A stretch of DNA of 32,000 nt from Psychrobacter cryohalolentis K5 (GTDB lineage Bacteria; Pseudomonadota; Gammaproteobacteria; Pseudomonadales; Moraxellaceae): assembly GCF_000013905.1 (NCBI RefSeq), contig NC_007969.1:2910001-2942000 (forward strand), read 5' to 3'. The translations under genes were made by a program, and so were the position numbers. Positions 1-32,000 of the stretch are shown in pieces; positions within the stretch are counted from its first letter, which is position 1, and every line of letters starts with the position of its first letter. A model generated the notes under the pieces. That model had not been told where the DNA came from. It saw only the letters and a program-made list of their open reading frames with translations, and ran no database searches.

Positions 1-1
1 T

Positions 2-2254
2 TATCTATCATTGATAAACTTGGCAGCTGATTATGACTATAAGTTAATTATCCTGATTACTGGCATTCACAATAACTTAAGATCACAAACTCAAAAGCGG
101 GTTAATAAAGGATTTATAGGTGTCAACAGTGAGGAGCAAAAACTTACAGGAGTTGGGGTTACTAATAACCCAGTGCTTGATAAAGAAATTAAAGCGAAAC
201 AGCCACACTGTTTAACAAGCTTAACTGAAGACTTTAGCGGAAAAATTCGTAAGACAACGGCAGTTCGATTGGAGAACGCTAAGAACCCAGTCATCATGGT
301 CATTAAGAAAAACCATCATACTTTAGGTAATGTGATTAAATGGCTGAGAAATAATGAACAGGGTCAACGCTTTATTAACGAGCCTGTACTAATTATTGAC
401 GATGAAGCAGACAATGCTTCAATTAATACCAGTAAACATCCAAATGAGACGACAAAAATTAATGGGCAAATAAGAGAGACTTTTAACTTGTTTCGTCAGG
501 GTTCTTATATCGGTTACACAGCCACCCCATTTGCGAATATATTTATAGATCCTGCCAACCACGATGAAGCTTTGGCAGACGATTTGTTTCCTAAGCATTT
601 TATTTTTACGCTTGTACCACCATCGAATTATCTAGGCCCAGCCCAGTTTTTCTTAGGAGAAGATGGTGAGCCTAATTACGACTCTCCTTACGTAGAGTTC
701 ATCCAAGATAATGAAGATAGTATCCCGTTAAAAAAACCTAAAGACTTTGTTCTTACTGAACTTCCTAAAAGTTTGACTTTGGCGCTCTATGAGTACTTGG
801 TAACTATCGTTATTAAAAGTGTACGCTCAGTTAGTAATAAACATACATCAATGCTGATCAATATATCTCATAAAACTCAAGAGCAAGCTGACGCACAATA
901 TCTAGTTAGCCAAACGTTAGAAGAAATCAGACTAGCGGTAAAATTTCATGGTGCTAAACCACAGCAAGAGCGTCTGAAAAACCCACATTTAGAGGGCTTG
1001 TACCGCAAGTTCTTACCTCACTTAAATAAACAGAACGTTGATGAGCTTTTTACTCAGCTACAAAAAGTCATCGATTCAGTTAAAGTAAGAGTAATAAATA
1101 GTGAGAGTAAAGATAAATTAGATTACGATAATTATGAGAACGGTCTAAATGTCATTGCTATCGGTGGATACAGTCTATCACGTGGATTTACTCTAGAAGG
1201 ATTAACTATAAGCTACCTAATACGTAATACCGCCATGGCAGATACGTTATTGCAGATGGGACGATGGTTTGGCTACCGTGAACAGTATGATGATCTCTGT
1301 AAGCTATATATTCCTGACGCTTCATTCGAATGGTATGCATTCATTGCTCAATCTATTGAAGAATTGCGCTCAGAGTTTTCTATTATGGAACAAAATGGTC
1401 TGACGCCAGCAGAGTTTGGTTTAAAAGTTAGAACTAGTAATACTGGGCTATTAATTACTGCACGCAACAAAATGCATCATACAGAGGCTGTTACGCTATC
1501 AGAAAGCTTTTCTGAAGAAGCTTTTACACTTCGTGGTATTGCACTAAACAATTTACTTAGTCAACGTAAATTATTTACTGATTTTGCGCTTAAATCTGCT
1601 GATTTATATGGCTTTAAGCCAGTTTACAACTATGTTAGAGCAGAAAACGATAAGCAATTTCATTTGATTCAAAAAGTTGGCATTGACGAGGTTATCAACC
1701 TACTCAATGAGTATGAGCATTCAATCGATGATAATGGCAGGAAAGAGGCGCTGATATCCTATATTGAAGAACGAGAGGATGAGTTGGCAACTTGGGATAT
1801 TGCAATTCATAAAAGTTATTTAGGTGAAAACGCACTATCTCAGGTTCGTACTTTTGCAAAATCTTGCTATCACTCAGATCATGTCAAAACAGCTGACGGT
1901 GGTGGTCGTATTTTAAGACCATGGGAAGAAGCTTTTGGCTTAACAGATGAGCAGTACGCAAGTGCAGAACAACAAAAAGAGAAATCGAAAGTTAAACAAA
2001 CCGCTCGATTCTATAGAAGAAATAGAAGTCGTCCTTTACTTGTACTCAAGTCTTTCGATCTTTATGTGGGGTCTAAAAAAGAAGGTGATAAAAAGGGTGA
2101 CGATCCAAAATACCAAGATGTACCAGCATATGCGATTAGCTTTCCAAAATCCAGTAACCATAACCCTGTAAGCTACTTGGTTAATAAAGTCTTTATGGAA
2201 GACTACTTTGGTGATGAAGATGAGTCAGACGAAATGGAGGAAGGCTATGAATAA
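2..2254 (+). CDS. SF2 helicase-like / Z1-domain protein, 5'-truncated by the window edge
   Basis: The frame is open from nt 2 with no stop before the TTG at 11, so the N-terminus lies upstream. Helicase-type motifs are present: LIIDDEADNAS (DDEAD at nt 398-412), GYTATPFANIF (motif III-like), and GGYSLSRGFTLEGL...QMGRWFGYR (nt 1253-1279, motif VI-like). I associate that last block with Pfam Z1 (PF10593). The C-terminus is acidic and the stop overlaps the next gene's start. Confidence 0.8.
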   Translation, partial: YLSLINLAADYDYKLIILITGIHNNLRSQTQKRVNKGFIGVNSEEQKLTGVGVTNNPVLDKEIKAKQPHCLTSLTEDFSGKIRKTTAVRLENAKNPVIMVIKKNHHTLGNVIKWLRNNEQGQRFINEPVLIIDDEADNASINTSKHPNETTKINGQIRETFNLFRQGSYIGYTATPFANIFIDPANHDEALADDLFPKHFIFTLVPPSNYLGPAQFFLGEDGEPNYDSPYVEFIQDNEDSIPLKKPKDFVLTELPKSLTLALYEYLVTIVIKSVRSVSNKHTSMLINISHKTQEQADAQYLVSQTLEEIRLAVKFHGAKPQQERLKNPHLEGLYRKFLPHLNKQNVDELFTQLQKVIDSVKVRVINSESKDKLDYDNYENGLNVIAIGGYSLSRGFTLEGLTISYLIRNTAMADTLLQMGRWFGYREQYDDLCKLYIPDASFEWYAFIAQSIEELRSEFSIMEQNGLTPAEFGLKVRTSNTGLLITARNKMHHTEAVTLSESFSEEAFTLRGIALNNLLSQRKLFTDFALKSADLYGFKPVYNYVRAENDKQFHLIQKVGIDEVINLLNEYEHSIDDNGRKEALISYIEEREDELATWDIAIHKSYLGENALSQVRTFAKSCYHSDHVKTADGGGRILRPWEEAFGLTDEQYASAEQQKEKSKVKQTARFYRRNRSRPLLVLKSFDLYVGSKKEGDKKGDDPKYQDVPAYAISFPKSSNHNPVSYLVNKVFMEDYFGDEDESDEMEEGYE

Positions 2255-4367
2255 TCCAACTGATCTTCAAAGCTACTATACTGATCTGATGAATGAGCTC
2301 GACCATAGCTCGACCACGCAGGGTAACTACAAAGAGCTTTTATTCATTGAAAAGATACTTCCTTATATTGAGGAACAAGGCGTCGTTGATGACTTAGAGC
2401 TATACCATTTTTACAAACCAGGATCTCGTTATGGGCGTATTGATGGGTTAGGTTTTAACGGCGATTTTAACGACCTAGACTTAGATCAATTAGAACTAGT
2501 TATACTCATTAACGACTTCGTTCATGATGACAATATTAAATCTTTAACAAATAGTCGCATTGAACAGTTGAAAAAAGCAGGTATTAACTTTTTTAATAGT
2601 GCGTTGAAAAAAGATTTCATTGAAAGCTTAGAAGAAAGTTCAGATGGTTATAGAGCAGCTCAAGAAATATTCCAAAAATATAAACGTATTGAGTCTATTA
2701 AGCTTATCATTTTAACCAATGCTCAAATCAGTAGTCGGGTGGCGGATAAAAAGGAAATAGATGAGGACGTAGATATTCCTCTAAAACTTGATATCTGGGA
2801 TATCAAACGAATCTACGATCTTGAGAGCAGTCAAACAAAATCTGAAGCGATCGAAATTGATTTGAGCGAATGGGGAGGTGCAGTTCCTTCCCTACTGGCA
2901 ACAGAATCAGACGAACTAACAAGCTATTTATGCGTTGTAAATGGACAGACGATTGCTAATCTTTATGATGAATATGGAGCAAGACTATTAGAAGCAAACG
3001 TCAGAAGCTTTTTGCAATTTCGTGGCAAAATTAATAAAGGTATTAGGAAGACGATTAAAACAGAGCCCGAATATTTCTTTAGCTATAACAACGGCTTAAC
3101 GGCTACAGCATCAGATGTGGAATATGATAAAAGCAAACAGGTTATTACCAAGATAAATAACTTACAGATTGTGAATGGAGGGCAAACTACAGCTTCTTTA
3201 TTACTGACTCAAAAGAAAGATAAAGCCGATCTAAGTAAAATAAGGGTTCAGTTAAAACTTAATGTAGTGAGCGATGCAAAGTCAGATGAGCTCATTAGTA
3301 ATATTTCTCGCTTCGCGAACTCTCAGAACGCTATTAAGGATTCCGACTTCTTTTCCAACCATCCTTTCCATCGGACTCTTGAAAAACTATCACGACAAAT
3401 ACTTGCTCCAACGTCAAAAGAAAGGATCAAACCTACACGCTGGTATTACGAAAGAGCGAGAGGCTCTTACTTAAATGCTCAAAGTAAACTAACTGATGCA
3501 GGTAAAAAAGCATTCAGATCTGAACACCCTAAAGAACAGTTAATTATCAAAACAGATTTGGCCAAAATTTATCTCATTTTTGACAAGAGACCTCATGATG
3601 CTATTAAAGGGGCTCAAATAGCATTTAACGGATTTGCACAGTCAATTGAAAAGGTCTGGGATAATAACCCTGAGACAATAAATGAGTATTTTTTTAAAGA
3701 GCTAGTAGCGAAGTTTATTATCTGGCAAGCCTGTAAAAAGTCAGTATATAAGCAGGAAGAGTTTGTTGGTAATACCAAAGCAACCTTGACCGCTTATACA
3801 ATATATATTATTAAAGCTTTAATGGATAAACAAGGTCTTGAGTTCAACTATCCAAAAGTATGGCAAGATCAGGACGTAAATGAATTTTTTCATGATCAGT
3901 TTATCGAGATCTCCATTAAGATAAATGATCTACTCAATCAGTTCAGTGAAGAAACCGGAAATGCCGTATTGTCTATGGCTAAGTCTAAAGAAAACCTAAT
4001 GAAAGTACAGTCTATTATTGATAAGGGTGATTACTTCTCACTAGATATGATGTTTAAAACACAACTAGTTTCTAAAAATATCATTGAAGAAAAGCGTCAA
4101 GATTCAGCTCAGCAAACCAAGACAGTGACTAAAGCTGTAAGTAGCTTGATAGAACTATTCAACACTCCTCCAGCTAAATGGTTAGCTTTAATAAAAGATG
4201 CGGAAGAAAAAGATGTGCTGGATGAAAATGATAAGCAAGTTTTATCACTAGTACCTAACGTTTTACTTGGAAAATCTTTAAAGACACCTACTGATAGACA
4301 GGTCGATTTGATAAATAAAACTTTAATAAAACTCGAAGATAAAGGGGTTTATTTAGAAGTTGGGTAA
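2247..4367 (+). CDS. AIPR-family protein (abortive-infection phage-resistance family, PF10592-like)
   Basis: The translation contains NNGLTATASD and IVNGGQTT (nt 3168-3191), which I recognise as the AIPR core signature. I prefer the ATG at 2247 over the ORF-track start at 2208. GGAGGA at 2236-2241 sits 5 nt upstream, and this ATG overlaps the upstream stop (TAA 2252-2254). Confidence 0.8.
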   Translation: MNNPTDLQSYYTDLMNELDHSSTTQGNYKELLFIEKILPYIEEQGVVDDLELYHFYKPGSRYGRIDGLGFNGDFNDLDLDQLELVILINDFVHDDNIKSLTNSRIEQLKKAGINFFNSALKKDFIESLEESSDGYRAAQEIFQKYKRIESIKLIILTNAQISSRVADKKEIDEDVDIPLKLDIWDIKRIYDLESSQTKSEAIEIDLSEWGGAVPSLLATESDELTSYLCVVNGQTIANLYDEYGARLLEANVRSFLQFRGKINKGIRKTIKTEPEYFFSYNNGLTATASDVEYDKSKQVITKINNLQIVNGGQTTASLLLTQKKDKADLSKIRVQLKLNVVSDAKSDELISNISRFANSQNAIKDSDFFSNHPFHRTLEKLSRQILAPTSKERIKPTRWYYERARGSYLNAQSKLTDAGKKAFRSEHPKEQLIIKTDLAKIYLIFDKRPHDAIKGAQIAFNGFAQSIEKVWDNNPETINEYFFKELVAKFIIWQACKKSVYKQEEFVGNTKATLTAYTIYIIKALMDKQGLEFNYPKVWQDQDVNEFFHDQFIEISIKINDLLNQFSEETGNAVLSMAKSKENLMKVQSIIDKGDYFSLDMMFKTQLVSKNIIEEKRQDSAQQTKTVTKAVSSLIELFNTPPAKWLALIKDAEEKDVLDENDKQVLSLVPNVLLGKSLKTPTDRQVDLINKTLIKLEDKGVYLEVG

Positions 4368-4417
4368 GATTTCGTAAGAGATTTGAAGAAGCCTTATATG
4401 GACTGCAACAGCAGTTT

Positions 4418-4445
4418 TTATTGAGTTTGATTATCAACTCAATAA
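4418..4445. repeat. Perfect 10-bp inverted repeat TTATTGAGTT-N8-AACTCAATAA
   Basis: Read directly: arms at 4418-4427 and 4436-4445 with an 8-nt spacer. It lies 51 nt after the AIPR stop and 21 nt before the umuD-like ATG. No U-tract follows it. Confidence 0.7.
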
Positions 4446-4465
4446 AACTATCAAAAGGTTATTAG

Positions 4466-4896
4466 ATGCCAGTCAAAATAATCGGTGAGCTTACAGACGA
4501 TGGTGAAACAGTATTGCTGTCTTTATACAGCGATAAGGTAAAAGCAGGCTTTCCAAGCCCAGCAACTGACTATGTGCAAAACTGTATTGATTTGAACACT
4601 TTACTTATACCGCCATCCCGCATCAACTTATCTGGTCGAGGTAGAAGGAGATAGCATGTTGAATATCGGCATCTACCCCAATGACATCTTAATCGTTAAT
4701 CGCTCACTGACAGCTTGTCATAAAGACATCGTGATTGCGCTAATAGATAGACGATGGCTTCACTGCTAGGCAGTTAATATTAGGTGATAACATCATCTTA
4801 CGTGCGCACAATGACAATTATGCCGATATCTTGGTTAAGGGATCGCTTGAATTATTTGGGGTGGTGGTGAGTAGTATTAAACGGTTTAAGCGGTGA
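4466..4896 (+). pseudogene. umuD: umuD-like (S24 LexA/UmuD peptidase) pseudogene, two frameshifts
   Basis: Frame 2 gives MPVKIIGEL...KAGFPSPATDYVQNCIDLNTLLI. A +1 shift near 4610-4612 continues as RHPASTYLVEVEGDSMLNIGIYPNDILIVNRSLTACHKDIVIALID. A second shift near 4748-4752 continues as DDGFTARQLILGDNIILRAHNDNYADILVKGSLELFGVVVSSIKRFKR*. Joined, the three pieces give a ~143-aa UmuD-like protein. Confidence 0.8.
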
Positions 4897-4991
4897 ATTT
4901 AAAATAGGTCTATAAAGTATTTTTAGCTCTAAAATATTATGCAGTGATGTAAATAACAAACAAATATTCGAATAGACCTAGAGAAAATTAG

Positions 4992-5492
4992 ATGAAAATC
5001 ATAATACTTATTATCTTTATTTGTTATCTACTGTATGTATTATCACCTCTTTTGAAAAGGCTCAAATACACAGTCGCTTCAGTAAAAATTAACTCGGAGC
5101 TAGGTTTTGGTATAAGCTATATTAAAAAAGTATGGTTTATATTTGATGTAGTACATCGAGGAGGAGGCTACTTACTTTTAAATATTGTACTATTAACAGC
5201 TTTTCTGATTTTTTACGCAAATAGTCCTGTTTATACACCTTCGAACGACAAGAGCTACGGTTCAAATTATGATAGTGAATATAGTGAAATTCAAATTTAC
5301 GAAGAAGATATAGATTCTTATGACGATGAATATTCCAACGGAGTAGGTTATGGTTACGTAAATAGTTATGTACGTAGTGATGGCACTGAAGTATCAGGGC
5401 ACTATAGAACTGATCCTGATGAATACGAAGAAAATAATTTCAGCTATGACGGTAATGAAAGCAATGACTGGGATTATGAGTATCATGATTAA
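4992..5492 (+). CDS. Hypothetical membrane protein with Tyr/Asp/Glu-rich C-terminal tail
   Basis: 166-aa ORF with an ATG start. It has two hydrophobic segments (IIILIIFICYLLYVLSPLL and YLLLNIVLLTAFLIFYA). The last 90 aa contain 15 Tyr and 24 Asp/Glu by my count. I recognise no family and the RBS is weak. Confidence 0.55.
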   Translation: MKIIILIIFICYLLYVLSPLLKRLKYTVASVKINSELGFGISYIKKVWFIFDVVHRGGGYLLLNIVLLTAFLIFYANSPVYTPSNDKSYGSNYDSEYSEIQIYEEDIDSYDDEYSNGVGYGYVNSYVRSDGTEVSGHYRTDPDEYEENNFSYDGNESNDWDYEYHD

Positions 5493-5680
5493 TATTCAAA
5501 GCCACCTAGTAATATTAATATCAAATCTTTGAATAGTATTACTAATTTTATAATGGAAATACTTAGTTACATTATAATAGATTGTGTTCAATACTTGATA
5601 GTTGTTGGTCTATTTGCTGGTCTATATCATTAAATAATATTAATATATTTATTAAAATCAAATACTTATAACCACTGTTT

Positions 5681-5940
5681 GACTTCCTCCTTCACCGCCA
5701 ATCTTAGAAATTCCTAGTTTTCCCAATCTGTCCTACCCCCTCCTAAATATCCCTCAAAAACTGTTAAGATAAATCTTATAGTTTTCTCATGCTTGTTTTT
5801 CTGATATCACCTTCTACTATTTTCTTATCACTAAATTTACATTAATGGATGATCTCTTCAACCTTAAACCGCTTTAACTCTCTCTTCCACCCTTATCGTT
5901 AAATTTGCTTTTCCTAGTAACAACAATAAGACGTTATCTC
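5681..5940. other. ORF-free, G-depleted (C/T-rich on + strand) tract at the accessory/core junction
   Basis: My hand count over 260 nt gives 20 G against 71 C. There is no ORF of 60 aa or more on either strand between 5493 and 6025. Confidence 0.6.
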
Positions 5941-6025
5941 AAAACAGGGTGCGTTATCATGGCAGCGATTAATCTCTTATCAGACACGCTCTAGCGTCCA
6001 AACTAATATCACCATAGAAGATCCA

Positions 6026-6853
6026 TTGAATATATTGCCTTTGAACAATCGTATACCCCTGCCAAAAAACTTCATGATGCCAGTGCGAGTTATATTAACC
6101 ATTATCGGTAGCCTTATGATCGTCGACTGTACGATTTTGATGGCAGTAGATAAGGTAAATTTTGGTTCTGTTGTACCCTTTTTAGTAGGTATGGTGTTTG
6201 TTGCTCATGGTATTTTTTGGCGTAATATAATAAGATTTATCTGCCAAAATAATTGGTTAAGCCGTCTGTGGTATGGGCTATGGATGGTGTTTTTTATCTG
6301 GTTGATCAGTTTTGGTATTTTTGTTTATGCATTACAGCAGCAGATTAAACAAAGTGCTAAACCCATACCTAGAGTCGCTGCCATCATTGTGCTAGGGTCA
6401 GGTACGGTCGCAGGCAAACCTACACCAACACTTGCCAAACGCTTAGATACTGCCGCGCCTCTTATCAATTCACAAAAAGGCGCACTAGTCATTACTAGCG
6501 GTGGCATAGGTTTTGGTCAGACACATAGCGAAGCTTATATTATGGCAACCTACTTGTACGATACATATGACATTCCTCTTAAGCATATTTTGCAAGAAGG
6601 TCAAAGCACGAGTACAGCAGAAAACCTTATTTATAGCCAAGAGATATTAGCGGCAAAAGGCATTTCTATCAAAGCGCCCATCGCTATCGTGACCAGTGAT
6701 TTTCATATTATTCGCGCCGCAAACATCGCTCGGCATCAAGGCTACGTGCAACCTACTATGCTTGCCAGTCCTACTCCGTTATCAATTCGCTATAACGCGT
6801 GGTTTAGAGAGTACTTTGCCTTTGTCAGCGGTTGGCTTTTTGGAGAATACTAG
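6026..6853 (+). CDS. DUF218 (YdcF/ElyC/SanA-like) membrane protein
   Basis: Hydrophobic segments at the N-terminus are followed by IIVLGSG...LVITSGG...HSEAYIMATYL...QSTSTAENL...IVTSDFHIIRA, the DUF218 pattern. The start is uncertain: TTG at 6026, or ATG at 6074/6077. Confidence 0.75.
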   Translation: MNILPLNNRIPLPKNFMMPVRVILTIIGSLMIVDCTILMAVDKVNFGSVVPFLVGMVFVAHGIFWRNIIRFICQNNWLSRLWYGLWMVFFIWLISFGIFVYALQQQIKQSAKPIPRVAAIIVLGSGTVAGKPTPTLAKRLDTAAPLINSQKGALVITSGGIGFGQTHSEAYIMATYLYDTYDIPLKHILQEGQSTSTAENLIYSQEILAAKGISIKAPIAIVTSDFHIIRAANIARHQGYVQPTMLASPTPLSIRYNAWFREYFAFVSGWLFGEY

Positions 6854-6934
6854 ACGGTTTTCATAGTACTTCTCTTTTTGATTAGTTAAAGCGATTGATA
6901 CTTTTTAGATAAAATAATAATAAGGGACGCTGTT

Positions 6935-8374
6935 ATGATCGTAGATATTTTGTTGACGATACATTTTATCCTACTGATACTGATTTCTTTACGGGTCTTA
7001 TCTCGTCATGATTTGACCTCGCCCGCTAGATTAGCATGGATTGTCATTCTGTTTATTTTACCTTATTTTGGCGTGCTGATTTACTGGATGTTTGGTGAAG
7101 TGCATTTGGGTCATGACTTTGGGCAAAAACGCGACGATATCATTAAGCGATTAAATACTCATAGTCCAAGCGTTCTTGGTCATGAGACGACGTTAGAGAA
7201 GATGATCAAGCCCGCTTATCAAGCTTCCTTTGCTTATGCAGCAAAAGCCACCGGTTTTCATACTATGGAGGGTAATCAGGCAGAGCTCATGGCAGATGCA
7301 AGCGAAACACGCAGACGCATGATTGCTGATTTTGATGCTGCAACAGACCATATCCATGTGCTGTATTACATTTGGCTCGTCGATGGCATGGGTATTGATA
7401 CCGCGCAAGCTCTCATCCGAGCAGCAAAGCGCGGCGTTACTTGTCGAGCAATGGTTGATGGCATGGGCTCACGGAAGATGGTGAGCTCAAAGATATGGCA
7501 AGAAATGCAAGATGCTGGCGTACAAGTCAGTGTAGCTCTCCCACTAACCAACTTTGTAAAAGTAATGCTGTTTAGCCGTATTGATCTGCGTAATCACCGC
7601 AAAATTACCGTTATTGATGGCAAAATTGGCTACTCTGGTAGTCGTAACTGCGCCGATCCTGAATTTATGGTAAAGCCAAAATATGCGCCGTGGGTCGATA
7701 TTATGCTGCGTATCGAAGGACCTGTGGTCGCGCAGAATCAGATGTTATTTGCTAGTGATTGGCTGATTGAAAACCCAGATACTTCGCTTGATAGCTTTTA
7801 TTATGATAGCACGCCAAAGCCTAATGGCTTTCCTGCCCAAGTTTTTTCAGATGGTCCTACTCAGCGGCACGGTACCACGCCACAGTTTTTGGGTGCTTTG
7901 ATTAGCCAAGCGCAAGAGACGCTGATTATCTCTACGCCTTATTTCGTGCCCGATTATTCACTCGTCAGTATTTTATGCGCTACTGCCTATCGCGGGGTTG
8001 AAGTGACGATGGTTTTTCCAAAAAATAACGATTCCTTTATCGTTGCCGCGACCAGTCGCAGTTATTATTGGCAATTGCTCGAAGCGGGGGTAAAAATTTA
8101 TGAATATAAACCAGGCTTGTTACACGCGAAGACCTTGACGATTGATGGTGAAATTAGCTTGATTGGCTCGACCAATTTAGACTTACGTAGCTTTGATCTG
8201 AATTATGAGAATAACATTGTTTTTAGCGATAAAAAGCTGACGGCGGATATTATTGAGCGCCAATACCAATATATCGCTGACTCAGACGAAGTAACACGTG
8301 AAGAGGTCAAAAACTGGCCACTATCTTCTAGGATTTGGAACAACATCATTGCTACGATGGGTCCTGTTTTATAA
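6935..8374 (+). CDS. cls: Cardiolipin synthase (phospholipase D family)
   Basis: Two N-terminal TM segments and two HKD motifs (HRKITVIDG and HAKTLTIDG). AAGGGA lies upstream of the ATG at 6935. Confidence 0.9.
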   Translation: MIVDILLTIHFILLILISLRVLSRHDLTSPARLAWIVILFILPYFGVLIYWMFGEVHLGHDFGQKRDDIIKRLNTHSPSVLGHETTLEKMIKPAYQASFAYAAKATGFHTMEGNQAELMADASETRRRMIADFDAATDHIHVLYYIWLVDGMGIDTAQALIRAAKRGVTCRAMVDGMGSRKMVSSKIWQEMQDAGVQVSVALPLTNFVKVMLFSRIDLRNHRKITVIDGKIGYSGSRNCADPEFMVKPKYAPWVDIMLRIEGPVVAQNQMLFASDWLIENPDTSLDSFYYDSTPKPNGFPAQVFSDGPTQRHGTTPQFLGALISQAQETLIISTPYFVPDYSLVSILCATAYRGVEVTMVFPKNNDSFIVAATSRSYYWQLLEAGVKIYEYKPGLLHAKTLTIDGEISLIGSTNLDLRSFDLNYENNIVFSDKKLTADIIERQYQYIADSDEVTREEVKNWPLSSRIWNNIIATMGPVL

Positions 8375-8444
8375 GCCTCTTACTTTAAGCCCATCAGGTT
8401 ATTTTGTGAAGTGTCTTGATAAGATGACATAGCGATAAGTAAAC

Positions 8445-9386
8445 TTATAAGTTCGTTGTTTTCTGCAAAATATATATGACAAACTTGGCTTCAGTTGCAA
8501 ATGTTTCGGTTGCAACTAAAGCTAGTAACGCTTGTCTTTTTTCGCTATGCGCACGATATGCATAAGGAGTCATAGTCAGCAAATCAGCCAAATCATCTGC
8601 TGATAATTTTAACTCAGTACTGACATTATAAGTGTTAAGCAGCGTAAAATATGGCGCTAATTCCTGCAAAAACTTGTCAGAATCGTGCTCACGGACATCG
8701 TCAAACAAAGCCTCACGCATCGTTGCTAAATGACCGATATCTGGCTTAGCAATGATTAAATAACCCTCATCGCTTAATACTTCATTGAACGCTTCTGGCA
8801 GAATGGGACTAAAAATACTGCTAATCCCATTGATCCTTTGCGCACGCAAGGGCAAATGAGCAGCACTGGTTACTAATGGATAAATCACTGCTGTTTTAAT
8901 ACTATCGTTCTTATCTTGCTGATTCCAAAGAGAACTTGCTGCCTTGCTCGCTTTTGCAAGCTCTACTATGGCAGGTTTACTAATATCCGCCGCAATAAGT
9001 GTATCCATACCCGTCTGAGCCATCGCTTCGGTATAGTAGCCTTCGCCGCAGCCGATATCCAGCCAATTGACTGGTTTACCAGTTTGTTCAGATGGCAACT
9101 CGTTTTTTGCTAACAATTCCACTATTTTTTGGCAGATCAGTGCCTGTAATGGCTGATAATACCCTGCATTTAAAAACCGTTTCCGTGCCTCGATGGACGC
9201 TTGACTATCACCCGGTGCTTTAGATTTTTTTTGTTGGACAGGTAGAAGATTAACGTAACCCTGACGCGCCACATCAAAAGGATGCGCAGTTTGTTTTGGG
9301 TGCAAGCTACCATCACAGCGCCATGTATCGATTGCGGGCTGCAGTGGCGACTGGCAAAGGGGACAAATAAATAAGGACACAGGCAT
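8445..9386 (-). CDS. rlmA: 23S rRNA (guanine-N1)-methyltransferase RlmA
   Basis: N-terminal Zn-finger-like CPLCQSPL...WRC, then HPFDVARQGYVNLLPVQQKK...PGDS and the SAM motif LDIGCGEGYY. This closely parallels E. coli RlmA as I remember it. Confidence 0.85.
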   Translation of the reverse strand: MPVSLFICPLCQSPLQPAIDTWRCDGSLHPKQTAHPFDVARQGYVNLLPVQQKKSKAPGDSQASIEARKRFLNAGYYQPLQALICQKIVELLAKNELPSEQTGKPVNWLDIGCGEGYYTEAMAQTGMDTLIAADISKPAIVELAKASKAASSLWNQQDKNDSIKTAVIYPLVTSAAHLPLRAQRINGISSIFSPILPEAFNEVLSDEGYLIIAKPDIGHLATMREALFDDVREHDSDKFLQELAPYFTLLNTYNVSTELKLSADDLADLLTMTPYAYRAHSEKRQALLALVATETFATEAKFVIYILQKTTNL

Positions 9387-9473
9387 CTCAAATCATAGCA
9401 ATATGGCTGTTATTTTACCAAAATTCAGCCATGCTAAGTGTTAAAAGGTATGAGAAAAGATAGTATGGGAAAC

Positions 9474-9509
9474 AAAAAAGCCATCTCAAACTTGTTGAGA
9501 TGGCTTTTT
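9474..9509 (-). terminator. Rho-independent terminator after mraY (structurally bidirectional)
   Basis: GCCATCTCAA (9480-9489), loop ACTTG, TTGAGATGGC (9495-9504). It is flanked by A6 (9474-9479) and T5 (9505-9509). Confidence 0.8.
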
Positions 9510-9544
9510 AACGAAGAATATCGAGATTAATCTGAGTTACTGTT

Positions 9545-10663
9545 CTAACGCAGCTTTAACGTCATCAAGCCAAGGATAACCAAGATAATGGCGATAATCC
9601 AAAACCTTGCGACCACTTGGGTTTCTTTCCAGCCAATCTCTTCAAAATGGTGATGCAGCGGTGCCATACGAAAGACGCGCTTTTTGCGTAGCTTATATGA
9701 GCCAACCTGTAGCATTACCGACAATGCTTCTGCAACGAACAGTCCGCCCATAATTGCGAAAGCGATTTCTTGACGGGTCATTACCGCAATGGTACCGAGC
9801 ATTGCGCCCAGTGACAGCGCACCCACATCACCCATAAACACTTGCGCTGGATGGGCGTTAAACCATAAAAAGCCAAGCCCTGCGCCAATCATCGCGCCAC
9901 AGACAATAATCACCTCAGAATTGTAGGCAATATAAGGTACGTGCAAGTAATCCGCAAAGCGTACGTCACCAGAGACATATGCCATCGCGCCCAAGCCTGC
10001 AGCAACCAAGACCACTGGCAAAATCGCCAAGCCATCCAAGCCATCAGTTAAATTGACCGCGTTAGAGGCGCCATTAATCACAAAGTAAGTAAAGATAATA
10101 AAGCCAATACCAAACGGCACTGCCGAAAATGGAATCATCCAATCTTTAAAGATAGGTATTAATAAATCCTGCATCTCGCGAGTCGTCGCAATATCTGGCT
10201 GCAGTGTGGCAATATAATATAAAGAAATGCCGACGAATAATGCACCCATGGATAGCCAAAAGTATTTTTTGCGAGCAATTAGACCTTTTGGGTTCTTATA
10301 TTTAATTTTGAGCCAATCATCCGCCCAGCCTACCGCACCAAAGATAATCATGACAATGAGCAAAATCCAGACATACGGATTATTCAAACGCGCCCAAAGT
10401 AAGGTTGATACCCCAATTGCGCTCAAAATCAGCACCCCACCCATGGTCGGGGTGCCAGTTTTGACCAAATGCGACTGTGGTCCATCATTACGAATCGCCT
10501 GACCGTACTTAAGTGCACGCAAACGTCGAATAACGCGATTACCAAAAACCATGCTAAAAGCAAGGGCGGTAACGACCGCCAGTAACGCGCGCAGCGTCAA
10601 AGAAGAAACCGCATAAAACGGGGCATAATAATGACCAAGCCAGCTAAACAACCAAACTAACAC
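9545..10663 (-). CDS. mraY: Phospho-N-acetylmuramoyl-pentapeptide transferase
   Basis: Collinear with E. coli MraY from MLVWL... to ...LKLR. It starts with GTG, 3 nt after the murF stop. Confidence 0.95.
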
Positions 10664-10666
10664 TGC

Positions 10667-12115
10667 CTACTCCTCGACTAGCGCATTGATAAGTGTTTCC
10701 ATTTCCATGGAACGAGAACCTTTAAACAACACCGTACAAGGTTGCGCCTGCTGCGCTTGCAAATAAGGTTTCAAGTACGCCAATAAACTGTCTTTATCGG
10801 TAAACGCATAGGCATTGATATCAGAAATCTCCTGCGCACCTTCGACTGTATAAGGGGCATATTCACCAACGCAAAGCAGTACATTAATACCTGTGGTCGC
10901 AATGGTACGACCCAAGCTTTGATGCTCGCTAACCGCCGCCTCTCCCAGTTCTGCGATATCGCCCAGCACCATGACTTGCGTGCCCGTTTGTGCTGCCAAT
11001 ACTTTTGCTGCAGCTCGCACCGAATGTGGATTGGCATTATAAGTATCATCAATCAGTCGATGCATGCCTAACAGCTGACTGTTCAAGCGACCTTTGGCAG
11101 GACGCGCATTTTCAAGTCCAACGACGATATCACTAACTTCAATATTTAATGCATGGGCACAGGCAGCAGCGGCTAAAGCATTATTGACATTGTGCTCGCC
11201 CGCTAGTGGCAAGTTGATATCATGGACTTGATTGCCTATATGCAGCTTAAATTCACTGCGCTCAGGCTCGACATCTAAATGGCTGGCACTGACATCAGTA
11301 CTACCAAAGCCAATCACGTGTGATGTATGCTTTTCAGCGATACGGCGTAATTGATTGGTAAAATCATCTTTATCAGGAACGATCGCAAATTGGCTGTCAT
11401 TCAAGGTATGGTAAATCTCAGCCTTGGTTTGGCAAATCCCTTCACGGCTGCCAAACTCACCCAAATGCGCCGTGCCAATATTTAAAATACACGCAACATC
11501 TGGCTGGACAATCTCCGTAGTATAAGCAATTTCGCCAATATGGTTTGCGCCAAGCTCTAGGATGGCATAGCGATGATGGTCGGATAATTCGAGCAACATC
11601 ATCGGCACACCCAAATCATTATTTAGGTTGCCACGCGTGATAAGCGTTGGGGCAAGTCTGCCAAAGATACTACCGAGCATCTCTTTACAGGTGGTCTTAC
11701 CACTAGAGCCAGTAATAGCAATGACGGTTAAATTTTGATGCTGCTGACGACGATACGCAGCCAATTGCCCTAACGCTAAACGGGTATCGCTCACCACTAA
11801 CTGCGGAATACTATTTGCATCAGCTGTAGCAATAGGGCGGGCGACGATAGCCGCAACCGCACCTTGTGCAATGGCAGTATCGAGATAATCGTGACCATCA
11901 AAATTGTCACCCGTTAACGCTAAAAATATATCACCAGGCTTTATCGTACGGGTGTCGGTGGCAATACGAGTGCTCATTACATCGTTTTTTGAGCCGGATT
12001 GTTCCTCACTCAGCTGCCAATGCCCGTCGAGTGCTGCGGTTGCTGCGAGCAGATTGTCTTCTTGCCAAACATACAGCCCTTGCGACTGAATGCTGTTATC
12101 GTTGTCGGCTGTCAT
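10667..12115 (-). CDS. murF: UDP-MurNAc-tripeptide--D-alanyl-D-alanine ligase
   Basis: Mur ligase motifs (ITGSSGKTT, NDLGVP, YNANP), position between murE and mraY, and an ATG start at 12115. Confidence 0.9.
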   Translation of the reverse strand: MTADNDNSIQSQGLYVWQEDNLLAATAALDGHWQLSEEQSGSKNDVMSTRIATDTRTIKPGDIFLALTGDNFDGHDYLDTAIAQGAVAAIVARPIATADANSIPQLVVSDTRLALGQLAAYRRQQHQNLTVIAITGSSGKTTCKEMLGSIFGRLAPTLITRGNLNNDLGVPMMLLELSDHHRYAILELGANHIGEIAYTTEIVQPDVACILNIGTAHLGEFGSREGICQTKAEIYHTLNDSQFAIVPDKDDFTNQLRRIAEKHTSHVIGFGSTDVSASHLDVEPERSEFKLHIGNQVHDINLPLAGEHNVNNALAAAACAHALNIEVSDIVVGLENARPAKGRLNSQLLGMHRLIDDTYNANPHSVRAAAKVLAAQTGTQVMVLGDIAELGEAAVSEHQSLGRTIATTGINVLLCVGEYAPYTVEGAQEISDINAYAFTDKDSLLAYLKPYLQAQQAQPCTVLFKGSRSMEMETLINALVEE

Positions 12116-12234
12116 AATGATTACCTTATATATGATGACTACTTACTTATTTATTTATTTTTTATAGTTAACGACTAATACTTTTTAGATAGCATGAAAA
12201 ACTAACTGTAAGCGCTATTATTTATCTATAAATG

Positions 12235-13947
12235 CTATACGCGCCCTGCTTGTTTTAAGGCATTTTGCAAAATAACACTGTCGTCAAAATCATAACGAAC
12301 ATGATTAATCTCTTGATAGGTCTCATGACCCTTGCCAGCAATAACGACGATATCATCAGCCGCTGCTTGATTGACCGCATACTCAATCGCTGCTTGGCGC
12401 GCAGGCTCAATATGGGTACGCTGATATTGCTCAGTGCTCATCCCTACCTGCATATCTTGCAAAATCGCGTTGGGGTCTTCAGTACGTGGATTGTCTGCCG
12501 TTAACACGACTTTATCCGCGCCTGCCAATCCTGCTTGCGCCATCAAAGGACGTTTGCCCGCATCACGGTCGCCACCGCAGCCAAACACTGCCCATAGCTG
12601 GCCTTTACAATGAGTTTTGAGACTGGCAAGCACCTGACTTAAGGCATCAGGGGTGTGAGCATAATCGACGATGAAACAACCATCATTCGATGGTACACGC
12701 TGCATACGCCCAACCGCACCTTGTAACTGCGGCACCACTGCGGCAATATGCTCAAGGCTAATGCCTAAAGCTACAGCAGCTGCCATAGCAGCAAGTAAAT
12801 TCGCCACGTTAAAACGTCCCAATAATGGGCTAACGATATCTAAATGATTCATTGTCCCATCGTCGAAATCTGTACGCAGGCTGATCTCTACACCTCGTAA
12901 ACTTGGCGTGATGTTAGCGGCGACGAAGGTAGCTGTTTTTAGTGAATCTAAGCTGTATGTCCAAACGGTCAAATTGCTAGCGTGTGCGGTGTCAAGCATA
13001 ATCTGGGCATGCTCGTCATCGATATTGATAATGGCATGGGTCAAATCCGGAAAATGGGCTTTATCAAACAACTTGGCTTTAGCTGCCGCGTACTCTGCCA
13101 TATCAGCATGATAATCTAAATGATCGCGACTCAGGTTGGTATAAATCGCCACCGACACTGGCATACCTTGCAGACGCTGCTGATCTAAACCATGTGAGCT
13201 GGCTTCCAATGCTAGTAGTTCAGCACCTTCTTTGCCCATTTGATACAAAAACTGCTGGACCGCTAAAACATCTCCCGTGGTATGGCTGGCTTGCACCAAA
13301 GCACCAAACCTACCATTACCTGCCGTGCCCATGACTGCGCTGCTCATACCTGTCAGCTGCGTCAATTGTGCCACCAATTGGCTAATGGTGGTTTTGCCAT
13401 TGGTGCCCGTCACGGCTATGACAGTTGGTAATGTCACGGGCTGCTGATACTGCAAACGTGCTTGAATGAGTGTCCCTAAAAAATCACGAATGTTGGGCAC
13501 ATGTAAAACGGGGCAAGGCAGTGCTACTAATTGCTGCTGCGCTTTAGCAGTACTATCATTTGGTAAGGTGATATCGGCATGATTTGATACACTAGTCGTG
13601 TTAAGTAAAGCCCTAGGATCTATTTCTGATAGGATAAAAGCCGCATTGTTAGCGGCTTGATAAAGGTGGTCACGGCTTTTTTGGCAATTTGGCGTATGGC
13701 TTTTTAACAAGACGAACACGTCGTTGCTGGCTAGTTGACGGCTGTCTAAACAGAACTGCTGGAATGGAATATTGATCACCGCATCCAGTTGAACAGCGGT
13801 TATTTGATGCGATGACTCGCTAACAGCTGCGGTCATATTCGCTGTAAATACCTGCTGTAGACTATGTCTATCGTCGCTGCTACTAGCTGCAAGCAGCTGT
13901 TGCAAGGTAACTGTGATACTGCTTGGCGACGAGGTAGACAGGGTCAT
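12235..13947 (-). CDS. murE: UDP-MurNAc-L-Ala-D-Glu--2,6-diaminopimelate ligase
   Basis: VTGTNGKTT, DYAHTPDAL and the DNPR motif (LTADNPRTEDP). I prefer the ATG at 13947 over the TTG at 13953. The N-terminal region is longer than in E. coli MurE. Confidence 0.9.
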   Translation of the reverse strand: MTLSTSSPSSITVTLQQLLAASSSDDRHSLQQVFTANMTAAVSESSHQITAVQLDAVINIPFQQFCLDSRQLASNDVFVLLKSHTPNCQKSRDHLYQAANNAAFILSEIDPRALLNTTSVSNHADITLPNDSTAKAQQQLVALPCPVLHVPNIRDFLGTLIQARLQYQQPVTLPTVIAVTGTNGKTTISQLVAQLTQLTGMSSAVMGTAGNGRFGALVQASHTTGDVLAVQQFLYQMGKEGAELLALEASSHGLDQQRLQGMPVSVAIYTNLSRDHLDYHADMAEYAAAKAKLFDKAHFPDLTHAIINIDDEHAQIMLDTAHASNLTVWTYSLDSLKTATFVAANITPSLRGVEISLRTDFDDGTMNHLDIVSPLLGRFNVANLLAAMAAAVALGISLEHIAAVVPQLQGAVGRMQRVPSNDGCFIVDYAHTPDALSQVLASLKTHCKGQLWAVFGCGGDRDAGKRPLMAQAGLAGADKVVLTADNPRTEDPNAILQDMQVGMSTEQYQRTHIEPARQAAIEYAVNQAAADDIVVIAGKGHETYQEINHVRYDFDDSVILQNALKQAGRV

Positions 13948-14017
13948 TGGCAAATCCTAAACGGTTAAAACACATCAAATAGTTAAGAGGTGGATATTAA
14001 AAAATTTACTTTTATAT

Positions 14018-16105
14018 CTATTGAGCTTCGGTTTTGAGCGGCTTATCTAAAGGCACATTATATAAACGTAGTGCCTCTTTCATGACATTATGGAAAACAG
14101 GAGCCACGGTTAAACCAGCATAAATCTGACCACGCGGGTCTTCGATTAACATGACACCGACCAGTTTTGGATTAGAAGCTGGTGCCATACCCGCAAAGAC
14201 ATTACGATACTGGTCAGTATAGTAGCCACCTTTTGGATTGATACGGCGCGAGGTTCCTGTTTTACCAGCAACGCGGTAACCATCAATAGCCGCACCTTTA
14301 GCCGTACCGCCGTCTTCTGTGACACTTTCCATCATCTGTACGATGGCCATCGCTTGTTCATGCGCCATAATACGTTTGCTTGGTAGCGCTTTGTCATTTT
14401 TATTCAACGTTAGCGGATGCATGACGCCACCTGCCGCCAGCGCTGAATAAGCTTGTGCTATCTGTGCCAGTGTTACCTGTATACCATAGCCATAACTGAC
14501 CGTTGCCCGTCTCGAAGTTTCTTTTTCTTCTGGTGTCACCACAAGCCCACTGCCTTCACCTGGAAATTGCAGTGGTGTTTTTGCCCCAAAGCCAAACTGT
14601 CTTTGCATATTGGTAATGCCGTCAGCCGGTAGAGACAAAGCAATCTTGGTCGAGGCGACGTTACTAGATTTCTGTAGTAGCGTTGCCATCGTGATCCGCC
14701 CTAGATTATTATGGTCACGAATCGTATAACCACGGACACGGATAGAGCCAGGATTGGTATCGATTAAAGTAGTGGCAGTGTATTTCCCTGAATCTAAAGC
14801 CGCAGCAACGGTGAATGGCTTCATGACTGAACCGGGTTCAAAGACATCAAGGAGCGCACGGTTACGCTGATTTTCACCCGTCATCTCATTCAGATTATTA
14901 GAGTTAAATGACGGCCATGTCGATAGCGCAAGTACTTCACCAGTTTGTACATCGACTACCATACCTGTCGACCAGCGCGCTTTTTGCAAACGCCCCGCTT
15001 TTTCTAGCTCTTTATAAAGCAAATATTGCAAACGCGAATCAATGGTCAATGTCACATCTTTACCTGGTACTTCTGGTTCAACCTGTTTGATTTCTTTAAG
15101 ACTGTTTTGTTTGGCATCTTTGAGCACCAAAACCTTACCATCATCACCCGCCAGATCTTTCTCATACTGACGTTCGATACCAGCACGTCCTTCATAACCA
15201 CCTTCAGGATCGTTGGCATTTTGTCCCATGAAACCTAGTAGTTGCGAGTTAGGCTGTGGCTGCGGATAATAGCGCTGAAAAAAGTTTTTCTCATTAACAC
15301 CAGGAAAATCAAGCGAGCTAACGCTTTCTGCAATCTCCGGCGTTACTTTATTTAATAGTGGCAAATAATGCGAGCCTGCACCCGATGGCAGCGCTGCTTT
15401 GACTGCCACCTCATCCGTTACATCAATAGTAGGGTCGATAGCTGTCACTCTTTTTAGCTCATCGGCTGAGATGTTGGCAGCCGCCGCAAGCGTCGTCAAA
15501 TCCATATTGTCTAAGCGCTTTTGCATACGTGCGATAAGCTGCGGACTTTCAGGATTGGTGATAATAATACGCTTAAGCTCGTAGTATTCACGGGCATAGT
15601 CATGCGGGCTAAAAGAGACTGTCGCAAGTGGTGCACTGACAGCCAATGGCAAATCGTTGCGATCCGTAATCATGCCACGATAGGATTTTTGCGTGCGTAC
15701 ACTGGTGATGAGCTCATTGCCTTTATCTTGATAAAACTGAGTATTGGCAATTTGAATATAGTAAGCACGACCGATAAGTGCCACCAAAATAAGCAGCGCT
15801 ATACCCCAAATCAAACGGAAACGGTTCTTATCTTGTTCGACACCGCCGCGAGAGGAAGCACCAGATGCTTTTCCCAAAATTGATCTTTTGCTTTTTAGAT
15901 TTTTGACACTGGTATAAGCACCCTGTTCTTCATTCTTTTTTAAGCGACCAAATAGCTTGGCTTTACGGCCATCATCTGATTTATGGTCAGGCTTGCTACT
16001 CGTTTGCCCAGATTTGGCCGCACTAGCACGGCGTAGTGGCTTAGTAACCTTGCCGCTGGCGGGTTTTTTGCTGGTCGCTTTAGCACTGGGTTTTTTATCG
16101 CTCAT
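14018..16105 (-). CDS. ftsI: Peptidoglycan D,D-transpeptidase FtsI (PBP3) with long basic N-terminal tail
   Basis: Transpeptidase motifs (SVMKP for SxxK, KTGT) and one TM segment (FRLIWGIALLILVALIG) at about aa 96. The ATG overlaps the ftsL stop as ATGA (16102-16105). Confidence 0.9.
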   Translation of the reverse strand: MSDKKPSAKATSKKPASGKVTKPLRRASAAKSGQTSSKPDHKSDDGRKAKLFGRLKKNEEQGAYTSVKNLKSKRSILGKASGASSRGGVEQDKNRFRLIWGIALLILVALIGRAYYIQIANTQFYQDKGNELITSVRTQKSYRGMITDRNDLPLAVSAPLATVSFSPHDYAREYYELKRIIITNPESPQLIARMQKRLDNMDLTTLAAAANISADELKRVTAIDPTIDVTDEVAVKAALPSGAGSHYLPLLNKVTPEIAESVSSLDFPGVNEKNFFQRYYPQPQPNSQLLGFMGQNANDPEGGYEGRAGIERQYEKDLAGDDGKVLVLKDAKQNSLKEIKQVEPEVPGKDVTLTIDSRLQYLLYKELEKAGRLQKARWSTGMVVDVQTGEVLALSTWPSFNSNNLNEMTGENQRNRALLDVFEPGSVMKPFTVAAALDSGKYTATTLIDTNPGSIRVRGYTIRDHNNLGRITMATLLQKSSNVASTKIALSLPADGITNMQRQFGFGAKTPLQFPGEGSGLVVTPEEKETSRRATVSYGYGIQVTLAQIAQAYSALAAGGVMHPLTLNKNDKALPSKRIMAHEQAMAIVQMMESVTEDGGTAKGAAIDGYRVAGKTGTSRRINPKGGYYTDQYRNVFAGMAPASNPKLVGVMLIEDPRGQIYAGLTVAPVFHNVMKEALRLYNVPLDKPLKTEAQ

Positions 16106-16614
16106 TGTCCTGCCTCCGCTAGGTCAGAATCGGTAGCAGCAGCCTTAACGGGTGCATCGCTCACAGCATCAGCTTCGAAAACATCAGAATCATTCGTCGT
16201 TAAAGTGTCTGGAGTACTGGCATCAGGGTCCACGAGTGCAACTGCTGTCGCAGCACCTGGCTGGATAATCAGCTTATCTTTGAGTGTCGGCGAAAACATC
16301 CCAAGCTCAGCAACGGCACGACTGGCAATCTGCGGCGTCGCACTAAAGGTCTGTTGTTCAATAAGCAGACGCTGATGCTCAACTTGTAGTTTTCGCTCTT
16401 GTTTTTTCATGTCTTGCAAGGTTTTATAATCCTGATGATATTGCTGAACACCTTCAGCCGTTTTGATGCCACTCCATACAATACCAGCCGCCAACAGTAC
16501 CAATATAGCTACATAGATATTTGATATTTTAAATTTACGCACAAATAAGGCGCCAACATCGGTATTTGATGGCGTTGCGGCGCGGCGGTTTGCAGGTTTG
16601 TCGGATATTGCCAT
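16102..16614 (-). CDS. ftsL: Cell division protein FtsL
   Basis: One TM segment, then a coiled-coil-like region (QERKLQVEHQRLLIEQQ) and AVAELGMFSP. It sits between rsmH and ftsI and has an acidic C-terminal extension. Confidence 0.8.
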   Translation of the reverse strand: MAISDKPANRRAATPSNTDVGALFVRKFKISNIYVAILVLLAAGIVWSGIKTAEGVQQYHQDYKTLQDMKKQERKLQVEHQRLLIEQQTFSATPQIASRAVAELGMFSPTLKDKLIIQPGAATAVALVDPDASTPDTLTTNDSDVFEADAVSDAPVKAAATDSDLAEAGQ

Positions 16615-16826
16615 GACAATCTCAAAAAAGTGAACTTCAAAATATAAAAAGCGATAACCATTTACGAGTTATAAAACTCTTATAAGCCATCAGCACCATC
16701 AATAAAAACAATACCAAGCAAAAAAGTAACTGCTGAGCCTAGCAGATAATGTTTACAGCTTTTTAACAGCCGCGTAATCATTAAAACATTCAGTCATATT
16801 TAAACCACATAAGTTAATAATGGCAT

Positions 16827-17906
16827 TCATGGATGAATATCTGCTACATAGTCAGCATCAGTACGTGTTGCCATGCGTAACCATGCACTACGCGAGCGTG
16901 GGTTATGACTTATCTCTGCTTTACTAGGACCGACGCGTTTTGGCTTACTAAAGTAACGTGGACGCTTGGGTGGCATCGGCAAATTCTCATCTTCTGGATA
17001 TTGCCCTTTACTATGACGCTGCAAAAACTGCTTGATACGGCGATCTTCTAACGAGTGAAAACTAATCACTGCTAGCTGTCCGCCTACCTTTAATATCGGA
17101 ATACTTTGCTCTAAAAAGTTATCGACATCACCAAGCTCGTTGTTAATAAAAATCCGCATCGCCTGAAAGCTCTGGGTCGCTGGATGCTTGCCGCGTTGCC
17201 AGTTTGGATGGGCAACTTTTATCACTTCAGCCAATGCTAAAGTAGAGTCGTAACTGTCCATTTGCTTAATGGCACGAGCGATACGGCGACTGTGACGCTC
17301 TTCGCCAAACTCATAAAGGACATTGGCCAAGGTTTCATCATCGACCGTCTCAAGCCACTCAGCAACTGACTGCCCGCGGCTGGTATCCATACGCATATCG
17401 ACCGCGCCATCGCGCATAAAACTAAAACCACGACTGCCATCATCAATTTGTGGTGACGAGATACCCAAGTCTGCCATTAAGCCGTCAACTTGAGTGATTC
17501 TCATTGCAGCAAGACTGTCTGTTAACGTCGCAAAGCTATCATGTACCACTTTTACGCGACTGTCGCTATTTGCCAATTCACGAGCAACGCTAATGGCTGT
17601 TGGGTCTTTATCAAAAACAATCAAAGTTGCATCATCGGCAAGCTGGCTTAATAGCAAGCGACTATGGCCACCACGACCAAAGGTAGCATCGACATAGATA
17701 CCGCTTGCTTGCAAGCTATTTTGACTTTCGTCGTCTGTCTGCTTCGGTAGCGCTTTGACACCCAACACTGCGGCGACTGCTTCTTGCAATAGCACCGCAT
17801 CATGGACAAAACTCAATTCGTCAGACGTAGCTTGATCTTCACTAGGCTCTTGCATAAGTTTTTGAGTAGAAGTGCTTTCTTCAGAAAACAGACTCGCCGC
17901 TGACAT
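16827..17906 (-). CDS. rsmH: 16S rRNA (cytosine1402-N4)-methyltransferase RsmH/MraW
   Basis: AVLLQEAV...GIYVDATFGRGGHSR...FDKDP...ISFHSLEDR parallels E. coli RsmH. The start is ambiguous: TTG 17984, ATG 17906, or ATG 17855. Confidence 0.9.
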   Translation of the reverse strand: MSAASLFSEESTSTQKLMQEPSEDQATSDELSFVHDAVLLQEAVAAVLGVKALPKQTDDESQNSLQASGIYVDATFGRGGHSRLLLSQLADDATLIVFDKDPTAISVARELANSDSRVKVVHDSFATLTDSLAAMRITQVDGLMADLGISSPQIDDGSRGFSFMRDGAVDMRMDTSRGQSVAEWLETVDDETLANVLYEFGEERHSRRIARAIKQMDSYDSTLALAEVIKVAHPNWQRGKHPATQSFQAMRIFINNELGDVDNFLEQSIPILKVGGQLAVISFHSLEDRRIKQFLQRHSKGQYPEDENLPMPPKRPRYFSKPKRVGPSKAEISHNPRSRSAWLRMATRTDADYVADIHP

Positions 17907-18255
17907 AGAATGATCAGGGTCAGAAGGATTGTGATTAGCATTTGGCGTATTTTTTGGCTTACTATTCGATATGGACACAAACAACTCAATAGATGATGGT
18001 CAAATTGACCAGTAATAGTAAAAAATCAGATGAAAATAAACAAGTTATGACTTACCTAACATTATTATCGCAAGGATACACGGGTAGTCAAGCGCTAGAA
18101 GGGCATTTCGTTAAAAATATCCCATCTCTCTGTTATACTAGCGCTATATTTTACGCTATTTTTCAACGTTGACTGCCATTCTTTCGTCCATATTTTCACT
18201 TTTCACTACTAGTTTTGACCGTCCCATTCATTAACAACAACATTCTGAGATTTTT

Positions 18256-19785
18256 ATGATGCAACCATCTACTTCTACTAATAGCATACGCCCTGTTCGT
18301 ACCCGTATTGCCCCTTCGCCTACTGGCTTCCCGCACGTTGGCACTGCTTATATCGCACTGTTTAATTTAGCCTTTGCCAAGGCTCATGGCGGCGAATTTA
18401 TTTTGCGTATTGAAGACACCGACCAAACGCGCTCGACAGAGCAATCTGAAAAAATGATTTTGGATGCACTACGTTGGGTCGGTCTCGACTGGGCGGAAGG
18501 TCCAGATATCGGCGGTCCGCACGCGCCTTATCGTCAAAGCGAGCGTAGTGATATTTACAAAAAGCACGCCGAGCAGCTGATAGAAAACGATCATGCGTTT
18601 CGCTGCTTTTGTAGCAGTGAAGAGCTTGATGCCATGCGTGCTGAGCAAATGGCCAATGGCGAGACCCCACGTTATGATGGTCGCTGTGCGCATTTAGCCG
18701 CAGAAAAAACCGAGCAATTGGTCGCTGAGGGCAAACCGCACGTCATCCGTATGCGCGTGCCTACCGAAGGCGTCTGTCAAGTGCAAGACATGCTACGCGG
18801 TACGGTTGAGATTCCTTGGACCCAAGTCGACATGCAAGTACTGCTAAAAACAGACGGCATGCCAACATACCATTTAGCCAATGTCGTCGACGACCATTTG
18901 ATGGATATCAGTCATGTGATGCGTGGTGAAGAATGGTTGAATTCTGCGCCTAAGCATCAGTTGCTTTATGAGTATTTTGGTTGGGAGATGCCTGTACTTT
19001 GCCACATGCCATTACTGCGTAACCCAGATAAATCAAAACTGTCTAAGCGTAAAAATCCAACGTCTATCACCTATTATCGTGATGCGGGCGTACTCCCTGA
19101 AGCGTTGCTAAACTATCTCGGTCGTATGGGCTACTCAATGCCTGACGAAGCGGAGCAGTTTACCTTAGAGGAAATGATTGCCAGCTTTGATATTCAGCGT
19201 GTGTCGCTTGGCGGCCCTATTTTCGATATCGAGAAACTCAACTGGCTCAATTCTGAATGGCTACGTGCACTCACGCCAGAAGAGCTAAAAAATAAAATCC
19301 TTGAATGGGCAAGCAACAGTGACAAGCTAACCGCTATCGCAGCGGCAATTCAACCACGTATCGAATTGTTATCTGATGCGGTCAATTGGAGTGGCTTCTA
19401 TTTTCAAAACTTACCTGATATCAACGCTGAGAGCTTTACTCATAAGTCGCTCACACCTGAGCAAATCATGGATATGCTACAGCTGTCATTATGGCAGCTA
19501 GAAGTCTTGCCTACTTGGTCAGAAGAAAACATCTACGCCACGCTAAAAGGCCTTGCTGCACATCTTGATATTAAAATGCGTGACTTTATGGCGCCGTTCT
19601 TTATCGCTATCGCTGGTAGCACCTCATCGACGCCTGTCATGAACTCTATGGCGATTATTGGTGCTGATATGACGCTGACACGCTTGCGTCATGCGGTTGA
19701 CGTGCTGGGTGGCCTCGGTAAAAAGAAACTCAAAAAACTAGAGAAACAAGCAGCAGAATTGCCAGACTTTTTGGCAGCAGAATAG
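18256..19785 (+). CDS. gltX: Glutamate--tRNA ligase
   Basis: Class I signatures [12 protein letters not shown] (HIGH-type) and KLSKR (KMSKS-type), in a full-length 509-aa ORF. Confidence 0.95.
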
Positions 19786-19842
19786 TTTCTTAGTTGTTTG
19801 TTAATAACATTGTTGATTCATAACATTATTAGTGAATAAAAA

Positions 19843-19873
19843 AGAGGGGTCAGACTAATACTGACCCCTCTTT
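19843..19873 (+). terminator. Rho-independent terminator after gltX
   Basis: AGAGGGGTCAG (19843-19853), loop ACTAATA, CTGACCCCTCT (19861-19871), then TT. An A-run lies upstream. Confidence 0.7.
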
Positions 19874-19938
19874 ACGTGAATCTCAGCATTTGCATACGAA
19901 TACTGATTCTTTATTTAATATTTAAATTGGAAATAAAA

Positions 19939-20304
19939 ATGGTAGCCAAGACCGTCACAATAGAAAGTAAAGATTATGTCTTTAACACGCTAAAAGAAGC
20001 GCAGAAATACTACGATGCCATCGTAAAAGAGCTATACGATACCAAGTTGACCCTCACTACCGGTCAAGATTTTGATGACTTAAAGTGGATATATAGCTCT
20101 TATTGCAGTTATATCAATCATAATGTCGATCGATTGAAAGAATCTGACATCATTGGTTTTAAAGGTATCAGCACAGTACAACTAAAAGGTGGGCAATATA
20201 TCCCCACAGAATGCGGTGCAGTTATTTTTTCAGATGGTACTGAAGAAGAATTCTTTACCGATAAAGCCCTAAAAGAGATTGCCATCAAGCAAAATCCACG
20301 TTAA
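19939..20304 (+). CDS. Small hypothetical protein, possibly DUF3223-like
   Basis: I prefer the ATG at 19939 (MVAKTVTIESKDYVFNTLKEAQKYY...). The ORF-track start at 19876 lies right after the gltX terminator and adds only a leader-like hydrophobic stretch. The pattern F-x-T/S-x-x-E-A...DF-x-x-L...GI/GF...C-x-x-V-x-F-SDGT-x-x-x-F recalls DUF3223 from memory only. GC content is low. Confidence 0.5.
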   Translation: MVAKTVTIESKDYVFNTLKEAQKYYDAIVKELYDTKLTLTTGQDFDDLKWIYSSYCSYINHNVDRLKESDIIGFKGISTVQLKGGQYIPTECGAVIFSDGTEEEFFTDKALKEIAIKQNPR

Positions 20305-20380
20305 TTTAAGCTTATTAAGCAGCTAAAATGGCTTTAAACGCTTTTTTTTGCATATTTATGCATTATTTTTAAAATAGCAG

Positions 20381-20409
20381 TTGACAAGACTGCTGGTCTT
20401 ACATAAAAT
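20381..20409 (+). promoter_or_regulatory. Near-consensus sigma70 promoter of the tRNA operon
   Basis: TTGACA (20381-20386), a 17-nt spacer, then TAAAAT (20404-20409). An AT-rich UP-like stretch lies upstream, and the tRNA 5' end is 18 nt downstream. Confidence 0.75.
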
Positions 20410-20426
20410 ACGCACACTCTTAGCGA

Positions 20427-20502
20427 GGGGCTATAGCTCAGTTGGTAGAGCACTTGCATGGCATGCAAGGGGTCAACGGTTCGACTCCGTTTAGCTCCAC
20501 CA
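20427..20502 (+). tRNA. tRNA-Ala (anticodon GGC)
   Basis: Folded by hand into a 76-nt cloverleaf. Acceptor GGGGCTA/TAGCTCC has the G3:U70 alanine identity pair, the anticodon arm is CTTGC-ATGGCAT-GCAAG, the T-loop is TTCGACT, and CCA is encoded. Confidence 0.9.
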
Positions 20503-20659
20503 TACTATTTATTGCAAAGCTCAGTTCACTGAAACTTTAACATAAATACTCGCTAGTAGGACGATATCAGCACCTAGGCAATGCTTGCTCTGTTATTAAT
20601 AGATAAGCTATCTGATATTGTGAAGTACCGTTGTAACCACTGGTTATAACACTCTATGC

Positions 20660-20735
20660 GTCCCCATCGTCTAGAGGCCTAGGACACCGCCCTTTCACGG
20701 CGGTAACGGGGGTTCGAATCCCCCTGGGGACGCCA
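20660..20735 (+). tRNA. tRNA-Glu (anticodon TTC)
   Basis: 76 nt. Acceptor GTCCCCA/TGGGGAC, anticodon arm CCGCC-CTTTCAC-GGCGG, T-arm GGGGG-TTCGAAT-CCCCC, and CCA is encoded. Confidence 0.9.
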
Positions 20736-20802
20736 CTATACGGCGTCACTTATTAGCACTTTTGCTTAGCATCAGATTAGACTAATAAGCGAACAATAAA
20801 AA

Positions 20803-20835
20803 AGCCCAGTCATCATACGGTGACTGGGCTTTTTT
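20803..20835 (+). terminator. Rho-independent terminator of the tRNA operon
   Basis: AGCCCAGTCA (20803-20812), 8-nt loop, TGACTGGGCT (20821-20830), then T5 (20831-20835). Confidence 0.85.
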
Positions 20836-20959
20836 ATGTCTGTCATTTCTGAAAAATGCTAGCAAGGCTATATATACCATTAGGAATATTGATAGAATGC
20901 AATGTAAAGGCGCTCTATAAAATGTTGAGCTGAATTGCTATCACAAGGAGGTATTGGCT

Positions 20960-21613
20960 ATGTTTGGTATTGAAAATTATCTGGGATTTATCCTTGCTGC
21001 CATTTTATTAAATATAACACCCGGAACAGATAGCATGTATATCATTACTCGTAGTATGTCACAGGGACAGACTGCAGGATTCTACTCTGTATTCGGTATT
21101 ATCTCTGGTATTTTAGTACATACTTTGCTGGCTGCGCTCGGGTTGTCCGTCCTATTAGCCAATTCACCATTTGCATTTACGCTAGTGAAATATATTGGCG
21201 CAAGCTACTTATGCTATCTAGGCTTTAAAATGCTGACTAGCAAACCAGCACCTTTACTTGCCAGTAATTTACCCATTGAAGAAAAATTAGCCTCTACTCG
21301 ACCGTTAGATAGGTGGCAGATATATAAGCAAGGGGTTATAACTAATACCTTTAATCCAAAAGTAGCATTATTCTTTTTAGCGTTCTTCCCACAGTTTATC
21401 GACTCGAGTTACGGTAATAGTATGTTGTCTTTTTTAGGTCTTGGGCTAACTTTTGCCACGACCGGTTTTATGTGGTTCTCGTGCTTGGCATTACTGTCGT
21501 CAAAGTTCAGTGAAAATCTGCGTAAGAATCCTACTATTGAAGTAATTTTAAATAGAATAAGCGGTGTGATATTTATCGGCATGGGAGTCAAGCTGCTGAC
21601 TGAGAAAGGTTGA
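20960..21613 (+). CDS. LysE/RhtB-family amino-acid exporter
   Basis: N-terminal LLNITPGTDSMYIITRS motif, about 6 hydrophobic segments, about 217 aa. I prefer the ATG at 20960 because AAGGAGG (20945-20951) sits 8 nt upstream. The TTG at 20954 is too close to that RBS. Confidence 0.8.
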   Translation: MFGIENYLGFILAAILLNITPGTDSMYIITRSMSQGQTAGFYSVFGIISGILVHTLLAALGLSVLLANSPFAFTLVKYIGASYLCYLGFKMLTSKPAPLLASNLPIEEKLASTRPLDRWQIYKQGVITNTFNPKVALFFLAFFPQFIDSSYGNSMLSFLGLGLTFATTGFMWFSCLALLSSKFSENLRKNPTIEVILNRISGVIFIGMGVKLLTEKG

Positions 21614-21650
21614 GCAATAAAATTACCTAAGCACGATAATATTGCATAAA

Positions 21651-21676
21651 AGAGCCCAATCATATGATTGGGCTCT
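21651..21676. terminator. Bidirectional terminator between the convergent LysE-family gene and acnA
   Basis: 26-nt perfect palindrome AGAGCCCAATCAT|ATGATTGGGCTCT, flanked by AAA and TTT. Confidence 0.75.
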
Positions 21677-21701
21677 TTACCATACTAGGTCTAATAAATG
21701 A

Positions 21702-24509
21702 CTATGCTGCGTCTTTACTCTCAGCAGCTAACTGACGTAGCACATAGTGCAATACACCGCCATGACGCACATACTCGCGCTCTTTTGGCGTCTGTAACAT
21801 GACATTGACGTCAAAGCTCTCAGTTGAGCTATCGGCACGTGTGGCCGTAACTTTGGCTGTTTTGCTTTCGCCATTATCTAGACCTGTGATACTAAGGACT
21901 TCAGAACCATCTAGATTATAGGTCGCTGCATTTTCACCGTCTTTAAAAGTCAATGGCAAAACACCCATACCGACTAGATTTGAGCGGTGAATACGCTCAA
22001 ACGAGCTGGTCAGTACCGCTTTCACGCCGAGTAGAATCGTTCCCTTCGCGGCCCAGTCACGGCTAGAGCCAGAGCCATATTCTGCACCGCCAAGTACCAC
22101 GAGCGGACGTTTATCTTCTTTATACTTCATCGCCGCATCATAGATAGCCATTTCTTGACCATCTTGTAACGTGGCGCTATCGCCATTGAAGTAATAGGTA
22201 TAACCGCCCTCTTTGCCAGCCATCATGGCGTTTTTGATACGGATATTGGCAAAGGTACCACGAGTCATGACCGCATCATTACCACGGCGTGAGCCATAAC
22301 TGTTGAAGTCAGCTTCCATCACACCACGCCCTTGCAAGTACTTACCCGCAGGAGAATCAGCATCGATATTACCAGCTGGTGAGATATGATCGGTGGTGAT
22401 TGAATCACCGAACAACCCTAAGATACGCGCGCCTTCGATATCAGGGATACCTTCCGGCTCCATGGTCATGCCATCGAAGAACGGTGGGTTCTTAATGTAC
22501 GTAGACTCTTCGCTCCATGGATACAGCTGGCTATCGGCTGAGCTAATGGCGTTCCATGCTGCACTACCGTCAAACACTTCGCCATAGTTTTTACGGAACA
22601 TATCCGCGTCGATATTATTGGCAATTAGCTCGTTAATTTCTTCTGACGTTGGCCAGATGTCTTTTAGGAATACATCATTGCCTTCTTGGTCTTGTCCTAG
22701 CGGATGCGTGGTCAAGTCAATATCGACAGTACCTGCTAGGGCATAAGCAACAACCAATGGCGGTGACGCCAAGTAGCTGGCTTTTACATGTGAGTGAATA
22801 CGACCTTCAAAGTTACGGTTACCTGATAGTACAGCAGCGGCAACCAAATCACCTTCTTCGATAGCCCCTTCAATCGCCCCTAATAACGGACCTGAGTTAC
22901 CGATACAAGTGGTACAGCCATAACCAACTAGGTAGAAGCCTATTTTCTCTAGCTCATCCATCAATTCGGCTTTTTCAAGGTAATCAGTTACTACTTTTGA
23001 CCCTGGAGCCAGTGAAGTTTTAACCCATGGTTTAGCCGTTAGACCTTTTGCAGCGGCTTTTTTCGCAACCAAACCTGCGCCAATCATCACTGCTGGGTTT
23101 GAGGTATTGGTACAAGAAGTAATTGCCGCGATAACGACAGAACCATCACGCAATCTATACTCTTCATCTTCGATTTTGACCGTGCAATAAGTACTGCCTT
23201 CCGCGCAAAAAGGATTAGGTTTTGCCGCGAGCGTTTTTGCTTGCTCTTGCTTACCGCCTTCTTCATCGAAGCGAACCTTGGCTTCAACTTCTTTCTTACG
23301 GTCTTTGGTCATCGCCGTCAAGGTTTCGCCAAATTTTTCATGCATATCAGATAGATTAATACGCTGTTGTGGCAAGTTCGGACCAGCAAGTGCGGGCTGT
23401 ACTGATGATAAATCCAATTCCAACTTACTTGAGTAGGTCGCTGCTGGCGTATCTGCATCATGCCATAAGCCTTGTGCCTTGGCATATTTTTCAACCAACT
23501 CGATTTGTGCTTCATCACGACCTGATAGACGTAGATAATCAATCGCCATTTGGTCAATCGGGAAAATACCGCACGTTGCACCATATTCTGGTGACATATT
23601 GGCAATGGTGGCACGATCTGCAAGTGGCATACTGTGTAAGCCTTCGCCATAAAATTCGACGAACTTACCAACCACGCCATGCGCACGCAGCATCTCAACG
23701 ACGCGTAACACTAAATCCGTTGCAGTAACGCCTTCGGTTAACTTACCTTTTAGCTCAAAACCAACCACTTGTGGGATGAGCATTGATGATGGCTGACCAA
23801 GCATTGCCGCTTCCGCTTCAATACCGCCCACGCCCCAACCAAGTACACCAATACCATTAATCATAGTAGTGTGACTGTCAGTACCAAATACCGTATCAGG
23901 ATAAGCGGTCAGCTCACCGTCGACATCTGCAGCCATTACCACACGGGCCAAGTACTCTAAGTTGACCTGATGCACAATACCTGTGGCTGGTGGCACGACA
24001 ACGAAGTTTTTAAAGGCATTCTTGCCCCAATGCAGAAATTCATAGCGCTCATTATTACGCTTAAACTCAATCTTTTCGTTAAGATCTATGGCATCTTCGC
24101 GGCCATAAGCATCGACTTGTACTGAGTGATCGACGACCAATTCACTTGGGATAAACGGGTTAATTTGCTCAGCTTTGCCGCCAAGCTCAACGACGGCATC
24201 GCGCATCGCTGCCAAATCGACTACTGATGGCACACCAGTGAAATCTTGCAGGACAACACGGGCTGGCATAAAGGCTATTTCTTTTGACGCTTCTGCGCCT
24301 GCATCCCAATTGGCGACCGCTTCGATGTGGTTTTTGCCAACAGACTGCCCGTCATCTTCATTACGCAATAAGTTTTCTAAAACGACTTTCATGCAAAATG
24401 GTAACTTGCTGATGTTTTCGTAAGTCTCAGTTAGCTTGGGTAGACTATAATAGGTATGGTCCTTGCTATCGACCGTAATAGTGTCTTTTACATTAAAAAT
24501 ATCACTCAT
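21702..24509 (-). CDS. acnA: Aconitate hydratase A
   Basis: Aconitase/IRP-type sequence throughout (DSHTTMING, ITSCTNTSNP, CTTCIGNSG, GSSRDWAAKG). I prefer the ATG at 24509 (MSDIFNVKDT...), which has AAGGAAG upstream, over the ORF-track start at 24575. Confidence 0.95.
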   Translation of the reverse strand: MSDIFNVKDTITVDSKDHTYYSLPKLTETYENISKLPFCMKVVLENLLRNEDDGQSVGKNHIEAVANWDAGAEASKEIAFMPARVVLQDFTGVPSVVDLAAMRDAVVELGGKAEQINPFIPSELVVDHSVQVDAYGREDAIDLNEKIEFKRNNERYEFLHWGKNAFKNFVVVPPATGIVHQVNLEYLARVVMAADVDGELTAYPDTVFGTDSHTTMINGIGVLGWGVGGIEAEAAMLGQPSSMLIPQVVGFELKGKLTEGVTATDLVLRVVEMLRAHGVVGKFVEFYGEGLHSMPLADRATIANMSPEYGATCGIFPIDQMAIDYLRLSGRDEAQIELVEKYAKAQGLWHDADTPAATYSSKLELDLSSVQPALAGPNLPQQRINLSDMHEKFGETLTAMTKDRKKEVEAKVRFDEEGGKQEQAKTLAAKPNPFCAEGSTYCTVKIEDEEYRLRDGSVVIAAITSCTNTSNPAVMIGAGLVAKKAAAKGLTAKPWVKTSLAPGSKVVTDYLEKAELMDELEKIGFYLVGYGCTTCIGNSGPLLGAIEGAIEEGDLVAAAVLSGNRNFEGRIHSHVKASYLASPPLVVAYALAGTVDIDLTTHPLGQDQEGNDVFLKDIWPTSEEINELIANNIDADMFRKNYGEVFDGSAAWNAISSADSQLYPWSEESTYIKNPPFFDGMTMEPEGIPDIEGARILGLFGDSITTDHISPAGNIDADSPAGKYLQGRGVMEADFNSYGSRRGNDAVMTRGTFANIRIKNAMMAGKEGGYTYYFNGDSATLQDGQEMAIYDAAMKYKEDKRPLVVLGGAEYGSGSSRDWAAKGTILLGVKAVLTSSFERIHRSNLVGMGVLPLTFKDGENAATYNLDGSEVLSITGLDNGESKTAKVTATRADSSTESFDVNVMLQTPKEREYVRHGGVLHYVLRQLAAESKDAA

Positions 24510-24920
24510 GGTAGCTTCCTTATCGTTGTTATAGATCCTGAACATAAATAACTCTTGAACTAATATGACTATCAATCAATAAGCATTTATGCTGATAATT
24601 GGTGGCTAAATAATAGTGGTTAAATTTTTACTAAATGAATTTAATGGCTAACTTTAGTAGCTGTTATTAACAACTCAAATGAATGACTCATAAGAGTTGC
24701 TAAGAAAAATAGACCGCTGTATTTTTATACTAACAAAATCTTAGGTAACAAAAGACATAAGCATATCTTTAGTATTTAACAGTAACGTCCTTTTACCATA
24801 ACAAATAACCTGAGCTTTGTTAACGTCTAGACGTAGTCAAATCGTGGCACAATCGTAAACGTAACAATGCTTTAGCGGTTAAGCATTAACGGTTAACTCG
24901 TAAGGTATTCCCTTATCTTT

Positions 24921-25976
24921 TTATTTTTGACGGCGACCACTGCGAAACACTTGGCTATCATCATAAAAGTTAGGCTTGGCATTTTCAGCCCAAAAATGCG
25001 GCACACCCAAAATAGGCAATGGAGACAGTTTGCGCGGTGTCACATCCGGTTGTGATAATAACGCCTCCATACAATCAGCTACTTTCTGATCCAAATGACT
25101 AATACGCTCAGATAGCGATAAGGCAAAAAAATCTGGCGTCACATAAATAACAATACTATGGGCGCATAATGCTTTACGTGGTTGTAGCAGTTTTTCTATT
25201 AAGGCATGACCAAAAATATAAACTGCAGCTTGAGAGGCGCTATTTAGCGCTTTTGGTTTATCCCACTGCTCACGCGGTTCTACCAAACTTTTTTGCCAGT
25301 CAAAATCCACTAATGCCTCACCAATACTAGGCTCTGCTGTCACTAAAATCGCGCCGTTCTCATCAAATACGGTAATGGTATCGCGGACACGCCCGCGACT
25401 GGCACCAATACCTTGTTGTTCGATTTCAAGCATATGATAATAATTAAGCAAGGCTTTGGTCTTTGGAAAGGTTAGCCAAATGCTGCCGTTAAATAAATCA
25501 TGCAAATTATTACGGGTCGGAATATTACCAGTCGTACCGATAAAACTCTCGTATGCTTCGCCTGCTGGCAACGCATTTTGTGAGACAAATCGTAAGGTTT
25601 GGGCTTGATTATTTAGTGCAGGTTTGGTTTGCGATAATGACTGCTGTAGGTCATCAGCCTGTTGCTGCAATGCTGTATTTAAAACCTTGGCGATAATATC
25701 AGGCGTATTCTCAATTATATCTGTCTGAGCAGGCTCATTTTTTAAGCCACTTAGCTGAGTAATGGCGTGACTTATATAGCCTAACTGGTTTAAGTGACAC
25801 AGCCATGGCGCGTGCCAGTCAATAACAACAAAGCTGTCATCAAGCCTGCTATTACCTGCAGACGGGTTATTAATAGAAGCTTCAACAGATGCATTAACAG
25901 ATGCATTAACAGGCACATCGAAAGGAGCGTTATAAAGATTGGTATTAGGCTTAGCAGGTAAATCAGTAGCGGTCAT
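24921..25976 (-). CDS. DUF3025-like protein
   Basis: YESFIGTTGNIPTRNNLHDLFNGSIWLTFPKTKALLN...RGRVRDTITVFDENGAIL...FGHALIEKL matches my memory of the DUF3025 consensus. I prefer the ATG at 25976 over the GTG at 25982. Confidence 0.65.
   Translation of the reverse strand: MTATDLPAKPNTNLYNAPFDVPVNASVNASVEASINNPSAGNSRLDDSFVVIDWHAPWLCHLNQLGYISHAITQLSGLKNEPAQTDIIENTPDIIAKVLNTALQQQADDLQQSLSQTKPALNNQAQTLRFVSQNALPAGEAYESFIGTTGNIPTRNNLHDLFNGSIWLTFPKTKALLNYYHMLEIEQQGIGASRGRVRDTITVFDENGAILVTAEPSIGEALVDFDWQKSLVEPREQWDKPKALNSASQAAVYIFGHALIEKLLQPRKALCAHSIVIYVTPDFFALSLSERISHLDQKVADCMEALLSQPDVTPRKLSPLPILGVPHFWAENAKPNFYDDSQVFRSGRRQK
25879..25914. repeat. Three imperfect 12-bp tandem repeats inside the DUF3025-like CDS
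   Basis: GCTTCAACAGAT / GCATTAACAGAT / GCATTAACAGGC, encoding VNA-SVNA-SVEA on the minus strand. Confidence 0.7.
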
Positions 25977-26090
25977 GTTCACTATCTCTATTAGACGACT
26001 GGCGTGGCTATGGTATCATGGAGCGCTTTTTTACGGCTAGACAAGCCGCTCGAAATGACGTTTTCGTGCGCTACTTATTGATGAGTTTTT

Positions 26091-26807
26091 ATGGCAAATT
26101 TTAACACCCACTTAAATGTCGCATTCATGGTCAGTGGTACGATGAGTCTAACGGTTTATAAAGCTGGCTTGATTGATGATTCAGGTTTTTTGATGTGTGT
26201 GGCGCTCGGTACCATCGGTGGGTTGCTACCTGATTTAGATTCAGATAACTCGACGCCGATTAAACTTGGCTTTAATATTACCTCGTTTATTTTTGCCTTT
26301 GGTCTGGTGATGCATTGGCGTAGTGAGCTGAGTTTACTGGCGCTGATAGCATTATGGTTGGCCGGCTACGGCTTTATGCGTTATGTGGTATTTTCGGTTT
26401 TTACCAATATGACCGTGCATCGCGGTGTCATTCACTCGGTGCCCTATATGGCGATAATGGGGCTTGGAATGACCTATATCAGCTACGATATTTTAAACTT
26501 ACCGTTGACGGTTAGCTGGTTTTACGGCTTGTTTTTATTTGGCGGCGCGATAGTGCATTTGGCATTAGATGAGTTATATAGTGTGAATTTATCCAATATG
26601 AAAATGAAGCGCTCATCGGGTACGGCGATGAAGTTCTATCAGCATAAAGACAAATGGTGGTATCTGCTACTGTACGTCATGCTTGTGCTCTTGGTATATT
26701 TTGCGCCACCATTTGATGAATTTTGGCAGCAGCTACGTGACCCCGCACCTTGGGCAAAGCTTAAAATCGGTCTATGGCCAGAATTGATAAAAAACTGGCT
26801 AAATTAA
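26091..26807 (+). CDS. Membrane-bound metal-dependent hydrolase-like protein (DUF457/YdjM-like)
   Basis: N-terminal H (FNTHLN), GGLLPDLDSDNS, later conserved His residues (HRGVIHS, HLALDE), and several TM segments. Confidence 0.6.
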   Translation: MANFNTHLNVAFMVSGTMSLTVYKAGLIDDSGFLMCVALGTIGGLLPDLDSDNSTPIKLGFNITSFIFAFGLVMHWRSELSLLALIALWLAGYGFMRYVVFSVFTNMTVHRGVIHSVPYMAIMGLGMTYISYDILNLPLTVSWFYGLFLFGGAIVHLALDELYSVNLSNMKMKRSSGTAMKFYQHKDKWWYLLLYVMLVLLVYFAPPFDEFWQQLRDPAPWAKLKIGLWPELIKNWLN

Positions 26808-26849
26808 AACTTATGAAGCTATCAAAACGAATAATAACTTGAGTAAATA

Positions 26850-27413
26850 ATGTCAATTTCTCTACAGACCTGCCCTTGCCAAATGAACCCGTCATCGGAT
26901 GACATTAGCGCGCCGCTACTTTATCAAGATTGCTGCCAGCCTTACCATGACAGTTTATTGAGCGAAGAAACTGATAAAGCTGACGGCATAAAAACTGAAA
27001 CTGCTGAACGCCTCATGCGCACGCGCTATAGTGCGTTTGTGTTGGTCAAGCCAAACTATATCGTCAAGACTACACTACCCGCGCAGCAAAATTTACTAGA
27101 TATTCAGGCGATTGAGAGTTGGGCAAAAGAGACGAACTGGGCAGGATTGGAAATCGTCGCGCACACGCCAAAGCTAGGTAAACGTCATGCGCAAGTTGAA
27201 TTTAAGGCTTACTTTAATGTCTCTGATAATGAAAATGATGGCTTGCAGGCGCATCATGAATTGTCTGCCTTTGTAAAAGTAACAGACAAAACGAACAACA
27301 ATGCGCAGTGGTACTTTTTAGATCCAACAGTAGAAATGACTATAACCCAAAAACAGCCGTGTATTTGCGGTTCGGGTGAGAAATTTAAGCGTTGTTGTGG
27401 AATGTATATTTAA
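26850..27413 (+). CDS. ychJ: YchJ-family (UPF0225) protein with SEC-C motifs
   Basis: N-terminal CPC...CC, then LMRTRYSAFV, QWYFLD and the C-terminal PCICGSGEKFKRCCG, paralleling E. coli YchJ. Confidence 0.8.
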   Translation: MSISLQTCPCQMNPSSDDISAPLLYQDCCQPYHDSLLSEETDKADGIKTETAERLMRTRYSAFVLVKPNYIVKTTLPAQQNLLDIQAIESWAKETNWAGLEIVAHTPKLGKRHAQVEFKAYFNVSDNENDGLQAHHELSAFVKVTDKTNNNAQWYFLDPTVEMTITQKQPCICGSGEKFKRCCGMYI

Positions 27414-27436
27414 TTAACATCCACTATTCACCACTC

Positions 27437-28360
27437 CTAAACACTCGCCCCAACTGCCCGTGCTACCGCAACGCCTTCCTCAATCGTCAAAAACTTGCGC
27501 TGGCTTGGGCTGTCTTTATAAATGACATCCCCATCTTGAAATATTAAGCACTCATTGACTGCCAACTGTTGCCATTTTTCATTTTCAGTCAATGGCACAG
27601 TCACTAAGATAGTCACTTTATCTTTATCAGTGGTCACATCACCAAAGTTAATCGCCAAATCATCATCTGCTAATTTCGCTTCACCAAATGGTGCTTTGCG
27701 CGTGAGATAAAACAGTAAACTGCCTGCATAAGCCAATTGCCATTGACCATTCGATATCAAGCAATTAAACAAACCGTTAGCGGATAAATAACGACATTGA
27801 GTCGTCAAAAAGTTAAACAGCGTTTTGTCATCCGGACGAGTTTTAAAGCTACTTTTCAGCCGATTGACCAGATAACAGAATGCCATTTCAGAATCAGTTG
27901 TGCCGACTGGTTGGCAATGTGAGGCATTACCATTGTCTTGCAGGCGCTGGCAGCGTTTAATAAATTCGCTATTCATCTGTCCGTTGTGCGCAAATACCCA
28001 CTGCTCGCCCCAGACTTCACGGACAAAAGGATGGGTATTCGCCAAACAATTCTGACCTTGGGTGGCTTTACGAATATGTGCGATAACATTCATCGCTTTA
28101 ATTGGATAATTATTAACCAAATCAGCAACGGGTGATAAATGGCTTGGGCGATTGTCATGGAATAAGCGTAGACCAGTCGAGGCATTGTCCGACTTTTCAC
28201 TATTAGAGCTGTCACTATTAGTGCATTCGCTACGCTCAAAAAAAGCAATACCAAAACCATCCTCATGACTGTCTGTCATGCCGCCGCGACGACGGAAGCC
28301 TGCAAAGCTAAAACCAATATCGGTTGGCGTATTACAGTTCATACCTAAAAGTTGACACAT
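27437..28360 (-). CDS. Class II glutamine amidotransferase (YafJ-like)
   Basis: MCQLLGMNCNTPTDIGFSF...RGGMTDSHEDGFGIAFF has the N-terminal Cys2 nucleophile context, followed by NTHPF and FAHNG. Confidence 0.8.
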   Translation of the reverse strand: MCQLLGMNCNTPTDIGFSFAGFRRRGGMTDSHEDGFGIAFFERSECTNSDSSNSEKSDNASTGLRLFHDNRPSHLSPVADLVNNYPIKAMNVIAHIRKATQGQNCLANTHPFVREVWGEQWVFAHNGQMNSEFIKRCQRLQDNGNASHCQPVGTTDSEMAFCYLVNRLKSSFKTRPDDKTLFNFLTTQCRYLSANGLFNCLISNGQWQLAYAGSLLFYLTRKAPFGEAKLADDDLAINFGDVTTDKDKVTILVTVPLTENEKWQQLAVNECLIFQDGDVIYKDSPSQRKFLTIEEGVAVARAVGASV

Positions 28361-28621
28361 TTATAGAGTACCGCCGTTATCGTCGTCTGTTTCAGGCAAG
28401 CTTGCCGCATCCTTATCAATACTATCCAAAATGCGTTTGGCATGCACCAAATCGGTATCTTGTACCCAAAGCACGATGCCAGAATTCATGCCAGGCATCG
28501 CACTCAGCGGTTGTAGAGAAACAGTAATATCATTATTACGCAGCAAATTGGCATGTAACTCACCTTGGATATTGGTATCGTAGCGTGCCAGTTTGTGCCA
28601 GTTATCAACTTGATCGGTCAT
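28361..28621 (-). CDS. Small hypothetical protein (possibly DUF2007-like), coupled to the amidotransferase
   Basis: 86 aa from the ATG at 28621. The stop TAA (28363-28361) directly abuts the downstream ATG (28360). The family guess is weak. Confidence 0.5.
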   Translation of the reverse strand: MTDQVDNWHKLARYDTNIQGELHANLLRNNDITVSLQPLSAMPGMNSGIVLWVQDTDLVHAKRILDSIDKDAASLPETDDDNGGTL

Positions 28622-28663
28622 GAGGTCGCCTTTATATTTGTGATACAAGAATGCTTAAAAAAA

Positions 28664-29833
28664 TTATACTAATTGATCGAGCGTATATTCTTTAATAATA
28701 AAATCGCTGCTATTACCTAAACTATCACATGTTTGCTCAGCTTGCGTAATACTGCTAAACACACCAGCTATCGGCTTTTCGATCTTATTATTAATAGCTA
28801 ACAGTACAAATACCGTATTTTGTGCTTTTTCAACATGTGACCAATGATAAGCGGCTAGACGCTTCATTAAGTCAGGGTTTTTGACCATGATGTTATCACC
28901 GGTACGACCTTCGGTACGGTTATAATGAATGACGTTGAGACGTAATAGCCAAAAAATCACCGCAGCTTTTGCGAGCATCACTGGTAGTGCACGCTTTTCA
29001 TCTTCACCGAGCATGCGTTTCGACTCATAGCCTTGCAAAAAAGCCGCCATTTTACTGCGGTCAAAATTCACCGACTCGCCTTGTTCAGCCATACCCCATG
29101 TGGTACAAAAATCATTAATCGTAATGGCAATATCCATCACATAATGTTCAACGCTGACTTCGGTGAAATCTAATAACCCAGTCAGATGCGCTTCACCTTT
29201 TTGACTGTTATTTAAAGATAAGTTCCATAAAGTATTATCAGCAAACATGTCTAAATGACATAAGCCTTTTGGCAAAGTGGCAAGTGGCAAGTCCGTATAA
29301 GATTGCCAAATATCACTCATCAGCTTGGCTTCATCAGCTGGCATAAACTGCTTTTCACGGTCGCGTACCTCGCTCCATGGATATAAAGGCACGCCATATT
29401 CTTCCGCAGGCTGTAGCTGTTGTAGCGTTTCATGCAATACTGCCAAAGACGCGCCAATTTCATGACACATCGCTTGCGTCGTCTGCTGTGGATGCGAGCC
29501 TGCCAAACATGGCACTAGCGTAATAGCTTTGTTGTCATAACGTATGACATAACATTTTTCTGCGCTATCAACCAATGATAATGGCGCCGCTACCGGCAAT
29601 TTACCATCTAATTGGTTTAAGATAACCGCCATTTTTTCGATGTCTTCTGGTGGACGCTCTTCAAACAAGGTAAACACATAAGAATGTGCGCCATCTACAT
29701 CGTCAGTCGTCTGAATAAACCAGTTAGAGTTTTTGATACCTTGGGTAATCGGAATGGCACGGGCGAACGATACGCCAAAACGTTGGCAAAAGGTAGCAAA
29801 TTGGTCATCGGTTAACTGGGTATAGACGGACAT
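28664..29833 (-). CDS. thrB: Homoserine kinase, kinase-fold type (ThrB, Pseudomonas type), with C-terminal extension
   Basis: MSVYTQLTDDQ...GIKNSNWFIQT, HLDMFADNTLW, GLLDFTE...MDIAITINDFC and FWLLRL parallel Pseudomonas ThrB as I remember it. About 55 extra residues follow at the C-terminus. Confidence 0.8.
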   Translation of the reverse strand: MSVYTQLTDDQFATFCQRFGVSFARAIPITQGIKNSNWFIQTTDDVDGAHSYVFTLFEERPPEDIEKMAVILNQLDGKLPVAAPLSLVDSAEKCYVIRYDNKAITLVPCLAGSHPQQTTQAMCHEIGASLAVLHETLQQLQPAEEYGVPLYPWSEVRDREKQFMPADEAKLMSDIWQSYTDLPLATLPKGLCHLDMFADNTLWNLSLNNSQKGEAHLTGLLDFTEVSVEHYVMDIAITINDFCTTWGMAEQGESVNFDRSKMAAFLQGYESKRMLGEDEKRALPVMLAKAAVIFWLLRLNVIHYNRTEGRTGDNIMVKNPDLMKRLAAYHWSHVEKAQNTVFVLLAINNKIEKPIAGVFSSITQAEQTCDSLGNSSDFIIKEYTLDQLV

Positions 29834-30012
29834 GACATCTCACTTATGGCAATTAAAAGAAGGTAAATAGATACGGTAATGACAATGATTGTACCGTGCA
29901 TGAGCAAACTTTGGTTAAAAGCATAATAATCTTGCGAAAACCTGCCTGAGATGGCAGTGATTTTGCTAGACTAGCGCTTATAGAATGAATTGATTATAAG
30001 GTGAAAGACCCT

Positions 30013-30795
30013 ATGTTAGCAAAGCGTATCATCCCTTGTTTGGACGTTGATAATGGGCGCGTGGTCAAAGGCGTACAATTTGTCGATATCAAAGATGCAG
30101 GTGACCCTGTCGAGGTAGCGAAACGCTACAATGAACAAGGCGCCGATGAGATTACTTTTTTGGACATTACTGCGACCAATGACGAGCGTGACACCACTTA
30201 CCATACGGTAGAACGTATGGCGGAAACGGTATTTGTGCCATTAACTGTCGGCGGCGGCGTGCGTAAAATTGCCGATATTCGTAATTTGCTCAATGCAGGC
30301 GCGGATAAAGTAGCGATCAATTCTGCTGCGGTATTTACCCCTGAGTTCGTCGGTGAAGCCTCGCAGAAATTCGGCAATCAATGTATCGTCGTTGCTATCG
30401 ATGCCAAGCGCGTTGCTGATATCGAGGTTGATGGCATTATCATGCCGCGTTGGGAAATATTTACCCACGGCGGTCGTAAGCCAACGGGCATTGATGCCGT
30501 CGCTTGGGCAAGCAAAATGGCTGAGCTTGGCGCCGGTGAATTATTGGTAACTTCTATGGATGGCGATGGCACCAAAAAAGGCTACGATTTGGCATTAATG
30601 AAGCAAATTACCAGTCGTGTAAATGTACCAGTTATCGCGTCAGGTGGCGTCGGTAATTTACAGCATTTAGCCGAAGGCGTATTAGAAGGCGGCGTCGATG
30701 CCGTCCTTGCTGCCAGTATTTTTCACTTTGGTGAGTATACCGTTCAAGAAGCCAAAGCATATATGGCAGCGCAAGGTATACAAATGCGTTTGTAA
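30013..30795 (+). CDS. hisF: Imidazole glycerol phosphate synthase, cyclase subunit
   Basis: [12 protein letters not shown]... is the canonical HisF N-terminus, so I prefer the ATG at 30013 over the GTG at 30001. A full-length (beta/alpha)8-type sequence follows. Confidence 0.95.
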
Positions 30796-31000
30796 GACGT
30801 TGGTAAAATACAAATATAGTAGAAAAAAATGTTATCATAGCGCTAACTGCTTATTATCATTTGGTTTTCGTTCATTTTACTGCCTATTTATCTGCTCACT
30901 AGCCAATTAAATAAGCGATTTGAACCTAGCAATATATTTAGATTCCTAATACTTAGATTCTTATACTTCTATTAATAGCCTATTCGGCAAAGGATTTTTT

Positions 31001-31522
31001 ATGTCAAATTTACAACAGCAACGCAATGACGTGACCCATATTGATGGCAATTTACATCAAAACGAGGACGTGCGTATCGGTATCGTCGTCGGTCGTTTTA
31101 ATGGTTTTGTCGTTGAGTCATTGGTTGATGGTGCGATTGATGCGTTGCTTCGTCATGGCGTATTGGGCAGTAACATCACTGTGATTCGTGTGCCGGGTGC
31201 TTTCGAGTTGCCATTGGTTGCACAGCGTGCTGCTGAGTCTGATCGCTTTGACGCTATCGTTGCTTTGGGTGCGATTATCCGTGGTAGCACGCCGCATTTT
31301 GACTTTGTCGCAAGCGAATCTGCTAAAGGTTTAAGCAGTGTTGCCATTGACTATAATATTCCAGTAGCAAACGGCGTATTGACTACTGACAGCATCGAGC
31401 AAGCGATTGAGCGTGCTGGTACTAAAGCTGGTAATAAAGGTTCAGAAGCAGCGATGGTTGTACTAGAAATGCTTGCTGTGTTATCACAGTTAGACATTGA
31501 TGATGGCAGCGAAGACGCTTAA
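31001..31522 (+). CDS. ribH: 6,7-dimethyl-8-ribityllumazine synthase
   Basis: [34 protein letters not shown] and GTKAGNKG motifs. AAAGGA lies upstream of the ATG. Confidence 0.95.
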
Positions 31523-31670
31523 TTGCACTCACTGTTAGCCGCATTTATGAGTATAAAATTATTATTTATTGTTTGAAACGGGGCTATGGTTATAACGATA
31601 GCCCTTAGCACTTTACAATAGCATTAGCATTAATATTTTAAATGATTATCGAACATCCATCTCCAAGACT

Positions 31671-31707
31671 GACTAGCAACATTTGCTAGTCGACCACTAT
31701 TTAACAT
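31671..31707 (+). promoter_or_regulatory. Perfect 9-bp hairpin followed by a BoxA-like sequence upstream of nusB
   Basis: GACTAGCAA (31671-31679), loop CAT, TTGCTAGTC (31683-31691). ACTATTTAACAT (31696-31707) follows and resembles E. coli rrn BoxA GCTCTTTAACAA. Confidence 0.4.
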
Positions 31708-31752
31708 TTTATTTTTAAACTTATTATCTCAAAAACTAGGTATAGACCCCTT

Positions 31753-32000
31753 ATGACTGACCAACTCAAGCGCGCTATTAGCGCTGCACAAACCGCACAA
31801 GTTAATGACCAACAAGCTGAAGCCACGCGCATCGCGAGCAGCAGTGCGGGCGATCAAACCTTTGATATGAGTGAGTCTTCTTATAAGACCAGTCACACTG
31901 CTATTCGTAAGGCACGCCGCTTTGCTATGCAAGGTCTATATGAATGGCTGGTTACTGACCGCCGTTTTGATATCGATGGCAAGCTTGGTTGGAAAGCCAA
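31753..32000 (+). CDS. nusB: Transcription antitermination factor NusB, 3'-truncated by the window edge
   Basis: This open frame runs off the window, so it is absent from the ORF track. ...[15 protein letters not shown] matches the NusB N-terminal helix, and it lies directly downstream of ribH as in many bacteria. The start is uncertain: ATG 31753 or ATG 31867. Confidence 0.75.

What the first reader, a model, noticed from the sequence alone, without database searches (positions are those of the whole stretch)
1..4367. Translationally coupled SF2-helicase/Z1 + AIPR gene pair: a predicted but experimentally uncharacterised defence module, cut by the window edge
The first ORF carries SF2 helicase motifs (DEAD at 398-412, TATP, QMGRWFGYR at 1253-1279) in the arrangement I associate with the Z1 domain. 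The second carries the AIPR signature IVNGGQTT (3168-3191). The AIPR ATG (2247) overlaps the Z1 stop (2252-2254) and follows GGAGGA, which suggests co-translation and fixed stoichiometry. Comparative-genomics work on MORC-like ATPases in restriction-modification contexts and on defence islands reported Z1 and AIPR as linked genes. In those reports they sit next to cytosine methyltransferases, GHKL-type ATPases and PD-(D/E)xK nucleases. As far as I know, no mechanism or phage phenotype has been shown for the pair. The Z1 gene is truncated here, so further partners may lie just upstream. This is the most plausible undescribed system in the window.
Basis: partly seen in the sequence, partly recalled or inferred. 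Interest (0 to 1): 0.8.

Follow-up and report, generated by a model that had tools for sequence, protein, structure and literature searches.

The report
Three-gene Mza phage-defence cassette lacking nuclease

Summary

The pair hits PADLOC and NCBIfam MzaC and MzaE. mzaABCDE is cited as a validated anti-phage system (Gao 2020), was re-tested in E. coli against T4, and has a four-gene Serratia subtype (SDIC2).

There is no methyltransferase in the operon, no sigma-like MzaA and no PD-(D/E)xK MzaD.

The three genes stay intact, keep all ATPase and AIPR motifs, have dN/dS of 0.05-0.08, and move as an exact three-ORF cassette between unrelated contexts.

Verdict: a real defence cassette and a new MzaD-less variant of a known family. 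The mechanism of the whole family is still unknown. Interest is moderate.

The parts
1..2254 (+). [not shown]
398..412 (+). Helicase motif II (Walker B), LIIDDEADNAS
   Evidence: Invariant in 45 homologues and >=90% conserved in 73 loci.
518..529 (+). Helicase motif III, GYTATPFANIF
770..1441 (+). [not shown]
2236..2254 (+). [not shown]
   Evidence: The B/C junction on L001 is equally tight (AAGGAATAAATCATG).
2247..4367 (+). mzaE-like AIPR gene, 706 aa, complete.
   Evidence: Pfam AIPR_N + AIPR. PADLOC MzaE 7.4e-77. NCBIfam MzaE is the only hit: 323 bits against a cut-off of 1050. The exact protein was found on Psychrobacter contig CAJGYZ010000006.1.
2343..2816 (+). AIPR_N domain (residues 33-190). 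The AF2 model shows an alpha/beta unit with one invariant Asp (D66) but no conserved (D/E)xK.
   Evidence: hhalign against the MzaD nuclease profile gives probability 0.3%.
2988..3938 (+). AIPR core (residues 248-564) with invariant blocks LEANVRSFLQFRG, FFSYNNGLTATA, QIVNGGQTT (3168-3191), SNHPFH, WYYERARG and KTDLAK.
   Evidence: Weak but repeated fold similarity to ParB/DndB/DUF262/GmrSD-N proteins.
3939..4364 (+). All-helical C-terminal extension of AIPR (residues 565-706). It is absent from the 597-aa canonical MzaE but present in the closest BCDE relatives.
   Evidence: A clade-specific substitution patch lies at residues 493-515 and 573-584.

Best explanation

Shown:
- Homology of all three proteins to MzaB, MzaC and MzaE.
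- The tight, overlapping gene junctions.
- Absence of any mzaD or mzaA remnant.
- Derived and repeated loss of mzaD.
- Strong purifying selection and intact catalytic motifs.
- Cassette-like mobility and low G+C.

Inferred mechanism, with lower confidence (about 0.3):
1. The three proteins assemble in fixed stoichiometry.
2. AIPR, whose core may be a ParB/DUF262-like fold (NGGQT in the place of DGQQR), binds or senses incoming DNA.
4. The MutL/MORC-like ATPase dimer clamps DNA and gates the motor, as MutL does for UvrD.
5. Phage DNA is then inactivated without MzaD. The agent would be an activity of AIPR itself, a host nuclease acting on the processed DNA, or motor/clamp interference with replication.
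For: - **Operon.** B stop to C start is 3 nt, and C and E overlap by 8 nt with an SD.
- **Conserved cassette.** Nine independent loci carry B-C-E only, with unrelated flanks. DNA homology between Psychrobacter loci starts about 30 nt before the mzaB ATG and ends at the AIPR stop.
- **Loss is derived and repeated.** The Psychrobacter-type clade has 100% bootstrap and is nested in BCDE lineages. D-less L004 pairs with BCDE L011 in 98.5% of replicates.
- **Still functional.** dN/dS is 0.05-0.08 for all three genes. GHKL motifs, Walker A, DEAD, TAT, QxxR and the AIPR blocks are retained.
- **Foreign origin.** GC is 36% against 44% for the rest of the window. Type I R-M, McrBC, integrases and IS elements lie nearby.
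- **Defence function of the family.**. In E. coli Mza, MzaD active-site mutants lost protection only against glucosyl-hmC T4, not against T4(C) or T4(hmC), so part of the activity does not need full MzaD nuclease activity.
- **AIPR fold lead.** ParB-N is the best PDB hit (E 0.096, prob 0.72). BFVD hits include DndB-like (0.01), ParB-like nuclease (0.034), DUF262 (0.084) and GmrSD-N (0.096) proteins.
Against: - No experiment exists for this three-gene form. Every published phenotype concerns 5- or 4-gene systems.
- The proteins score far below the NCBIfam equivalog cut-offs (342/850, 448/1500, 323/1050), so function cannot simply be transferred.
- No effector is identified. AIPR_N lacks a conserved (D/E)xK.
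- Every structural match of AIPR outside its own family is weak (at best E 7.5e-4 to 2e-3 to unnamed or HNHc-named viral proteins, TM <= 0.2; the ParB/DndB/DUF262 hits are E 0.01-0.1), and the R of DGQQR is a T here.
- R-M genes lie next to several cassettes, so help in trans is not excluded.
- Translational coupling is inferred from the overlap only.
Confidence: 0.75

Rival explanations
1. The cassette is only half a system. It supplies a motor, clamp and sensor that work in trans with a nuclease or restriction enzyme encoded nearby (type I R-M, McrBC, HNH) or elsewhere in the genome.
For: - Divergent type I hsdM/hsdS genes sit directly upstream in L001 and L009.
- An N6-MTase lies upstream in L008.
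- McrBC and HsdR are nearby in L002.
- An HNH gene starts 26 nt after AIPR in L003.
- Dcm and PDDEXK_7 genes are present in L006.
Against: - The neighbours differ in type, strand and distance in every locus.
- L007 and L010 have only housekeeping or unknown genes around the cassette.
- The unit that recombines is exactly the three ORFs.
- Defence islands put unrelated systems side by side as a rule.
Confidence: 0.15
2. The locus is a decaying remnant of a four-gene BCDE system that became inactive when mzaD was deleted.
For: 76 of 80 related loci keep mzaD. MzaD is the only component with demonstrated nuclease activity. A neighbouring gene in the window (umuD) is a pseudogene.
Against: - All three ORFs are intact in nine loci spanning 40-100% identity.
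- dN/dS is 0.05-0.08 at dS of about 1.
- All catalytic motifs are conserved.
- The junction is a clean 8-nt overlap with an SD.
- The cassette has kept spreading to new sites after the loss.
- The loss happened at least twice.
Confidence: 0.06
3. The genes form a housekeeping DNA-repair or damage-tolerance module: a MutL-like ATPase plus a helicase, linked to umuDC.
For: MzaB's nearest solved relatives are MutL N-terminal domains (E 1.6e-5). A umuD homologue follows AIPR in L001 and L002, and a umuC-like gene precedes the cassette in L002.
Against: - The umuD linkage is confined to two loci, and the gene is frameshifted in the window.
- The distribution is patchy and GC is low.
- The cassette occurs in integrase, IS and prophage contexts.
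- Its closest families are a validated anti-phage system.
Confidence: 0.03

Closest known systems
Mza (mzaABCDE) anti-phage system (Gao et al. 2020, Science; E. coli homologue tested in bioRxiv 10.1101/2022.06.16.496414)
   Different: There is no MzaA (sigma-70-like) and no MzaD (PD-(D/E)xK nuclease). Identity to a canonical locus is only 29-36%. Scores fall below the equivalog cut-offs. AIPR is about 110 aa longer at the C-terminus than the 597-aa MzaE.
Four-gene B-C-D-E loci, the majority form found here in Campylobacterota, Alpha-/Gammaproteobacteria, Chloroflexota and others; probably also Serratia SDIC2, a four-gene 'novel mza subtype' with >=1000-fold protection
   Same: These are the nearest relatives of the window proteins (38-40% identity for the Sulfurimonas loci). 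The proteins have the same lengths, including the long AIPR. They also lack MzaA.
[not shown]
   Different: H.CglI is 632 aa and works with an R-subunit (site recognition plus nuclease domains) and a methyltransferase. The protein here is 895 aa, with a helical N-terminal region and a different 250-aa C-terminal region. Its partners are a GHKL ATPase and AIPR, with no R-subunit and no MTase. No sequence hit to the solved H.CglI C-domain was found.
Prokaryotic MORC/paraMORC - SF2 helicase operons (Iyer, Abhiman, Aravind 2008, PMC2292703)
   Same: This matches the third operon type described there: a GHKL+S5 ATPase next to the SF2 helicase with the DThhQXuRhFG motif (here ADTLLQMGRWFG), often with AIPR.
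   Different: That work predicted R-M systems with methylases and RE-fold or Vsr nucleases. This lineage carries neither in the operon.
DUF262/ParB-like sensor domains of GmrSD, BrxU, SspE and DndB (analogy for the AIPR core only)
   Same: A beta-strand, Gly-rich turn and helix carry IVNGGQTT where those families have (I/V)DGQ(Q/H)R. Weak fold hits to ParB-N, DndB-like, DUF262 and GmrSD-N proteins recur.
   Different: There is no sequence or profile similarity. The phosphate-binding Arg is replaced by Thr. No DUF1524/HNH partner domain is recognised. Membership is not established.

Membership tests
[not shown]
   [not shown]
Mza anti-phage system (mzaABCDE) | MzaE: AIPR family protein encoded downstream in the same operon | tested here: met
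   [not shown]
Mza anti-phage system (mzaABCDE) | MzaB: MutL-like GHKL ATPase encoded directly upstream of MzaC | tested here: met
   L001 5857-7317, outside the window. HATPase_c_3 1.9e-34. PADLOC MzaB 1.6e-90. GHKL motifs conserved.
Mza anti-phage system (mzaABCDE) | MzaD: PD-(D/E)xK nuclease gene between MzaC and MzaE | tested here: not met
   [not shown]
Mza anti-phage system (mzaABCDE) | MzaA: sigma-70-like protein at the head of the operon | tested here: not met
   Upstream genes are DUF3293, two 61-aa ORFs and type I R-M on the other strand. phmmer with the L005 MzaA finds no + strand match in any of the other 87 loci; the only other hit is a short - strand ORF about 8 kb downstream in L080. 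The literature says MzaA is present only in some related systems.
Mza anti-phage system (mzaABCDE) | Equivalog-level similarity (NCBIfam NF041932, NF041933, NF041935 cut-offs) | tested here: not met
   342 bits vs 850, 448 vs 1500 and 323 vs 1050.
Mza anti-phage system (mzaABCDE) | Protection against phage when expressed | not testable with these tools
   Published only for 5- and 4-gene forms.
[not shown]
   GKT (L001 K142, outside the window), DDEAD 398-412, TATP 518-529, SRGFTLEG 1175-1204, QMGR 1253-1264. Criteria from PMC5861437. The SF2 fold is confirmed by Foldseek.
[not shown]
   The operon has none.
AIPR family (PF10592 with PF22879) | Both Pfam domains above the gathering threshold | tested here: met
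   300.1 bits against 25 and 101.8 bits against 28.
ParB/Srx-like DUF262/DGQHR domains (for the AIPR core) | Significant sequence, profile or fold match and a DGQ(Q/H)R-type motif | tested here: inconclusive
   [not shown]
   There is no MTase in the operon. Neighbouring MTases differ in kind and orientation, and are absent in L007 and L010.

The most novel reading that the evidence does not exclude
Probability: 0.3. Interest if true: 0.6.

Novelty: new variant of a known kind. Interest (0 to 1): 0.4.

Why it matters
Mza is listed in PADLOC and NCBIfam and counted in many genome surveys, yet no paper found here explains how it works. The only biochemistry found concerns MzaD.

A lineage that dropped MzaD at least twice, kept the other three genes under strong purifying selection and kept spreading says that the nuclease is not the indispensable part. 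This fits the published observation that MzaD active-site mutants still protect against unmodified T4.

That gives a concrete experiment: test whether B-C-E alone is sufficient. It also gives a smaller, three-protein target for reconstitution and cryo-EM. The result would clarify what AIPR, a very widespread but uncharacterised 'abortive infection' domain, actually does.

On the practical side, a detection rule that requires MzaD or MzaA would miss such three-gene loci; whether PADLOC or DefenseFinder call this one was not tested.

Tried and rejected
- **Hidden nuclease.** The MzaD HMM on six-frame translations and hhalign against sub-domains were both negative. AIPR_N has the helix-strand order expected of a restriction-endonuclease-like core, but only one invariant acid (D66) and no (D/E)xK, so an active PD-(D/E)xK is not claimed.
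- **Local DUF262 profile.** No DGQQR proteins occur in the fetched loci, so no local DUF262 profile could be built for hhalign.
- **umuD as a fourth gene.** Rejected. The linkage exists only in L001 and L002, and the window copy is frameshifted.
- **Substitutions marking a lost MzaD interface.** Most changes shared by the D-less lineages are phylogenetic. Only MzaB E300D and AIPR W584L are convergent in both lineages against the BCDE sister, which is too few to interpret.
- **Literature.** Several broad searches were noise. Gao et al. 2020 is not held, so its content is cited through secondary sources and my own recollection. The PADLOC web-server paper does not mention Mza.
Full report
**Observation**

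The first 4,367 bases hold two same-strand ORFs. ORF1 is open from the window edge, in frame 2, to TAA 2252-2254. It contains DDEAD at 398-412, TATP at 518-529 and QMGRWFGYR at 1253-1279. ORF2 runs from ATG 2247 to the stop ending at 4367 and contains IVNGGQTT at 3168-3191. GGAGGA at 2236-2241 precedes the ATG by five bases, and the ATG overlaps the upstream stop as ATGAATAA.

**What lies upstream**

The exact AIPR protein occurs on contig CAJGYZ010000006.1 of assembly GCA_904845985.1. The closest named homologues are from Psychrobacter. Window base 1 corresponds to L001 base 7755.

Further upstream, on the other strand, lie a DUF3293 gene, two small ORFs and type I R-M genes. Downstream lie a broken umuD and then housekeeping genes: DUF218, cardiolipin synthase, rlmA and the mur/fts cluster.

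**Which family**

PADLOC assigns the three proteins to MzaB, MzaC and MzaE. NCBIfam has equivalog models named 'MZA anti-phage system associated ...'. These are the best hits, and for MzaC and MzaE the only hits, but the scores are well below the curated cut-offs: 342 against 850, 448 against 1500 and 323 against 1050.

**What is already known**

- mzaABCDE is attributed to Gao et al. [quoted passage not shown] Gao et al. is not held in the library. From my own knowledge it reported protection of E. coli by a Salmonella mzaABCDE operon.
- An E. coli homologue gave 10^3-10^4-fold protection against T4(C) and T4(hmC), less against glucosylated T4, and no growth arrest.
- Purified MzaD cut DNA. 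MzaD D187A and P297A abolished protection only against glucosylated T4 (bioRxiv 10.1101/2022.06.16.496414).
- A four-gene Serratia system, SDIC2, described as a probable new mza subtype, gave >=1000-fold protection.

**What is unusual here**

I collected the genomic contexts of AIPR relatives. Close relatives (40-95% identity) in seven metagenomic or genomic contigs all show B-C-E and nothing else in common. Their flanks were:

- type I R-M and umuD;
- umuC, umuD, McrBC and HsdR;
- an HNH gene, an integrase and IS elements;
- two integrases and a P2-like prophage;
- Dcm and PDDEXK_7 on the other strand;
- plain housekeeping genes;
- an N6-methyltransferase.

The loss of MzaD looks clean on three counts:

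- An HMM of 76 MzaD proteins finds nothing in six-frame translations of the nine D-less loci (best E 0.18).
- B, C and E have the same lengths as in the nearest BCDE relatives.

So nothing replaced MzaD.

**Evolution**

Within the D-less clade, dN/dS is 0.05-0.08 for each gene at dS of about 0.7-1.7. All of the following remain conserved:

- the GHKL motifs (DNSITA, DNGDGM, GRFGLGLK);
- Walker A, DEAD, TAT, the motif V region and QxxR;
- the invariant AIPR blocks.

Between Psychrobacter genomes, nucleotide homology begins about 30 nt before the mzaB start and stops at the AIPR stop codon. The three ORFs thus move as a cassette. A dead remnant would not behave like this.

**Structure-based clues**

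The AIPR model (pLDDT 82) has three parts: an N-terminal alpha/beta domain, a conserved core and a helical C-terminus. It has no significant PDB neighbour. The best is a ParB N-domain (E 0.096, prob 0.72).

Against viral models, after a phage AIPR (4e-13) come weak hits to DndB-like, ParB-like nuclease, DUF262 and GmrSD-N proteins, at E 0.01-0.1. In the model, IVNGGQTT occupies a strand-turn-helix element. From my own knowledge, DUF262-type families carry (I/V)DGQQR at the equivalent element. I therefore regard a ParB/DUF262-like core as a lead, not a result.

**Most likely function and mechanism**

With about 0.75-0.8 confidence, this is an active anti-phage or anti-MGE cassette of the Mza family.

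With about 0.3 confidence, the mechanism is as follows:

1. The three proteins form a complex. The overlapping junctions suggest coupled synthesis.
2. AIPR recognises DNA.
4. The MutL/MORC-like ATPase dimer clamps DNA and gates the motor.
5. The target is inactivated without MzaD, by AIPR itself, by host nucleases, or by obstruction of replication.

The published retention of protection by MzaD mutants against unmodified T4 is consistent with a BCE core activity.

The rivals are dependence on neighbouring nucleases in trans (0.15), a decayed remnant (0.06) and a repair function linked to umuDC (0.03).

**Verdict**

The system is a new, MzaD- and MzaA-less variant of a known and validated defence family, not an undescribed system. 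Interest is moderate. Its value is as a natural minimal form that makes the role of MzaD, and of AIPR, directly testable.

Noticed in passing
window 4466-4893 (+): A full-length umuD homologue, 86-92% identical in protein to the intact 141-aa UmuD that follows AIPR in locus L002. It is broken by two frameshifts near 4607 and 4748, so only a 62-aa ORF (4466-4654) is called. In L002 a umuC-like gene precedes the cassette, giving the odd order umuC, mzaBCE, umuD.
   Followed up: partly
L001 1-4125 (- strand, upstream of the window); L009 1647-4389: Type I R-M genes (hsdS, hsdM, and in L001 an extra 600-aa N6_Mtase+Methylase_S fusion) lie divergently, directly upstream of the cassette in two Psychrobacter genomes. 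No hsdR was seen within the fetched stretch of L001.
   Followed up: partly
L003 11135-12196: A 353-aa HNH_4 protein starts 26 nt after the AIPR stop in one 71%-identical locus only. It may be a locally acquired nuclease partner or an unrelated neighbour.
   Followed up: partly
AIPR residue 584 (window 3996-3998) and MzaB residue 300 (L001): A Trp conserved in >=80% of BCDE-type AIPR proteins is Leu in both independent MzaD-less lineages, and MzaB E300 is Asp in both. Clade-specific changes cluster in AIPR 493-515 and 573-584. This may be the former MzaD contact surface, but two positions are too few to interpret.
   Followed up: partly
window 4992-5492 (+): A 166-aa ORF between the island and the housekeeping genes has no Pfam, NCBIfam or convincing PADLOC match (only DruE at E 0.0056).
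   Followed up: no
window 6026-32000: Ordinary core genome: DUF218, cardiolipin synthase (two PLD domains, which give weak DrmC hits in PADLOC), RlmA, an MraY-like transferase, MurF/MurE-type ligases, FtsI, FtsL, RsmH, GltX, tRNA-Ala(GGC) at 20427 and tRNA-Glu(TTC) at 20660, LysE, aconitase and DUF3025.
   Followed up: partly
L089 (MT836482.1) and L090 (MT835895.1): Two 'UNVERIFIED Bacteriophage sp.' contigs from human faeces carry complete B-C-D-E Mza operons. Either Mza rides on phage-like elements or these contigs are misassigned bacterial DNA.
   Followed up: partly
[not shown]
   Followed up: no
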